Shown: one piece after another, positions 1-64,000 of the stretch
Layout: each line of letters begins with the position of its first letter
How positions within the stretch are numbered: the first letter of the stretch is position 1
DNA from: an uncultured cyanobacterium
Lineage (GTDB): Bacteria; Cyanobacteriota; Cyanobacteriia; Cyanobacteriales; Nostocaceae
Direction: 5' to 3'
NCBI GenBank assembly: GCA_963706595.1
Contig: OY970166.1
Location: forward strand, 608,001-672,000
Length of the DNA stretch: 64,000 nucleotides
Notes under the pieces: generated by a model
Told to the model about the DNA's origin: nothing
Seen by the model: the letters and a program-made list of their open reading frames with translations, nothing else
The model's database searches: none
Program-made: the position numbers and the translations under genes

Positions 1-273
1 ACGACGCAGTTTGAACACTGGTCGTTTTATAACGAAACTGAAAATCAAATTGAGTCGTATTTACGCAGTTTGCGATCGCAATCTGTAGAATTACGCGCTC
101 TCAATCTGACTGTTAATTTTGATCCGGGGGAAACTATCCACACGGAAATTTCCCGCAAATTTGACCTCAAAATTATTCAAGAGCAACTCACCGCCAGGGG
201 TTTAGTACCTCTGAATGTGTGGACTGATCCTAATCAGTGGTTTGGTTTGTTGCTCTGTCAACGGCAAGCATAA
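1..273 (+). CDS. egtD: L-histidine N-alpha-methyltransferase (ergothioneine pathway), 3' end; truncated by window edge
   Basis: Frame is open from base 1 (TTQFEHWSFYNETENQIESYLRSLRSQ...GETIHTEISRKFD). The ETIHTEISRKF motif is typical of the EgtD C-terminus. Confidence 0.85.
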   Translation, partial: TTQFEHWSFYNETENQIESYLRSLRSQSVELRALNLTVNFDPGETIHTEISRKFDLKIIQEQLTARGLVPLNVWTDPNQWFGLLLCQRQA

Positions 274-390
274 AGAGGCAGAGGGGCAGGGGGCAGGGTG
301 CAGGGGAGAAGAGGAACTGTTGTTAAGTAACCGGAAGTTTAAAGTAATTTTTAACTCCCCCTTGCTCCCTGCTCCCCGCTCCCCTGCCTC
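274..390. repeat. Short tandem heptamer repeats (STRR-like, GGGGCAG / GCTCCCC), opposite orientations
   Basis: gaggcagaggggcagggggcagggtgcaggggag at 275-308 and ctcccccttgctccctgctccccgctcccctgcctc at about 355-390. Confidence 0.7.
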
Positions 391-487
391 TTTTTCTGTA
401 ACTTTGCCAAACGATACAAAAAAATGTCCCAATTTTTGCCAAGATAATAGTATTATTTTTCCAAAAATTCAATTGGCAATAATCGGC

Positions 488-1219
488 ATGAGTGAAAAAC
501 TAATAGAAAGCAACGGGAAAGGTTTCCTCGTTTTACTTTTGCCAATCTCGTTTTTGATTATTTTCCTGGTTGCTACCTGGAGAATTTTACTGGCAATTCT
601 GATGTTGGCCATTGGTTTCCAAGTTTGGCAACAATATCAATGGCAACAGTGGTCTGGGAAAGTTAATCCAGTTTTCCATGAAATGATTCGGGAAACTCAA
701 GGCAAGATTACGCCAATGGATTTGGCAATGAGGGGAAATTTTTCGGGGACAACGGCAAAACGCTATTTGGATAGTAAGGCTAATGAATTCGGTGCCAGTA
801 TCCAAAATTCACAAGACGGGGGTGAGGTTTATTACTTTATCAATGCCAGTATTCTGGGCGATATCCTTGATAGTAGTGAACCAACTCAAGAGCTTTTAGC
901 TCAACCAGTGACTAAAACTGCGCGCTCGCTTTTAGCTGCACCAGAACCCCAGTCAGTGGAGTCAGAACCGGAAACTGAAGCACCACCCCCAGAAACCCAT
1001 CAAGAAGTTAAGCGATCGCTCGAACAACAGTTAATTTTTGGTTCTCTGATCCAATCAGAGCTGGCCAAGCGGCTGAATGTTTACTCCAGCACAGTTTACA
1101 AACGCCGCAATGATCCAGAGTTTCCAGAATGGTGTCGTAATAAAGACCCTGATGGTATCGCCTGGACATACTCAGAAAAAACGAAGGAGTTTTTCCCATT
1201 GGAGGAAGAGGAAGGTTAA
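488..1219 (+). CDS. Hypothetical membrane protein
   Basis: Likely start is the ATG at 488 (MSEKLIES), because the upstream part of the 215 ORF is repeat DNA. Two N-terminal hydrophobic helices, then soluble HTH-like segments. Confidence 0.7.
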   Translation: MSEKLIESNGKGFLVLLLPISFLIIFLVATWRILLAILMLAIGFQVWQQYQWQQWSGKVNPVFHEMIRETQGKITPMDLAMRGNFSGTTAKRYLDSKANEFGASIQNSQDGGEVYYFINASILGDILDSSEPTQELLAQPVTKTARSLLAAPEPQSVESEPETEAPPPETHQEVKRSLEQQLIFGSLIQSELAKRLNVYSSTVYKRRNDPEFPEWCRNKDPDGIAWTYSEKTKEFFPLEEEEG

Positions 1220-1251
1220 CCAAGAGCAAAGGGAGTTATTTTGTTTCCAAC

Positions 1252-1310
1252 TCTCCCTTGCTCCCTGCTCCCTGCGCCCCTGCCTCTTAACTGCTCCCTG
1301 CTCCCTTGCC
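1252..1310. repeat. STRR-like heptamer tract (TGCTCCC)n between convergent genes
   Basis: ctcccttgctccctgctccctgcgcccctgcctc...tgctccctgctcccttgcc. Confidence 0.7.
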
Positions 1311-1312
1311 TT

Positions 1313-2440
1313 TTATTCGCCTCTACCTACGGCTTCGCTGATGGAATTTAACTGATTTTTTTGCAGTTGTAAAAGCAAACCCTCTAAAATCCGGCGTACC
1401 ATCATCGGTCCTTCGTAAATCCAGCCTGTATAGACTTGAATTAAACTTGCACCAGCCGTGATTTTTTCCCAAGCGTCTTCCGGGGTAAAAATGCCACCAA
1501 CGCCGATAATGGGGATTTGTCCTTGGGTTTGCTGCCAAATAAACCGGATGACTTCAGTGGAGCGATCGCGTACTGGCGCACCGCTAATTCCCCCGGCTTC
1601 ATCCTGGGGTGATGTACCTGTTTGTTTAATTACTTGAGTTTTCAAGCCATCACGGCGGATGGTGGTGTTGGTGGCAATAATTCCGGCTAGTTGGTAAGTT
1701 TTGGCTAAATCAATAATGTCAGCGATCGCCTCCCATTCTAAATCCGGCGCAATCTTCACAAATATTGGCTTTTGTGTATTATTTTCTTGCTGTAATAAAT
1801 CCAAGATAGAACCGAGCATGGCAGCATCTTGGAGCGATCGCAACCCAGGAGTATTGGGAGAAGAGACATTCACTACAAAATAGTCACCCAAATCTTGCAG
1901 TGTGCGAAAACTGTTAAGATAATCTTCTCCAGCTGCCTCCAATGGTGTCACCTTAGATTTACCCAAATTTATCCCTATGGGAATTGGCCAGGCTAACTTT
2001 TGCTTTTCTTGTGCTAACCTTGTAGCCATTGCTGCGGCTCCGCTATTATTAAAACCCATGCGATTGAGAGCAGCGTGATCCAATGGCAAGCGAAATAAAC
2101 GGGGGCGGGGGTTTCCTGGTTGTGCTACAAAGGTGACAGTTCCTAATTCAGCAAAGCCAAAACCCAGACTAGACCAAATATTGGCAGCAAGTCCATCTTT
2201 ATCAAAACCAGCTGCTAATCCTAAAGGATTGGGAAAATTAAGCCCAAACAAATTTTGTTCCAGGCGTGGATCTTTCAGACACAAAGACTGTTGTAGACGT
2301 TGATTTAACCAATAAGCCGAAGGGTTGCTACTCTGTGAGAGCCAGCTTAAACTCCGAATTGTCTGCTGATGTAACCACTCTGGATCTGCTTTGACCAGAT
2401 TAAACAATAGTGGACGAATTGCAACTTGATAAATATCCAT
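1313..2440 (-). CDS. pyrD: Quinone-dependent dihydroorotate dehydrogenase (class 2)
   Basis: Motifs [53 protein letters not shown]. Confidence 0.97.
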
Positions 2441-2544
2441 GTAAATTTACCCAGAATTTACGGTAATCATCCGTAGTTATATTGAGTCAGGATGTTTTTC
2501 TGGGCATCTTAATATATTACAAGCTAAGTTGATCAATAACTCAG

Positions 2545-5416
2545 ATGAGGCAGCCACAAAAATCTTCCCCCGACGAACAACAGATCCTTGCCTTGTGCCG
2601 CGTCCTCCAAAGCTTGAGAGAAGAGGATGATGTTGACGTTCTGATTGCAACTACTATTTCCTATATTCAACAACAGTTTGACTACAGTCTGATTTGGATC
2701 GCTCTTTATGATCGCCACCAGCACACATTATCTGGCAAAGGCGGCGTTACACCTGACCAGGACACGAGTTTTTTACACAAACGGGTGGTTCTGCATCCAG
2801 GCGACATCTTAGAGCAAGTAGTTATTGAACAAGGACCATTAGGTGTAGTAGATTTACGTAACGAAACCCGTGCCAAAACATGGCAAGAAGTCGGCAAAAA
2901 GTTTAACATTCAGGGAACAATTTTTTGGCCAATTCGCCATAAAAAGCGGTTTTTAGGGTTATTATTACTCGGTTCAGAACGTTGGGGTTACTTAATTCCA
3001 GGAGACTCAAAAACACGATTGACCATCGTTTTAGGGCAACTAGCAGCAGTCCTCTATCAAAAAGAGATAGATTTGCAGCAACAGCAAACTAAACGCCCTG
3101 ATGAACCATTATTACAATTACTAGAAAATATCCGCGTCCTCAGTAATCTCGATCAAAGGCTGAAAGCAGTAGTAGAAGCAACTCATCAATTTGTCTCTCC
3201 CAGTCGGACAAATATTTATTGGTTTGACCGACAAGGGCGTTATTTTTGGTGTCGGATGAGCGATCATCTGGTGAATATCGGTCGTGATTATGGTGATCAA
3301 CAACCAGCACCAGGAATGACAGTGCAAGAGTTGAGCGAGTTATATTATGCTTTGTCAGTGAATGAAATTGTCTGGATTGGCGATGCACGTAGTTCTCTCA
3401 AAAGCCACTTTACGGCGAAATTGTTAAAACGCTTGCAGGTGCGATCGCTATTGGCAGCTCCTATTTTATGGCAAAAGGATCTACTAGGTTTTTTGGCGGT
3501 GGAAGATCATCAACCGCGCATTTGGGCGGAGGCAGATAAAAGTTTTGTCCAAGGCGCTGCGGGGCTAATCTCTTTAGTTGCTCCCATTGACAGCATGGAA
3601 AGCACCATCAAACAAATTCAAGATGATACTCAGACTGACTAGCCAAGTTGCCCAAGCTATCTATCACAAGCATGAATTTCACGAAACTCTCCGCGCCTGT
3701 GCAAAAAAAGTTCTGGCTCGACTAGCTGCTACCCGCCTTTTACTATTACAATACGACGCTGACCAAAATAATTATCAAATTATCTACCAAAGTCAACCTC
3801 ATAATCGCCGACCTTTGACATCTGCTTTCCATAATCTCGTAGAAGTAGATAGTTCTTTATTAAACTATGCTACTACCGCCGTCGAGGTAGAGAAATTAGA
3901 CGAAGATTTTCGGTTTTTTAACTGGCGAAATCAACTGGTAGAAAATGGTGTGCGATCGCTGTTAATTTGTAATTGTACTCAGGGTCATAGAGCAAAAGTG
4001 CTGCTGCTGATTGCTCACGAAACCCATCGCACTTGGTCAACCTTGGAAAAAGAACTGCTGTGGGTCGTTAGTCAACAAGTTGGCGTGATTGTCCAGCAAT
4101 GGCAACTCAAAACTGATAATGAGCAACAGCAGAAGGTGTTGCACAGCATTCAGCAATGCCTACGGATTCTGGAACAGAGTGAGCAAAGTCAAACCACTGA
4201 AACCGGGGCAAAGCATCTAGAACGGACTGTACTCGCACAAATAGCATCTGTTCTCGGCTGCCCCTTGGTATTCATGTTATCTTGGTCCTCTGGTCAAACT
4301 TATGCAGAAATTATCGAATCCACTAATAATGAATTTGAAATTGTTGCGAATGCAAAAATAACTGTTAAGTCTGAAGCTCTGATCCAGTGGGCGCTTTCCC
4401 AAAATGGTTACTTGAGTTTAACCGTAGATGATTTACCACTGGAAACCAGAAAATGGTTTAATTTTTCAGGAATTGGTCAAATTTTAATCATCGCATTACG
4501 TACTGCTGCTGCTTATCAACCCACAGGCGTGGTAGTGATAGCAGACAGTATGCAGCGTAAATGGTCCGAGCTAAGTCTTGACGCTACAGAAACACTAGTT
4601 ATTCAATTAGCTTGGTCCCTTCGTCAACAGCAAATAACCCAACTGTTAGAGTCTACTAACCAGGAATTACAACAACTCAATTGGTATAAACATAGTCGGC
4701 TGGAGGAAATTCAAAGAACAACAGCCCTGTTACTGGGACAAATACATGATTTGGGTATTCCCAGTAATGATCTGACGCGGACACGTTACCAGTTACTATT
4801 GCAGCAGTTAGACCAGACCACAGCCTCTATAACTGGATTAATCAAGCTGGAAAAATGGCAGTTACATAAGAGTGGGGAAACTATGCCCATCTCCAGTTTA
4901 CTTAAGCGATCGCTCGAACGAGTAGAAACTTTATTTCAGCAACACAAGTTATGGGTGGGTGTGCATGGTTTGGGACAATCGGGTGCAGAACCGGAAGCAG
5001 TAACTAGTTCTTTATTCCTACCAGGGATTCAGACCCCAACCTATCCCTCCTCAATGGCGATCACTGGTGATATTGTCAAAATTGAATTAGTTCTGCACGA
5101 ATTATTAGTATTTGCCTGTCAGCGTTCTCAACAAGGTGGCAGAATTGATATCTGGTGTCGCCGTTTAGATGAGCAATTACTGGAGTTATCAATTACAGAT
5201 AATGGCATCATTGAAGCCAAGCTACTCGAAGAGCTACATCACAATACACCCAAGGATGTGCTAGCAGTTTCTCTCCTCAAGCAACCTCCAGGCTTACACC
5301 TGCTGATTTGTCAAAACCTCATGCAGGAACTAGGAGGAGAATTGTATATCTATCAATTACCAGATAACCGGGTAGTCAGCCGCTTACTATTGCCATTAGC
5401 TGCCAAAAATTATTAG
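2545..5416 (+). CDS. Multi-GAF sensor with degenerate C-terminal histidine-kinase-like domain; split by a +1 frameshift near 3634
   Basis: ORFs 2545-3642 and 3578-5416 overlap. Removing one base from cagactgact gives ...QDDTQLTSQVAQ. Several GAF repeats (e.g. VRSLLAAPILWQKDLLGFL); C-terminus has ELVLHELL...SITDNG. Confidence 0.8.
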
Positions 5417-5502
5417 AAAATTTATCCCCCCTTTGTAGCAAACTCGTATAATAACTCTCCATCGCTCTCAAAATTCACACTCAAATCTGTACAGTATTGA
5501 TC

Positions 5503-5658
5503 ATGGGACGAGTTCGTTCTAAATCCGACCTACCTAGCAAAATCTGTCCGGTATGTCAACGCCCCTTTACTTGGCGAAAGAAATGGCAAGATTGCTGGGA
5601 TGAAGTGAAATACTGCTCAGAACGTTGCCGTCGTCGCCGTTCGGAAACCAAAAATTAA
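5503..5658 (+). CDS. DUF2256-family small protein (51 aa; below the ORF-track size cutoff)
   Basis: Translated by hand: MGRVRSKSDLPSKICPVCQRPFTWRKKWQDCWDEVKYCSERCRRRRSETKN*. The CxxCxRPFxWRKKW...YCSxRC pattern is characteristic. Confidence 0.9.
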   Translation: MGRVRSKSDLPSKICPVCQRPFTWRKKWQDCWDEVKYCSERCRRRRSETKN

Positions 5659-5762
5659 AGCGACTGGGGAGACTGGGAAAAAGGTTTCCTAATCACCAAT
5701 ACCCCATTTATAGTTAAACCAACTGAAACAACAGACGCAAATAGCGCAAGGGTTATAAATAG

Positions 5763-6716
5763 ATGAATTTACAGGTGCAACCTAAAGTAATTATTCATGG
5801 AGGAGCTGGTAGTTCTCTCCACGGTAAAGGAGGATTAGAGTCGGTACGCCGATCACTCTATACAGTAGTAGAGGCAGTCTATTCTCTTCTACTGTCAGGC
5901 GCAACTGCATCTGAGGCGGTGTTACTGGGTTGCCAAATGTTAGAAGATGACCCCCGCTTTAATGCTGGTACTGGTTCGGTACTACAATCTGATGGTCAAA
6001 TCCGCATGAGTGCTTCTTTGATGGATGGCACATCAGGGCGTTTTAGTGGTGTAATTAATATTTCGCGGGTGAAAAATCCGATTGAGTTGGTACACTTTTT
6101 GCAAAGTTCGCCAGATCGGGTACTTTCAGATTACGGTGCGGCTGAATTGGCACGGGAGTTACAAGTTCCCGTATTCAATGGTTTAACTGATTTAAGACTA
6201 AATGAATGGATGCAGGAACGCCGGGATAATTTTAAAAGCACTATGGCTGGTGTGGTTGCAGAACCGGAATTAGTAGAAAGCAGTAATGCTGGACGTGGCA
6301 CTATTGGTGTCGTCGTTTTAGATTCATCCGGTGGGTTGGCTGTTGGCACTTCTACTGGTGGTAAAGGCTTTGAGCGCATTGGTAGAGTCAGTGATTCTGC
6401 TATGCCCGCAGGTAATTATGCGACTAGTCATGCGGCAGTTAGCTGTACTGGTATTGGGGAAGATATCATTGATGAATGTTTAGCCGCTAAGATTGTGGTG
6501 CGGGTAACTGATGGTATGTCTCTTCAGGATGCTATGCAGCGCTCGTTTACGGAAGCGAGTAAAAATCAGCGCGATTTGGGTGCGATCGCCATCGAAGCCA
6601 CTGGCGCGATATCATGGGGTAAAACTAGCGAGGTGTTACTTGCTGCCTACCATGATGGAGAAAAAATTGGCGATACTTTGGAATGGAATAATGGAGAATT
6701 AGTTGGCTTTTGTTAA
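5763..6716 (+). CDS. Isoaspartyl peptidase / plant-type L-asparaginase (Ntn hydrolase)
   Basis: IIHGGAG, LEDDPRFNAGTGS, autocleavage G-TIGVV, STGG, GRVSDS, CTGIGE. Confidence 0.93.
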   Translation: MNLQVQPKVIIHGGAGSSLHGKGGLESVRRSLYTVVEAVYSLLLSGATASEAVLLGCQMLEDDPRFNAGTGSVLQSDGQIRMSASLMDGTSGRFSGVINISRVKNPIELVHFLQSSPDRVLSDYGAAELARELQVPVFNGLTDLRLNEWMQERRDNFKSTMAGVVAEPELVESSNAGRGTIGVVVLDSSGGLAVGTSTGGKGFERIGRVSDSAMPAGNYATSHAAVSCTGIGEDIIDECLAAKIVVRVTDGMSLQDAMQRSFTEASKNQRDLGAIAIEATGAISWGKTSEVLLAAYHDGEKIGDTLEWNNGELVGFC

Positions 6717-6800
6717 GTGTTTTTTTAACGCATTCGCCGTTAGGCGTTCCCGGAGGGTAGGTTCGCTAAGGTTAACGCAGAGGTTCGCGGAGGGAATTAC

Positions 6801-7223
6801 TCATTTTTGGATTAATTCCAGTGCTTGAGTGAGAATTTCTGGTTTGTTAACTATTGCGGCTAGTTCTTCGGTTTCATAACGTCCTTCTAGTGTTTCAAGC
6901 GCCGCTTTTTTGAGGGCTATTTGATATGCTTGTTGCAGAATATCTATTAATTCTGTCTGATTTAAGTAATTACCACCAGATTTGCGGCGCTTGTTTGTTT
7001 TGTTGATTTCCCGCACTGCATTTTCTATGGAAATCTCCCAAGAGCGAGTGGAACGGTTTTCAGCTTGTTGTTTAATTAAATGGATGAGTAGAATTACGCC
7101 ATAACTATCAATTTTATTGATTTTGTCACTGAGGCTCATTTCTTCTAACTCATCCACTAATAACAAAGCCTCTGGAATTTTACCTTGTTCTAGAAGTTCT
7201 CTGAGTTCTAGTAGTTCTTCCAT
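6801..7223 (-). CDS. DUF29 family protein
   Basis: ELEEMSLSDKINKI...LLIHLIK...RSTRSWEISI...AYQIALKKAALET pattern typical of cyanobacterial DUF29. Confidence 0.75.
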   Translation of the reverse strand: MEELLELRELLEQGKIPEALLLVDELEEMSLSDKINKIDSYGVILLIHLIKQQAENRSTRSWEISIENAVREINKTNKRRKSGGNYLNQTELIDILQQAYQIALKKAALETLEGRYETEELAAIVNKPEILTQALELIQK

Positions 7224-7265
7224 ATTGAATTCAGAATCTTGGCTTTACTTTTTCGTCGTTAATCA

Positions 7266-8630
7266 TTAAGTGGTTTGATTGTCAAGTTTTTTCTTTTGCC
7301 AACCTTTTTTAACGACTTGACGACTACGGGCAATTACTAAAGAATCATTAGGTACATCTTCTGTCACAGTTGAACCTGCGGCTACATAAACATCATCGCC
7401 TAAAGTGACTGGTGCGACTAACACACTATTAGAACCGGTTTTAGTGCGATCGCCTATGTGAGTGGGATGTTTTTTCACGCCGTCGTAGTTAGCAGTAATT
7501 GTACCTGCTCCAATATTTACTTTAGTACCTGTGGTAGTATCACCTAAGTATGATAAATGTGCGGCGTTAGTGCGATCGCCTAACTGAGTATTTTTCAATT
7601 CCACAAAGTTACCCACACGGCAATTAGCACCTACTACCGCATGACCACGTAAATGAGCATAAGGACCAATTTTGCTGCCTGTCTGCACGACGCTATCTGT
7701 AACTACAGAATACTGCACAGTCACATTTTCACCCAATTGGCTATTTTCAATTAAACTCCCAGGACCAATGCAACTCCCGGTTTGAATTGTTGTATTTCCC
7801 CGCAGGTGAGTTTGAGGTTCAATAATCACATCTGGCTGTAATTCTACGGTGTCATCAATGGTAATGCTCTGAGGGTCGATGAGAGTAACACCAGCCGCCA
7901 TCCATTTTTCCTTGACACGTTTTTGGATAATTTCGTAAGCCGTTGCTAGTTGCAGACGATCATTAATCCCCAGAATTTCTTGGTAATCTTCCACATCAAC
8001 AGCCATCACTTTGCCGACTTGAGTCACAGCATCGGTGAGGTAGTATTCTTTCTGGGCATTATTGGCCTGTAAGTGCGGCAAAACCTCAGCTAAATCCGGC
8101 CAATTAAAACAGTAAACCCCAGCGTTAATCCGACGATTTTGTTTTTGAGCCGCATTACAATCCTTCTCTTCCACAATTTGCTGCACAATATTTTCACTAT
8201 CACAAAAAACGCGCCCGTAGCCTTGAGGTTCACTTAGGTGTGAGGTGAGGATGGTGGCGGCGTTACCATTTTCTTCGTGAATTTGTAATAGCTGTTGCAG
8301 AGTTTGGGTGCGTAATAACGGGATATCGCCATTTAACACCAGTAAATCTCCCGTGTAACCCTCAAGGTGAGGTAGTAATTGCTGGATGGCATGACCTGTA
8401 CCCAGCTGTTGAGTCTGTTCGACAAACTCCAAGTTGGGGTACTGCATGGCTGCTTTAACTTGTTGCGCTTGATACCCCACAATCACCATCCGTCGTGAAG
8501 GTGAAAGCGGTTCTACACTGTCGAGAACTCTTTCAACGAGCGATCGCCTACCCAAAGAATGTAAAACTTTGGGTAGGTGTGATTTCATCCTGGTGCCGCG
8601 TCCCGCCGCTAAAATTGCTACAACTACCAT
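7266..8630 (-). CDS. glmU: Bifunctional UDP-GlcNAc pyrophosphorylase / glucosamine-1-phosphate acetyltransferase
   Basis: [48 protein letters not shown], hexapeptide repeats. Confidence 0.98.
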
Positions 8631-8836
8631 AATTTAGCTATCAGCTATCAGTGAAGTACGTTTTCGCGCTTTATATCTTAATATATTTAGCTATTGTTTC
8701 TTTTATTCTGTGGAATGGGGAATCCCACACCGTAAACCGACAGGGGTAACTCTGTGGTAGTCAACTCACGTTCAAATCATACCAGTTAATCTAGCCCATA
8801 CCAAAAGCTCCCAAGCAAGGAACATCCACAGGAGAC

Positions 8837-10093
8837 TTAGGGAAAATTATCTTTACCTACCTCATCCCCACTTCTGAAATGAATAAACTCTGTAAACTGC
8901 TGCACTAATTTGGGATTACGCCAACCTAAGTCAGTTTCTTGCTGCATGATAGATATTGCTTCTTCGGAGGTAAACGCTTTTTTATAAGGTCTTTCGCTAG
9001 TTAAAGCATCGTAAATATCAATTATTTGAAATATTTGCGCCAGTAAGGGAATCTCATCCTCTTTTAGTGCATCCGGGTAACCTGATCCATCCCAACGCTC
9101 ATGGTGATGACGAATAATGGGAATTACACCTTGCATACTACGGAGTGGTAAGCAGATTTTTTCCCCAATTAAAACATGTTGCTTCATAATTTCCCAATCT
9201 TCGGGGGTGAGGTGGCCTTTTTTCAGTAGCACCGCATCGGGAATACCCACCTTACCAATATCGTGAAGATAACCACCCCACATTAAATCTCTAATTTTGT
9301 AGCGTGATAGATTCAGGTATTCCCCAAAAGCCTGTCCTAGTTTGACTAACCGTTCGCAGTGATCGCCTGTATTGGGATCACGACTTTCAATAGCCCTGGC
9401 CACAGAAAACAGCACTTTCTCAGCATGGTCTAAGTCTTCATTCAAACGCTTTTGCCGCACCAAAGACTTCACACGTGCTGCTAGTTCTACACGGTCAAAA
9501 GGTTTGCAGAGAAAATCATCCGCCCCGACTTCTATTCCCCGGATGCGCGATCGCCTGTCATTTAAAGCTGTAATAAAAATTATTGGTATGAGCCTAGTCT
9601 GTTCATCTTGCTTGAGCCGCTGACAAACTTCAAACCCATCCATTACTGGCATCATTACATCCAGCAAAATTAAATCTAGTTGTTTCTGTTTTACTAATGC
9701 CAAAGCACTAATACCACTATCAGCCTCAATGACTTTGTACCCTTCCATCGATAAGAGAGCAACAGCAGTCATCCTACTGGCAGTGTTATCATCAACAATT
9801 AAAACTGTTGGTAATTCTGAATCAAAACCGTTCACTAGTTTAGTATCTGTGGTTTGTGGAGTTATAGAAATTAATAAATTGTCACCATAATTAACATCAG
9901 TTTTCATCCCAACAGCAACTACTTGTGTTTGTTCAAGCAAGAAATCATCTTGAGATAAGTCTAAGGTATAACCTGTTAAATTTTGCAGTTCTAATGGATG
10001 ATTGGAATCGATATTATGTACTTTGTTTAAGGGGCTTGACCCTCTAACATTTTTTTCAGTAGAGTCTGTAAACTTGTAACTACATGAAATCAC
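8837..10093 (-). CDS. Response regulator REC + HD-GYP cyclic-dinucleotide phosphodiesterase
   Basis: REC domain (LIVDD...LLDVMMP...FITAL...KPF), then LHDIGK, HHHERWDGSGYP, DIYDALTSERPYK. Start codon uncertain. Confidence 0.92.
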   Translation of the reverse strand: MISCSYKFTDSTEKNVRGSSPLNKVHNIDSNHPLELQNLTGYTLDLSQDDFLLEQTQVVAVGMKTDVNYGDNLLISITPQTTDTKLVNGFDSELPTVLIVDDNTASRMTAVALLSMEGYKVIEADSGISALALVKQKQLDLILLDVMMPVMDGFEVCQRLKQDEQTRLIPIIFITALNDRRSRIRGIEVGADDFLCKPFDRVELAARVKSLVRQKRLNEDLDHAEKVLFSVARAIESRDPNTGDHCERLVKLGQAFGEYLNLSRYKIRDLMWGGYLHDIGKVGIPDAVLLKKGHLTPEDWEIMKQHVLIGEKICLPLRSMQGVIPIIRHHHERWDGSGYPDALKEDEIPLLAQIFQIIDIYDALTSERPYKKAFTSEEAISIMQQETDLGWRNPKLVQQFTEFIHFRSGDEVGKDNFP

Positions 10094-10203
10094 AAAAGCA
10101 CCCCACTCTTAAAAAAAATTAACAGTGTCCGACTGCAAAAACAAATTTATGACTTCACCATATTACACTTAAAAATCAGGCAATTTATAGACATTCCTTT
10201 AGG

Positions 10204-10322
10204 CTAGTACCGCAAGGCGTTTGTGAGGAGGGGCATATTGCAATACGCCCGTACAAAAAGCCCATGAAATCAGCTTTTCGTTGATTTCCAATGGTTGTCC
10301 TATTTACGCCGTGTTGTACTAG
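10204..10322. mobile_element. MITE-like dispersed repeat with CTAGTAC...GTACTAG ends (copy A)
   Basis: Ends ctagtaccgcaaggcg and tatttacgccgtgttgtactag recur in inverse orientation at 13238-13334. Confidence 0.7.
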
Positions 10323-10619
10323 TTATCTAAACGGTTTCTTAAAAAAAAATTTGTATCTTATTTTAAGATCACAACCGTGTTTCGGTTTTTGCAAATTATT
10401 AAAAACTGCTATTTACATAGCAATATAAATATTTGCTATGTAAATTACTCAACTTTTTATCTCAGAAGAAAAATTGCTCAAATTACGCGTAACTGCAATC
10501 AGATTTTTTACCGACATTGCTTTATATAGAAGCATCAAGAAAATATCATCATCTTTTGAACCAGATTAAAATTCTGTATTTAGAGGTGATTGTTTGGCAT
10601 TATTCAGATCAAAATGTAT

Positions 10620-10797
10620 GTAAATCAGTCGGCGTGAAAATTTTAATGTATTTCATTGCTAGTGTAACGTATCGCTAAAGCGAAAGCTCCGCTAACGCGG
10701 GGCTTGGCGTTAACCATAGTGGAACTTGCAATCGCAAAAGTCTTAGGGATTTTACATTCTGTTACATAGTTACGTTTATTTGTGCCGACTTACTTAG
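10620..10797. mobile_element. MITE-like element with imperfect terminal inverted repeats
   Basis: Left end taaatcagtcggcgtgaa, right end tttgtgccgacttactta, with an internal GC-rich hairpin insert. Confidence 0.5.
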
Positions 10798-10876
10798 CTT
10801 AAAATACAAGGGTGAGATTGAGTAAAGTTTTCTAAATCTGATATTGCACTTTTATTTAGTATATCTTGAGTAATTT

Positions 10877-11698
10877 ATGACTGACACCCAATTTGTTGTT
10901 TCCCCAACTTGGCTTTTTGAACATCTTAACGATCAACACATCGTCATTGTGGATTGTCGCTTTTCTCTTGCTGATCCTCAACTAGGAAAACAACAATACC
11001 AAGCAAGTCACATTAAAAATTCCTATTATCTAGATTTGAATCAGGATCTTTCCAGTCCTGTAGGTAAGCATGGCGGTAGACATCCTTTACCTGATGTCAA
11101 TGATCTAGCTCACAAATTATCAGCAATGGGGGTGGATTCCCAAAAAACTTTAGTTGTTGCTTATGATGATTCGCGCTTGGCCTTTGCATCTCGCCTTTGG
11201 TGGTTATTACGCTACTTAGGACATGAGTCAGTAGTTGTATTAGATGGAGGATTTACAGCATGGCAAAAAGCTGGTTATGTAGTCACAGATGTAATTTCGC
11301 TCCCCAAAAAAGGTAATTTCATCCCCAAAGTCACACCAGAACTGTTAATAGATATTGAAACTGTGAAAATTCGCAAAGATTTACCAGGAGTAGCTTTGGT
11401 AGATTCTAGAGAAAGCGATCGCTACAGAGGAGAACGAGAACCAATAGATAAAATTGCTGGTCATATTCCCGGTGCAGTTAACTATCCTTGGCAGGAAATC
11501 ACAAACTCTTCTGGTTATCTTCTTTCCCCATCAGAACAACGCCAACGCTGGGAGCAACTAGCAAAAGCTGAGGAAATTTTAGTTTATTGTGGTTCTGGTG
11601 TAACTGCTTGTGTGAATTTACTTTCTTTAAAAATAGCCAATATTCACACAGGAAAACTTTACGCTGGTAGTTGGAGTGACTGGATTAGTTATGAGTAG
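10877..11698 (+). CDS. Tandem-rhodanese sulfurtransferase (SseA-like)
   Basis: GRHPLP, ASRLWWLL, LDGG, AGHIPGAVN, active-site YCGSGVTAC, YAGSWSDW. Confidence 0.93.
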   Translation: MTDTQFVVSPTWLFEHLNDQHIVIVDCRFSLADPQLGKQQYQASHIKNSYYLDLNQDLSSPVGKHGGRHPLPDVNDLAHKLSAMGVDSQKTLVVAYDDSRLAFASRLWWLLRYLGHESVVVLDGGFTAWQKAGYVVTDVISLPKKGNFIPKVTPELLIDIETVKIRKDLPGVALVDSRESDRYRGEREPIDKIAGHIPGAVNYPWQEITNSSGYLLSPSEQRQRWEQLAKAEEILVYCGSGVTACVNLLSLKIANIHTGKLYAGSWSDWISYE

Positions 11699-11826
11699 GG
11701 ATTATTACTTTAAATATTCCTGATTTCCGCCGTGAATATCAGATAGTAAAAAATTTCATCCTGATTACAAGTAAAGTTATCTGCTGGGATAACGATATTA
11801 TTTCAGCGTATAGAAAGATAGCTAAA

Positions 11827-11861
11827 TCAAAAGCGCCCTCCCATTTGGAAGAGCGCTTTGA
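11827..11861 (-). terminator. Intrinsic terminator hairpin downstream of psbA
   Basis: aaagcgccctc-ccatttgg-aagagcgcttt; followed by a T-run on the minus strand. Confidence 0.75.
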
Positions 11862-11896
11862 ACTTGCAGAGAAGTTATTGTTTATGTCTCAAAGAA

Positions 11897-12980
<1,084 letters not shown>

Positions 12981-13049
12981 GTTTTTATGATTGCGGTTAT
13001 TTATGTATGAATGAGACAGAGGCGTTTGCTTTTCTGTCTATGAAATTAC

Positions 13050-13067
13050 TTTACACTACTTTACAAA
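13050..13067. promoter_or_regulatory. HLR1 (RpaB-binding) direct repeat in the psbA promoter
   Basis: TTTACACT-ac-TTTACAAA matches (G/T)TTACA(T/A)(T/A)-N2 repeat with one mismatch, about 70-90 bp upstream of the psbA ATG. Confidence 0.7.
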
Positions 13068-13237
13068 TGTTAAGCAAGTAAATTAATATGAGTAAAAATT
13101 ATACATATAGTTAGTTTTACTTATCCAAAGATAAAAGTTATCGGCGTAGTTAAATAGGTGAGGACAGTGTTGATTGCTCAAAGCCTTAAAGAAACAGGGT
13201 TTGTCTTTAGCACTCAGTACATCAGCACTTTGCCGTA

Positions 13238-13334
13238 CTAGTACAGCACGGCGTAAACAGCACCACCACAAGAAATCAATGAAAAGCCTATAGCATCAGC
13301 TTTTCGACTTTTGGCGATCGCCTAGCGGTACTAG
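13238..13334. mobile_element. MITE-like dispersed repeat with CTAGTAC...GTACTAG ends (copy B, inverted relative to 10204-10322)
   Basis: ctagtacagcacggcgtaaaca ... cgcctagcggtactag. Confidence 0.7.
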
Positions 13335-13374
13335 TGCAGCGCAACCACATTATATAAACTCGTGATTTCGGAGC

Positions 13375-13479
13375 TATAGCAACCGCCAAGGAGGTTAAGA
13401 CATCAACGGATAATCAAACTTAAACACCAAAAGGGTTTTAACCCACTCCCCACTCCCCACTCCCTACTCCCCAGCTATA
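13375..13479. mobile_element. TATAGC...GCTATA-bounded miniature element carrying about 4 CCC(C/T)ACT heptamers
   Basis: Shares gaggttaagacat.aacggat.atcaa...ttaacccact(ccc.act)n ccccagctata with 18662-18831. Confidence 0.7.
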
Positions 13480-13532
13480 TCTGCCTAGAACTAGCTCCCA
13501 CTATTCAGAAGGTATTGGTAGCACTGAATTGA

Positions 13533-14873
13533 TCAGCGATCATTGCGTTTAGTCCCACGGCGTGATGAAGAGGGACGAGCATCGGACTTTTTACCACCTG
13601 TCACGGTTCGCGGTGTTGATTGTTTAGCTGATTTTTGTGGCACCGGTTTAGCAGTAGAGCCAGATGGACCTTTACTAGCGTTGGATCTGTGCTTGCGTCC
13701 ATCTGGAATTGATTCCGACTTGGTGGGAAAATTGGTTCCAAAGCCAGCAACCACTTCAAAAGGCAAGCGCTGTTCAATCAATTTTTCGATATCTGCCAGG
13801 AGATGGTATTCATCGGCGCACACCAGCGAGATAGCTTCACCTGACGCACCAGCGCGACCAGTACGACCAATGCGATGAACATAATCTTCTGGTACATTGG
13901 GCAGATCGAAATTGACCACATGGGGCAGTTCGCTGATGTCGAGACCCCGTGCCGCAATGTCGGTGGCCACTAATACCTGTAAAGTGCCGTTTTTAAACTT
14001 CGCCAGAGAGTTGGTACGCGCCGCCTGGCTTTTATTACCGTGGATAGCCAGTGCTTGAATACGCTCCTCACCCAACTGCTTAACCAGACGATCAGCACCG
14101 TGCTTAGTACGAGTAAACACTAGCACTTGATACCAATTATCTTGTCGAATCAACTGAGCAAGCAATTGGCGCTTCCGGTCACGGTCTACTTTATAGACTT
14201 TCTGTGCCACCGTGTCGGCCGTAACGTTGCGGCGTGCCACCTCAATCATCTTCGGTCGATCTAGCAGCCCAGTGGCAAGTGCCTTGATTTTATCGGAGAA
14301 GGTGGCAAAAAATAGCAAGTTTTGGCGTTTTTTGGGTAGAAGCGAGAGAATACGACGGATATCTCGAATAAAACCCATGTCTAACATCCGATCTGCTTCA
14401 TCCAGCACCAAAACCTCAATATGTGAAAGGTTTACCGTGCCTTGCTGCACATGGTCTAGCAATCGCCCTGGAGTGGCAACCAGAATATCCACTCGACCCT
14501 TCAGAAGCCGTTTTTGTGGATTAATACTGACACCGCCGAACATCGCCATCGTGTTCAACTTCAGATACTTGCCGTAATCACGCACGCTTGATTCCACCTG
14601 TGCGGCCAATTCACGAGTCGGGGTGAGAATCAGCGCCCGGATCGCTGGGCATCCATTAGAAGTGCTTTTAGCGCTCTGGGATGACAAACGATGCAGAAGC
14701 GGCAGGGTGAAGCTGGCAGTCTTTCCAGTACCAGTTTGAGCGCCAGCTAGTAAGTCGCTACCTGACAAGACGGCAGGGATCGCCTGTATCTGGATTGGCG
14801 TGGGTTTGGTATACCCTAACTCTGTGACAGCACGGATAATTTCATTGGACAAGCCGAGATTAGAAAAAGACAT
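13533..14873 (-). CDS. crhC: DEAD-box RNA helicase, RhlE-like, CrhC type
   Basis: Start MSFSNLGLS at 14873. Q-motif, [28 protein letters not shown]. Motif III is FAT (LLFFATFS) rather than SAT, the known peculiarity of Anabaena CrhC. Confidence 0.9.
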
Positions 14874-15313
14874 AGAACTCCGAAAATAACATCGGCCTGT
14901 CGCCAGTGGCGACATCAGTCTTAGGCAGACGGACAAAAGTTTGAAAGGCTGGATCGGCAGTAGCGCCAAGACTAAGAGCGAATGCCGCAGCTCTGCATTG
15001 TAACAGAGTGTAGTCTAAATGTTGTCATGTTTGGAGACATTACCACTCTACGCGAGCGAAACTCATACTGGAAAAAGAAATTCTCTGAGGTGTTCATGTT
15101 TATCATGAGCATCCTTCTGGGGTATGTAAATCAAAGTTTTATACTCATATCTGAAGAAAGAGGAAAGCAAAATCAGATTAATAGCAAAATAGAATATATC
15201 ATGTAGCCTTGATTGCTAGATTAAGCCCCCATAAAACAACTCCGTTTTAACTCCCCTCCCCTTACACCTACCGTGTACACACAAGTGATTGAATTACCTC
15301 AAATCCTTTAAAA

Positions 15314-15393
15314 GTAAGGTGTGTTATGCAGAAGGCTAACGCACCATCCCAGATTTTCGGTGCGTTAGGACTAAAGTCCATAACGCACCCTAC
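15314..15393. repeat. REP-like double-hairpin palindrome (GTAGGGTGCGTTA...TAACGCACCCTAC family)
   Basis: gtaaggtgtgtta..taacgcacc...ggtgcgtta..taacgcaccctac; same family as the element near 42272-42354. Confidence 0.7.
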
Positions 15394-15629
15394 CGAAAGA
15401 AATAGACAACGTAACTTTAATTTTCGGCTATTTTAGTGAGCATAGATACAAAAGGGCTTGTCATCAGAAATCGCGCGCGCAAATTTTCAGAAAAATTCGG
15501 GTAATGCAAAGTTATTTAGGCCAAGCCTTGGGGGTGGGTGCAATGACTGTGGCAAACATAACTAATGATCCGAAGCTGATATTATCGTTCCTGCAAAGAT
15601 GAGAGAAGAACAACCACACAGGTGTAATT

Positions 15630-16328
15630 ATGACTATAGCGACAGACGAAGAACTCCAAGCTAAAGTTGTAGATAAACTTCACTGGGATGACCGTGTAAA
15701 TGCAGCAAATATTGGTGTAACTGTTGATGATGCCAAGGTAACATTGCGGGGAACAGTACCTAGCTATCGAGCCAAAAGCATAGCAGAAGAAGATACTAAA
15801 GACATAGAAGGAATTATTGAGGTAATTAATCACTTACAGGTGCAGTATCCTGCCTCAATCCCTGTGCCTATAGATGACGAAATCGCCTCAAATGTCGCAA
15901 ATGCCCTGACTTGGGACCCAGATATTGATGCCAACAAAATTGATGTTAGCGTTATCGGTGGATTGCTGACTTTACGAGGTACAGTAGACGCTTATTGGAA
16001 GAAATTTCAGGTAGAAGATATAGGTTATGGCATTACTGGTGTAATTGATATTATCAATGAATTAGCAGTTGTGCCTACTAAGAGACCTGAAGATGAGGAA
16101 ATTGCCAGAAGCATTGAGAATGCTTTGGAACATAATACTTTTGTGGAAGCTGAAGATGTCAACGTTGTAGTAGAAAATGGCAGAGTCACCCTCACAGGCT
16201 TTGTTCCTAATTGGGCAGCATGGAGAGCAGCACATAATGCAGCTACTTATACCAAAGGAGTGATTAAGGTAGTTGATGGATTAGCTATTCGTTACCTAGA
16301 GGAACAAGAATTTTTAACTGAAGAATAA
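15630..16328 (+). CDS. Triple BON-domain protein
   Basis: Three repeats of D..I/L...V...L......I.V.V..G.VTL.G.V......A......GV..V.N.L; no signal peptide. Confidence 0.9.
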   Translation: MTIATDEELQAKVVDKLHWDDRVNAANIGVTVDDAKVTLRGTVPSYRAKSIAEEDTKDIEGIIEVINHLQVQYPASIPVPIDDEIASNVANALTWDPDIDANKIDVSVIGGLLTLRGTVDAYWKKFQVEDIGYGITGVIDIINELAVVPTKRPEDEEIARSIENALEHNTFVEAEDVNVVVENGRVTLTGFVPNWAAWRAAHNAATYTKGVIKVVDGLAIRYLEEQEFLTEE

Positions 16329-16435
16329 CTGTATTTTGATAATTTTTATAGCCCGCGTAGGCGGGCTGAGTTCGTGCATCCGCCCTATTGAAGCTATTAT
16401 GCGGATATTTATTGATAGCATGACCTGAAACCCAT

Positions 16436-16463
16436 GTAGAGACGTGAGATGTTACGTCTCTAC
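16436..16463. repeat. GTAGAGACGT...ACGTCTCTAC palindrome (REP-like)
   Basis: Further copies at about 42562-42587 and 57757-57784, degenerate at about 18392-18420. Confidence 0.7.
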
Positions 16464-16482
16464 ATTCTTTTTGATTAGATGT

Positions 16483-16893
16483 CTATTGGATAATCGGGCA
16501 GATTGTATCCTCTTTCTGACTAGATTTATTGTTCCAGCCGTCGAGTAATTCCCCGATTTGTGAGCGTAAGGTCAGCAATTGAGTAATTTGGCTATCAATC
16601 TGTGAAAGTTTTTCTTCTAACTTTTCTCTAATTTCGTCACAGGGGGGTTGTCCTTGGTCATAGACCTGAAGAATATCTCGAATCTCTTCCAAACTCAGGC
16701 CTAAACTTTGCGCCCTTTTAATGAAAGCTAACCGAGTCAGCACATCTATTGAGAATTGGCGAAAACCTCCCTCTGTGCGCCCTGATGATTCTACTAAACC
16801 TAAACTTTCGTAATAGCGAATTGTCCTGATCGGAATTCCGCTCAGATTTGTTACCTGACCAATTAAAAACAGTTTTTTATCCTGAGTTAACAC
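16483..16893 (-). CDS. MerR-family heavy-metal-responsive transcriptional regulator
   Basis: IGQV...TIRYYESLGL...GFRQF...LAFIKRAQSLGLSLEEIRDIL; Cys in PPCD and ICPII. Confidence 0.92.
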   Translation of the reverse strand: MLTQDKKLFLIGQVTNLSGIPIRTIRYYESLGLVESSGRTEGGFRQFSIDVLTRLAFIKRAQSLGLSLEEIRDILQVYDQGQPPCDEIREKLEEKLSQIDSQITQLLTLRSQIGELLDGWNNKSSQKEDTICPIIQ

Positions 16894-17284
16894 GGCAGAC
16901 TTCCCTAACTCTTGTATTTATTATGACATATTTTGGTGGGGAGTGGGGAGTGGGGAATAAACTTTTTGTGTGATGCCGAGATTGTAAGCGCACAGCGCAG
17001 GCTACGCCAACAAAAATCAGATAGGAGTCCTATAGAATTTTTATTTGTTTAGAGATTATACTCAGGTTTTATGATTCAAATATCTATTATGAGGGAATAA
17101 CGGCATATATTAAACATTATTTAATTGACAAAAAACTCTGATATTGGGTTGATTGAATATTCAATCAGAAGATTTTTATTAATTAGTTGTGCAACTATCT
17201 TTCCCAGTAATAAAAGTAACCGTTTCTTGGCGATTATCATGTTACTTCTAGATTAACCGCTTCACTTCAAGTGAAACTCTGAAA

Positions 17285-18370
17285 ATGAATGTTAATTTGC
17301 AGAACGTTAGCTCAAACCATAAACCGAGAATTTTTAATAATCCTGAACGTTTTGTTGAGGGATGGTACTGGGTTATCCCATCAAAACATCTACGGGTCGG
17401 GAAGGTAAAGGCTGTCACAGTTTTGGGTAGGGAATTAGCGATTTACCGTGGTAAAGATAAAGGTGTCGTTATTGTTGATGCCTATTGTCCGCATATGGGC
17501 GCTCATCTGGCGGAAGGCAAAGTTGAGGGTAACGAATTACGTTGTTTTTTCCATCATTGGAAGTTTGATGACCAAGGATTTTGTGTTGATATCCCATGTT
17601 TAAGTCAGCCTGTTACTGTCAGGTTAAAAACTTGGCCTACGGCTGAGAAGTATGGGATGATTTGGGTTTGGACTGGAGAAATACCCAAACAACCCCTACC
17701 CTTTGTTCTGGAGTTAGAAAACCAGGAATGCGATGCTGTTTTTGGTTCTTATTTCTTGGTGAACTCTCACCCGAATGCGGTGATGATTAATCCCATTGAT
17801 GCTCAACACTTGAATACAGTTCACAAATTAACATCAGAAATTCATTTTGAAAAACAGGAACTCAATCAGAATGCTATTGTGTTCACGAATACTTCACCTA
17901 ACACTGGAAATTCATTTTTAGAGAAGCTGATACGTCCCTTCAGCAAAAATAGCACTTACAATATTTGCTATTGGTATGGTAGCACTAACATCGTAACCTT
18001 TGGGACTGATTGCTTCCATGTTCACGTTATGTTTGCCGCGCGCCTCCTGGAAGGGGGCAAATCTGAAGTTCAGGTGATGCTGATTAGTAAGAAACGTCGG
18101 AGAATTTTTGGTTGGTTATATAATCGAGTCGTGTTGTGGCTGATTAAAATTATGGGGATAAATTTTGTTCAGGATGACCTGAAGGTTTTTGAGACAATTA
18201 AGTTTGATTTGAAAACTCCAATCAAGGCAGACTACTCAATTATGCAGTTTGTCAATCATCTGGAAAGACAAAAACCCCTGATGTTAAAAAGTTGGCAGTT
18301 AGCGCGATCGCAAAATGTGGAAGTTAAGGAAACTCGCGAAAAATGGCAGGATACAAAGTCTAATGATTGA
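17285..18370 (+). CDS. Rieske [2Fe-2S] non-heme iron oxygenase
   Basis: CPHMGAHL...CFFHHW Rieske motif; DAQHLNTVH mononuclear iron motif. Confidence 0.9.
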   Translation: MNVNLQNVSSNHKPRIFNNPERFVEGWYWVIPSKHLRVGKVKAVTVLGRELAIYRGKDKGVVIVDAYCPHMGAHLAEGKVEGNELRCFFHHWKFDDQGFCVDIPCLSQPVTVRLKTWPTAEKYGMIWVWTGEIPKQPLPFVLELENQECDAVFGSYFLVNSHPNAVMINPIDAQHLNTVHKLTSEIHFEKQELNQNAIVFTNTSPNTGNSFLEKLIRPFSKNSTYNICYWYGSTNIVTFGTDCFHVHVMFAARLLEGGKSEVQVMLISKKRRRIFGWLYNRVVLWLIKIMGINFVQDDLKVFETIKFDLKTPIKADYSIMQFVNHLERQKPLMLKSWQLARSQNVEVKETREKWQDTKSND

Positions 18371-18661
18371 TAGACATCTGCGGCAAAAGAATGTAGAGAT
18401 TTGTGATGCTTAGTCTCTACAATGGTTATGGATAAGGCATATTCGAGATAAAAAAAGATAAAAATGAAGTGGCAATGCCACTTCATAATTCCCAGGTAGA
18501 ACCTAAAAATGAGTATAACGACTATCCCAAATATAAATAGTATAAACTAACACTTATTTTTTTAATTTTTCTGTTTTCTTGACCGTCTGGGTGAGAGCAT
18601 TGTCATTTATTTCAGGCAATCACCAGATGCTAAATAGATTTCATCGCCCAAAAAAAGCAAA

Positions 18662-18831
<170 letters not shown>

Positions 18832-18835
18832 AGCC

Positions 18836-21800
18836 TTAAAATCGCCGTTGAAATTCCACTACGACCCGACTATCGTCTTCTAAATTAGTGGAAGCACGCA
18901 AACGAATTTCCTCATTGATGCGGTAATTTACACCCCACTGAAATGGATCATTTGCTGTCAATATTTTGATGCTGGAAACAGAAACTTTGGGAGAAACATC
19001 AATTCCAGCCTCCGCAGCTAATTCCAAACTGGAACTGCTCCTTCCGGCTTCGGGACTATTTGAAACAATTGTCGGAAATATCCGCAGTTCACTTAACCCG
19101 ACAGCGCTACCAATTTGATTAAAGGCTGACTGAAAGTTGCTGAATACAGCTGAACCTGCAATGTTAATCAGACCCAAAGTGCTATCTCCACCTTCCTGTC
19201 CGCCTGCAAACCCACCGCCCAACAAGGCGACAATTTCGGTTTCTGAACGGGCGGGACTGCTTTTTAGTTCTAGTGTTTCATTGAGTTGACTGGCAAAACC
19301 TTGGATATTGGCTTCAACTTGCACACTTTCTAAGGCTGCTAACCCAGCAGTATTTGCCCGTGTGAAATCACTACTTTGAAGTACGTCTAGTACCTTGGCG
19401 ACTAAGCGAACATCTAATTCGGGGTCACGAGGTTGGCTGGCTCTGAAGGTGGCTGTATGTTTGTAACCACGAGCGAGGTTAAACTGTGTGGTAAACAAAT
19501 TCACTCCACCTTGCTCTAGTCTGATAGTACCATCGGGTATTGGTTCAGCAAAGGAGCCGTTAACTATGAGATTACCTGTACCTCGAAAGCTCAGAATAGG
19601 TGGATTATTGATTTCTACGTTTTTACCGAGTTCTATATCTAAATTATTAAACGTCGCGATCGCATCGTCGCTATCAGCTTGAATCTGTTTGTTGACTTTA
19701 GAGGATGATAAGCTACTAGGATTGGCAGGTTGCTCTGGATTGGCAGTACCTGCAAGTAAAACTTGACCATTGAATAAATTCACTTTACCGCCAATTTCTG
19801 GATTCAGAGCCGAACCTGTAATTTGTAAATTGCCACTAGCGCCTCCTTGGTACAAGCCTTTCAGATTTAAAGCTAGTTCATCGACATCAATAATGAGGGG
19901 ATTTTCCAGATTCGCTGGTCCGTTGTTAAAGATGGGAATTTCTCCAGATGCTACTACATTACCTCGGCTAAACTTACCTGCCAGGCTGTCTACTAAAATG
20001 CGGTCAAAATCAAACAGGACTTTTCCTGTGACACCTCGGATTTGTTCTGGTAAAGCCTGGGCGCTAAAGGTGGCATTATTAAGAGTCGCAATGCCATTCA
20101 CTCTCGGTTTTTCTCTTGTCCCGCGCACTTCAATGTCTACGTCTCCTTCACCGTTCTCAAAGGCTACCTGATTGGTCAAGAGATTTAATATTGCTAATCC
20201 CTCATTTTTGACTTTGATATCCAAATTAATTTGATTGTTTTCTGGGGCTACAGAAGCAAAAGGTAACTGATAGGGAATGCTACCAGTAATGTTCACTGGT
20301 TCTGTTTCCACAACTGAGACAGTGCTGCCAAAGTTTAAGCGTCCATTCGCATAACTGAAACTGGCGATCGCTGACTCAACTGGCTGCTGATTCAAGGTTC
20401 CTTCTGTAATTGTCAAATCACCTTTGCTTTGAGGATTGGCAATGCTACCGGCTATTGCGGCTGTACCATTGAGATTACCTGAGATCCCAATTGGTAGGTT
20501 GACAAAATTATTTAGTAATGCTATTGGGAAATCCTTGACCCGCAACTGACCAGATTGATCATCACCGCCAATATTACCTGCAAACACGAGACTGCTATTT
20601 TCTAACTCAATTCGGAATGGTCGTAATTGCAAAATTCCATTTTCAAACCTGCCTTGGGCAACTATGTTATTAGCACTATAGAAACGATTGGGTTCTGTTT
20701 CTTTACCCCAGGTAAAATCTTGACCTCTCAAATCAAATCCTACTGATAAGCCCTTCGCTGTGGCAGTATCTACGGCAATTTCGCCGTTAAAAGATCCTTG
20801 TAAATCTGCTAATGCTGGGATGGGATTGGATTCGAGCCGTTGTTGTGCTTGTGCCGCTAGCAGGGCATCAATTTCGTAAAAGCGTTTGAGTTGGGTTAAT
20901 AAAGGCTGTTCGGGTAATCCACGAGATGTAGTTGCTAGATCCGCAGCTGTGCCGTAGGTGGGTTCTGCTGCACCACGTTGAAAATCTGGTAATTCAAATA
21001 TCTGCGCTACTGTTAGCACATCTTGGATATTACCCTGATTGACATTCAATTTCCCCTGTAGTTGCTGTCCTTGGGAAGTTTGACCAAAATTGCCAGCGAA
21101 AGCATAACGACTGTTGCCTTTGACAAATTCGCTGCTGGTGAGTGTGGTTTTACCATCACTATAGCGGAACTGAGCGGCCAAGCGATCGCCTGTAATTCTA
21201 CCAATTTGTGGAGAGGCGATCGCTAAATCTCCTCTTGCTGCCAATGTCTGCTGATTCACCTGCACATCCCCAGTTAACAGCCCAGCCACAGTCCCAGCAC
21301 CTAAACGCAGATCCGGCGGTGGTGTTAAATTTAAAATTTGTAAAGGAAAGTTTGCCACCTTAATAGCCAAATCATCCCCTTGTGCTTGACCTGTAGCGTA
21401 AGCTTCTTGGCGCTGCACAAGGAACGACTGCGGGCGATTTTGGGCATCAAGATTTAAAGCAATTCTATCTATATCACCCCTCAAATCTAAATTGAAACCT
21501 TGACCTGTTGCCGAGCGGATATTTCCCGTTAACAAAGGCTCAAAAGCAATATCTTGTACAACCAAATCTCTTAACCCAATCTTCCCTGTGAGATTCGGTA
21601 AAGGCAGATTACCAGTGATTTGCCCGTCAAAATCGATATTTCCCGCCACATCAAACTGATTGGGCAGATTGATTGGTAACTGTTTTAAATTATAATTCTG
21701 CGCTTGGACGTTGAGATTTAACTGGGTAATTTCCGGAATAGCTGCGGTCTTCGCATTAGTTAATATGTCACCACTGATATTTAAGCCATTCGCTACAGCT

Positions 21801-24491
21801 TGTTCAATAGCTATTTTTTCACCAGTCCAAGTGAGTGCAGCAATTAACGGTTGTTCAATGCCGGGAATACCTTGAGATAATTGTACTTGTCCCGCCGCCC
21901 GCACATCAGCTAAATTAGCAGATCCCAGAATCCCAGCCACCTGCAAATTACCGCCCAAATTACCCCGTAACTGCTGATTTAACCGATTTAATTCCACACC
22001 TTCAGCATCAACTACAGCCTGATAGCGACCCTTAGCCAGTTGAATATTAGCAGGCTGTAATGGTTCCCCCGGCAACATTCAACCGTCCTTGACCACTGGC
22101 TTGGATAGTTTCTGGACCGAAAGACTCAACCGACCCCGCTACATTTAACTGACCAGTTAACTCTCCCCGAAATTGTGGAGGTACTGCTATCAACTGTTGT
22201 AAAGGAAGATTATTCGTTTCAACTTGCGCTTGATATAGACCGTTAGCCAATTGAATATTAGAGGCTGCAATCGTTCCCCCAGGGACGTTAAGCCGTGCTT
22301 TACCACTAGCTTGGATGGCTGCTAAACTAAAAGATTCCACAGTTCCGGCGACGTTAAATTGACCAGTTAACCCGCCTTTCAACTGTTCTGGAACTGCTGC
22401 CAATTGCTGGACAGCCACATTATTGGCTTGTACCTGTGCTTGATATACACCATCAGCTAATTGGATATTAGTAGCTGTAATAATTCCATCTCCCAGACTC
22501 AGACGCGCTTCACCAGTGCCGCGTAAGGTGTTGATGGCAAAATTTTCTGTGTTCCCTGCGATTTGAAACGTACCCGCTAAGGGACTACCCAAAGCTGGGG
22601 GGGATTCTTTCAAAATCCGCCCTAGCCTCACATTATTAGCCACCAGCTGCGCCGAAAAGTTTTGATCTTGCAACTGGATACGAGAAACTGCAACTGTGCC
22701 ACCACCAATGTTTACTCCTGCGCCTTCAGTGCGAATGCTGGCAATTTCAAAGGGTTCCGCCCTACCTTCCAAGATGACACGACCATTGAATTCTGCCCCT
22801 GCTAAAGAGATATTTTGCAGTTGATTTTCGTCTACAAAAGTTGTCAACCCGACACCAGAAGCTTGGGTAACGGCTCGCCAACGCCCTTGAGCAAAACTCC
22901 CAGAACCTCTTACCATCCCACCTGCGACATTCAACGCCACATTGCGGAAGGCGAGGGTACGGTCTGCGGCGATAACAGTTTCACCAGTACCGGGATAGGT
23001 GGCTTCCGGGGCTTGCCATTTGACTACAGTTTGGACATTATTGGCCGCACCAATCAATTGAGCTGTAGCGGAAACAGTACCGATTTGGATTGGGGGTGTG
23101 GTTTCATAAATTTTAGCTACGGCATCCCCAGAAATATTCTTAGCTGCGAAATTAAAATCTAATTGGGGAGTTTGCCCTAGTTTAATATTACCAACACCTG
23201 TAATTTCTCCACCAACTGCGGCTTGTCCCTGAATATCTCTGAAGCTAATTAAATCAGCATGAGGAGCAAATTCAAATTTACTAGTAATATTTTTAAAATC
23301 AATTTTATCAATCTGGGCAGTTTTAATAGTGGCAATTGCACCTGAGAGAACGGGTTTGGTGATGGGTCCAAGCATTTGTAAATTAGCTTGTAAATTCCCT
23401 GTTACAGGTACTGGCAATGTGAGATTGAGACTTTCTTGAGTATGAGCCACACTGACTGCATCAACACGACCTGCCAATTTATAGCCTGTTTTCGGGTCGA
23501 TAATGCCTGTAGCCACCAGAGGAATTTTGCCGTAACTGCCAGTAACATTATCTAGCTGTACTTCTGTCCCACCGAAGCGAATAGCCCCTTGAGTATTGAG
23601 AAAAGCTTGGGGTAAGTTGGGAATTTGCAGCGTTACTCCTTGTAAATCTGCATTGCCAAATAATAGGGTCGGCTGTTTTGGTGTGAGTTGAATCTGCACG
23701 TTGCCATTAACTCTACCCGCCTGAAAATCGAAGGGTAACTTAATCACTTGGGTAATTTTAGCAGCTAATAAATCTTGCGATCGCAATTGCAACTTAGCTG
23801 CTAATGTTTGAGGAATCACCTCTCCTTGAATAGCAAGATTACCCCCACTACCTGCTTCACCCCTGACATCAAACTTAATCAGCTTGTTTTTTTGGAGCAG
23901 TTGAGCCGTGCCATTGATTTGTGAAAATTCTACAGGTGTGACAGTGGATATTACTTTTTGATCTCTGACTTGCGGTATCAATAGCAGCTTGCCATTGCGA
24001 AACCGGAGTTTGTCTAAATCAGTTTTAATCAGTGCTGTTTCACCTGGAGGGGCAATTTTAGTAGTAATCCAGCGCCCTTGATTATCTTGTTCAATGTAAA
24101 TATCTGGGTTAACTAAGGTAACATCCAGCTTCAGTTGACGGTTAAAAATTAATTGCCACGGGTCAAAACCCACTTCTACAGCATCCACCACTGCCCGATC
24201 TCGATCTGTGGGTGTGGCGGGAATGGTTGAAGCCCCAAATTGTACTCCTGTCAAGGAAAAGCCGGTGACTGCTCCCAAGTTTACCGGACGGTTGAGTGTG
24301 TTTGTGATCCCGTTTTGGGCTAGGGGCGTTAATTCTTTCTGGACAAAACTCCACAACCGCCAGATACCCCCGGCCATTCCCACTAGCAAAATTCCGCCCA
24401 GGGTAATGCCACCGCGTCTCAACAACAGCAACCACAAACCCTTGTGAGTCCGGTCATGGGAATCATGGTTTTCATTAGGAGATTTAGTCAT
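18836..24491 (-). CDS. tamB: Translocation/assembly module TamB (AsmA-like, DUF490 C-terminus); apparent +1 frameshift at 22051
   Basis: N-terminal TM anchor, long beta-strand-rich body, C-terminal DPELDVRL...LKSSPARSETEIVALLGG...EFQRRF. The two ORFs join if C22051 is removed. Confidence 0.88.
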
Positions 24492-24687
24492 AAAGGTTTC
24501 GCTTATAGGCCAGTGTAGTTAACCGACTACTAACATTAAATAACAACTATTATGGTCATAATTATTCCAGGATACAGACCTATTTTAAACGTTGGTGTAC
24601 TTATTACTGATGTTCACAATTCAATGTACTGCCCCTTTCTAGCTCAATATTGATTGATTATGGGCAAAATCAGCAATAAAATAAATG

Positions 24688-24895
24688 TTTCATGTTTCTA
24701 TTGTTATTCCAACTTTAAATGAACAAACCAGCTTGGGAAATTTTAGTGGTGGATGGTGGTAGCTGTGATCAAACCTTGGCGATCGCTCACAACAGCTTAG
24801 AATTATTCAATGGGACGGTAAATGTACAAATCCTCTCCTGTGCAGAACCTGGGCGTTCTATTCAAATGAATTACGGCGCATTAGCCGCAAACTGT
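24688..24895 (+). pseudogene. Fragment of a family-2 glycosyltransferase
   Basis: HVSIVIPTLNE in one frame, then EILVVDGGSCDQTLAIA...GRSIQMNYGA in another; internal deletion and no C-terminus. Confidence 0.7.
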
Positions 24896-25084
24896 GGCGA
24901 ATTGTGGAAAGACGATGAGCGGTAAGCGAAGCTATGCCGTTAGGCTTGTCGCAATTGTCGTTCGATTTTGGGTAATTATAGCTAAAGATGTCTGAATAGC
25001 TGCTTCCGTCTCATTATCCACCGCAGAGGTAGCTTCATCTAAAATCAAAATTGCTGGGTCTTTGAGAATAGCACGAGCGATCGC
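24892..25084 (-). pseudogene. Fragment of an ABC transporter ATPase (Walker B to H-loop)
   Basis: Hand translation [45 protein letters not shown]|insert|AHRLSTIRHS; no start and no upstream domain. Confidence 0.85.
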
Positions 25085-25279
25085 TCTTGGCTAAAAGTCA
25101 TTTATTACTACCTTATCATCAACTTTTACGTTAAAATACAAGTTTTTTACTCAATATTTACACATATAAAATAAGACTACTTTTTATTAAACTAAGAAAG
25201 GCGATCGCCTCCCCCAATAGTATGCGATCGCCTGTCAGCGAATGACCGAATTAATTCGGTCATGATAAAATTTCATCTC

Positions 25280-25943
25280 TCACAACAATCCGCGATAATG
25301 AATAAAAACTAACATCACCGACCAGGAACCCAACGCCACCTTGACTGCAACCAGGATATTCAGCAAAGGAATCACCCCGCCACTGACAAGTGCGCCCAAC
25401 TCTCCGTGGGGTAACTCAAATCCTGCCAAAGTTATCACCGCCAGTACAATAAAAATCAGGTACTGAAACCTTTTCCCATCTAGCTGCATTCCAGCGCGTG
25501 TAAATCGCCTGCATCCACTCCGATGATGAGGTAATTGCAATCAGACCAATAGCCGTACCACCCGCTACCCCAGCCGCAAAACCACCGCCCGGACTCAAAT
25601 GACCCCTAATCGCCAGCTCAATCCCCACCAATGAGCAAATAGTCGCTCCCAGTCGCGCCAAAATCATGGATGGTTCATCTGTAAACTGATAAATAGTGCA
25701 GAACGGTCTTTCATCAGCCAGTAGAAAACGCGCACCCATGACCGCGATGGTAAATACTACTACTTCAAAGATAGTGTCATACAGCCGATTCCTGAGAATG
25801 ATACCCGTAACTGCATTAGGTACTCCACTATCTTCTACAACCGATTTGACGATAGAGACATCCGATAAATCCGGTGTTCGATTGGGCATGATCAGAAATA
25901 TCATGTAAAGCGCTATTCCGGCTGCAATGTAGACCCATTTCAT
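25280..25943 (-). CDS. mrpB: Mrp/Mnh Na+/H+ antiporter subunit B; apparent +1 frameshift at 25459-25460
   Basis: PNAVTGIILRNRLYDTIFEV, GHLSPGGGFAAG. Removing one G restores EKVSVLIFIVLAVI...VAVKVALG. Confidence 0.85.
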
Positions 25944-26569
25944 TAATGCTTCTCCCCTGATTCTGGTACATTTACATAGGTCAGTATTGTATCTGGTAAT
26001 AAAAGGTCGGTTTGCATGATGTCATAAATGCGTCGAACCCTAGTCTCGGTGTGATAGAGTTGCTTTTCCTCTCCACTGGTTGCGAGGTCTTGATCATTGT
26101 GTTCTGGCGATCGCCGGACACAAGTTGCATGGACTTCTTTATCCATCAGCGCCCGGTGCAAAGCCTGCATATTTGTGTAAGGGACTAACTCAAGACGCAT
26201 ATAGTATTTGCTAAAAATTGTGCGGAAATTATCCATCAGTTTCCCAAGATTGCCTGTGGCTATATCGTCTGGTAGAGAATTTTCATCTGCTTCCTCTAAC
26301 TCAGAGGACTCATCTTGAAGCACACCCAGACGCATCACCAGAGAAGAACGCACTGCGATCGCATAAAGCGTAATCCCCAGCAAAGTCCCCATTAATGCTT
26401 GAGTCAAAGCCACATCCGCCGCCCCCAAAACGGCAAATACCAATGTCGCCACAGCTCCCAGTATTCCCTGAACTACCAGGGCATTGTATGGATTGACCTG
26501 AATTACCAGCATTAATGCGGATAACGGCAACAAGGCGGTGATTATATACACATAACTATTATCATTCAT
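25943..26569 (-). CDS. DUF4040 Mrp subunit (MrpA C-terminal / MrpB-related)
   Basis: Start MNDNSY at 26569 overlaps the mrpG stop; LGAADVALTQALMGT motif. Confidence 0.8.
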   Translation of the reverse strand: MNDNSYVYIITALLPLSALMLVIQVNPYNALVVQGILGAVATLVFAVLGAADVALTQALMGTLLGITLYAIAVRSSLVMRLGVLQDESSELEEADENSLPDDIATGNLGKLMDNFRTIFSKYYMRLELVPYTNMQALHRALMDKEVHATCVRRSPEHNDQDLATSGEEKQLYHTETRVRRIYDIMQTDLLLPDTILTYVNVPESGEKH

Positions 26570-26840
26570 GGCGATCATTGGGACTAGAACAATATGCCAA
26601 AACATAACCCAGCACTGTATTCCAGATAGCCAAAGAGATGATGCCCAGAAGGAGTAGCGGCCATTCACTGGGTATCTTCAGGAGTAACCCGATAACGATA
26701 CTCATGGAGCCGAGGGTATCTGCAACCGAAAGACTATGTAGTTTAAATAATACCGAGCGATGACCGAGTAGGGGTAAAGTTCCCCAAAACCAGAAGAAAA
26801 GACCTAAGCATAAGCAGGTATAACTCAACAAGTCAATCAT
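26562..26840 (-). CDS. mrpG: Mrp antiporter subunit G
   Basis: KLHSLSVADTLG motif, 3 TM segments, operon position. Confidence 0.85.
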   Translation of the reverse strand: MIDLLSYTCLCLGLFFWFWGTLPLLGHRSVLFKLHSLSVADTLGSMSIVIGLLLKIPSEWPLLLLGIISLAIWNTVLGYVLAYCSSPNDRHE

Positions 26841-27088
26841 AAATCACTCATGCGTTTAAGTAGATGTGCCAATAACATTAATCCGGCATTACCCACACTG
26901 AGAATAATAATCCCGACAACACCAATCATCCAATCATCACGTAAGACAGATACCATCAGAATCATGATTGATGTTTTGGTGGCAATACTGGCAAAAGCCA
27001 ACATTTTTTGCCAAATATCATCATCTTGCCAAGCTTCATACATGGGTATGAGCAGGGCTAAAATCATGGCAAACAAGATCAGATTCAC
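26837..27088 (-). CDS. mrpF: Mrp antiporter subunit F
   Basis: 83 aa, 3 TM segments, between mrpE and mrpG with 4-bp overlaps. Confidence 0.75.
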   Translation of the reverse strand: MNLILFAMILALLIPMYEAWQDDDIWQKMLAFASIATKTSIMILMVSVLRDDWMIGVVGIIILSVGNAGLMLLAHLLKRMSDL

Positions 27089-27474
27089 ACTTTCCTCCTC
27101 CGTCTCACCAGGTGTACTTCATACAAGCCCCTTTCGTGGTATTTCAAGACAATCGTTTTGGGCGTAAAGGTAATCAGGAATATATCTAGGAATATGAGTC
27201 CAGGTGTACGTTGAGGTTTGACTCGTTCCATGATCACATCTTCGTGGTTATGGGGACGAAAGATGATTTCAAATGCCTCAATATAGGCCTGGGGAATGGC
27301 TACTATCACCTCTCCTAGTACACGTAACCAATCTCTTAATGCTTCCGGCACTTTTTGACGACCAGGTAATAGGAGGGCGACACTAACACCAATGATGATA
27401 TTTGCCCAACTCAAATCAGAGGTAAGCAAAAACCAAATAGTCAGTCGCAATATCAGATTTAGATGTCCAATCAT
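27085..27474 (-). CDS. mrpE: Mrp antiporter subunit E
   Basis: IWFLLT...IIGV, ITFTPKTIV, VH motif. Confidence 0.85.
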   Translation of the reverse strand: MIGHLNLILRLTIWFLLTSDLSWANIIIGVSVALLLPGRQKVPEALRDWLRVLGEVIVAIPQAYIEAFEIIFRPHNHEDVIMERVKPQRTPGLIFLDIFLITFTPKTIVLKYHERGLYEVHLVRRRRKV

Positions 27475-28898
27475 GCTAATACCATCCCCAATAACAGGAG
27501 CAACATCAAACTCATCACCCCAATCAGATGCTCAAGTTGCTCAAGTACACGTGGTAATTTGACAACTAACCGTTGAAAAATTAAAAAATGTACCAACCAG
27601 CCAATACCGATGATTGCTAATGCTTTTATGATATTTGCCACAGTGTAAGCCTCATAGTAAAGACTACTTGCAGCAATCAGCGCCCCTAGTAATAGGATCA
27701 GTGGTGGCCAAAAACCAGGTTTGACATCCCTTCCTTGTCCATGAGGTAGAAAGATGAATTTGGCATAGACAATTGCAGTTCCTACAGCCCCAATATTCAT
27801 TAACATAACTTGCCAAGGAAGAACATTTTTCAGCGTCAGCATCTTAGCCCCAAAGCCAACCAGTAAGGGAAAACCCGATATTGAAAGACTACCCATGACA
27901 AGGGCAATCCACAGCGCATTATTAATTGGTTGATTTTGCAATTCCTTGAAGTCTCGACTGGGTAAGTTACCTGCAATCAGGAAAAGCGTTGATTTTGCCA
28001 GTCCGTGTCCCAAGGCATAAAAACCTGCTACCTCTGGTGCAATGAGTAGCCAGCCTAGCTGAGAAATAGTACTCAAGGCCAGCATTCGCTTAGTATCCTT
28101 TTCAAATAAGGCATAAATTACGCCCAGAAACGCTGTGGCTACTCCAAATATCCTGACAATGGGATCAATCTCTGGCACTAGCAAAGCACAGCGCACCAAG
28201 GGAAATACACCAGTTTTGACAACAACTCCTGATAGCATGGCCGACACAGGCGTTTCTGATTCGGAGTGAGTTAAGGGTAGCCACAATCCTGATACAAAGA
28301 TTCCCCCTTTTGTCAAGAGTCCGACAAAGATTAAGGCGATCGCCTCAGTAGGTGCTTTACTTAACCCAGAAAAAGCAAAAGAACCATTGGCCTGATAGAC
28401 CAAAACCGCGCCCACCAGATAAAACAGCATTGCTGTATTACTGACAAACATATAGCGCAAAGCTACCCAAATCGACCGATTGGTTCGGGTATAGGCAATC
28501 AAGAGAAACGCCGCAATCCCAATTACCTCTAACGCCACATATAAACTGATGAAATCCGCAGAGACAAAAGCGGCGTTAACGCTGCCATGCAAAATAGCAA
28601 TCTGTGTATAAAAGAAAGCCGTTTTATCAGTGCGCCAACAGTAGAGGATCACCGCAGTAGTTACCACTGCATTTGTGAATATAAAGTAACCACTTAATTG
28701 ATCAACTACCAAGGTGACACCGAAACTATCCAATAAATTTAGTGTCAACTGGGACTGGTTAAAAAATAACGACAACGCATATCCAGCCGAAACCAGCGCT
28801 ACACCCAAGGCGAGGTATCGGTCAAGTTTGGGAAGCAGATAAATAACGAATCCCAAAAACAACGGTAATGTGATCCATGCAATAGTAATGTTATTCAT
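27471..28898 (-). CDS. mrpD: Mrp antiporter subunit D (NuoM/N-like)
   Basis: DFISLYVALEV, WLPLTHSESETPVSAMLSGVVVK, KRMLALSTISQLG. Confidence 0.9.
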   Translation of the reverse strand: MNNITIAWITLPLFLGFVIYLLPKLDRYLALGVALVSAGYALSLFFNQSQLTLNLLDSFGVTLVVDQLSGYFIFTNAVVTTAVILYCWRTDKTAFFYTQIAILHGSVNAAFVSADFISLYVALEVIGIAAFLLIAYTRTNRSIWVALRYMFVSNTAMLFYLVGAVLVYQANGSFAFSGLSKAPTEAIALIFVGLLTKGGIFVSGLWLPLTHSESETPVSAMLSGVVVKTGVFPLVRCALLVPEIDPIVRIFGVATAFLGVIYALFEKDTKRMLALSTISQLGWLLIAPEVAGFYALGHGLAKSTLFLIAGNLPSRDFKELQNQPINNALWIALVMGSLSISGFPLLVGFGAKMLTLKNVLPWQVMLMNIGAVGTAIVYAKFIFLPHGQGRDVKPGFWPPLILLLGALIAASSLYYEAYTVANIIKALAIIGIGWLVHFLIFQRLVVKLPRVLEQLEHLIGVMSLMLLLLLGMVLA

Positions 28899-29230
28899 GG
28901 CGTGTTATTTTTCTCAATCTCGTTGCTTTCCAAAGTGGGATTATCCCGTGCTAGCTTCATTACACCCACCAGCATTATGGCCTGAATCGAAAATCCGATC
29001 ACAATTGCCGTCAATATGACCGCTTGGGGAACTGGGTCAGCATACGCAGGATTTTCTCCATTGACAACAATCGGTGTAAAAAAGCCATTTCGTGATGCAA
29101 TCAGTACGTAATAGGCGATAACCCCTGTACTCATCACATCCATAGAGATGATCTTCATCACAAGGTTCTTTTTCAGGATGATGCCAAAAAATCCGCACAA
29201 TATTGTCGCGAATATATATGCTTCTAACAC
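28895..29230 (-). CDS. mrpC: Mrp antiporter subunit C
   Basis: ADPVPQAVILTAIVIGFS motif. Confidence 0.92.
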   Translation of the reverse strand: MLEAYIFATILCGFFGIILKKNLVMKIISMDVMSTGVIAYYVLIASRNGFFTPIVVNGENPAYADPVPQAVILTAIVIGFSIQAIMLVGVMKLARDNPTLESNEIEKNNTP

Positions 29231-29393
29231 GGGAATGACCTGTTGGGTAGTGGGATAAAATTAGCTATTAAAGCACGCTGGAAATAAACAGATTATTTAA
29301 AAGTCAAAAAGCCGATATGATCAGCTTTTTGACTTTTGATTTTTGACCCTTTGGCTAAACTCAGGGTAAACTTTTGACGAACGCCCTGCGGTG

Positions 29394-30782
29394 CTAGCCT
29401 ATTAAATTGGCTTTCTCTAAAGATTCTTTTTCTCCTGGCGATTGTTTAAATGCAAACCGTAATAAAGGCGGTGCTAAGAAGGTTGTCAAAATCACCATAA
29501 TAATGATCGCCGCTTGCAATGGTTTATCAAGAGTACCACTAGCTGCACCAATTCCTGCAAAGACTAAGCCAACTTCACCACGGGGAATCATCCCTGCACC
29601 AACTGCTAATCGGTTAATTTTAACTGGTCCGAAAACTGACCAACCTGTGACGACTTTACCGATAATCGCTACCACAATTAAGAAGGTAGCAATAATTAAG
29701 CCTTCTCGATTTTCTGGAATGAAAGGATTCAGAACACCTAAATCAACTTTCGCGCCCACTGTCACAAAGAAAACTGGAACTAAAATATCAGCGATGGGTT
29801 TCACCTGCTCATCTAGTTCTTTGCGTTTATCCGTTTCATCCAAAACCAAGCCAGCCGCAAATGCGCCTAAAATAGCTTCTAAATGAATGGCATTACCCAA
29901 AAATGCCATGAAAAAGGCAAAGATTAAAGCTGGGATAATTAAGTTTCCTCGCGTTTGCAATTTATTCGCAATGGCGACAAAACTCTGATTGAAATATTTA
30001 CCTAATAAAATCGCACCAACGAGAAAAACTGTAGCGCTGACAATTAGATAAATGACGTTTAAAATATCAACCTCACCAGTTTTAGCTAGACTCGCAACTA
30101 CTGCCAAGACAATGATGCCTAAGATGTCATCAATCACTGCTGCACCGACAATAATTTGCCCTTCGCGAGATTTCAATTGCCCAATTTCTGACAGAACTTT
30201 GGAGGTAATCCCAATACTAGTAGCTGTCAAGGCCGCACCTGCAAAAATCGCTGGAATTACTGGGACATGAAAGAGCAACATTAATCCTGTAGTCCCAGCC
30301 GCAAAAGGAACAGCAACCCCCACACAAGCAACAACTACCGCTTGTGAACCGACTTTCTGCAATTCTTTTAAGTCTGATTCTAGACCAATTTCAAATAACA
30401 GAATAATCACACCTAGTTCAGCGAGAACAGAAACGATTTCACTCTGGCTTTGAAAAATTGATGTTACTGCTTCGGGACTGATGTTGTTAATAAATTGCAG
30501 GATTGTCATAATGATGGAGTCTGAAGCGGCTGCACCACTTTCAGAAAAGACAACCAAATTTAGTGCCGAAGCACCTACTAACACGCCACCAAGTAACTCG
30601 CCTAAAACGGGAGGCAAGTCGATCATTTTAGACAATTCACCACCAATTTTACTGGCAAGATAAATGACTATTAAACTAAGTAATACACCAGCTAAGACAA
30701 TAGGGGCATTTTCGGCTTCGTTTGTAGTTGCGAGTAAAGGATTCTGCCACACGGAGTTAACTATTAATTCGGAGAAAATCAT
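29394..30782 (-). CDS. CPA2 Na+/H+ antiporter (NhaS3/NapA type)
   Basis: LPPVLGEL, LLFEIGLESD, ATSIGIT, GAAVIDDILG, GMIPRGEVGL. Confidence 0.92.
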   Translation of the reverse strand: MIFSELIVNSVWQNPLLATTNEAENAPIVLAGVLLSLIVIYLASKIGGELSKMIDLPPVLGELLGGVLVGASALNLVVFSESGAAASDSIIMTILQFINNISPEAVTSIFQSQSEIVSVLAELGVIILLFEIGLESDLKELQKVGSQAVVVACVGVAVPFAAGTTGLMLLFHVPVIPAIFAGAALTATSIGITSKVLSEIGQLKSREGQIIVGAAVIDDILGIIVLAVVASLAKTGEVDILNVIYLIVSATVFLVGAILLGKYFNQSFVAIANKLQTRGNLIIPALIFAFFMAFLGNAIHLEAILGAFAAGLVLDETDKRKELDEQVKPIADILVPVFFVTVGAKVDLGVLNPFIPENREGLIIATFLIVVAIIGKVVTGWSVFGPVKINRLAVGAGMIPRGEVGLVFAGIGAASGTLDKPLQAAIIIMVILTTFLAPPLLRFAFKQSPGEKESLEKANLIG

Positions 30783-30922
30783 GTTATCTGTCTGTTGTGT
30801 TGATGAATTCTGCGGTTAGATCAAGTCCTTGGAGAAATACAAAAGTAATTGTGAAATAGTGGGTAGTTACAGCAAGGATTTCAATTTTGACTTTTGACTT
30901 TTGCTATGCCTACCCTGCTTAA

Positions 30923-32650
30923 TTAAGTTTGATATCCGTAGGTATCAGGGTCACTGGCTGTGGAGCCATATTCACTAGTAGCAGCAACATTTCTACTGTG
31001 GGCAGAAAGATCAACTAAAGCCAAAGCTTGCGTAAGTGCCTCTGAACGATTCATAAAGAAATGATGTGAAGGTACGAATTTGTTAATGCCAAATTTTTCT
31101 AAGCGGCGTTTAACTTTGCCAGCTGCACCAACAACTAATATTTGACGACCTTGCTCATAAGCATCTTGGATAGCATTTTCAATTGCTAAAGAAGCCGTCA
31201 CACCCAACATGGGGACATCGCTAATATCTAAAATCAGCACATCAGAGTCTGCCATTGCTGCATGTTCACGCGCGATCGCTTTGGAAACTCCAAAGATCAT
31301 TGGTCCACTCAAGTAGAATAGTAGGACACGTCCATTAGCTTGATCAAGTAATTGCTTCTCTTCATCGTTCAAGATAATGGCATCATCCGCATCAGTAATC
31401 GTCTTCACATCCTGAGACTGTAATTGAGAAAGACGTTCGATAGTTAAGATGTTGGCAATGAAAACTCCCACGCCGACAGCAACAATCAAGTCAACGAATA
31501 CGGTTAAGAACATTACACCGTACATAATCAGCGCACCCTTCAGGGATACCTTATGAGCGCGTTGCAAAAAGCTCCAGTCGAGAATGTCAATCCCCACCTT
31601 AAGCGCAATACCAGCCAATACTGCCATTGGGATCGGTTGAGTTAAAACAGCAGCCCACAAAACTACAACCAGTAAAATCAAAGCCCGAGTCAGACCAGAT
31701 ACAGCCGTTCTCGCACCAGTCTGGATGTTAACTACGGTTCCCATAGTTGCACCAGCACCAGGGAGTCCACCACATAAACCAGATATGACGTTACCGATAC
31801 CTTGACCAATTAATTCCTTGTCAGATTTGTGTTCAGTACGAGTTAAACTATCTGCAATGACTGCTGTTAACAAGGTATCAATACAACCCAACATTCCCAA
31901 CATTGCTGCATTAACGAGCATCACCGTGATTTGTGATGCATTGAAGGTAGGTATTTGTAATGTTGGCAGTCCCATTGGGATTTCGCCAATCCGTCTGATG
32001 TCAACATCCTGGAAAAATAGCAGGGAAACTATTGTTACTAATACTAATGCTACTAATTGTGGTGGGACAAGACGCTTGATTTTAGATGGCATTAAGAAAA
32101 TAATTGCCAAGGTCATCACTCCCAAAGCTGTTTCCACAGGATTAATATTGGCGAACAGCTGGGGTAAATTTTGCACCGTTCCTAATACGCCACCTTTAGG
32201 ACTGGATTGACCCAGAAAAGGAGCAATTTGCAACAAGACCAGGATGACTCCAATCCCAGACATGAAACCGGAAATTACGCTGTAGGGCATGAGGGTAATA
32301 TATTTACCCAGCTTGAATACTCCCAATAAGATTTGGAACACCCCGGCCAGCATCACTACTGTAAATGCCATTGCCAAGCCGTTTTCTGGGTTATTGGCGA
32401 TCATGGAACTGACAATAGCAGTCATGACTACGGTCATCGGCCCGGTAGGTTCAGAAATCAGGGTTGGTGTCCCACCAAATAAGGCAGCGAAAAAGCCAAC
32501 GCAAACTGCACCATAAAGACCAGCCGCAGGCCCAGCACCAGAGGCTGCTCCGAACGCTAACGCTAGGGGTAAGGAAACGATCGCGGCAGTTAAACCACCG
32601 AATAAATCGCCTCGTAAGTTTCTAAAATGGATTGTATTAATTAATGTCAT
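30923..32650 (-). CDS. bicA: SulP-family Na+-dependent bicarbonate transporter with STAS domain
   Basis: GDLFGGLTAAIVSLPLALAFG, ISEPTGPM, GATMGTVVNI, STAS LSGPMIFG; heads the antiporter-mrp cluster as in other cyanobacteria. Confidence 0.88.
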   Translation of the reverse strand: MTLINTIHFRNLRGDLFGGLTAAIVSLPLALAFGAASGAGPAAGLYGAVCVGFFAALFGGTPTLISEPTGPMTVVMTAIVSSMIANNPENGLAMAFTVVMLAGVFQILLGVFKLGKYITLMPYSVISGFMSGIGVILVLLQIAPFLGQSSPKGGVLGTVQNLPQLFANINPVETALGVMTLAIIFLMPSKIKRLVPPQLVALVLVTIVSLLFFQDVDIRRIGEIPMGLPTLQIPTFNASQITVMLVNAAMLGMLGCIDTLLTAVIADSLTRTEHKSDKELIGQGIGNVISGLCGGLPGAGATMGTVVNIQTGARTAVSGLTRALILLVVVLWAAVLTQPIPMAVLAGIALKVGIDILDWSFLQRAHKVSLKGALIMYGVMFLTVFVDLIVAVGVGVFIANILTIERLSQLQSQDVKTITDADDAIILNDEEKQLLDQANGRVLLFYLSGPMIFGVSKAIAREHAAMADSDVLILDISDVPMLGVTASLAIENAIQDAYEQGRQILVVGAAGKVKRRLEKFGINKFVPSHHFFMNRSEALTQALALVDLSAHSRNVAATSEYGSTASDPDTYGYQT

Positions 32651-32840
32651 CCTTGGGTTGTGCTTAGGAAAATAGTAAAATTCGGATTGATGAAAATTGC
32701 CAACTACTTTAAAGAAGTTTCATGTTTTATGGGCATAATAAATTCAGCAAAAAAAGTTTAGTTCTTTGCAAAGTAGCAGAATACAGTGGATTTATAGATG
32801 GAGATTCGCTGAATACGAATTAAAGAGCTACGCGGAATCA

Positions 32841-32975
32841 TTAGTCCTTAGCTAACCACACCCACGGGGGATATAGTTGGAAGAACAGTTTTTCGTCCTC
32901 AGTTTTTCCGCCCACTAGGGCCGGGGTATGCAGCCTCGACAAATGACTAGTGACTACTGAATCACTAATATACAA
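32841..32975 (-). other. Candidate 44-aa leader ORF and/or structured cis-regulatory RNA in the bicA leader
   Basis: TTG-start ORF (M)YISDSVVTSHLSRLHTPALVGGKTEDEKLFFQLYPPWVWLAKD*; GC-rich island in an AT-rich spacer, with long self-complementary arms. Confidence 0.45.
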
Positions 32976-33089
32976 GGCTTAGGTGAAGACAAAAATGTTG
33001 ACTAACAAAATTTACATAAACTGCCAGTTTTATTGATCGCCAATTTTCGTGACGTTAAAAATAGTTTACAGCCTAGTGGGTCAATATAA

Positions 33090-33150
33090 TTCATAGACTA
33101 ATTTAAATATAAAAGAAATATTAAATTGCTTTCATAGACAAAAGCTTATG
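33090..33150. promoter_or_regulatory. Putative LysR-type (NdhR/CmpR-like) operator upstream of bicA
   Basis: cATAG-acaaaagc-TTATg, a near match to ATAG-N8-CTAT, at about 33133-33150; ttcatagac repeated at 33090 and 33131. Confidence 0.5.
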
Positions 33151-33414
33151 GATGTTAAATAAATTTAATGTAAATAATACATTATATAAATAAAAATTAT
33201 ATGAAATTTGAAATGAAGGTTTTTTGCCCAAAATATAGTGGTTGTTTCTTAAGTGCGAAACAATCAAATGTACTACACGGGGATCGAGGGATTACTCACT
33301 GTAATCCATGAAATCTTAAGGTTCACATGAACTGGACAAGCTATAAAAACAATAAATTAGACCAGAATAAATATCAATGGTAAAATGCACCCAAATAACT
33401 AATACTGTGGATAA

Positions 33415-34905
33415 TTACCCAGATTGTCGCCAATTGACTGGAGCTTCCAAATAATCAGGTAGACGAGTTGTGCGATCGCCTAGTGCCATTCTAATCTGTT
33501 GTAACTGGACATTTTTTGCTCCTGTCAAAATAGCCCCTTCCAGTTTGACCTCACAGAGGTTAGCATCCGAAAGGTTAGCGCCCATGAGGTTAGTCCCCGA
33601 AAGGTTAGCTTGAAAAAGACTAGCCCTATTCAAGTCTGAACCCATCAAATTGGCTCTATCTAAGTCAGCTTCAGCAAAACTGGCTTCGCTGAGGTCAGCA
33701 AAAAAGATTTCTGTTTGTTGCAATTTAGCCGCATTCAGGTTGGCCCCATTCAGGTTAGCCCCATTCAGGTTAGCTCCATTCAGGTTAGCTCCAATTAGAC
33801 CAGCAAATTGCAGATTGGCTTTACCCAGCTTCGCCCATTGCAAGTTAGCTAGAAACAACTTTGCGCCAGAGAGGTTAGCAACTTTCAATGTCGCTTGTTG
33901 CAAATTGGCTTTATAAAGGTTAGCCCCAGAGAGATTAGCCGCACGCAGACTTGCTCCCAAAAGGTTTGCACCTCGTAAATTCGTCCCACAAAGGTTAGCG
34001 TTGTTCAGGTTAGCCCAACAGAGGTTGGCTCGATTCAGGTTCGCTTTCAGCAGGTTGGCTGCATAAAGAATAGCGCCAGTCAGTAAAGCACCATCAAGAT
34101 TGGCCTCACACAGGTAAGAACCTCGCAAGTTGGCTCCACAAAGATTAGCACCGCGCAAATCGGCTCTTTCTAGGTTCGCTTCAAGCAAATCGGCTCGCCG
34201 GATATCAGTATTACGTAAATCCAGTTTTTGATCTTCCTCTTCTAGCAGAGAATTACGCCGTCCAATTACAGTCAAGGCTGCTTGAATATCCCGACGCATT
34301 TTTGGTATTACTTCGCCAGTATTCTGTTCTTCCTTTTGTGTCCGATGCGCCCCGCTTTTGTATCTACCCAAGTAGATGGGTTTTAAGTTTTCTAACCTTT
34401 GTTGTTCTTCCTCTGTTTGAATGGGAGCATTTTCCCGCACAAAAGCTGTGAGGATTTCCATGATTGTCCAGTGTTCTTTGGGAAAATCTTGTGCAACTCT
34501 TTCTAAAACATAAATTGCACCTGTCCGGGTTTCAATTTTTTCATGCCCAAGCTGGGTAATTGCCCCCATAAAGCGTTCTACAATCAGCTTGTCTTGACTG
34601 CATTGGGAATTTTGAATGCTAATTTCGTTGCTTTTTTCAGCCGCCAAAGCATTTTTGTGCATAGCTTCTGCACGCTTTGCCGCATAGTAAGCATTAATCA
34701 AAACTGCCAATCCGAGAAAAACTATGGATGTGGTTGTTAATACCTGATTTCGAGATTGTATTCTTTGGTCAACTGTCAATTCCTCAAGGTAGGACGATGC
34801 AAAAACAATCAGAGTTAGTGAAAGCACAAATATAACTGTTATGGCTATCAACCAACGCCAGAATTTGTCTGTTTTATAAGCAGACATAGCAGTAATATTC
34901 CTCAC
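33415..34905 (-). CDS. Membrane-anchored pentapeptide-repeat protein
   Basis: Two N-terminal TM helices, helical domain (ERFMGAITQLG...RTGAIYVLERVA...DIQAALTVIGRR), long A(N/D)LxG repeats. Confidence 0.9.
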   Translation of the reverse strand: MRNITAMSAYKTDKFWRWLIAITVIFVLSLTLIVFASSYLEELTVDQRIQSRNQVLTTTSIVFLGLAVLINAYYAAKRAEAMHKNALAAEKSNEISIQNSQCSQDKLIVERFMGAITQLGHEKIETRTGAIYVLERVAQDFPKEHWTIMEILTAFVRENAPIQTEEEQQRLENLKPIYLGRYKSGAHRTQKEEQNTGEVIPKMRRDIQAALTVIGRRNSLLEEEDQKLDLRNTDIRRADLLEANLERADLRGANLCGANLRGSYLCEANLDGALLTGAILYAANLLKANLNRANLCWANLNNANLCGTNLRGANLLGASLRAANLSGANLYKANLQQATLKVANLSGAKLFLANLQWAKLGKANLQFAGLIGANLNGANLNGANLNGANLNAAKLQQTEIFFADLSEASFAEADLDRANLMGSDLNRASLFQANLSGTNLMGANLSDANLCEVKLEGAILTGAKNVQLQQIRMALGDRTTRLPDYLEAPVNWRQSG

Positions 34906-35197
34906 AATACAGAATTATTACTTAGAGTTTAGGAAAAATTAGTATATCATTTAGCTGAAAATTTGAATATGCCCCACAACTAAGAATTTTTGAACATATA
35001 CCATAAGAATGAAGTCAGACTATTTTTTTGGATTCAATGGCATTAAATATAACAGTAATTTAATTTATTAGGTAGATTAATCACGCGATCGCCTCTGGTG
35101 GGGCTTTGCCCATGGCCTGTATAAGGGTAAAGTGATGATCCCACACCCTTGAAGTGTGGACGGTGATCCGAATTTAACAGTCTAGAGATGATTTTTC

Positions 35198-35947
35198 TCA
35201 TCCCAATTTGGCTTCTCGGAGATTTGCTCCTTTGAGTATGGCATCACCGAGAGTAGCTCCCTGTAGATTTGCTAGATATAAGTTAGCCTGTTCCAAATTA
35301 GCGCCCGCCAGATTAGCCCCAGAGAGGTTAGCAGCACTGAGAATTGCTCCAGAGAGGTTAGCGCCCGTCAGGTTAGCCCCAGAGAGGTTAGCAGCACTAA
35401 GAATTGCTCCAGAGAGGTTAGCCCCACAAAGGTTAGCTTGAGAAAGATTAACTTGATAGAGATTTGTCAGTTCTAGGTTGGCTTGATCAAGATTAGCCCC
35501 TCTCATATCCGTGTGGCTCAAATCCAGTAGTCCGTCTGACTCGTCTTGATCAGTATTTCTTCTCCCAATTACCGTCAGGGCTAATTGAATATCTCTAGGA
35601 ATTGTTGGTGATGGATAACTGTGAAACTGATTTCGATTCAGATCAGCAGCATAATTTTGCACAAAATTCGAGAGAATACCCATTATTTCCTGATGATATT
35701 GCGGATAATTTTGAGAAAATTCCTCTAAATCATAAATTACTGCTAGTCTGTTATCCAGATTTTCATGATTTAAATTTTTTGCAACTAGAAATAAAGGTGT
35801 TTGTCGCGTAGGAAATGTAATATCTACTACATTATTTTCGTTAACAACTATCCCCAGAATGATTTTTTGTAATGGTATCTGATTATTTATAAAATGCCGT
35901 TTTAATTGCTCTAATGCCTTGTAAGTATTAATAATTGCCATCAACAT
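35198..35947 (-). CDS. Pentapeptide-repeat protein (shorter paralog)
   Basis: DIQLALTVIGRR...LDLSHTDMRGANL followed by ANLSG repeats. Confidence 0.85.
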   Translation of the reverse strand: MLMAIINTYKALEQLKRHFINNQIPLQKIILGIVVNENNVVDITFPTRQTPLFLVAKNLNHENLDNRLAVIYDLEEFSQNYPQYHQEIMGILSNFVQNYAADLNRNQFHSYPSPTIPRDIQLALTVIGRRNTDQDESDGLLDLSHTDMRGANLDQANLELTNLYQVNLSQANLCGANLSGAILSAANLSGANLTGANLSGAILSAANLSGANLAGANLEQANLYLANLQGATLGDAILKGANLREAKLG

Positions 35948-36196
35948 ACAGATACTTCTGGAACTTTTAGTAATGTACCTATTGTGGTTGGTGAGAAAAA
36001 TTTAAACATTAGTAAAATTAAGGATTTTTGCTGTTAAAAAACACAGAAAATATCACAGACTTCTTTGGCAATATAACTAAAATGAAGTTACTCATATATC
36101 TTAATTAGTATAAATTCATTCGATAAAGTATTGTCTTCTTAAGACTAAGCTGATTTTGTCTAACCCTCTTTTATGACTCTGATGAAGGAAAAAAGA

Positions 36197-36298
36197 GTAG
36201 GTTGGGTTGAAGCCTTGTGAAACCCAACGAAACCAAGGATTATGGGTGTTGGTTTACGCCTTCGGCAAACTACGTTAACGTTCCTCTACCCAACCTAC
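36197..36298. repeat. REP-like palindrome GTAGGTTGGG...CCCAACCTAC
   Basis: Terminal 10-bp inverted repeat with internal hairpins. Confidence 0.7.
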
Positions 36299-36532
36299 GT
36301 CTAAATTGATCAAAGTCATAAAAAATAAGGGTTCATGATTTTTATATGACGAGAATAATAAAACAGCGCTAATGATTTTGTAACAATAGAAATTTCACTA
36401 AATAGACAATTTTTTATTTTAAAAAATACATAATAAAATTAGCCCTAATCAGGACATAGTAATATAAAAATGAAAGAGTTACTGAATGAGCAAAATTCTT
36501 ATTAGTGTACCAATTCAAAAAGTATATGGCTT

Positions 36533-37723
36533 ATGAACAAAGATTTGGTGTTAATTGGTGGCGGGCATAGCCATGCGATTGTCTTGGAAATGTTTGGCAG
36601 GAACCCTTTACCAGGAGTACGTTTGACTTTGATTAGCCCAGCCTCAGATACACCCTACTCTGGGATGCTACCAGGACACATTGCGGGATTTTATGGATAC
36701 GATGAATGCCACATTAATTTAGGAAAATTGGCTAATTTTGCTCAAGCACAGTTCTATCTTGATAAAGCAGTGGGACTGGATTTGAAGAACCACAAAGTGA
36801 TTTGTGCTAACCGTGCAGCCGTAAACTTTGATGTCTTGTCTGTTGATATTGGCAGTACTCCAGCCACGATATCTGTATCGGGAGCCACAGAATATGCAAT
36901 TGCGGCTAAACCAGTGCCAAGATTATTGAAATATTGGTATCAGCTAGTAGAAAGTGTAGCCAAAAATCCCCAACAGCTTATTAGCATAGCGATTGTGGGT
37001 GGTGGCGCTGGTGGTGTGGAGTTAGCGCTATCGATGCAAACTCATTTACATGGGATTTTGCAACAAAATCAGCAACCAATTCAAAATCTGGAAGTTCATT
37101 TATTCCAGCGTCAAGAAACACTGTTGCCTAATTACCATCATTCAGTGCAACGTCAATTTCAGCAGATTTTAATTAAGCGCGGTATCAATTTGCATTTAGG
37201 GGAAACTGTATGCCAAATTGCACCACTGTCTAGCACATTAGCTAATAGAGAAACTAAAGAAATCTTTGAGATTAAATGTGAATCTGGGTTATTGGTAGAA
37301 TGTCATAAAATTTTTTGGGTAACGCAAGCATCAGCACCCCAATGGTTAAAAACCACAGGACTTGGTACTGATGACCAAGGATTTATTTTGGTAGAAGATA
37401 CATTACAATCTCAAACTCACCCAGAAGTATTTGCGGCGGGTGATATTGCGACAATGGTCAATCATCCTCGTCCTAAAGCTGGGGTGTTTGCTGTGCGCCA
37501 AGGTAAACCATTGTTTGAGAATTTACAAAGGACTTTATTAGGTAAGCCACTCAAACCTTATAAACCACAGCAACAATATCTCAGTTTAATTGGTACTGGT
37601 GACAAACGCGCGATCGCTTCCAAAGGAGCTTTAACTTCACCACCGCATAAACTCTTGTGGTGCTGGAAAGATTGGATTGACCGCCGCTTTATGGCGCGTT
37701 TTGGGGAGAAAATAGGGGAGTAG
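36533..37723 (+). CDS. FAD-dependent pyridine nucleotide-disulfide oxidoreductase (family seen as the N-terminal domain of SelD fusions)
   Basis: LVLIGGGHSH, TPYSGMLPG, IVGGGAGGVELA, FAAGDIA, PKAGVFAVRQG, WKDWIDRRFM. Confidence 0.85.
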   Translation: MNKDLVLIGGGHSHAIVLEMFGRNPLPGVRLTLISPASDTPYSGMLPGHIAGFYGYDECHINLGKLANFAQAQFYLDKAVGLDLKNHKVICANRAAVNFDVLSVDIGSTPATISVSGATEYAIAAKPVPRLLKYWYQLVESVAKNPQQLISIAIVGGGAGGVELALSMQTHLHGILQQNQQPIQNLEVHLFQRQETLLPNYHHSVQRQFQQILIKRGINLHLGETVCQIAPLSSTLANRETKEIFEIKCESGLLVECHKIFWVTQASAPQWLKTTGLGTDDQGFILVEDTLQSQTHPEVFAAGDIATMVNHPRPKAGVFAVRQGKPLFENLQRTLLGKPLKPYKPQQQYLSLIGTGDKRAIASKGALTSPPHKLLWCWKDWIDRRFMARFGEKIGE

Positions 37724-37825
37724 AAAACTACTTTTTTGAGTTAAAAAATTCGAGTCGCCTTCAGGTAACAAAAGGAGAGAAAAAAAGAACAAGTGCAAAG
37801 TGCAAAAGAGGAAAAGTATAAAGGG

Positions 37826-40800
37826 CTACTGAAGAATCCTCCCAACAGCGCAAACAACACGAAAACCAATATAGTTGTGGTGGTTGTCGCGAGTATTGGG
37901 GCTGCGAAACGCGGAACGGCAGTAGTTAGGATAGTTGAACCAGGACCCGCCCCGCAGTATGGCTCTTACTTTTTTTTGGGAAAGATTATCATTATCATCA
38001 AACCAAGGACTGCCATCTATTGGCGCTCTCTTATAGTTATAGTGCCAGTCATCAAGACACCATTCCCATACATTTCCGTGCATATCGTATAACCCAAAAG
38101 CATTTGCTACCCCAAAACTGTTCACTTCTGTTGTTTCGCCTCGATATTCTCCTTCTATACCTGCGCCATAAGTGAGTTGAGCTAAATAGTTTGCAAGTTC
38201 TGATGTGATTGTTTCACCAAAGTGAAATGGGGTTGTAGTTCCGGCTCTACAGGCATACTCCCATTCCGCTTCACTGGGTAAACGATAGGTTTTGCCAGTA
38301 TGCTGGGATAGGCGATCGCAAAACTCCAGCGCATCGTACCAAGAGACTTTCTCTACAGGTCGATTCCCATCCTTAAACTTAGATGGGTCAGGTTCAAGTC
38401 TTCGGTTAACTTGCGGCAAAGATGCTACTGCTTGCCATTGCGCCTGTGTTATGGGGTATTTGCCCATGAAAAACGCTGGGACAGTTACTTGGTGTTGTGG
38501 ACTTTCATTACTTGAACGCTCCGGTTCCTCTTTTGGCGACCCCATGATAAAACTACCTTCAGGAATAGCAACCATTTCTAAGGTGACGTTGTTACCAAGA
38601 TTTTCTGTGTCGTATTCGGCGAATTTGGTGTCTCGCTTGATAATTTTGCCTTGACGGTTAACAGTGACAGTTTCAAACTCAAAGGACTTTAGCTCATCAC
38701 TTTCTTTTGCCAAAGATTGAACATCTTTAAATTCTTCTTTAGAATCAAAAGCAGCGATGGTATTTCTCACTAAATTTTCGCCCTCTCCATCCTGATTTCT
38801 TTGGGCTGCTTTTAAAGCTAAATCCAATCTCACCAAAGGATCTTGATTCGCTTCAATCCAACGCCAATACTGAATTAATGTAACTGTGATTCTAGCACTG
38901 CGACAGATTTGATCTGAACTCAATTCGTTGTCATAACCCCATTCAAGAAACAAAATTAAATTTGAGTTTTCTTGCAGAAGTAACTGCCGTCCCTTATTAT
39001 TATCTCCATTGCCAAAAAGCTTGAGAATTGTGTCACAGAAATTATCCTGATAAAAATCCAACACTTTAGGAGCTAGATAATCTATCCCTCTTGCTTTCTG
39101 TAATTTACTTTCTGCATAAGTACGGGCAGGTTCGGGCAAAGTTACTCTCCAATCAGATGCAGTAGAAGATTTTTCTGCCATAGAAAACTTGAGCAATTCC
39201 ATTAAAGCTTTCTGACCACTCCTACCTTCAATAGCCCTAGCCAAATCCCGACTTAAGCCACTAGGAAAGAAAGCCAACAAAGGAAATATATCTTGCCCTT
39301 CTACCGATAACATTTCAAAAGAACGCTCTAAAGTTATCTGCAAACTTCTTTCTCTTCTTTGTTCAGGAGAATAAGAACCCAGAACTTCCAGTGGTTCAAT
39401 TTCCAAGTCTTCACACAGCATCTTCAGAGTACTTTGAGTTTCTGCCATATAAGATGCTGCTAGTTTAATGGGTAAGGGATAGCCATCAAGAAACTTGACT
39501 AAAAGATTAAAATCTTCCTCCAAATCATCACTATCTCCCCATTGTGCTTGTGATGGAGCATACTTTCTAAATATTTCTCTGGTTTCTAACACTCCCATGC
39601 TGCAAACTTCTTCTTGATGACAATAAAGAATATCCCTTACTAAAGAATTACGAGAAGTTAGCAACAGTCTTAAATTAGGACACTGTTCTAAAAGCGAGTT
39701 TAAAAATTCAATTAGTTCATTATATTCTTTCTCAATCAATCTATCTAAATCATCGAAAATTAGAAATACTCGACTATTCCTTAACTCTTTCTCTAAAGCG
39801 AAACTCTTTAATTCCAGATTCTGTTGAACTTTGGTAATCAAGGTTCCTACAGAATCAGTATCACGCAAACTAATAAACCAAACTCCATCCTGATAGCGAT
39901 TGCGCTCATGTAACCACTGACCAATGGCATAAGCTAATGCAGTTTTACCTATTCCTCCCATACCATGTAGAGCAATACAACGTTTATCTGACTCTACCAG
40001 GACTTTAATTACCTGATGTATTTCTTGTCTGCGCCCGACAAAGTTAGGATTGTCACGGGTAATATTAGTATTTGACCACTGGGGATAGATAACCTGGTGA
40101 GAATTAGCTGGTTCTATAATCAGCGATTCATTATGGGAAACTTGGGGGAGTAATCGAAATTTAAAGGCTTCATCAAAATTAACCCCTGCCTCAAAAGTCT
40201 GAGAGTTAAACTGCTTTTTTAAGTTATCATCAAGTTTAACAGCTTTACGACTCGATAAAAATCCATCACCAACTGAATCTTCATTGAATAATGCTTGATA
40301 AAGTCTTCGAGAAAAACATCGGGCTGCAATATCTAAGATTGTATCTTCAGCGTTAACAGCAATTACATGAGACACTCCTACTTTGACAAAAGCTTGAGCT
40401 AATTTCTCTGAATGACAGGCATTCAATAATGCTAATTGACAAGGTGGTTGCTTCAGATTTGATAAAGCGATGGCAAGTTCTTCTTCACTAAAAGCACGAG
40501 TCATTCCTACTGAATCTTCTAGCACCAAAGCTGTGCTATCCTCATCTTTCATTCCATGACCAATAAAATGAATAATCAATGGTTTGGAACGATTGGAAAA
40601 CACATCTTGTAGCGTCTGAGAGGTGGCGACTTTCACCACTATTTCCACTGATATAGGATGAGATATATCTTCTAAAACTGAAGCGACCGCATCAATTTCT
40701 TTCTGGATTGATAAATTCTCGACTGGTAATGATTTTTCATCGAGTAGAGGTGCTGAAAATAATATCAGAATTTGATTATTGAAGGCATGATCTTTTTTAA

Positions 40801-40858
40801 TATCTTCTTCTACCCCTGGATTCAGGGGAACCCGTTGACCCACTTTTGAGACAACCAT
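37826..40858 (-). CDS. CHAT caspase-like protease - NB-ARC/STAND NTPase - FGE-sulfatase (SUMF1/CLec-fold) multidomain protein
   Basis: CHAT dyad HFIGH101G and LNAC148HS; FVGR; Walker A GMGGIGKT; Walker B FLIFDD; LLTSR; GYPLPI; C-terminal MVAIPEGSFIMGS...YRLPSEAEWEYACRAG...NAFGLYDMHGNVWEW...RGGSW...GFRVV. Confidence 0.9.
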   Translation of the reverse strand: MVVSKVGQRVPLNPGVEEDIKKDHAFNNQILILFSAPLLDEKSLPVENLSIQKEIDAVASVLEDISHPISVEIVVKVATSQTLQDVFSNRSKPLIIHFIGHGMKDEDSTALVLEDSVGMTRAFSEEELAIALSNLKQPPCQLALLNACHSEKLAQAFVKVGVSHVIAVNAEDTILDIAARCFSRRLYQALFNEDSVGDGFLSSRKAVKLDDNLKKQFNSQTFEAGVNFDEAFKFRLLPQVSHNESLIIEPANSHQVIYPQWSNTNITRDNPNFVGRRQEIHQVIKVLVESDKRCIALHGMGGIGKTALAYAIGQWLHERNRYQDGVWFISLRDTDSVGTLITKVQQNLELKSFALEKELRNSRVFLIFDDLDRLIEKEYNELIEFLNSLLEQCPNLRLLLTSRNSLVRDILYCHQEEVCSMGVLETREIFRKYAPSQAQWGDSDDLEEDFNLLVKFLDGYPLPIKLAASYMAETQSTLKMLCEDLEIEPLEVLGSYSPEQRRERSLQITLERSFEMLSVEGQDIFPLLAFFPSGLSRDLARAIEGRSGQKALMELLKFSMAEKSSTASDWRVTLPEPARTYAESKLQKARGIDYLAPKVLDFYQDNFCDTILKLFGNGDNNKGRQLLLQENSNLILFLEWGYDNELSSDQICRSARITVTLIQYWRWIEANQDPLVRLDLALKAAQRNQDGEGENLVRNTIAAFDSKEEFKDVQSLAKESDELKSFEFETVTVNRQGKIIKRDTKFAEYDTENLGNNVTLEMVAIPEGSFIMGSPKEEPERSSNESPQHQVTVPAFFMGKYPITQAQWQAVASLPQVNRRLEPDPSKFKDGNRPVEKVSWYDALEFCDRLSQHTGKTYRLPSEAEWEYACRAGTTTPFHFGETITSELANYLAQLTYGAGIEGEYRGETTEVNSFGVANAFGLYDMHGNVWEWCLDDWHYNYKRAPIDGSPWFDDNDNLSQKKVRAILRGGSWFNYPNYCRSAFRSPNTRDNHHNYIGFRVVCAVGRILQ

Positions 40859-40862
40859 TCCT

Positions 40863-41237
40863 CTATTTCCTCTTCAGTAGCTCTATTATTGAGTTCAACC
40901 ATTCCTCTAACTCCTCATCACTAGCATTATCGAGGTCTAGGGGAGGAAGTTTTGGGTGTGTTAACTTACCTTCTGGTTTTATTCCTTTTTCTCGAAGTTT
41001 TCGCCGCCAATTATTAATCGCTTTAGCGACTTTTATAGAGTACTCTATCAAATTGGCTGCTGCGGCTGCCCCTCCAATTACTGTAGCCACAAAAACTATG
41101 TCATCTGCACCAAAGACACGATTTAATGACTTCTGCACATTTATTGAACTCATCGTTAGTGATGTTTCCAATGAGTCGATTTCATCTGGTGGCAGTTGGG
41201 ATGAAATAATTATGCTACAGATAGGAATTTCGCTCAT
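40863..41237 (-). CDS. Small protein with central hydrophobic Gly/Ala segment, EACC1-like (inferred)
   Basis: 124 aa; GADDIVFVATVIGGAAAAANLIEYSIKVAKAINNWRRK; SD-like AGGGGT upstream; stop is 4 bp (AGGA) before the CHAT gene ATG. Confidence 0.7.
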   Translation of the reverse strand: MSEIPICSIIISSQLPPDEIDSLETSLTMSSINVQKSLNRVFGADDIVFVATVIGGAAAAANLIEYSIKVAKAINNWRRKLREKGIKPEGKLTHPKLPPLDLDNASDEELEEWLNSIIELLKRK

Positions 41238-41338
41238 TTGACTACACCCCTAATTTTGGTATAATTTGAAGCTACCGTAAAATAATATCATTTTTTCCTA
41301 GCTTTTAGGCAATTTTCAGTTAATTATAGGTCAAATAA

Positions 41339-42043
41339 ATGGGTTTTCAACTCGAAAGCATCATTCCTTGGGGACGTTCAATGCTGGAATATACCCAGAT
41401 GTTTGATTTAACTCCTGAAGAATTCAATTTAAATATACTCGATTGTGCTGGTGGTCCTGCTAGTTTCAATGCAGAAATGACACTTCAAGGCTACAAAGTT
41501 ATTTCTTGTGACCCAGTTTATCAATTTACAGCCGATGAAATTGCTCAACGCATTCAAGACACTTATGAAATAGTTATTCAAGGTGTGAAAGCCAATCGAG
41601 AATGCTATGTTTGGCGGAATGTTCAGTCACCAGAAATGATGGGTGAAATTAGGATGTCAGCAATGCGTCAATTTTTGGTAGATTTCCCTAACGGAATCAA
41701 TCAAGGGCGTTATCTAAAAGATGAATTACCTGTTTTACCTTTTGCAGCGAATCAATTTGATTTGGCTTTGTGTTCCCACCTATTATTTACCTATTCTGAG
41801 CAACTTTCAGCAGAGTTTCATTTAGCATCGATTATGGAAATGTGCCGAGTTGCCAAGGAAGTACGCATTTTTCCATTGTTACAATTATCTGGGGAATTAT
41901 CTCCCTGGCTGCAACCAGTGATAAATGAATTACAACAACGGGGATATGCGGTAAAAATCAAACAAGTTGCTTATGAGTTTCAGAAGAATGGGAACCAAAT
42001 GCTGTGTGTCAACTCAGATATAGGAATCCGGTTTGATTTATGA
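41339..42043 (+). CDS. SAM-dependent methyltransferase-like protein
   Basis: ILDCAGGPASFNAE, LPFAANQFDLALCSHLLFTY, RVAKEVRIFPL. Confidence 0.85.
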   Translation: MGFQLESIIPWGRSMLEYTQMFDLTPEEFNLNILDCAGGPASFNAEMTLQGYKVISCDPVYQFTADEIAQRIQDTYEIVIQGVKANRECYVWRNVQSPEMMGEIRMSAMRQFLVDFPNGINQGRYLKDELPVLPFAANQFDLALCSHLLFTYSEQLSAEFHLASIMEMCRVAKEVRIFPLLQLSGELSPWLQPVINELQQRGYAVKIKQVAYEFQKNGNQMLCVNSDIGIRFDL

Positions 42044-42495
42044 AAAAAATTAAGTATTGTAGTAGCGTGGCAAGCTTAAAGTAGTGCATTAGGAAAAAGC
42101 AGAAAACATTGATTTATCTCAATTTTCCCAAAAATCTATTGCAACATTTTAGCGTTGTCAGTCCAGTAGTGGCGTGGCAAGCTTAAAGTAGTGCATTAGG
42201 CAAAAGCAGAAAACATTGATTTATCTCAATTTTCTCAAAAATCTATTGCAACATTTTAGCCTTGCCACGCCAGTAGGGTGCGTTAGGATGAAATCCGTAA
42301 CGCACCATTCATTATTAAGGCTTTGGTGCGTTACGCTACCGCTAACACACCCTACTGGACTGACAAGCTTAAAATAGTGCATTAGGTAAAAGCAGAAAAC
42401 ATTGATTTATCTCAATTTTCTCAAAAATCTATTGCAACATTTTAGCCTTGTCCCGCCACTACTTGTTTGTTCAATAATCAAATAGTATTCCTATA
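42019..42495. mobile_element. Nested miniature elements: outer TATAGGAAT...ATTCCTATA element, central REP-like palindrome, three ~107-bp TIR-bounded copies
   Basis: Unit ...caagcttaaa.tagtgcattagg.aaaagcagaaaacattgatttatctcaattttc.caaaaatctattgcaacattttagc... at about 42060-42167, 42167-42274 and 42352-42461. Confidence 0.85.
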
Positions 42496-42885
42496 TTTGA
42501 AGCCCAGGATTTTCTACAGGCGATAATTGGGGCGTTGCTGATGTCAAAACCACTGTATTACTAGAGACGTTCAATCGAACGTCTCTACACCTAAATTTAT
42601 ACTTATACCAATTCTGTATGATAGCTTGCGTGGCGTAGCCATAGATGCGCTGAATGTAAGAGAAACGCACCGCAGAGACACAGAGGACACAGAGAGAAAA
42701 AAGGTTAAAAAATTCGGCGCAACCTCACAAAGAGATGGTATTAGTTTCAGCAACGCCGATAATTGGCTTGGCGCTAGACAAAGTTACTCAACATCAGAGT
42801 ATATTAAATTGGAAGCCCGCTCAGGCGTGGTTCGATTTCGTGTAGCCCCAGGCTTTAGCCTGCGGGAAATATATCAAATTTTCTC

Positions 42886-43533
42886 ATGAATCAAATAGTT
42901 TGGATCGCAAGACACGCTAACCGCCTAGATTTCGTCAACCCTGATTGGTTTCTCACCGCCCAAAGACGTTATGATCCACCCTTGTCTGATGATGGTATGG
43001 TGCAAACACAGCAGTTAGCGAAACGCTTGCAAGCAGAAAATATTGCTCATATTTTCGCCTCCCCATTTCTGCGAACTGTACAAACAGCCAACGCCGTTGC
43101 AGAAGTTTTAGATTTACCTATTAAACTAGAAACAGGTTTGAGTGAGTGGCTAAATCCAGACTGGATGACGGAAGAACCAGAAAGATTGTCAATTCCCGCC
43201 TTAGCAGAATTATTCCCCAGAATTGATACTACCTACACACCGCGTATCACCGCGCAATATCCGGAAACTCACGAACAAGTGCGGGAACGTTCTGGACAAA
43301 CTGCTAGATGCTTGGCGACTGAATGCTATCCCCAGGATATTTTGCTGGTAGGACATGGTGCATCTGTTCTGGGGGCAGCAATGGGGCTAGTAGGGGAGAT
43401 TGCGAAAACAGAAGTCAAGGCTTCTTTATGTTCCTTAGTCAAAGTCCTGCGCCAAGGCCCGGAATGGTTGCTAGAACTAAAGGGAGATACTTCCCATTTG
43501 ACAGAGATAGAGTCAGTGATTCGATTTGTTTAA
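42886..43533 (+). CDS. Histidine phosphatase (phosphoglycerate mutase family)
   Basis: ARHANRLD, SPFLRTVQTA, ETGLSE, LVGHG. Confidence 0.9.
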   Translation: MNQIVWIARHANRLDFVNPDWFLTAQRRYDPPLSDDGMVQTQQLAKRLQAENIAHIFASPFLRTVQTANAVAEVLDLPIKLETGLSEWLNPDWMTEEPERLSIPALAELFPRIDTTYTPRITAQYPETHEQVRERSGQTARCLATECYPQDILLVGHGASVLGAAMGLVGEIAKTEVKASLCSLVKVLRQGPEWLLELKGDTSHLTEIESVIRFV

Positions 43534-43701
43534 GTCCTTGATATGGATTTTAAATAATAACTCGCTCCATTATGGGTTTACGCTACAGAAAATAGGCTTT
43601 TGATTGATTTTGAATGGTCTGTTTATTTATGACGACTTGTACTAAATTTATCTGTGAGTCTAACCAAAATCCAAAATCCAAAATCTAAAATCTAAAATTG
43701 T

Positions 43702-44727
43702 ATGACTTTGTTACTAGCGGGAGACATCGGCGGCACGAAAACTATTTTGCGGTTAGTGGAAGCATCAGATTCACTAGAGTTACAGACTATTTATGAGGAA
43801 ACTTACCGCAGTGGGGATTTTGCGGATTTAGTCCCGTTGGTGCAGCAGTTTCTCACCAAGGCTAATACGCCCCCACCACAAAAGGCTTGTTTTGCGATCG
43901 CAGGGCCAGTTGTAGATAATACAGCCAAGCTGACCAATTTAACTTGGTTTCTCGATACTGACCGTTTAAAACAAGAATTAGGCATTGATTCTATGTGCCT
44001 AATTAATGACTTTGCGGCTGTGGGTTACGGCATTTTCGGGTTAAGTAAAAAAGATTTGCTGACTTTGCAAGTTGGTAAACACAAATTAGAAGCACCCATT
44101 GCCATTATTGGGGCGGGGACTGGCTTAGGACAAGGATTTTTGATTAAACAGGGCAATTACTATCAAGTCTTTCCCTCAGAGGGCGGACACGCTGATTTTG
44201 CTCCCCGCAGCGAGTTGGAATTTCAGCTATTGAAATATTTACTGGATAAACATGATATCCAGCGTGTTTCTGTAGAAAGGGTAGTCTCTGGACAGGGAGT
44301 TGTGGCAATTTACCAATTTTTGCGCGATCGCAAAATATCGGCCGAATCACCAGAAATCGCCCAAATTGTCAGAACCTGGGAACAAGAAGCCGGACAGCAG
44401 GAAAAAAGCGTTGATCCAGGTGCGGTAATTGGTATAGCTGCACTCCAAGGAAGCGATCGCCTGTCAGTACAAACCTTACAATTATTTGTAGACATTTACG
44501 GTGCAGAAGCCGGCAATCTTGCCCTAAAATTCTTACCTTACGGCGGCTTATATATTGCTGGTGGGATTGCGCCCAAAATCCAAACCCTGATGCAAAAAGG
44601 CAATTTTCTCTTAAACTTTAGCCAAAAAGGCAGGATGCGTTCCCTCCTTGAAGATATACCCGTGTATATTATTCTCAATCAACAAGTGGGGCTAATTGGT
44701 GCGGCTTTACGTGCAGCTAGGTTATAA
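43702..44727 (+). CDS. glk: Glucokinase
   Basis: LAGDIGGTKT, FAIAGPV, LINDFAA, GAGTGLG, SEGGHADF, GGLYIAGGI. Confidence 0.96.
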   Translation: MTLLLAGDIGGTKTILRLVEASDSLELQTIYEETYRSGDFADLVPLVQQFLTKANTPPPQKACFAIAGPVVDNTAKLTNLTWFLDTDRLKQELGIDSMCLINDFAAVGYGIFGLSKKDLLTLQVGKHKLEAPIAIIGAGTGLGQGFLIKQGNYYQVFPSEGGHADFAPRSELEFQLLKYLLDKHDIQRVSVERVVSGQGVVAIYQFLRDRKISAESPEIAQIVRTWEQEAGQQEKSVDPGAVIGIAALQGSDRLSVQTLQLFVDIYGAEAGNLALKFLPYGGLYIAGGIAPKIQTLMQKGNFLLNFSQKGRMRSLLEDIPVYIILNQQVGLIGAALRAARL

Positions 44728-44754
44728 CAACTAGCATCGGTAATATCTGCATAC

Positions 44755-45345
44755 GTGATGGCTAGAATTATGACTTTTAGAGTTTTGTTACCACTCATCA
44801 CCGCCACTGTTATCTGTGGTGGATCTGCCTTAGTAGAAGCAAATCAACCCCAACAACCTCCAGTTGTACAGCCACAATGGAGGGTATTTACTGCCCCAGA
44901 CAGGGGCTTTACTGTTTTGATGCCGGGAAAACCAGAGAGGGATACCCAAATCCAAAAAACCTACATGGGGGAAATTAACTTAGAAATGTTTGTTGCCGAA
45001 CCTCCCAAGCAGGAAGTGGCATACTTGGTTGTTTATAATGATTTTCCTTACAGTTATGCTCAAATGACTAGTCCCCAAACAATACTGAATAATGCCAGGG
45101 ATGTGGCTTTAAAAACTACACAAAGTAGTTTAGTTAGTCAGCGTAACATTCGTAGTTCTAATGGTCATCCTGGCAAGGAAATTGAGTATGTTAACGTTGG
45201 CGGCAAAATCACCAGAAGCAGAATGTATGTTGCTGAGGGTCGTTTGTATCAAGTTATAGCCATTACCAGTAAAAAACAGCAGCCAACTTTAGCTAGAACC
45301 ATTACGGGGTATTTAAATTCCTTCCATCTGGTTTTGCAAAAGTGA
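44755..45345 (+). CDS. Hypothetical secreted protein
   Basis: Signal-peptide-like N-terminus; W..F...D..FTVLMPG.P and GRLYQV pattern common in cyanobacterial exported proteins. Confidence 0.7.
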   Translation: MMARIMTFRVLLPLITATVICGGSALVEANQPQQPPVVQPQWRVFTAPDRGFTVLMPGKPERDTQIQKTYMGEINLEMFVAEPPKQEVAYLVVYNDFPYSYAQMTSPQTILNNARDVALKTTQSSLVSQRNIRSSNGHPGKEIEYVNVGGKITRSRMYVAEGRLYQVIAITSKKQQPTLARTITGYLNSFHLVLQK

Positions 45346-45574
45346 GATTAATTGCTGGCAGAGGCGGTGCTTGCTGTCTGTAAGCACTTTCTCTGATGTT
45401 TATGCCAGACAATCTGCGATCGCATTGGATAAGATGATCTAACCGCCAAGCCGCCAAGAACGCCAAGAGGAGAAAGACGTTCATAGGGGCGGTGTTTTTT
45501 TGATTATCAGTATCAACAAATTGCAAAAAACTGGTAAATTACCGTATGACTCACAAAAATTAGTGCCAAGCATT

Positions 45575-46675
45575 ATGAAACGTCGAAAAATTCTGAACAC
45601 AGGTGCGATCGCCACTGCAACTGCTGTAACATTAGGCTCTTGTGCGCGGACCCAAACCGCCGCTAACGTGCAAACTGGACAGCCCAATGTCCGGTGGCGA
45701 ATGGCAACCAGCTGGCCGAAATCTCTAGGAATTTTTAGCGGTGCAGATATACTTGCCAAACGAGTCAAAGAAATGACCAACGGACGTTTCACCATTACAC
45801 CCTTTGCGGCGGGGGAGTTAGTTCCGGGGTTGCAAGTCATGGACGCTGTGCAAGCGGGAACAGTGGAATGCGGACACACAGCCGGTTATTATTACATCGG
45901 TAAAAACTTAGCCTTAGCCTTCGCCACCTCCGTACCCTTTGGCTTCAATGCCCAACAGCAAAACTCTTGGCTATATCATGGTGGCGGATTAGAAGCCATG
46001 CAAAAAATCTATAGTGACTTCAATATCATTAACTTTCCGGCTGGTAACACCGGGGCGCAGATGGGAGGATGGTTTAAAAAAGAAATTAACACTGTTGCTG
46101 ACCTCCAAGGTTTAAAAATGCGTATCCCCGGCATAGGGGGACAAGTCATATCTCGTATGGGTGTGCAAGTGCAAGTGATTCCTGGAGGCGAAATTTTCTT
46201 AGCACTAGATCGGGGCGCAATTGATGCGGCTGAGTGGGTCGGTCCTTACGATGATGAGAAACTGGGTTTAAACAAAGCCGCCCAATTTTATTATTACCCA
46301 GGCTGGTGGGAACCAGGACCCACATTAGAAGTGCTGGTTAACCGTAGTGCTTGGGACAAATTACCCCCAGAATACCAAGCCATATTCAAGGCAGCGACTC
46401 ATGAAGCCAATATGAATATGCTCACTGAATACGATGCCTTAAATGGTCAAGCACTGGCGAGATTGACCGCCGGTGGGACTAAATTAGTTGCCTTCAGCCC
46501 AGAAATTATGCAAGCATCTCAAAAAGCCTCCTTTGAATTTTTAGAGGAAAATGCTAGTAAAGACGCAACTTTCAAAGAAGTTTATGAACAGTGGAAAGGC
46601 TTCCGTAAACAAGTTTTCGACTGGAATCGTGTCAATGAATTGAGTTATGCAAATTTCGCCCTCTCTAATAGTTAG
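45575..46675 (+). CDS. dctP: TRAP transporter substrate-binding protein (monocarboxylate 2-oxoacid / TakP type)
   Basis: Start MKRRKIL (Tat/lipoprotein-like), [47 protein letters not shown]. Confidence 0.92.
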
Positions 46676-46768
46676 GAAATGGGGAGTGGGGAGAAGTAAG
46701 AGGCAGGGGAGCAGGGAGCAGGGAGCAGGGGGGAAGACGGTAACTTCCCAATGACTAATGACTAATCC

Positions 46769-48106
46769 TCATTTTCCTAAATTAGGTAAAAAGCTCACTA
46801 TACCTGGGAAAGCAATGATTAAGACCAAAACTAATAATTGCAGCAAAATAAACGGGATTACACCGCGATATATGTCAGATGTAGTGACTTCTGGCGGTGC
46901 GACACCACGTAGGTAAAACAACGCAAAACCAAAGGGAGGTGTGAGGAAGGAAGTTTGCAAATTTGCTCCCAAAATCACACCATACCAAACCAAGTCAATG
47001 CCTAATTCTTGGGCTACTGGCACAAACAAGGGTATGACAATAAAGGCAATCTCGAAAAAGTCGATAAAAAAGCCGAGAAAAAATACCGTTGCCATGCTGA
47101 CAGTCAAAAAGCCGATAGTGCCGCCGGGAAGATTGGCGAGGACATCGAACATAAATTGATCGCCATTCACTCCCCGGAATACTAAACTAAAGGCTGTGGA
47201 ACCCAACAGAATAAACAGCACCATGCTGGTGATTTTTAAAGTGGTATCACAAACCCGACGCAGAGATTCTAAGGTAAGTTGACCGTTTGCCGCAGCCAAG
47301 GCGATCGCACCCGCACAACCCACAGCCCCCGCTTCTGTCGGTGTAGCAAAGCCAAAAAAGATACTTCCCAAAACCAATAAAATCAGAATCAACGGCGGTA
47401 GCATCACCTGAACTATCCGTTTTCCCAAAGCTTTACCACCAATTTCTCGTACCTCAGCAGGTAAAGCCGGCGCTAAATCTGGCTTTAAAAATGCCACAAT
47501 CAACACATGAAGGGCAAACGCACCCGACATCATCAAACCAGGAATCAGGGAACCAATAAATAAATCACCAACCGAAATCCCCAACTGATCACCCAATACC
47601 ACTAACACAACACTCGGCGGGATAATTTGCCCCAGAGTCCCCGAAGCAGCAATGACACCAGTAGCTAATTGTTTGTTATATCCATAGCGCAGCATAATTG
47701 GCAGAGAAATTAAACCCATCGCCACTACTGTTGCCGCTACCACCCCAGTAGTTGCTGCCAACAGCGCCCCCACTAACACCACAGCTAAAGCTAGGCCGCC
47801 ACGTAAGCGTCCCAACACAATCCCCATTGTTTCTAGCAAATTCTCAGCTATGCCGGATTTCTCCAGCATAGACCCCATAAAGATAAAATAAGGGATAGCT
47901 AACAGCGTATAATTAGCCATAATGCCAAAAATGCGCTGTGGCATAGCAGTGAGAAATATTGGGTCAAATACACCCAGAGAAATTCCCACAATGCCAAATA
48001 AAATTGCCACCCCACCCAAAGAAAAAGCTACAGGATATCCCAGGGATAGCAGCACTAACGCCCCAGCAAACATCACTGGCCCCAACCATTCATAATCCAG
48101 CGTCAT
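46769..48106 (-). CDS. dctM: TRAP transporter large permease
   Basis: LLAIPYFIFMG, ASGTLGQIIPPS, ATPTEAGAVG, SFLTPPFGFALFY. Confidence 0.94.
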   Translation of the reverse strand: MTLDYEWLGPVMFAGALVLLSLGYPVAFSLGGVAILFGIVGISLGVFDPIFLTAMPQRIFGIMANYTLLAIPYFIFMGSMLEKSGIAENLLETMGIVLGRLRGGLALAVVLVGALLAATTGVVAATVVAMGLISLPIMLRYGYNKQLATGVIAASGTLGQIIPPSVVLVVLGDQLGISVGDLFIGSLIPGLMMSGAFALHVLIVAFLKPDLAPALPAEVREIGGKALGKRIVQVMLPPLILILLVLGSIFFGFATPTEAGAVGCAGAIALAAANGQLTLESLRRVCDTTLKITSMVLFILLGSTAFSLVFRGVNGDQFMFDVLANLPGGTIGFLTVSMATVFFLGFFIDFFEIAFIVIPLFVPVAQELGIDLVWYGVILGANLQTSFLTPPFGFALFYLRGVAPPEVTTSDIYRGVIPFILLQLLVLVLIIAFPGIVSFLPNLGK

Positions 48107-48644
48107 GATTTTCCTCCTGGGGTTCGAGTCTGCCTAGAAGAATAGCCAAATTTTTGATTAACTGAGAAATTCCCTGGAAAATCAACAACACAAAGGAGAC
48201 AATAATCATAGTTTTGATGGGGTAGCGCGGTAAACCATCAGGATCTGGTGATGTTTCCAGAATTTGCCACGAAGCCAAGATTGTATCCCAAGAAAAAAAT
48301 ATGACCATCATACAAAATGGAATCAGAAATAACACTGTCCCCAGTAAATCTGCCAGTGCTTTTCGCCGAGGCGGCCAATTGCTGTAAAACACATCAACGC
48401 GGACGTGTTCATTGTGCTTTAAGGTGTAGCCAGCACCCAACAAAAAAACTAAATCAAAAACATACCATTGCGCTTCTATGTAAGCGTTAGAAGTTAAATT
48501 AATGCCAATAAACCGCCCCAGGTATCGTCCTGAAACATTCCATACACCAATGATGACCATGACTAGCACCAGCCAACCGGTCAATTTGCCAATACGTTCA
48601 GTACAGAAATCAATTATTTTGGCTATCTTTAATAGTCTTTCCAA
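48090..48644 (-). CDS. dctQ: TRAP transporter small permease
   Basis: EAQWY...LGAGYTLKHNEHVRVDVFY, 4 TM segments. Confidence 0.92.
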   Translation of the reverse strand: MERLLKIAKIIDFCTERIGKLTGWLVLVMVIIGVWNVSGRYLGRFIGINLTSNAYIEAQWYVFDLVFLLGAGYTLKHNEHVRVDVFYSNWPPRRKALADLLGTVLFLIPFCMMVIFFSWDTILASWQILETSPDPDGLPRYPIKTMIIVSFVLLIFQGISQLIKNLAILLGRLEPQEENHDAGL

Positions 48645-48782
48645 AGATTATCTCACCCTTTTCAATTGCTGTAAGTGTAGTTTACAACTGAAGATTGCCA
48701 AAAAATCGTCTTTGTTGATTCAAACTTGGTGTCTTAGAAGTCCCGATTTCATTAATCCAACCCCTCCCTTTTGGAAAGGAAG

Positions 48783-48976
48783 CACGGTGTACCCACAAAT
48801 CTTCGTGGCTTTCACATCCGGGTTTTACCCCCCTTAATCCCCCCTTGGAAAGGGGGGAGATTGGAAAATTTAGTTTCCTCCCCTTGGAAAGGCGGAAAAC
48901 CGGAAAATCTAGTTCCCTCCCCTTTCCAAGGGGAGGGTTAGGGTGGGGTAATTCGATAACTTGTGTGTACACCGTG
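48783..48976. mobile_element. MITE-like element with ~18-bp TIR and internal 39-bp tandem units
   Basis: cacggtgtacccacaaat / acttgtgtgtacaccgtg; units ccccttggaaagg...ggaaaat.tagtt.cct; one end also occurs at about 15270-15300. Confidence 0.7.
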
Positions 48977-49148
48977 TTTACTTAGTAAGGAGAGGGGAGA
49001 CTTGAAAAACCAGATTTGCAACTGAAGCGTAGGATGAGAAAATCAAGATATACCAATTTAATATTTAATTAATCAATGATCAATACTTCCCTATTGCTAC
49101 AAGCCCGCAAATTCAATCTAAAATCCAAAATCTAAAATCCAAAATTGT

Positions 49149-49748
49149 ATGACTTCAAACGTTCCCACTCCCAAAGGAAAATTACATAATCAAGCCATAG
49201 GGGCGAAGATATTCCACTCTGTTAATATTATCAGCCTGTTTCTCATGCTTACTAGTGGGCTACAAATTTACAATGCCAACCCTGTCTTTGGTGGACGTGC
49301 TGGTTTACACATTCCCCCCATATTTACATTAGGAGGTTGGTTAGCGGGAGGTAGACACTGGCACTTTGCCGCTATGTGGTTATTCTCATTAAATCTCTTG
49401 TGGTATGGAATTTATGTTTTAATTACCCGACGCTGGCGACGTAGATTTGTTGGTGTTAATGACCTGAAAGCATTACAAAAAACTCAAAATTCTCGGCGTT
49501 TAGCTTATGCGTGGCATCGCATCATCTATACAGCAATTATTCCTATTTTACTGTTAGCATTACTTACAGGGATAGGTATGTATAAACCCGCCCAATTTCC
49601 TTGGATTGTCGATATGTTTGGCGATTGGCAAGCATTACGTATCGTACATTTTTCATCAGTGCCAATGGTAGTTATATTTACAGTCATTCACTCATTACTA
49701 GGAAGAAAAGCCGGAGGATCTCAACTTACCGAATCCATGTTTTGGTAA
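49149..49748 (+). CDS. Cytochrome b/b6-domain membrane protein (Ni/Fe-hydrogenase cyt b-like)
   Basis: Four TM segments with His ligands (FHSVN, WHFAAMW, IVHF, IHS); SGLQIYNA. Confidence 0.85.
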   Translation: MTSNVPTPKGKLHNQAIGAKIFHSVNIISLFLMLTSGLQIYNANPVFGGRAGLHIPPIFTLGGWLAGGRHWHFAAMWLFSLNLLWYGIYVLITRRWRRRFVGVNDLKALQKTQNSRRLAYAWHRIIYTAIIPILLLALLTGIGMYKPAQFPWIVDMFGDWQALRIVHFSSVPMVVIFTVIHSLLGRKAGGSQLTESMFW

Positions 49749-49861
49749 ATTACGTTCATGAATATTCTCTCACGTTTTTATAAACCATAAGAACCTCACC
49801 CCAGCCCTCTCCTTACTAAGGAGAGGGGGCATGATTTTTTTACTAAATTAGCAAAAAATAT

Positions 49862-50569
49862 ATGAATTTACATTACATACAGCGTCGTCAATTTCTCAAA
49901 ATTTCGGGATTATCTAGCATCAGTTTACTTCTTGGTGGCTGTGGTACACAAGCATTTGAAGATATAGTCGGACCACTATCTGAACCACTAAATCGGAAAG
50001 TGGGAGAATTAATATTTCAACCCCAAAAGCCTGTCCCAGAGTTTGCACTGAGTCAAGTTAAACCAGAAGAATTGATAGTTAATACTTTTAGAAGTACGCC
50101 AATTATTGATCCAAATAAATATCGTTTAGTTATTGATGGCGAAGTTAACAACCCTCTTAGCCTCACCTTGGCTGAAATACAGGCTTTACCCCTAAGTTCT
50201 ATGATTATTCGCCATGTTTGTGTAGAAGGTTGGGCGGCTATAGTGCAGTGGGGTGGTGTCTGTCTCCGAGAAATTATCGCTCTTGCTGAACCTCAAGCTA
50301 ATGTCCGGTTTGCTTATTTTAAATCGGCTGATGGTTATTATGAAAGTTGGGATATAGCTTCAGCTTTACATCCTCAGACTTTGTTAGCTTATGAAAAAAA
50401 CGGTGCGGCTTTACCTGTTGAGAATGGTGCGCCTTTACGTTTAGCTTCGCCGGTTAAACTTGGTTATAAGCAGAGTAAATGGGTGACTAAAATCTCGCTT
50501 TTAAGTAGTTTATCACCGTTTAAGGGTTACTGGGAAGATCAGGGTTATGATTGGTTTGCTGGACTTTAG
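49862..50569 (+). CDS. Molybdopterin oxidoreductase, sulfite-oxidase/MsrP-like
   Basis: Tat signal QRRQFLK...LLLGGC; HVCVEGW; NGAPLRL..PVKLGYKQSKW; GYWEDQGY. Confidence 0.88.
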   Translation: MNLHYIQRRQFLKISGLSSISLLLGGCGTQAFEDIVGPLSEPLNRKVGELIFQPQKPVPEFALSQVKPEELIVNTFRSTPIIDPNKYRLVIDGEVNNPLSLTLAEIQALPLSSMIIRHVCVEGWAAIVQWGGVCLREIIALAEPQANVRFAYFKSADGYYESWDIASALHPQTLLAYEKNGAALPVENGAPLRLASPVKLGYKQSKWVTKISLLSSLSPFKGYWEDQGYDWFAGL

Positions 50570-50680
50570 GGAGTTTCAAAGCATCGCAGGGGGATAAGGT
50601 GCAAATAGAGATGGAAAGGACTAAAGTCCTGACTCCGAACCTTTAATTATTTACTTTGTCTTAATTAGGTAATAAGAAAA

Positions 50681-52120
50681 ATGAACTTCTTTGATAAGTT
50701 ACAGGGTAGTATATTACGAAATCAAAGCTTACTTTTTGTAGGACTTGACCCAAATCCCGAAATGATGCCAGCGCATTATAAATCTCAGGATGTCATCTCT
50801 GATTTGCATAATTGGTTACAATTCATTATTACCGAAACGGCTGATTTTGTCTGTGCCTATAAGCCAACATTAGGATTTTATGAAGCTTTGGGATCTCCGG
50901 GTTTAGAACTACTACAAAAAACTTTAGCGGCTATTCCCAGTCATATCCCAATTATTTTAGATGCTAAACATAGTGACTTAAATACTAGTACAGTTTTTGC
51001 TCGCGCGGTATTTACAGAATGGAATATAGATGCCATTACTCTTAGTCCTTATACAGGGCAAGACCATGTAGCACCGTTTTTATTTTACCCTGAGAAAGCA
51101 GTATTTATTTTATGTTGTACTTCCAATCCAGGAGCAGAAGCTTTACAACAATATCCCACAAATGAATCGCCTCTTTATTTACAGGTAGTCAAGGAGTCAA
51201 AAAATTGGGGAACTCCTGAACAATTGGGTTTGGAAGTCGGTACGATAAATCCGGAAGTTTTGGCGCTAATTCGGGCAATTGCACCTGAGAGGATGATTAT
51301 GGCGCGGAGTATTTGGGCGGAGGGAAGTAATCTCAAAGAAATTTTAGCAGCTGGCTTAAGTGCTAATGGTGATGGGTTATTGATTCCTGTTCCTCAAGAT
51401 ATGTTGAGTCAACCAAATTTAGCTGAAAATATTCAGGCTTTACGTGCAGAAATTCATCAAGCGAAAACTGAAATTGTTCTAGATGGTTCTACTTGTGCTG
51501 TGTGGCTACCTGATGTTGCTGTTTCGAGTCAACATCCCCAACAAGATTTGATTTTACAACTTTATGATATTGGTTGTATTATGTTTGGCAGCTTTGTGCA
51601 AGCATCGGGGGCGACTTTTCCTTATTACATTGATTTACGAAAAATCATTTCTAATCCCCAAGTTTTTAATCAGGTTCTCAGTGCTTATGAGGAGATTTTG
51701 AACTCTCTCAATTTTGATAGGTTAGCGGGTATTCCCTACGGTTCTTTACCTACTGCTACTGGTTTATCTTTGCGTCTCCATTGTCCGATGATTTATCCCC
51801 GCAAGGAGGTAAAGGCACACGGAAGTCGGAGGTTAATTGAGGGTAATTTTTATCCTGGTGAAACTGTGGTGGTGGTTGATGATATTTTAATCACTGGCAA
51901 AAGTGTGATGGAAGGTGCTGAAAAGTTAAAATCGGCTGGTTTGAAGATTCAGGATATTGTAGTTTTGATTGACCATGAAAATGGTGTGCAATCTAGATTA
52001 CTAGATAATGGTTATCGAGGTCATGCTGTTTTCACTCTTTCGGAAATTACAGAAACCCTTTATCAGGTAGGTAGAATTAGTCAGGAGCAGTTTTTAGCTT
52101 TTCAGGAAAGTGAAGGTTAG
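50681..52120 (+). CDS. pyrF/pyrE: Bifunctional OMP decarboxylase / orotate phosphoribosyltransferase
   Basis: VGLDP, AYKPTLGFYE, ILDAKHSD, TSNPG; then YYIDLR, RKEVKAHG, VVVDDILITG. Confidence 0.92.
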   Translation: MNFFDKLQGSILRNQSLLFVGLDPNPEMMPAHYKSQDVISDLHNWLQFIITETADFVCAYKPTLGFYEALGSPGLELLQKTLAAIPSHIPIILDAKHSDLNTSTVFARAVFTEWNIDAITLSPYTGQDHVAPFLFYPEKAVFILCCTSNPGAEALQQYPTNESPLYLQVVKESKNWGTPEQLGLEVGTINPEVLALIRAIAPERMIMARSIWAEGSNLKEILAAGLSANGDGLLIPVPQDMLSQPNLAENIQALRAEIHQAKTEIVLDGSTCAVWLPDVAVSSQHPQQDLILQLYDIGCIMFGSFVQASGATFPYYIDLRKIISNPQVFNQVLSAYEEILNSLNFDRLAGIPYGSLPTATGLSLRLHCPMIYPRKEVKAHGSRRLIEGNFYPGETVVVVDDILITGKSVMEGAEKLKSAGLKIQDIVVLIDHENGVQSRLLDNGYRGHAVFTLSEITETLYQVGRISQEQFLAFQESEG

Positions 52121-52150
52121 CTGGAATCATGATATTCATAAAGTGTCTAA

Positions 52151-52183
52151 AGATCCCCGACTTCTTCAAGAAGTCGGGGATCT
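52151..52183. terminator. Perfect palindrome (terminator or dispersed repeat) after pyrFE
   Basis: agatccccgacttctt-c-aagaagtcggggatct. Confidence 0.65.
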
Positions 52184-52247
52184 GAACCTCTCGGTGGAGA
52201 GCAAATCAGATAGGATTACTATATTAAGTTGATTTATCATATTGGTT

Positions 52248-53339
52248 ATGTCTATTTCACTGAAAGAATTACTTAAATGGTTAATATTAACGTTGCTATT
52301 TCCGTTAGTATTTCTGAATTTTTGGCTAATATTTCTATTTTTAAAGTCATTTCAAGAACTGGTAACAATTTTTATATTGGCTATGCTGCTGGCTTTTATT
52401 TTGAATTATCCTGTGAAGTTTTTTGAAAAAGCTGGTGTTAACCGGAACTATGCAGTTGCCTTAGTATTGATATCTGCCTTGGTAATTTTCGCGGTTTTTG
52501 GTATAGTGTTATTACCTATCATTTTGCCGCAATTCAATGAAATGGTTAAATTACTGCCTCAATGGATTGATGCAAGTGGTGAAAAATTTCAACTTCTGAA
52601 TAACTGGGCTATTAGCCACGGTTTAAATATTAATTTTAGTGAGATTATCAGTGATTTAACAGAGCGTTTACCAAATGAATTGGAGAATATCACAGATAAC
52701 CTTTTCAGTATTTTTATAGAAGCTGTTGATAGTGTTTCTGATATTTTAATTACAGTAGTATTGACTTTTTATATTTTATTAGATGGGCGAAGGATTTGGT
52801 CAGGGATATTTAAAAAATTGCCTTGGAGTTTCACTGAGAAAGTACAACAATCGCTTCAGCAAAATTTTCAAAATTATTTGATTGGTCAGGTAACTTTGGC
52901 CACGCTGATGGGATGTTTATTAACAGTTATATTTTTAGTTTTCCAAGTTAAGTTCGGTTTAATATTCGGTTTGGGTGTGGGAATATTCAGCTTAATTCCC
53001 TTTGGTGATGTTGCTAGTATTAGTTTAATTGCTTTAATTATAGCGACACAGAATTTTTGGTTGGCGGTGAAAATTTTAGCTGTGGCTGTGGTGACTGACC
53101 AATTTATTGACCAGGCGATCGCACCTCGGCTTTTAGGTAGATTTACAGGACTGAGGCCAATATGGGTGTTGGTTGCTTTGTTGCTAGGAACCTATATTGG
53201 CGGGTTGTTGGGATTGTTAATTGCTGTACCCATTGCTGGGTTTATCAAAGATGCCTTAGATGGCTTTTCTCAGTCTGATGATAACGATTTAAAGGCAGAA
53301 ATACCAGAAGTGCTAAATCAGGAAGCAACGTCTTCATAG
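52248..53339 (+). CDS. AI-2E (UPF0118) family transporter
   Basis: LLAFILNYPV, FYILLDG, NYLIGQ, SLIPF, APRLLG..GLRP, GLLIAVP. Confidence 0.9.
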   Translation: MSISLKELLKWLILTLLFPLVFLNFWLIFLFLKSFQELVTIFILAMLLAFILNYPVKFFEKAGVNRNYAVALVLISALVIFAVFGIVLLPIILPQFNEMVKLLPQWIDASGEKFQLLNNWAISHGLNINFSEIISDLTERLPNELENITDNLFSIFIEAVDSVSDILITVVLTFYILLDGRRIWSGIFKKLPWSFTEKVQQSLQQNFQNYLIGQVTLATLMGCLLTVIFLVFQVKFGLIFGLGVGIFSLIPFGDVASISLIALIIATQNFWLAVKILAVAVVTDQFIDQAIAPRLLGRFTGLRPIWVLVALLLGTYIGGLLGLLIAVPIAGFIKDALDGFSQSDDNDLKAEIPEVLNQEATSS

Positions 53340-53548
53340 AAAATAACTAAATTATTGGTGGGTGAGGTTTCTAGTCTGCCTGATCCTCGGTCTGAGCAGT
53401 CAGTAGCAGAAATCAGCAGCGACAGAATTGAATAATCACTCAGCATAATGGATACAAGTTATGAAAAGATAGTCAGCCGAAAATTCCAGCCTACATTACT
53501 TCTCAAAAACTCGATTCAGTCTTAGGTCTGAATCTGTCTGCCAAAATG

Positions 53549-54613
53549 TTAAATTCCTTTAAATCCAATTTCTGCTTCTATTTCTTGTTGTGCTGGGGCA
53601 GATTTTATGCTGTCGGGTGTAGGTCTGCGATTATGTTTTTGCCGAATACCAAATTGGCTGATAAATATACCAATTAAAATGACGCTACCGCCTATGTATT
53701 GGGCTAGAGTAGGGGTTTCGCCGAGGACTAAATAAGCTGCTAAAATTCCGGCAATGGGGGTAAATGAGGCGACTAAGGAGGCTACAGAGACAGAGGACTT
53801 TCGCAAACCCTGCACCCAACAGGACTGACCTAAAACTATAATGACTATGCCATATAACAACATCCACTGCCATAGAAAAGGTGAGAATATATCCATAAAA
53901 TGATCGCTACCATAAAGCACTATGGCACTTAAGAAAAAGATCGCCGTTCCCAAGGCAGTGCGAAAGATGCTATAGATTCCTATGGGAATCTGAGAGAGAT
54001 AGTTTTTACTAATGATGGTAGATATGGCTAGGGCTACTGATGCGATCGCCGTTAAAATTTCCCCTAATCCTAAATTAAAACCACCAATGTTCATCATGTC
54101 CTGTGCTGGTGGCTGAAGAAAGATAGCCAGGATTACACCCATAAAGGCGGCGATCGCACCCACAACTTCCCAAATATTTACCCGTTCCCGCAACAACCAA
54201 AAGGATAAAGCTAAAATCAATGGGGGTTCCAATCTCCCCACCAAAATAATATTATTCACCTCAGTTAACTCCAAGGCTTGGAAAATTAAACTGGGAGCAA
54301 TAGCACCCGCAAGAATGGCTACCACAATCAAAATTAACCAATTCTTCCGGGATATTTGCCTCAAAATTGCTTTGTTCCACTGTCGCCCATAGATCAACAT
54401 CAGAACCATTAAACCGCAGAAGTTCCCCACAAATAAAACGTTACACAATGAAATCGGATTGCGACCATCTATTAAGTTTTGAGAACCAATTTCTGTCAGC
54501 TTGCGAGTAACTGTACCAGATCCGCCAAAAATCAAGATTGCTAGCCAGAGATAGGCTGCTCCGGGAATATTGGAGATGGAACCGTACCACTTTTTTTGAT
54601 TAGCCACAATCAC
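53549..54613 (-). CDS. DMT/EamA family transporter
   Basis: Two EamA repeats (GRLEPP...LLRER; FTPIAGILAAYLVLGE). Confidence 0.88.
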   Translation of the reverse strand: MIVANQKKWYGSISNIPGAAYLWLAILIFGGSGTVTRKLTEIGSQNLIDGRNPISLCNVLFVGNFCGLMVLMLIYGRQWNKAILRQISRKNWLILIVVAILAGAIAPSLIFQALELTEVNNIILVGRLEPPLILALSFWLLRERVNIWEVVGAIAAFMGVILAIFLQPPAQDMMNIGGFNLGLGEILTAIASVALAISTIISKNYLSQIPIGIYSIFRTALGTAIFFLSAIVLYGSDHFMDIFSPFLWQWMLLYGIVIIVLGQSCWVQGLRKSSVSVASLVASFTPIAGILAAYLVLGETPTLAQYIGGSVILIGIFISQFGIRQKHNRRPTPDSIKSAPAQQEIEAEIGFKGI

Positions 54614-54796
54614 ACCACGGTAATGAAAACGCTGCTAATCATACTAGAGTTTGCAAATTACGTCTAGGTGAGTACGGATAAAGGTTAGCATTAACTAGAG
54701 GAGTCCAGATGCCCAGCCCAAAAAAGCTATTTATTCTGAATTAAGCTGCTGTAATCGTTGTAGAATTAGTCCTTTAGATATAGGAGGGCAAAACAG

Positions 54797-56149
54797 ATGA
54801 CTCGTGTCATCATCGTGCGCCACGGACAAAGCAGCTATAATACCGAGCGGCGAATCCAAGGACGCACCGACGTGTCAAGATTAACAGAGAAAGGTTGTGC
54901 TGATGCTAGTAAAGTAGGAAAAGTTCTCAGCAATATTTCATTTAATGCTATTTATAGCAGTCCTCTCCAGCGAGCCAAAAAAACCGCCGAGATTATCTAT
55001 AGTGAGTTAGCACCTGATTCTAAACAGTCTGTTGCGCCGCAAATTTCCGAGCAGTTGATGGAAATTGATTTGCCTTTGTGGGCAGAAATGCTCAGTGCTG
55101 ATGTCAAGGAAAAGTTTACCGAAGACTACCGCACCTGGAAAGAACGTCCCCATGAACTGCAAATGTTGGTGAAGGATGGAGAAGGGACAAAAGAACATTT
55201 TCCTGTGCTGGCTATCTATCAACAGGCTCGGTCATTTTGGCAAGAAATTTTGTCACGTCATCAAGGAGAAACTATCCTGATTGTGGGGCATAACGGCATT
55301 AATCGCGCCCTAATCAGTACAGCCTTGGGCATTCCCCCTAGTCGCTACCATTGCATACAGCAATCTAACTGTTGCATTAGTGTATTGAATTTTGCTGGTG
55401 GTTTGGGGGAACCAGTGCAACTAGAATCAATGAATCAGACGCAACATCTGGGAGAGACTTTTCCTTCCTTGCGACCGAATCATCAAGGAGTAAGATTGTT
55501 GTTGGTACGTCATGGTGAAACTGAATGGAATCGCCAAACCAGATTTCAAGGACAAATTGATATCCCCTTGAATGATAATGGTAGAAAACAGGCGCAAACT
55601 GCCGGCGAATTTCTGCAAGATGTGGAAATTGACTTTGCTGTTAGTAGTTCTATGTTGCGCCCAAAAGAAACAGCAGAACTGATATTAAGTCACCATCCTA
55701 GTGTAAATTTAGAATTACAAGATGGTTTAAGAGAAATCAGTCACGGACTTTGGGAAGGAAAATTAGAAAAAGAGATAGAGCAAGAATATCCCGGAGATTT
55801 GCAGCGCTGGCGAGTTGTACCAGCAGAAGTACAAATGCCGGAAGGGGAAAATTTGCAGCAGGTTTGGGAGCGTAGTGTAGCAGCTTGGCAATCAATTGTA
55901 CAAGCGGCGTTAACAAGTCAACTCAAAATTGGATTAATCGTGGCTCACGATGCGACTAACAAAACTTTGTTGTGTCACGTTCTGGGTTTATCAACAGAAA
56001 ACTTCTGGAATTTCCGCCAAGGTAATGGTGCAGTTAGCGTTATCGATTACCCCTCTGGACTAAATGGTTTACCAGTGCTACAAGCAATGAACATTACCAG
56101 TCATTTGAGTGGAGGCGTACTAGATAAAACTGCTGCTGGAGCTTTGTAA
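54797..56149 (+). CDS. Tandem histidine phosphatase (PGM family; phosphoserine-phosphatase-like)
   Basis: Two RHG domains: VRHGQSSYN...SSPLQRA...VGHNG and VRHGETEWN...VAHD. Confidence 0.88.
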   Translation: MTRVIIVRHGQSSYNTERRIQGRTDVSRLTEKGCADASKVGKVLSNISFNAIYSSPLQRAKKTAEIIYSELAPDSKQSVAPQISEQLMEIDLPLWAEMLSADVKEKFTEDYRTWKERPHELQMLVKDGEGTKEHFPVLAIYQQARSFWQEILSRHQGETILIVGHNGINRALISTALGIPPSRYHCIQQSNCCISVLNFAGGLGEPVQLESMNQTQHLGETFPSLRPNHQGVRLLLVRHGETEWNRQTRFQGQIDIPLNDNGRKQAQTAGEFLQDVEIDFAVSSSMLRPKETAELILSHHPSVNLELQDGLREISHGLWEGKLEKEIEQEYPGDLQRWRVVPAEVQMPEGENLQQVWERSVAAWQSIVQAALTSQLKIGLIVAHDATNKTLLCHVLGLSTENFWNFRQGNGAVSVIDYPSGLNGLPVLQAMNITSHLSGGVLDKTAAGAL

Positions 56150-56357
56150 AAAAGCAAAAATGAAAATCAAACCACAGATACACATAAATAAATATTGATA
56201 ATTTATCTGTGTCCATCTGTGGTCATAAATCAATCCGGTTCAGTTAAGGGTAGATGAGGTAAAAAACCCAAATCAAAGAATTAAACATCTGGATTTATCG
56301 GCGGTTAATTATTCTGATCTGAACCATATTGGGTTACAAATAATAAGTTCAAATTTT

Positions 56358-57614
56358 ATGGCGGAACTGCTACAACAAGTAAGGGTAATTAATCCAGGTT
56401 TAGAAACTGACCAAATAGCTGATGTCCTCATAGCTGATGGTAAAATACAAGCTGTTGCCACACAGATTTCTGATATTAGTGCTGATACTCAAATTAAAGA
56501 TTGTCGGGGATTAATTCTCGGTACTGGGTTAGTAGATTTGTATAGTCATTCCAGCGAACCAGGATTTGAAGAACGAGAAACTTTATCATCTCTATTAGAA
56601 GGTGCTGCTGCTGGCGGTTTTACGAGGGTGAATATTTTACCTGATACGTCTCCAGTTATTGATCATCCGGCGATTGTGGCACAGTTGCAGCAGAAGGCTG
56701 GGACAATGGGGAATATACCCCATGTTCATGTTTGGGGTGCGATGACTCTGGATTTGGCTGGAAAGCAATTGACGGAATTAGCAGATTTAGCGACTGCTGG
56801 TGTGGTGGGTTTTACAGATGGTAAGCCTTGGGAAAATTTAGGGTTTGTGCGGCGGGTTCTGGAGTATCTGCAACCTTTTGGGAAACCTGTAGCATTTTGG
56901 CCATGCGATCGCCTATTATCAGCCAATGGAGTCATGCGTGAAGGTACAGAAGCCCTGCGTTTGGGTTTACCACCAATTCCAGCCAGTGCCGAAACCAGTG
57001 CGATCGCTTCTTTGCTAGAATTAGTCGCAGCCACGGGTACGCCAGTCCATATCATGCGTGTCTCTACAGCTCGCAGTGTGGAACTCATCGCCTCAGCTAA
57101 GGCTGCGGGTTTACCCATCACCGCCAGCACGACTTGGATGCATTTGTTGCTTGACACTACAGCAATTAAGAGTTATAATACCAGCCTGCATTTAGATCCA
57201 CCTTTAGGTAATGCCAGTGATGTTGAGGCTTTGCGTGCAGGAGTAAAAGCAGGTGTGATCGATGCGATCGCCATAGATCATGCAGCTTATAGCTATGAGG
57301 AGAAAGTGCAAGCTTTTGCGGAATCGCCTCCTGGAGCAATTGGTTTTGAGTTAGCATTGCCCTTGTTATGGCAGAATTTAGTAGAAACTGGGAAATTTAC
57401 AGCTTTGGAATTATGGCAAGCTTTAAGCACTGAACCAGCAAGATGTTTGCAACAGCAACCGAGTACAATTACTCCTGAGCAAAAAGCCGAACTTACTTTA
57501 TTTAACCCCCAGGAAATATGGAAGGTGGAAAAGAAAAATCTTTGTACACTTTCTCATAATACCCCTTGGCTAGGACAAGAAATCAAAGGTCGGGTTATGC
57601 AAATTTGGAATTAA
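56358..57614 (+). CDS. Dihydroorotase-like protein (type I fold, metal ligands degenerate; PyrC'-like)
   Basis: GLVDLYSHSSEPGFEERET, AAAGGFT, PPLG, IAIDH. Confidence 0.85.
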   Translation: MAELLQQVRVINPGLETDQIADVLIADGKIQAVATQISDISADTQIKDCRGLILGTGLVDLYSHSSEPGFEERETLSSLLEGAAAGGFTRVNILPDTSPVIDHPAIVAQLQQKAGTMGNIPHVHVWGAMTLDLAGKQLTELADLATAGVVGFTDGKPWENLGFVRRVLEYLQPFGKPVAFWPCDRLLSANGVMREGTEALRLGLPPIPASAETSAIASLLELVAATGTPVHIMRVSTARSVELIASAKAAGLPITASTTWMHLLLDTTAIKSYNTSLHLDPPLGNASDVEALRAGVKAGVIDAIAIDHAAYSYEEKVQAFAESPPGAIGFELALPLLWQNLVETGKFTALELWQALSTEPARCLQQQPSTITPEQKAELTLFNPQEIWKVEKKNLCTLSHNTPWLGQEIKGRVMQIWN

Positions 57615-57637
57615 TCAGAAATTTTGTAGAGACGTTT

Positions 57638-57743
57638 TATAGTGGTTATTTGTTAAATGAGAGACAAGAACCCCACCCCCAACCCCCTCCCCGCAAGCGA
57701 GGAGGGGGATATGATGCAATTCATTGAAGTGCATACCGCTATA
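57638..57743. mobile_element. MITE-like ~105-bp element (copy 1)
   Basis: tatagtggtt...aagaaccccacccccaaccccctccccgcaagcgaggagggg...ttcattgaagtg...ccgctata; inverted copy at 60227-60332. Confidence 0.8.
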
Positions 57744-57801
57744 TTGAAGAACCCTTGTAGAGACGTTCCATGGAACGTCTCTACATTCTACTAATAACTA
57801 T

Positions 57802-58776
57802 TTACTCTTCTACTCGATAGCCTAACTCAGCTAAAGTCAGGCGCGATTGTCGCCATTTGGGTTGGACTTTTACGAACAATTCTAGGTAAACTTTACCAGC
57901 AATCAGCTTTTGAATTTGTTCGCGGGCTTCGCTACCGATGGCTTTAAGCATTGAACCACCTTTACCAATGAGAATACCTTTTTGGGAATCTCTTTCTACG
58001 TGGATGGTTGCAAGTATACGGGTAATGGTGGGTGCTTCATCGACTCTATCAATCGCGATCGCCACTGAATGCGGAACTTCTTCGCGTGTCAAGAATAAAA
58101 TCTGTTCGCGAATCAATTCACCCATGATAAAACGTTCCGGTTGGTCAGTTACCAAGTCGGGGGGATAGTAAAACGGCCCGGTTTCTAAATCTTCAATTAA
58201 TAACTCTTGCAGTTCTGGTAATCCTGCACTCGTCTGGGCGGAAAATTTGACTATCGGCCATTTATGAGCTTCAGCTACAGTTCGGTAACTATAATCAATT
58301 ACCTCAAAATTTGGGGGTTGTTGGTCAATTTTATTCAAACCCAAAATTACTGGAGTTTTAGTCCGAGTCAGCAAATCGACAATAAAGCGATCGCCTGCAC
58401 CACAAGCTACTGACCCATCTACCACAAACAGGATCACATCTACTGCATCAATGGCATTTTTAGCATTTCTTACCAGTACTTCTCCCAATTGATGATGGGG
58501 TTTGTGAATTCCTGGTGTATCTACAAAAATTAACTGCGCCTCTGGCGTAGTTAAAATCCCTCGCAAACGATTGCGTGTAGTTTGTGCTACGGAAGATGTG
58601 ATCGCAATTTTTTGCCCTACTAATTGATTCATCAAAGTAGATTTACCGACATTTGGGCGACCAATAATGCCGACAAAACCTGATTTAAATTCAGGAGGAG
58701 CCTGGGGGATAGATGCTTCTCCTGAAAAAGAGAAGATGTTATGATCAATACTAGTCACCTTTAGCTCCACCGTCAT
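57802..58776 (-). CDS. era: GTPase Era
   Basis: GRPNVGKSTL, QTTRN, DTPG, NKID, KH domain SQKGILIGKGG. Confidence 0.97.
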   Translation of the reverse strand: MTVELKVTSIDHNIFSFSGEASIPQAPPEFKSGFVGIIGRPNVGKSTLMNQLVGQKIAITSSVAQTTRNRLRGILTTPEAQLIFVDTPGIHKPHHQLGEVLVRNAKNAIDAVDVILFVVDGSVACGAGDRFIVDLLTRTKTPVILGLNKIDQQPPNFEVIDYSYRTVAEAHKWPIVKFSAQTSAGLPELQELLIEDLETGPFYYPPDLVTDQPERFIMGELIREQILFLTREEVPHSVAIAIDRVDEAPTITRILATIHVERDSQKGILIGKGGSMLKAIGSEAREQIQKLIAGKVYLELFVKVQPKWRQSRLTLAELGYRVEE

Positions 58777-58986
58777 ATATTACAGATCAGATCAGTTGAT
58801 TCTTGTCTCAGATACGCAACAAACATAATTTAACCCTGGCACTTTGAGGGACTGCCCTTATTTAAGTTTAATCTACTAGTGACGTACTTAGAAATATCCT
58901 CTAGTATAAGATGTAGATTGCGGCGCTGCCATGATCATTTATTATTTAAAATTTTTGGGCATTTTTTTCTAAGTATAAAAAACAAT

Positions 58987-60114
58987 TTACTGAATAATTG
59001 CCAAGACAAACTCACCTTGATTTACAGCTTCATTGGTGGAAACATTGTACACAAATCCATTTTCTTCCGCACAGATATCAATTACAGTTGGTAATTTTGT
59101 CTCTTTATTAAAGCTGATAATTTGATATAATATATCTCCAGTCTGGATATTACTACCTAATTCAACTCTAGATTGAATCATCCCACCTGCGATCGCATAA
59201 TATTTTTTTCTTTTGCTACTAGCTGCAAACTTCATTTTCTGGGATTTTGCAACTAAAGACAAATCTGAAATTTGCAACACATTTTTTTGAATTAAATAGT
59301 TTTTCACACCCTGAACACCTTTGGCGACTGAATCCGGCTTCATCTGCATTCCTGCGCCTAATTCCAATGTCCAAGCTTCTAGATCAAATTGGATGTTTCT
59401 TCCAAGTTGTTGAAAACAAGCTGATAAAGCTAACCAAGGTTTGATAAAAGCTTCATCAAAAGCATCACCATCATATTTGTCGAGTAAAATCCCGAAGTCG
59501 AAGAGAAAGTATTTAGCACTTTCTGACTGATTAAGAAAGTAATAAAGGTAGTTTAAGCCTTGATCTGTCGAACTGTGTAAATCAATTAAGTAGTCTGCAT
59601 CTAAACTCAGAGATTGTAGTTGATAGCGAAACCGTTCTGTGTAAGGTACACTACTAGAAGAATTAATCTTTGTGGAAATTGCCGTAAATTTTTGCTGGAT
59701 TTTCGTCAGATAATTTTGGCGCACGTTTTCTTGATTAACATAAAGTTGCGATTTCGCAAAAGCCAGTAAATCATCAGCCTCTTTCTCATAGTCCCAAAAA
59801 ATCCGGTTCCAGTCTTTAGCTTCATAAACACAAAATCGCCCAGGGGAAAAAGTATGAGAACGTTCATTAGTTCCCATCGGATTACAAACAGGAACCAGCC
59901 AGATTTCCCCCTTTAAATCAGTATCATTGATGGTGAGCAAAAATTCTATGAGTTGATGAATAACTGCATTACCAGCAATTTCTGCGCCATGTAAGTTAGA
60001 TTGAATGTAAACCTTTTTACCGGAATTAGCGCCAATGAATTTGTAAACTTGCAGAAACAGGCGATCGCCTGAAGCCATTTGACGCAGAAAAATTGTTTCA
60101 ATCACAGGAAGCAT
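58987..60114 (-). CDS. Succinylglutamate desuccinylase/aspartoacylase family (M14-like) protein
   Basis: HGAEIAG, PVCNP.G, DWNR, IDLHS, TLELG. Confidence 0.88.
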   Translation of the reverse strand: MLPVIETIFLRQMASGDRLFLQVYKFIGANSGKKVYIQSNLHGAEIAGNAVIHQLIEFLLTINDTDLKGEIWLVPVCNPMGTNERSHTFSPGRFCVYEAKDWNRIFWDYEKEADDLLAFAKSQLYVNQENVRQNYLTKIQQKFTAISTKINSSSSVPYTERFRYQLQSLSLDADYLIDLHSSTDQGLNYLYYFLNQSESAKYFLFDFGILLDKYDGDAFDEAFIKPWLALSACFQQLGRNIQFDLEAWTLELGAGMQMKPDSVAKGVQGVKNYLIQKNVLQISDLSLVAKSQKMKFAASSKRKKYYAIAGGMIQSRVELGSNIQTGDILYQIISFNKETKLPTVIDICAEENGFVYNVSTNEAVNQGEFVLAIIQ

Positions 60115-60226
60115 AAAAAAATGGCTGATGATTTAATTAGATATTATACAAATCTCAATCATCCCCAGCAAAACCAGATCGTGTTAAATTAAACTCCAAA
60201 AGTTAACCTGTATTAGGAAGCATAAT

Positions 60227-60332
60227 TAAGGCGATATCCACTTCAATGAAGTACATCATAGCCCCCTCCTCGCTTGCGGGGAGGGGGTTGGGGGTGGGGT
60301 TCTTGTATCTCACTTAACTGATAACCGCTATA
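60227..60332. mobile_element. MITE-like ~105-bp element (copy 2, inverted)
   Basis: cacttcaatgaa...ccccctcctcgcttgcggggagggggttgggggtggggttcttg...ataaccgctata. Confidence 0.8.
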
Positions 60333-60379
60333 AGGCGATCGCTCATATTATTGAATCACTTACTCACACACTCAAAACA

Positions 60380-61777
60380 ATGACAATCACAGCCATCAAT
60401 CCCTATCTCAATCACAACTTTGCGCCCATCCGGGAAGAAATCACCACCGATCCCCTCAAAGTCATAGGTGAATTACCCGCCAACCTATCGGGGATGTTTG
60501 TCCGCAATGGTCCCAATCCCCAATGGTCGCCGATTGGACAGTATCACTGGTTTGACGGCGATGGGATGTTACACGGTGTGAGGATTAGCAACGGCCAAGC
60601 CACTTACAGCAATCGCTATGTGCAAACCAGAGGATGGAAAATCGAACAAGCCGCAGGTAAAGCCCTCTGGTCTGGGATATTTGAACCACCGCAGATAGAT
60701 AATCCTCATGGTGGATCTAAAAACACTGCTAATACAGCCCTAATTTGGCACGCTGGTCAGATGTTAGCACTCAATGAAGGCGGTGCGCCTCACGCGATCA
60801 AACTTCCTGATTTACAGACTATTGGTGAATATACTTATAATAATCAGCTAGCTTCTGCCTTTACCGCCCATCCCAAGGTAGACCCCAAGACTGGTGAAAT
60901 GAGATTCTTTGGTTACTCATTTACCCCACCATACCTGCAATACAGCATAGTTTCAGCCACAGGTGAAATAGTGCAGACAGTGCCAATTGACCTGCCAATG
61001 GGAGTGATGATGCATGATTTTGCCATCACGGAAAATTTTACAATCTTTATGGATTTACCCCTGACATTCAGTCCAGAAAGACTACAACGGGGAGAACCGC
61101 CGATGATGTTTGAGTGCGATCGCCCCAGTAGATTTGGGATTATCCCCCGTCATGGCGACAACAGTAATATCCGATGGTTTGAAAGTCCTCCTTGCTACGT
61201 CTTCCATACCCTCAACGCCTACGAAGAGCAAGATGAAATAGTCCTCATCGCCTGTCGCATGAGTTCCACCACAGTCTTGAAAGCTGATGATTCCCAAATC
61301 GACCCAGACGCAGATATTCCCCGTTTACATCGCTGGCGATTTAACCTCAGCACGGGGAACGTGCGCGAAGAAATGTTAGACGATGTACCGGCGGAATTTC
61401 CCCGGATTAACGAAAACCTCTTGGGGCAACGAACACAATACGGTTATGCTGGGAGAATGAGCAAAGGTTCCTTACCTCTATTCGACGGTTTAATTAAATA
61501 CGACCTGAATAATCACAAATCCCAAACCCATGAGTTTGGACAGGGACGTTATGGCGGCGAAGCTGTATTTGCCCCCAGTCTTGGTGGTACAACTGAAGAT
61601 GATGGTTGGTTAGTGACTTTTGTCTACGATGAGAATACAGAAACTTCCGAACTGGTAGTGGTAAATGCCCAAGATGTCAGCGCCGAACCTGTAGCGCGGG
61701 TACTAATTCCGCAAAGAGTACCCTATGGCTTCCACGGGAGTTGGGTTTCTGAACAACAGTTGAATAGTTGTATATAA
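60380..61777 (+). CDS. Carotenoid cleavage oxygenase (RPE65/CCD family)
   Basis: RNGPNP, HWFDGDGM, four His ligands (TAHPK, MHDF, FHTLNAYE, GFHG), EFPRIN, EDDG. Confidence 0.95.
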   Translation: MTITAINPYLNHNFAPIREEITTDPLKVIGELPANLSGMFVRNGPNPQWSPIGQYHWFDGDGMLHGVRISNGQATYSNRYVQTRGWKIEQAAGKALWSGIFEPPQIDNPHGGSKNTANTALIWHAGQMLALNEGGAPHAIKLPDLQTIGEYTYNNQLASAFTAHPKVDPKTGEMRFFGYSFTPPYLQYSIVSATGEIVQTVPIDLPMGVMMHDFAITENFTIFMDLPLTFSPERLQRGEPPMMFECDRPSRFGIIPRHGDNSNIRWFESPPCYVFHTLNAYEEQDEIVLIACRMSSTTVLKADDSQIDPDADIPRLHRWRFNLSTGNVREEMLDDVPAEFPRINENLLGQRTQYGYAGRMSKGSLPLFDGLIKYDLNNHKSQTHEFGQGRYGGEAVFAPSLGGTTEDDGWLVTFVYDENTETSELVVVNAQDVSAEPVARVLIPQRVPYGFHGSWVSEQQLNSCI

Positions 61778-61898
61778 TATTGCTAACCTTGCTGTAAATA
61801 TTCAGTAGATTCACTCCTACTGCATGGGGATAAGTAGCTTGATAATTGCTGCTTACTTATCTCCCATATCTGTTCCTATCATCGGCGGTTACATACCT

Positions 61899-62999
61899 CT
61901 AAAATCCCAAGTTTCTCAAATTATTATTATTTTGAAATCTACCTCTATTCTGTGCTGGTGTTTGAGGAGAATTTGGGGAATTAGGCTGCATCTGTTCAGT
62001 AGGCGATCGCCAGATTAAATTACCATTCTGATCAGCGACAACTGGGGAGATTGGTCTAGCATTATTTGGACTTGGAGGCTCCAGAGAATAGGGCGCAGCA
62101 TTAGTTTCGATACCAGTTTGTATCCCAGAGGTAACAGGTGAGATCACGGGTGTGGGCTGTACAGGGCTAGGTAATGACTGGATGCTATTGACATTATTAA
62201 AAGAGTTTAGCGGTTGGCTATTTGGTATAGCTACAGTTGGTGGAATACCAGTCGCAGCATTGAACCCAGTTTTAGGAGGAGTCTGCATTATTCCACCAGC
62301 AGAAGTTTGACCTAAAGAATTGATTTGATTTGCAGTCTCACCATTTAAAACAGACAAATTTTGCTGACTTGATGGGTTAAGTGGTGATTGAGAAAAACCC
62401 ATTGAGTCAGTATTTTGACTATTGTCGGTTTGATTAACGCCAATACCCGATATTCCTGTTGCTGTTGGTTGAGAAGAAGCTGTCAAAGAGCTGATACCTA
62501 ACGACTGATTACCAATATTAAACGTCCCCGACTGCAATAAATTTTCAGCTTCGGAAACAAAAGGATTCTTCACCGGATTTGGGGAAGTAATATTCAATGT
62601 GCTGAGTTCGGAACTGGATGCTGCACTGTTAGCAGACTGTTGTTTGTTAACTTCCTTGGGTGAATTGTCTTGATTATTAGCCTGAAAAGTTACAGGCGGA
62701 ATAGTCGCGGTGATCGGCAAATTTCCCTGTTCCAAATCCTCAAACAAAGCTGGTAAATTGTCAATATCTGCAACAATAGCTCTATCTTCTGCCGAAAGAT
62801 CAGAATTATCAGACTGGACAGCAGTAACTTCTTCGTTTTGGTTGTAAGTCAAAATATTTGGGTTAAACCAGTATTCCCGAATTACCAGCCCAATCACAGA
62901 TAAAAAAATTGCTGTCACCCAAAAACTAGGTTTGGCTAAATTCAGCAATCTGGCTTTGAAATAACGTAAATAGGCGGGGGGGTAATGACGATTTGGCAT
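61899..62999 (-). CDS. Hypothetical protein, single N-terminal TM and low-complexity S/N/P/Q tail
   Basis: 366-aa ORF; FWVTAIFLSVIGLVI TM segment; EDRAIVADIDNLPAL. Confidence 0.7.
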   Translation of the reverse strand: MPNRHYPPAYLRYFKARLLNLAKPSFWVTAIFLSVIGLVIREYWFNPNILTYNQNEEVTAVQSDNSDLSAEDRAIVADIDNLPALFEDLEQGNLPITATIPPVTFQANNQDNSPKEVNKQQSANSAASSSELSTLNITSPNPVKNPFVSEAENLLQSGTFNIGNQSLGISSLTASSQPTATGISGIGVNQTDNSQNTDSMGFSQSPLNPSSQQNLSVLNGETANQINSLGQTSAGGIMQTPPKTGFNAATGIPPTVAIPNSQPLNSFNNVNSIQSLPSPVQPTPVISPVTSGIQTGIETNAAPYSLEPPSPNNARPISPVVADQNGNLIWRSPTEQMQPNSPNSPQTPAQNRGRFQNNNNLRNLGF

Positions 63000-63101
63000 A
63001 AATAAATATCTATGATCAAGGACTACAATTTACAAGACCTTAGAGCATTTTACCCTGACGGGAGATTTCAATCCTGATCTTGATCAATTCCCCCAACTTA
63101 C

Positions 63102-64000
63102 TCAACGTTCAGCTACGCGCATTAATAAGAATAAGCCAATTCCTAAAAACAGGAAATTGGGTAGCCAAGCGCCCAAGAAGGGAGAGACAACACCAGCTTG
63201 TCCCATTGCGCCACTAATAAAGAAAATTAAATAATAAGTAAAAATTACTATGACACTTATCCCAAAACTTGTGCCTCTGCCGCTACGCTGAGGTCTGCTA
63301 CCCATAGCTGCACCTACCAAGCCAAAGACTACACAAACAAATGGCAAAGAAAATTTTTGTTGGATACGTACTTGCAGTTTCCGAATTTTTTGCCTATCGC
63401 CACCGATACGTTCTATTTCTAATTGTTCTAAAGATTCGCTAATATTCATTTCGCCGTAATCTCGGCTTCTTTCTACCAAATTTAATGGTGTGCGAGGCAG
63501 TTGCAGTTGTTGGTGTTCAAACCGTAAAATGTTGCGATATGAACGGTCAGGAGCTACTAAATAAACTGTCCCGTTGTAAAAATCCCAAACGTTGTCAGAA
63601 GCATTCCACTCAGCAGATTCTGATACCACAATTTGATTTAAACCTTCCGTGGTGCGGTCTATGATTGTTAAACCATTCATTTGTTTACCATCAAACTTGT
63701 CAGCATAAAATAAGCGTGACAATATCCTGTCTTTGCTACCATCTGGCTGTTCAATATCTCGGTATTCGGGATAAAAGATATTTGACTGTTGAAAAGTGGG
63801 TTTATTTGACTTGAGGGCTTTATCCAGGGTCATTGTTGCTTGGTAATTTGCGGCTGGTGCTATTTGTTCATTAAAGACAAATGTCATCGTTGTCACCACC
63901 AAACTCAACATCACAGCCGTTAGCACCATGCGATAGACACTTACCCCACAGCCACGCATCGCAATTAGTTCGCTCTCGCCCGAAAGACGACTATAAGTCA
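63102..64000 (-). CDS. LptF/LptG (YjgP/YjgQ) LPS export permease; 5' end outside window
   Basis: Frame open to the edge (TYSRLSGESELIAMRGCGVS...), FNEQIAP, KFSLPFVC, LGAWLPN. Confidence 0.92.
   Translation of the reverse strand, partial: TYSRLSGESELIAMRGCGVSVYRMVLTAVMLSLVVTTMTFVFNEQIAPAANYQATMTLDKALKSNKPTFQQSNIFYPEYRDIEQPDGSKDRILSRLFYADKFDGKQMNGLTIIDRTTEGLNQIVVSESAEWNASDNVWDFYNGTVYLVAPDRSYRNILRFEHQQLQLPRTPLNLVERSRDYGEMNISESLEQLEIERIGGDRQKIRKLQVRIQQKFSLPFVCVVFGLVGAAMGSRPQRSGRGTSFGISVIVIFTYYLIFFISGAMGQAGVVSPFLGAWLPNFLFLGIGLFLLMRVAER

What the first reader, a model, noticed from the sequence alone, without database searches (positions are those of the whole stretch)
37735..37957. 3' end of the CHAT-STAND gene looks like a DGR variable region (remote target)
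Seen: the last 43 sense codons (CTG CGG GGC GGG TCC TGG TTC AAC TAT CCT AAC TAC TGC CGT TCC GCG TTT CGC AGC CCC AAT ACT CGC GAC AAC CAC CAC AAC TAT ATT GGT TTT CGT GTT GTT TGC ... CAG) never have A in position 3. Codons just upstream are A-rich (CAA AAA AAA GTA AGA GCC ATA). Scaffold residues (RGGSW, CRSA, GFRVVC) use A-free codons, and the residues between them are NNC/NNT, as expected from mutated AAC/AAT templates. A pyrimidine-rich tail and an imperfect hairpin (gttacc-tgaa-ggcgac) follow the stop. Established: cyanobacterial diversity-generating retroelements mutate template adenines into the C-terminal CLec/FGE-sulfatase domain, including targets far from the RT. Inference: the sensor of this protease-NLR is hypermutated, giving an adaptable receptor. 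No RT or template repeat is in this window.
Basis: partly seen in the sequence, partly recalled or inferred. Interest (0 to 1): 0.85.

Follow-up and report, generated by a model that had tools for sequence, protein, structure and literature searches.

The report
Orphaned hypermutated tip of immune sensor
The end of this cyanobacterial immune-sensor gene really was rewritten by a known targeted-mutation machine, but the machine's template is missing from this genome, so the sensor looks frozen; it sits beside a small partner gene that resembles protease-activated cell-suicide proteins.

Summary
The last 43 codons of a CHAT–NB-ARC–FGE/CLec gene (37826-40858, minus) have no third-position A. Against DGR templates of other cyanobacteria it differs mainly at adenines (12/31 A, 6/80 other), and one ortholog sits in a full cassette (22/30 A, 0/71 other). 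It is a genuine DGR variable region.

'Live remote target' fails here. This assembly has no matching template, its one DGR reverse transcriptase lacks about 59 C-terminal residues, and the hairpin is decayed. Orphaning is usual: of 41 ortholog loci, 1 keeps the whole cassette and 8 keep only avd stubs.

It is a distant, sub-threshold EACC1-like protein, so the likely unit is sensor → STAND → CHAT protease → pore-former. The pair is a 3.5-kb insertion not found in 10 congeners.

DGR-diversified STAND-CLec sensors, remote or abandoned targets and EACC1-protease pairs with DGR-type fusions are all in print, and this scan noted orphaned VRs in other genomes. Verdict: a new member of a known kind, useful as a two-gene test system.

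The parts
37850..37957 (-). DGR variable region proper (LRGGSW...GFRVVC, 36 codons) at the tip of the CLec/FGE domain
   Evidence: No A3; 12/31 A vs 6/80 non-A mismatches to the TR in L069; scaffold residues 0.87-1.0 identical across 30 orthologs (L968 0.8), most intervening residues 0-0.3
37826..37849 (-). End of the gene (AVGRILQ-stop), the presumed IMH-like 3' homing boundary
   Evidence: Similarity to templates falls off here; shared with cis targets of the same DGR family. The IMH role is inferred.
37770..37825 (-). Pyrimidine-rich tract after the stop, conserved in DGR targets of this family
37754..37769 (-). Decayed hairpin/cruciform, 4 of 6 stem pairs
   Evidence: 11 of 29 ortholog VRs have a perfect 6-bp stem at this place, in four sequence versions that keep the pairing
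37743..37753 (-). Last bases similar to the target-avd intergenic region; in L132, L145, L147 and L060 avd starts about 25-30 nt further on
37826..40858 (-). CHAT protease - NB-ARC (STAND) - FGE/CLec protein, 1010 aa
   Evidence: Pfam; H101, C148 and the Walker A and B key residues invariant in 30 full-length orthologs
40283..40732 (-). CHAT domain (residues 43-192) with intact His/Cys dyad
39386..40027 (-). NB-ARC/STAND NTPase domain (residues 278-491)
37853..38578 (-). FGE-sulfatase/CLec domain (residues 761-1002), related to the DGR variable protein TvpA (PDB 2y3c, E 1e-22)
40863..41237 (-). 124-aa EACC1-like partner gene, stop 4 nt before the CHAT gene; probable protease substrate and latent pore-former
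   Evidence: At 40 of 41 ortholog loci; 24 of 100 distant homologs hit PF19953 below cut-off; AF2 model; hydrophobic stretch 46-64
37724..41240 (.). Whole two-gene module, an insertion between two conserved convergent/divergent neighbours
   Evidence: Left flank gene in 10 of 10 same-genus genomes, module in none; in G003, G004 and G009 the two flanks are about 45 bp apart

Best explanation
The tail is a true DGR variable region that has lost its machinery. The gene once stood in a target-avd-RT-TR cassette (shown for orthologs, inferred for this copy). Adenine-directed mutagenic homing rewrote the ligand-binding tip of its CLec domain, and everything from avd onward was later lost, so the present sequence is a fixed variant. 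The functional unit is two genes. Inferred mechanism: the CLec tip binds a foreign ligand, most likely from a phage; the STAND domain oligomerises; the CHAT protease is switched on and cuts the 124-aa EACC1-like protein in its exposed loop 40-46 (after R40 or D45/D46); the C-terminal piece forms a membrane pore and kills the infected cell, protecting the filament. My odds: DGR origin of the tail 0.97; not diversifying in this strain now 0.85; small protein is the CHAT substrate and death effector 0.55-0.6; the ligand is a phage product 0.5.
For: SHOWN. (1) A3-free tail. (2) Versus the L069 template, ungapped: 12/31 A and 6/80 non-A mismatches, p=2e-4; 5 of the 6 are third positions; all 19 VR adenines sit on template adenines. 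The A rate exceeds the non-A rate for 39 of 39 TR-like sequences under symmetric scoring. (3) Ortholog L124 is in a complete cassette, 22/30 A vs 0/71. Ortholog L139 vs its genome's TR: 17/31 vs 3/70. Eight ortholog VRs pooled against the L071 TR: 115/248 vs 18/608. (4) No cognate TR here. The RT is 304 aa against 352-353 aa in 9 of 10 relatives, and its missing C-terminus is not found in the genome. (5) Of 41 ortholog loci, 9 have avd sequence and 1 has an RT. In L147 the first 33 avd codons join directly to the post-TR spacer, an internal deletion. Of 5 ortholog genomes searched, 4 have no DGR RT and 1 has a truncated one. (6) The small gene is at 40 of 41 loci. EACC1 is the only family that recurs among 100 distant homologs (24 hits, best 23.1 bits vs cut-off 23.6). 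Twelve weak profile hits are a second small-protein family, and 11 of the 12 have a CHAT gene just downstream. The model (pLDDT 77) has an N-terminal beta-alpha-beta part, a low-confidence loop 42-45, a long helix and a C-terminal beta hairpin. LITERATURE: EACC1 is cut at Asp49 by its caspase-like STAND partner and the C-terminal piece permeabilises liposomes (PMC12642450, passages); the stem of the hairpin is needed for homing in BPP-1 (PMC3240598 section 7).
Against: The assembly is one contig at 94% completeness, so a plasmid-borne RT/TR could be missing. The foreign templates were fetched with a motif designed from this VR, and L069 and L071 were chosen as best matches afterwards; related genomes are not independent. 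The hairpin test is weak: only 5 of 17 targets in loci picked for avd+RT+TR have a perfect 6-bp stem by my test. The small protein itself matches no Pfam, NCBIfam or PADLOC family at the normal threshold. Only 1 of 32 close orthologs hits EACC1 (E 0.034), while 15 of 32 hit Phage_portal and 12 of 32 hit HTH_32 at similarly weak scores. The link to the second family is modest (hhalign 51%, E 1.5e-4). The CHAT domain scores 16 against a cut-off of 140 for caspase_w_EACC1. D45 is invariant in 32 close orthologs but present in only 67 of 111 wider homologs, where R40 is better kept (92 of 111). The model makes residues 47-55 a strand, not part of a membrane helix. No ligand, cleavage, toxicity or expression was tested.
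Confidence: 0.7

Rival explanations
1. It is a live remote target: a cognate TR and a working RT exist in trans on DNA missing from the assembly, or the truncated RT still works.
For: Assembly 94% complete; Avd is intact at C1:4624841-4625197 (133 bits vs cut-off 80); the VR is in frame; a trans-type match exists for ortholog L139; trans activity is argued in PMC10907252 (passages).
Against: No cognate TR or post-TR spacer in 5.57 Mb: spacer hits lie only at the two non-cognate TRs and at a dispersed repeat. The RT lacks about 59 residues. The hairpin has two broken pairs. Two sister VRs of this family in the genome (C1:4509282, 4510423) are also without a template.
Confidence: 0.12
2. This copy was never diversified in place. 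It received an already mutated CLec end by recombination or gene conversion from another FGE gene.
For: Across 30 orthologs the FGE body is less conserved (0.65) than CHAT and NB-ARC (0.83), and tails belong to several DGR scaffold types. Sister orthologs L148 and L150 carry different tail types. In run X1, contigs over the FGE part are 87-89% identical, against 95-98% for the rest of the module and 99% for the left neighbour.
Against: L124 is a cis target, and 8 loci have avd stubs right behind the gene or its remnant. The FGE tree is poorly resolved (13 of 35 inner branches open) and does not group this copy with its in-genome paralogs. This rival can coexist with the best explanation.
Confidence: 0.15
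3. The 124-aa protein is a membrane anchor, sensor or inhibitor of the protease, not a cleaved pore-former (the role first proposed for EACC1 in PMC7159879, section 33).
For: All EACC1 scores are below cut-off; no specific solved-structure match.
Against: A conserved charged loop (R40, G43, D45) lies just before the hydrophobic segment, size and layout match the tested EACC1, and the protease dyad is invariant.
Confidence: 0.3
4. The A3-free tail is chance or ordinary codon bias.
For: One unrelated gene in the genome also has a 43-codon A3-free tail.
Against: Adenine-specific match to templates; 4 of the 5 longest tails are FGE genes; 24 of 29 ortholog VRs have at most one A3.
Confidence: 0.01

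Closest known systems
Remote variable proteins and abandoned paralogs of cyanobacterial DGRs (Vallota-Eastman et al. 2020, PMC7517822; passages and supplement rows seen)
   Same: C-terminal CLec with a 3' VR, far from any RT. 'CLec & CHAT' and 'CLec & P-loop NTP hydrolase' classes are in their supplement. They suggest removal of the machinery once a variant is selected.
   Different: They called remote targets at 50% identity or more. Here the adenine test shows no cognate template in the genome. CHAT and NB-ARC are in one protein, and a conserved partner gene is present.
STAND NTPase-FGS conflict systems (Kaur et al. 2021, PMC8195603, passages) and DGR-diversified STAND-CLec sensors of Thiohalocapsa PB-PSB1 (PMC10907252, passages)
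   Same: Effector-STAND-CLec layout, caspase-type effectors listed, DGR nearby or elsewhere, proposed invader sensor.
   Different: Their NTPases are given as NACHT, MNS, nSTAND1, KAP or AP-GTPase; this one scores best as NB-ARC. PB-PSB1 targets vary in nature; this one appears frozen. The partner here is EACC1-like rather than an EAD adaptor.
EACC1-caspase two-gene system (Kaur et al. 2020, PMC7159879 section 33; Evans et al. 2025, PMC12642450, passages)
   Same: Small 5' gene with a hydrophobic stretch rich in small residues, then a gene with an N-terminal caspase-superfamily protease and a variable sensor. Evans et al. state that EACC1-linked proteases can be fused to DGR-type domains.
   Different: The small protein is below the PF19953 cut-off, and PF19953 found nothing in 151 cyanobacterial genomes, although it also rang in none of the controls. 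The protease is CHAT-type. Their Fig. 6A and supplementary PDF, which may show this very family, could not be seen.
Bordetella phage BPP-1 DGR target (PMC3240598, abstract and section 7)
   Same: VR, 3' boundary and downstream inverted repeat whose pairing, not sequence, matters.
   Different: Here the order in intact relatives is target-avd-RT-TR, a long pyrimidine tract precedes the hairpin, and the target is a cellular sensor.

Membership tests
Functional DGR target | VR at the 3' end of a CLec-fold gene, differing from a template mainly at adenines | tested here: met
   Against templates from other genomes: 12/31 A vs 6/80; 39 of 39 templates show the bias
Functional DGR target | Cognate template repeat in the same genome | tested here: not met
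   Own TRs differ at 18/71 and 22/74 non-A positions; nothing better. Assembly 94% complete.
Functional DGR target | Intact DGR reverse transcriptase in the genome | tested here: not met
   One DGR RT, 304 aa, homology ends near residue 293; 352-353 aa in 9 of 10 relatives
Functional DGR target | Avd in the genome | tested here: met
   C1:4624841-4625197, NF033474 133 bits vs cut-off 80; about 4 Mb away
Functional DGR target | Intact hairpin/cruciform after the VR | tested here: inconclusive
   4 of 6 pairs here, 6 of 6 in 11 of 29 orthologs, but only 5 of 17 cassette-linked targets pass the same test
Functional DGR target | Ongoing variation at template-A sites in a population | tested here: inconclusive
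   Only contigs of related strains were available, and the VR rows were not among the differences shown
Remote variable protein as defined in PMC7517822 | VR at 50% nucleotide identity or more to a DGR-internal target of the same genome | tested here: met
   149/228 (65%) to the target beside avd-RT, counted over VR plus flanks
STAND-FGS conflict system (PMC8195603) | N-terminal effector, central STAND NTPase, C-terminal FGS/CLec | tested here: met
   CHAT, NB-ARC, FGE-sulfatase all above Pfam cut-off
STAND-FGS conflict system (PMC8195603) | Ligand-triggered defence or cell death | not testable with these tools
   Needs the bench; PMC10907252 says CLec-STAND proteins were not yet characterised
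EACC1-caspase system | Small gene directly 5' of a gene with an N-terminal caspase-superfamily peptidase | tested here: met
   40 of 41 loci; H101/C148 invariant; 11 of 12 distant homolog loci also have a CHAT gene downstream
EACC1-caspase system | PF19953 score above the curated cut-off | tested here: not met
   None for this protein; best distant homolog 23.1 vs 23.6 bits; 24 of 100 below cut-off
EACC1-caspase system | One hydrophobic segment with a patch of small residues, flanked by alpha+beta parts | tested here: met
   Residues 46-64, mean hydropathy 1.84, with GGAAAAA; model, which draws 47-55 as a strand
EACC1-caspase system | Protease of the NF047832 caspase_w_EACC1 type | tested here: not met
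   16.4 bits vs cut-off 140
EACC1-caspase system | Site-specific cleavage releases a pore-forming C-terminal piece | not testable with these tools
   Inferred from PMC12642450

The most novel reading that the evidence does not exclude
The two-gene module is a complete NLR-to-pore death circuit whose specificity is set by hit-and-run diversification. It couples to a DGR, can swap its tail between DGR families, sheds avd-RT-TR by independent deletions, and then travels between distant cyanobacteria as a fixed allele. The roughly 30 natural tips recovered here would then be a library of selected phage-ligand specificities, read out by an unannotated cyanobacterial branch of EACC1 pore-formers.
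Probability: 0.3. Interest if true: 0.7.

Novelty: new member of a known kind. Interest (0 to 1): 0.45.

Why it matters
What DGR-diversified CLec sensors in multicellular bacteria bind, and whether binding kills the cell, is open (PMC10907252). This module is only two genes, has an intact protease and a probable built-in death readout, and comes with about 30 natural sensor tips on a body that is 69-83% identical. It could therefore be screened directly against phage genes. The ortholog census also puts numbers on how often cyanobacterial DGR targets outlive their machinery (1 full cassette in 41 loci), which means loose 'remote target' calls may overcount active targets.

Tried and rejected
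Own-genome template: blastn, an adenine-tolerant scan and searches with foreign TR plus spacer found no cognate TR; the two RT-less TR/VR pairs match only their neighbours (13/24 A vs 1/74, and 14/27 vs 3/71). The other four RVT_1 hits are not DGR RTs by similarity (24-28% or no hit). Sequencing runs: no RNA holder listed; four runs laid were contigs only, so no read-level variation; a protein search did not recover the X1 variant of the tip. PF19953 over 151 cyanobacterial genomes gave 0, but rang in no control either, so it is uninformative. First AF2 model from 32 close sequences was poor (pLDDT 58); the 111-sequence model was used. Fold searches of that model gave no specific match (Foldseek best E 0.025; VIA best Z 7.8, common alpha/beta folds). 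Complex prediction of two CHAT domains with the small protein gave no verdict. The search for related loci could not use the wide alignment. Trees of N-terminal part and FGE body were too poorly resolved to prove tail swapping, and I ran no topology test. PADLOC gave only weak STAND hits. Supplements of PMC12642450: two files searched, no 'EACC1' text; the supplementary PDF was not readable. Paper searches for the combination listed three papers with both 'diversity-generating retroelement' and 'EACC1'; in the passages seen none describes this cyanobacterial family, but figures and most subscription papers were not visible. Rows dropped: 2 of 10 VRs in the pooled test for length difference; 8 of 47 TR-search loci not counted as TR-like; of 41 ortholog loci, 32 were translated and 30 were full length, and a VR could be cut out in 29; the 1482-aa hit P0161 was left out of the 101.

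Full report
Observation. The flagged stretch is the 3' end of a 1010-aa minus-strand gene (37826-40858) with CHAT, NB-ARC and FGE-sulfatase domains. Its last 43 sense codons have no third-position A, against 33% in the rest of the gene and a next-longest run of 14. Only 5 of 2400 long ORFs in the genome have such a tail of 30 codons or more, and 4 are FGE genes.

Is it a DGR variable region? Yes. A motif scan of the genome collection returned 47 loci, most with avd and RT ahead of an adenine-rich template. The best ungapped template (L069) differs from the window at 12 of 31 adenines and 6 of 80 other bases, and all 19 adenines of the VR sit on template adenines. With symmetric scoring the adenine rate is higher for 39 of 39 TR-like sequences. 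The motif was designed from this VR and the best templates were picked afterwards, so these figures lean in favour. The independent test is ortholog L124, which stands in a complete target-avd-RT-TR cassette with 22/30 adenine and 0/71 other mismatches. Across 30 full-length orthologs the scaffold residues of the tip are mostly 0.87-1.0 identical and most residues between them 0-0.3.

Is it a live remote target? Probably not. The genome holds one DGR RT (C1:4623926-4624840) behind an intact avd and a TIR/SEFIR-like-FGE target (domain name recalled). The RT is 304 aa, loses homology near residue 293, is not followed by a template, and its missing C-terminus is not found elsewhere; 9 of 10 relatives are 352-353 aa. 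Two RT-less TR/VR pairs exist, but their templates differ from this VR at 18/71 and 22/74 non-adenine positions. An adenine-tolerant scan of both strands found nothing closer. The hairpin has 4 of 6 pairs, where 11 of 29 orthologs have perfect stems in four sequence versions; stem pairing is needed for homing in BPP-1 (PMC3240598, section 7). That last point is weak, because only 5 of 17 cassette-linked targets pass the same test. The main caveat is a 94% complete, single-contig assembly.

Orphaning is the rule in this family. Of 41 ortholog loci, 35 include the FGE domain, 9 have avd sequence and 1 has an RT. The avd stubs end at different points. In L147 the first 33 codons of avd run straight into the spacer that follows the template, so one deletion took out the rest of avd, the RT and the TR. 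In the window, similarity to the cassette stops about 10 nt after the hairpin, some 25-30 nt before avd would start. Among 15 ortholog genomes searched with a template plus spacer, only G063 held a close copy (92%); three held full-span copies at 70-76%. In G063 the ortholog differs from the template at 17/31 adenines and 3/70 others. The VR of L127 matches the template of another genus (L071) with 13/31 and 0/76, although no DGR RT was found in its own genome; 4 of 5 genomes so tested had none and the fifth a truncated one. Among 11 genomes of this genus only G010 has full-length RTs, and its template of this family is split by an insertion.

The unit is two genes, and it is an insertion. A 124-aa gene (40863-41237) ends 4 nt before the CHAT gene and is present at 40 of 41 loci. 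The pair was not found in 10 same-genus genomes, three of which show the flanks about 45 bp apart. Orthologs at 69-83% identity are scattered over named Nostoc, Calothrix, Scytonema, Microcystis and Pleurocapsa records, which fits horizontal spread (inference; no donor test was run). Tails belong to several DGR scaffold types, and sisters L148 and L150 differ in type, but the FGE tree is too weak to prove swapping. A related strain in run X1 covers the same locus with contigs 99% alike in the left neighbour, 95-98% in the module body and 87-89% over the FGE part; this is one run, contigs only.

What the small protein is. It has no Pfam, NCBIfam or PADLOC match at normal thresholds. The Atlas gave unnamed clusters first and an EACC1-bearing cluster at 0.88 as a lead. 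A profile search gave 101 relatives; of 100 scanned, 24 hit EACC1, all below the cut-off, and no other family recurs more than twice or three times. Among 32 close orthologs only 1 hits EACC1, and weak Phage_portal and HTH_32 hits are more frequent. In 301 cyanobacterial genomes the profile found 2 strong and 12 weak hits; the weak ones are a second family of about 108 aa, and 11 of 12 have a CHAT gene downstream (hhalign 51%). The model has beta-alpha-beta at the N-terminus, a low-confidence loop at 42-45, a long helix and a C-terminal beta hairpin. R40, G43, D45 and D46 are invariant in 32 close orthologs. This fits the tested EACC1, which is cut at Asp49 to free a pore-forming C-terminal piece from an N-terminal part that pairs with two C-terminal strands (PMC12642450, passages). 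A cut after D45 would give about 4.9 and 8.8 kDa. It works like EACC1 by inference; it is not a member by the Pfam test.

Mechanism. Shown: past adenine-directed rewriting of the CLec tip; loss of template and enzyme in this assembly; intact protease and NTPase motifs; tight linkage to the small gene. Inferred: ligand binding at the tip, STAND oligomerisation, CHAT activation, cleavage in loop 40-46, pore formation and death of the infected cell.

Comparison and novelty. Remote and abandoned CLec targets, with CHAT and P-loop classes, are in PMC7517822 (passages and supplement rows). Effector-STAND-FGS systems tied to DGRs are in PMC8195603 and PMC10907252 (passages). EACC1-caspase pairs are in PMC7159879 (section 33), and a DGR-type fusion is mentioned in PMC12642450, whose figure and supplementary PDF I could not see. 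Earlier notes of this scan report the truncated RT in this genome and orphaned VRs in others; none held the words EACC1, CHAT, STAND, DGR and cyanobacteria together. So this is a new member of a known kind. What it adds is an unannotated cyanobacterial EACC1-like partner, a count of how often the machinery is lost, and a compact system in which the open question of what these sensors detect can be tested.

Verdict. Observation confirmed, interpretation partly supported, interest 0.45.

Noticed in passing
L060:6950-7373 (G010, minus strand): The template repeat of an otherwise intact DGR of this family is split by an insertion of about 310 nt that looks like a non-autonomous insertion-sequence end (recalled resemblance).
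   Followed up: no
G000:C1:1870953-1871063 and C1:820206-820564: Two FGE genes are frameshifted inside their VR-like tails, as is ortholog L116.
   Followed up: partly
L010:3704-6170 (G000:C1:3651703-3654169): A 128-aa gene that resembles Pepco (recalled, not tested) precedes a caspase-like-FGE DGR target that has its own template but no RT.
   Followed up: partly
L007:3959-9564 and L009:6165-10210: Two MoxR-type ATPase gene clusters end in FGE genes with VR tails (family names recalled). The L007 pair shares the window's tail type and also has no template.
   Followed up: partly
L237-L248: A second family of 105-110-aa proteins upstream of CHAT-STAND genes in 12 of 301 cyanobacterial genomes, almost without Pfam matches; a candidate further EACC1-like branch.
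   Followed up: partly
L139:7555-8511: The ortholog in the one genome with a close template is interrupted by about 960 nt at codon 517.
   Followed up: no
G000:C1:4926342 (minus): An unrelated 362-aa gene ending in DSCLVCTVH also has a 43-codon tail without third-position A.
   Followed up: no
window 42020-42500 and 36160-36370: Dispersed repeats with many copies across the genome flank the region.
   Followed up: no

Follow-up and report, generated by a model that had tools for sequence, protein, structure and literature searches.

The EACC1-caspase system, System 4 of Kaur, Burroughs, Iyer and Aravind 2020 (PMC7159879), and EACC1-KrAvs12 (Evans et al. 2025) are the closest described relatives of the gene pair considered here. 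In the portions of the source publications available to us, a hallmark of EACC1 is a patch of small residues at the center of a hydrophobic segment (Kaur et al., PMC7159879), the KrAvs12 caspase cuts EACC1 at Asp49 into pieces of 5.7 and 7.1 kDa, of which only the C-terminal one is toxic and permeabilizes liposomes, and EACC1-protease pairs are also found fused to domains linked to diversity-generating retroelements (DGRs) (bioRxiv 10.1101/2025.11.14.688446). Also relevant are the DGR-diversified STAND-lectin ‘antigen sensors' of multicellular bacteria (Dore et al. 2024, PMC10907252; Vallota-Eastman et al. 2020, PMC7517822).

The window, that is, the whole 64-kb stretch of DNA that was analyzed, contains a two-gene module (Table 1) that, going by the available parts of PMC7159879 and bioRxiv 10.1101/2025.11.14.688446, probably belongs to the EACC1-caspase and DGR-diversified STAND-lectin systems already in the literature; the descriptions given there cover the system as a whole, the exact architecture may already be drawn in the figures of one or the other publication, and the picture of how such systems work is unchanged by this module. 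We consider it reasonably probable that the two genes form an NLR-like module of the EACC1-caspase type that serves in cell suicide or conflict. As in the EACC1-caspase system, a small 5' gene stands directly before a gene whose product begins with a caspase-superfamily protease, continues with a STAND NTPase and ends in a variable domain, and the small protein has a single hydrophobic segment with a Gly/Ala patch and alpha+beta flanks. A modeled cyanobacterial EACC1 also shows the same predicted succession of structural elements, with its disordered loop at the same place, and the predicted fragments of about 5 and 8.5 kDa are similar to the published ones. In contrast to EACC1, the small protein is recognized by neither PF19953 nor NCBIfam; furthermore, the protease scores as CHAT (PF12770) rather than as NF047832, and the sensor is a DGR-type lectin fold instead of the Avs12 sensor.

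The large protein shares with the DGR antigen sensors the N-terminal peptidase, the central STAND NTPase and the C-terminal FGE-type lectin fold, with a region at the very end that varies only at the first two positions of its codons, and the orthologue at locus L031 keeps bAvd, RT and the template repeat (TR). However, the retroelement is absent at the present locus, where the variable region is fixed, and a paired small pro-toxin gene is not described for such targets in the available text of PMC10907252 and PMC7517822. The tripartite effector-NTPase-sensor logic and the NB-ARC/NACHT match are also shared with Avs and bacterial NACHT proteins, but no named Avs family is matched near its cut-off, the Avs4 models giving only weak, generic matches (15.3 bits in PADLOC; 16.2 bits in NCBIfam, where the cut-off is 1500). 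Moreover, a lectin fold takes the place of TPR as the sensor, and the effector would act through a separate substrate protein. Beyond such weak generic NTPase matches, PADLOC has no model for either protein. Bacterial gasdermins are reportedly accompanied by a neighboring caspase-like or CHAT protease, as Johnson et al. are said to have described in 2022, and in both systems a protease would free a membrane pore-former that is made in autoinhibited form by the adjacent gene; the small protein, however, has no gasdermin match (Pfam, E<=1), is far smaller and would carry its inhibitory part at the N-terminus.

Table 1. Features of the two-gene module (positions are those of the window; residues are those of the large protein)
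Feature	Position	Strand	Basis
Whole 3.6-kb module, an insertion/deletion difference	37724..41336	.	comparison with two same-genus genomes
Terminator-like hairpin across the large-gene stop codon	37825..37849	-	consensus match only
Large gene, CHAT + NB-ARC + FGE-sulfatase, 1010 aa	37826..40858	-	ORF list, Pfam
FGE-sulfatase / C-type-lectin-fold domain, residues 761-1002, putative ligand sensor	37853..38578	-	Pfam 192.6 bits, cut-off 23.3
DGR-type variable region, ~residues 970-1000 (last ~40 residues)	37859..37951	-	family-wide variability pattern
Linker or arm, residues 492-760, without family match	38579..39385	-	Pfam, Atlas
NB-ARC-type STAND NTPase, residues 278-491	39386..40027	-	Pfam 57.2 bits, cut-off 23.5
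CHAT (caspase-superfamily) protease, residues 43-192, dyad H101/C148	40283..40732	-	Pfam 40.2 bits, cut-off 24
Gene junction with 44-nt tandem duplication; 12-mer GAGGAATGGTTG at 40907-40896 and 40863-40852	40852..40907	-	
Small gene, EACC1-like putative pro-toxin, 124 aa	40863..41237	-	ORF list, homologue alignment, AF2 model, hydropathy
Promoter-like site TTGAAA, 16 nt, TATAAT (11/12)	41323..41350	-	consensus match only

The layout of two ORFs and the sequence motifs that had been quoted in an earlier sequence-only reading of this DNA are all present. On the minus strand, the TAG stop codon of the small gene (40865-40863) is followed by AGGA (40862-40859) and by the ATG of the large gene (40858-40856), so that the ORFs are separated by 4 nt. 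This gap is the product of the 44-nt duplication, which replaced the usual 19-nt overlap of the two genes, seen in 35 of the 38 orthologous loci, and added seven residues to a small protein that in the aligned homologues consists of 117 aa. Translational coupling of the small and large genes is probable.

Small genes keep company with caspase or CHAT genes, as the sequence-only reading needed, at 41 of the 43 close loci, where the large-protein homologue starts directly after the relative of the small protein, and at all 10 distant ones, and this pairing is far beyond chance. Among the 41 paired large genes, 32 have their full length, contig ends truncate 4, and the other 5 are broken. A more distant pair, at locus L007, has the same arrangement at 43% identity. 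The 10 distant relatives, weak matches from other cyanobacteria obtained in a profile search over 401 cyanobacterial genomes, are ORFs of 108-142 aa located 5' of ORFs with the conserved CHAT-type N-terminus; in eight cases the next ORF follows immediately, in one (L082) the small ORF ends 440 nt before it, and in one (L078) the gene is split, and each of the six partners scanned with Pfam contains CHAT and STAND NTPase domains. The small-protein family comprises 75 clusters and 105 representatives at 50% identity, and the small protein turned up in 5 of 200 further genomes from this order. Judged by genome comparison, the module is an accessory 3.6-kb block: both same-genus genomes lack it and have an empty site, where just 113-114 nt separate the oxidoreductase gene from the 234-aa gene that flank the module here. 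The neighbors of the module are ordinary metabolic genes, with no defence island.

The catalytic dyad of the CHAT domain, H101 and C148, is intact, as had been proposed, with a family score above the PF12770 cut-off and with both residues invariant in 24 of 24 aligned homologues; the region also matches a solved CHAT chain, albeit weakly (8tl0_A, E 8.5e-4). When compared with NF047832, the EACC1-associated caspase, the protease scores 16.4 bits against a cut-off of 140. The NB-ARC NTPase was located, complete with the quoted motifs (Walker A GMGGIGKT, residues 299-306; Walker B FLIFDD, 365-370; LLTSR, 399-403; GYPLPI, 459-464), between the effector and sensor domains, and the order of the Pfam domains bears out the claimed effector-STAND-sensor architecture. 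The arm that connects the NTPase with the sensor had been described as a short helical remnant in the place of TPRs; it indeed contains no recognizable TPR array but, at about 270 residues, is not short. Residues 481-770 show no Pfam match even at E<=10, and Atlas yields for them only leads below 0.9, to STAND winged-helix and TPR clusters; the arm possibly consists of a STAND winged helix and helical repeats. A predicted complex between the CHAT region (residues 1-270) and the small protein received scores of 0.26 and 0.00 against a mark of 0.32.

The C-terminal FGE-sulfatase domain, another claim that was upheld, is far above its Pfam cut-off and matches the structures of PvdO (5hha_A, 7.6e-36) and of the DGR variable protein TvpA (2y3c_A, 1.9e-20). 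From comparison of the orthologous sequences, the ligand-binding tip of the sensor is, in this large-gene family, a variable region written by a DGR. In the large protein, variability peaks in the C-terminal columns, and the region has the scaffold RGGSW...CRSA.R...GFRVV, with NNY codons at the variable sites. In the orthologue L031, genes for bAvd (117 aa) and RT (352 aa) and a template repeat are located downstream, and 27 of the 39 columns that are mismatched between template and variable region have A in the template; in the printed core of this alignment, every visible mismatch falls on a template adenine. Across 33 orthologues, the 13 codons that are AAY in the L031 template have a mean column entropy of 3.01 bits, compared with 0.85 bits for the 24 codons whose first two positions contain no A, and the third base is C or T in 0.91-1.00 of the sequences at nearly all variable columns. 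The sensor had been called unusual but, going by the available text of PMC10907252 and PMC7517822, it belongs to a published class of DGR variable regions. The DGR nature of this C-terminus had been overlooked in the sequence-only reading.

No Avd or RT for the large gene is encoded within the window, and no template-like copy was detected in the 5.57-Mb contig (plasmids, if any, are outside the assembly), so that the specificity of the sensor at this locus appears to be frozen. Copies of the variable region that were tried as templates were rejected: the one at G000:C1:4625389-4625523 shows mismatches at all four bases and represents the variable end of a different protein, of the TIR/SEFIR-FGE type, and those at 4509211 and 4510346 are the ends of other FGE-domain genes.

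The AF2 model of the small protein (pLDDT 79) consists of a beta-alpha-beta half (residues 1-37), a loop (residues 38-45) that holds the invariant R40 and D45, a hydrophobic segment (residues 46-64), an amphipathic helix that extends to residue 83, a beta-hairpin and a C-terminal helix. The hydrophobic segment, which had been noted previously, has the highest mean Kyte-Doolittle value of all 19-residue windows (1.84, which is moderate for a membrane helix), and in the model, it is contained within a soluble ferredoxin-like fold; at its center is a GGAAAAA patch, in which G56, A59 and A61 are at least 90% conserved. The stretch NR-VFGADD, previously put forward as the cut region, coincides exactly with the low-confidence loop that joins both halves of the predicted fold: residues 39-43 have pLDDT <50, and R40 and D45 lie within or beside them. 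In the wider family, GADD is replaced by other loop sequences, and the cut site is therefore uncertain.

The likeness of this protein to EACC1 holds in gene context, in the small-residue patch and in the order of elements, but not at the level of Pfam and NCBIfam matches, and profile-profile support is weak. The protein has no PF19953 or NCBIfam EACC1 match at E<=1, and nothing in its own genome exceeds the PF19953 gathering cut-off of 23.6 bits; 24 of 88 family representatives have collinear PF19953 matches of 14-21.6 bits, all below that cut-off. In Atlas, an EACC1-bearing cluster appears at rank 15, with a score of 0.88. Alignments to cyanobacterial EACC1 by hhalign are full-length and collinear (E 0.0087 and 0.0046), and the C-terminal hairpin-helix gives E 4.5e-4, with probabilities of only 5-33% across these alignments; an HMM built from 22 cyanobacterial EACC1 proteins misses the small-protein family (best E 0.013, with Z set to 1000). 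A PF19953 search of the 401 cyanobacterial genomes produced one match, itself below the cut-off (L069), which was chosen as the reference EACC1 because its neighbor is an NF047832 caspase. The model of this type of cyanobacterial EACC1 (pLDDT 75.5) and that of the small protein share the order beta-alpha-beta, low-confidence loop, beta-alpha-beta-beta-alpha. Foldseek comparison of the small-protein model with the PDB gave no match at E<=0.001, only generic ferredoxin-like folds with a TM-score <=0.43.

If the module is indeed of the EACC1-caspase kind, the C-terminal lectin-fold domain of the large protein would bind a ligand, upon which the NB-ARC NTPase would oligomerize, gathering the N-terminal CHAT domains and rendering the H101/C148 protease active. 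The protease would then cleave its small partner within the exposed loop that links the halves of that protein, after R40 or after D45/D46, removing an N-terminal lid of about 4.5-5 kDa and freeing a C-terminal part of about 8.5 kDa, which, with its Gly/Ala-rich segment and amphipathic helix, would assemble in the membrane and kill or arrest the cell. Cleavage and pore formation by this gene pair are what we infer.

The small protein could, instead of being the substrate, serve as a membrane-associated sensor, anchor or regulator, with the lectin-fold domain as the deployed effector or binding arm that is freed by auto-proteolysis. This was the original proposal for EACC1 as given in the available parts of Kaur et al. 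(PMC7159879); the tight pairing and the 19-nt overlap would suit any stoichiometric partner, and the hydrophobic segment with its small-residue patch could be an anchor. We nevertheless hold this decidedly unlikely given that the EACC1-caspase experiments, in the accessible text of bioRxiv 10.1101/2025.11.14.688446, show cleavage of the substrate and pores formed by the C-terminal fragment, that the invariant residues lie in a disordered loop between two folded halves, as expected of a cleavage site, and that a DGR-diversified lectin fold is, as far as PMC10907252 could be consulted, a binding module and not a known killing effector. An improbable alternative keeps the mechanism of protease-released pore formation but assigns it a role other than antiviral, namely, kin or self/non-self discrimination, developmental cell death in the filament, or tuning of signaling. 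The location outside a defence island and the lack of a PADLOC entry for the module agree with this, as do the case made in the available text of PMC7517822 that cyanobacterial DGR targets carrying caspase or CHAT domains have regulatory roles and the mention of kin recognition as an alternative in that of PMC10907252, whereas the patchy distribution, with presence and absence between congeners, is typical of conflict systems and the EACC1 pair examined in experiments was seen to respond to a phage protein (bioRxiv 10.1101/2025.11.14.688446, in its available part).

With no template, Avd or RT for the large gene, either at the locus or, in the case of the template, elsewhere in the genome, the module could be a decaying relic that is no longer functional although both frames are open. 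The only DGR-type RT of this genome is 304 aa long, compared with 352 aa for that of L031, and the search for a template repeat came up empty; seven other orthologous loci retain Avd fragments only, the five broken large genes belong to other genomes, and the 44-nt duplication disturbed the gene junction here. Such decay appears very unlikely, considering that both reading frames run uninterrupted through 3.4 kb and retain all the catalytic and NTPase motifs, and that the duplication preserves the start codon with AGGA before it. Moreover, of the 32 intact orthologous large genes, only one has an RT nearby, which implies selection without a DGR in cis.

The compact operon brings together two published ideas, a protease-released pore-former of the EACC1 type and a retroelement-diversified lectin sensor on a bacterial NLR. 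The family of ~117-aa proteins is well conserved in cyanobacteria and invisible to the current Pfam and NCBIfam EACC1 models and to PADLOC, and is therefore missed by genome annotation and by defence-system finders. It is also conceivable, if unlikely, that this family is an independent, convergent class of protease-gated membrane effectors associated with CHAT-STAND genes rather than a diverged EACC1, and that the frozen sensor retains a selected specificity, for a recurrent phage or for non-kin filaments, in which case the natural ligand of a DGR-diversified bacterial NLR would be directly findable. The frozen variable region at this locus and the orthologue with a live-looking DGR constitute a natural pair for asking what such sensors bind.

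Of the signals that flank the module, the promoter-like site is located about 86 nt upstream of the small-gene ATG; the scan of the region returned 16 such sites, compared with 10.1 expected.

Both ORFs of the module lie where the sequence-only reading had placed them, with AGGA between them, and a script recovered the large protein's four NTPase motifs as well as its CHAT dyad (H101, C148), all as stated. The dyad is unchanged in 24 of the 24 aligned homologs, and Pfam recovers three domains above the cut-offs (see the table). The stretch of residues 481-770 lacks a Pfam match even at E<=10, and the Atlas leads for it point to STAND winged-helix and TPR clusters, all scoring below 0.9. The PADLOC matches of the large protein are weak and limited to generic NTPases, and the small protein has no match in any of Pfam, NCBIfam and PADLOC.

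Features of the two-gene module in the window and of the retroelement parts in the Microcystis MAG ortholog L031
Feature	Position or length	Strand	Remark
Small gene	40863..41237	-	124 aa
Large gene	37826..40858	-	1010 aa
Promoter-like site	41350-41323	-	upstream of small gene
CHAT	large protein residues 43-192	-	Pfam, above cut-off
NB-ARC	large protein residues 278-491	-	Pfam, above cut-off
FGE-sulfatase	large protein residues 761-1002	-	Pfam, above cut-off
bAvd gene	117 aa		L031, 3' of large gene
Reverse transcriptase	352 aa		L031, 3' of large gene
128-nt repeat of large gene's end	7414-7541		L031

The small protein belongs to a well-conserved family of 75 clusters, mostly of 117 aa and with 53-96% identity, in a word-indexed search, and of 105 representatives at 50% identity in a full HMM search. 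When one genome per species was scanned, 43 loci emerged, with cyanobacterial labels on nearly all of them (Nostoc, Calothrix, Scytonema, Fischerella, Microcystis, Pleurocapsa, Symploca and Chroococcus among them). A homolog of the large protein begins directly 3' of the small gene in 41 of these loci (32 full length, 4 cut by contig ends and 5 in pieces), the two exceptions being L047 and L051. Where both ORFs can be called, the end of the small gene overlaps the ATG of the large gene by 19 nt in 35 of 38 loci, an overlap that points to translational coupling. The window departs from this pattern: a tandem duplication of 44 nt (12-mer copies at 40907-40896 and 40863-40852) has produced the 4-nt gap between the genes and extended the small protein to 124 aa. 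This gap contains no promoter-like and no terminator-like site, and we infer that the two genes are co-transcribed. In L008 (G160:C99), L047 and L051, the small gene is present as an orphan or in part, and no CHAT gene follows it; the copy in L008 has lost the GADD motif. Three representatives (P0098, P0111 and P0156) contain the small-protein domain in fused forms, namely, a 199-aa protein that combines the N-terminal half of the small protein with a CHAT fragment, and two proteins of 535 and 495 aa in which the domain is C-terminal, behind membrane-rich or M48-peptidase-like regions.

Beyond the sequence-only reading, the chief new finding is that the sensor end of the large protein is, by its sequence pattern, the variable region of a diversity-generating retroelement (DGR). 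Variability in the protein peaks over the last 40 residues, with an identity of 0.56-0.60 among 33 orthologs, compared with ∼0.85-0.9 elsewhere, and in their alignment hypervariable positions are set in a fixed scaffold (RGGSW..P..CRSA.R....GFRVV). When the repeat in L031 is aligned with the end of the large gene, A is found in the repeat at 27 of the 39 mismatched columns of the padded alignment; in the printed core, every visible mismatch falls on a template adenine, and the remaining mismatches are in the flanks and at the 3' end. Mapping of this template onto the family alignment yields a mean column entropy of 3.01 bits at the 13 codons whose first two positions are AA, compared with 2.39 bits at the 5 codons with one A and 0.85 bits at the 24 codons without A. 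The third base is C or T in 0.91-1.00 of the sequences at nearly all variable columns, and the codons of the window at the variable sites are all NNY.

Of the 43 loci, 1 contains a reverse transcriptase (RT), and of the 32 loci tested for a template-like repeat, 1 contains it; seven further loci (L009, L017, L019, L022, L026, L027 and L042) have only Avd fragments 3' of the large gene. Because neither Avd nor RT is found in the window and no template-pattern copy of the variable region in the 5.57-Mb contig, the sensor of the window is, on this sequence evidence, frozen, unless the template sits on an unassembled replicon. The only DGR-type RT of the genome, of 304 aa compared with 352 aa in L031, adjoins bAvd as well as a TIR/SEFIR-FGE target, with no template repeat found beside them. 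This degenerate DGR (L065, G000:C1:4619000-4631000, ∼4927-7963 in locus coordinates) comprises a 533-aa SEFIR/TIR and FGE-sulfatase target, a 118-aa bAvd and the 304-aa RT. Another locus of the same genome (L066, G000:C1:4505000-4514000) encodes an AAA ATPase, MoxR-like by appearance, followed by a 1081-aa protein with OAA-lectin SBD and FGE-sulfatase domains and a 281-aa FGE-sulfatase protein; the 3' ends of these FGE-sulfatase genes show 77-79% DNA identity to the end of the window gene, with the same codons varying. This locus looks like the ternary-type sensor clusters of the literature, and no vWA domain was detected in it at E<=0.001. A further variable-region-like gene end, frameshifted, is found in L058 (G000:C1:1870906-1871113); it is 81% identical to the end of the TIR/SEFIR-FGE target and has the 3' flank in common with it.

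The small protein had been described as EACC1-like, and it is so in build and context, whereas formal membership in EACC1 is not established. The Pfam model PF19953 (cut-off of 23.6 bits) does not match it and yields nothing over the cut-off in its genome and a single, sub-threshold match over 401 cyanobacterial genomes, an HMM built on 22 EACC1-type proteins of cyanobacteria fails to pick up the family, and the hhalign probabilities against EACC1 are low, 5-33%. Nevertheless, the protein is probably a distant relative of EACC1. The hhalign alignments to EACC1 are collinear over the full length (E of 0.0087 and 0.0046), with an E of 4.5e-4 for the C-terminal hairpin-helix, and 24 of 88 family representatives give sub-threshold collinear matches to PF19953 (14-21.6 bits), mostly of protein residues ∼55-110 on model positions ∼46-101. 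An Atlas cluster with 22% EACC1 members (rank 15, score 0.88) is a lead only. A fold search of the PDB with the AF2 model of the small protein returned generic ferredoxin-like folds, at TM-scores of 0.43 or less, and nothing at E<=0.001. A classical EACC1-caspase pair is found in L069 (G427:C3:84475-87762), in a genome of the same family as that of the window; its 127-aa EACC1, at 22.5-23 bits just under the PF19953 cut-off, lies 5' of a caspase that scores 167.8 bits with NF047832, above the cut-off of 140. The order of the predicted elements is identical in the AF2 models of this EACC1 (E6-13, H20-34, E40-45, low-confidence loop 47-60, E61-71, H72-86, E91-96, E102-107, H110-125) and of the window protein (E3-12, H17-29, E33-37, low-confidence loop 39-43, E46-54, H59-83, E90-94, E97-101, H107-123). 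The hydrophobic segment 46-64 of the latter has a central GGAAAAA patch, with G56, A59 and A61 conserved, similar to the small-residue patch in the hydrophobic segment that is singled out for EACC1 in the text of Kaur et al. consulted here (PMC7159879).

Across 25 close homologs of the small protein, R40 and D45 do not vary and D46 is conserved to at least 90%, all three in or beside the low-confidence loop; the consensus of the wider family has a basic residue in the place of R40, and GADD is not retained. The putative cut may fall here, with R40, D45 and D46 as candidate P1 residues. Cleavage at 40 or 46 would give pieces of ∼4.4-5.1 kDa and 8.6 kDa or more, close to the 5.7- and 7.1-kDa pieces reported, in the part of the preprint seen, for the cut of EACC1 at Asp49 (bioRxiv 10.1101/2025.11.14.688446).

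Ten weak matches to A3, a broader small-protein profile, in other cyanobacteria (L073-L082) represent a third, separate family of small proteins (108-142 aa; consensus type MAEIKF.IEGE...ATIVG..GG.IAIAEQIRKWYQ...LLLENATIEEI), in which PF19953 has a faint match in one member only. All ten genes precede ORFs whose N-terminus is of the same conserved CHAT type (eight abut the next ORF, one is 440 nt upstream and one gene is split), and Pfam identifies CHAT and STAND NTPase domains in all six of the downstream ORFs scanned.

The module belongs to already described kinds of system, given that both EACC1-caspase pairs and DGR-diversified STAND-lectin sensors, which it resembles, have been published. 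In the portions of these sources available to us, the prediction of EACC1-caspase pairs dates from 2020 (PMC7159879), cleavage by the protease is reported in a 2025 preprint to free a pore-forming C-terminal fragment and EACC1-protease pairs to occur with DGR-linked domains (bioRxiv 10.1101/2025.11.14.688446), STAND-lectin sensors diversified by DGRs carry N-terminal peptidase or TIR effectors (PMC10907252), and cyanobacterial DGR targets and undiversified paralogs include proteins with orthocaspase or CHAT domains (PMC7517822). Relative to those portions, there are three modest steps forward: a family of small proteins that escapes Pfam and is obligately coupled to this DGR target, a template imprint that is seen family-wide in the large-protein orthologs, and a retroelement that has been lost while the genes stay intact. 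We infer every mechanistic step, from ligand binding to membrane damage, from the architecture together with the published EACC1 experiments.

The distribution of the small protein is patchy: among 200 other genomes from the order, it was found in 5, and among 10 sampled from the taxonomic family of the window, in none, and A3 matches 13 of 401 genomes of the phylum, the window's own included, with no match in either of the two same-genus genomes. To judge by gene spacing, the module is an accessory block because the flanking genes, for a pyridine-nucleotide-disulphide oxidoreductase and a 234-aa protein, are 113-114 nt apart in these two genomes, compared with 3.6 kb here. The intergenic DNA at the site is unrelated between the window and the same-genus genomes, and no target duplication is visible in this comparison. 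Short dispersed repeats are found at 42019-42500 and 43589-43711 of the window, stretches of ∼45-190 nt of which recur dozens of times, with 80-100% identity, across a same-genus genome and may be a miniature repeat element in the intergenic DNA. Near the module, pentapeptide-repeat proteins of 496 and 249 aa, recognized by eye in the translations, are encoded on the reverse strand at 33415-34905 and 35198-35947.
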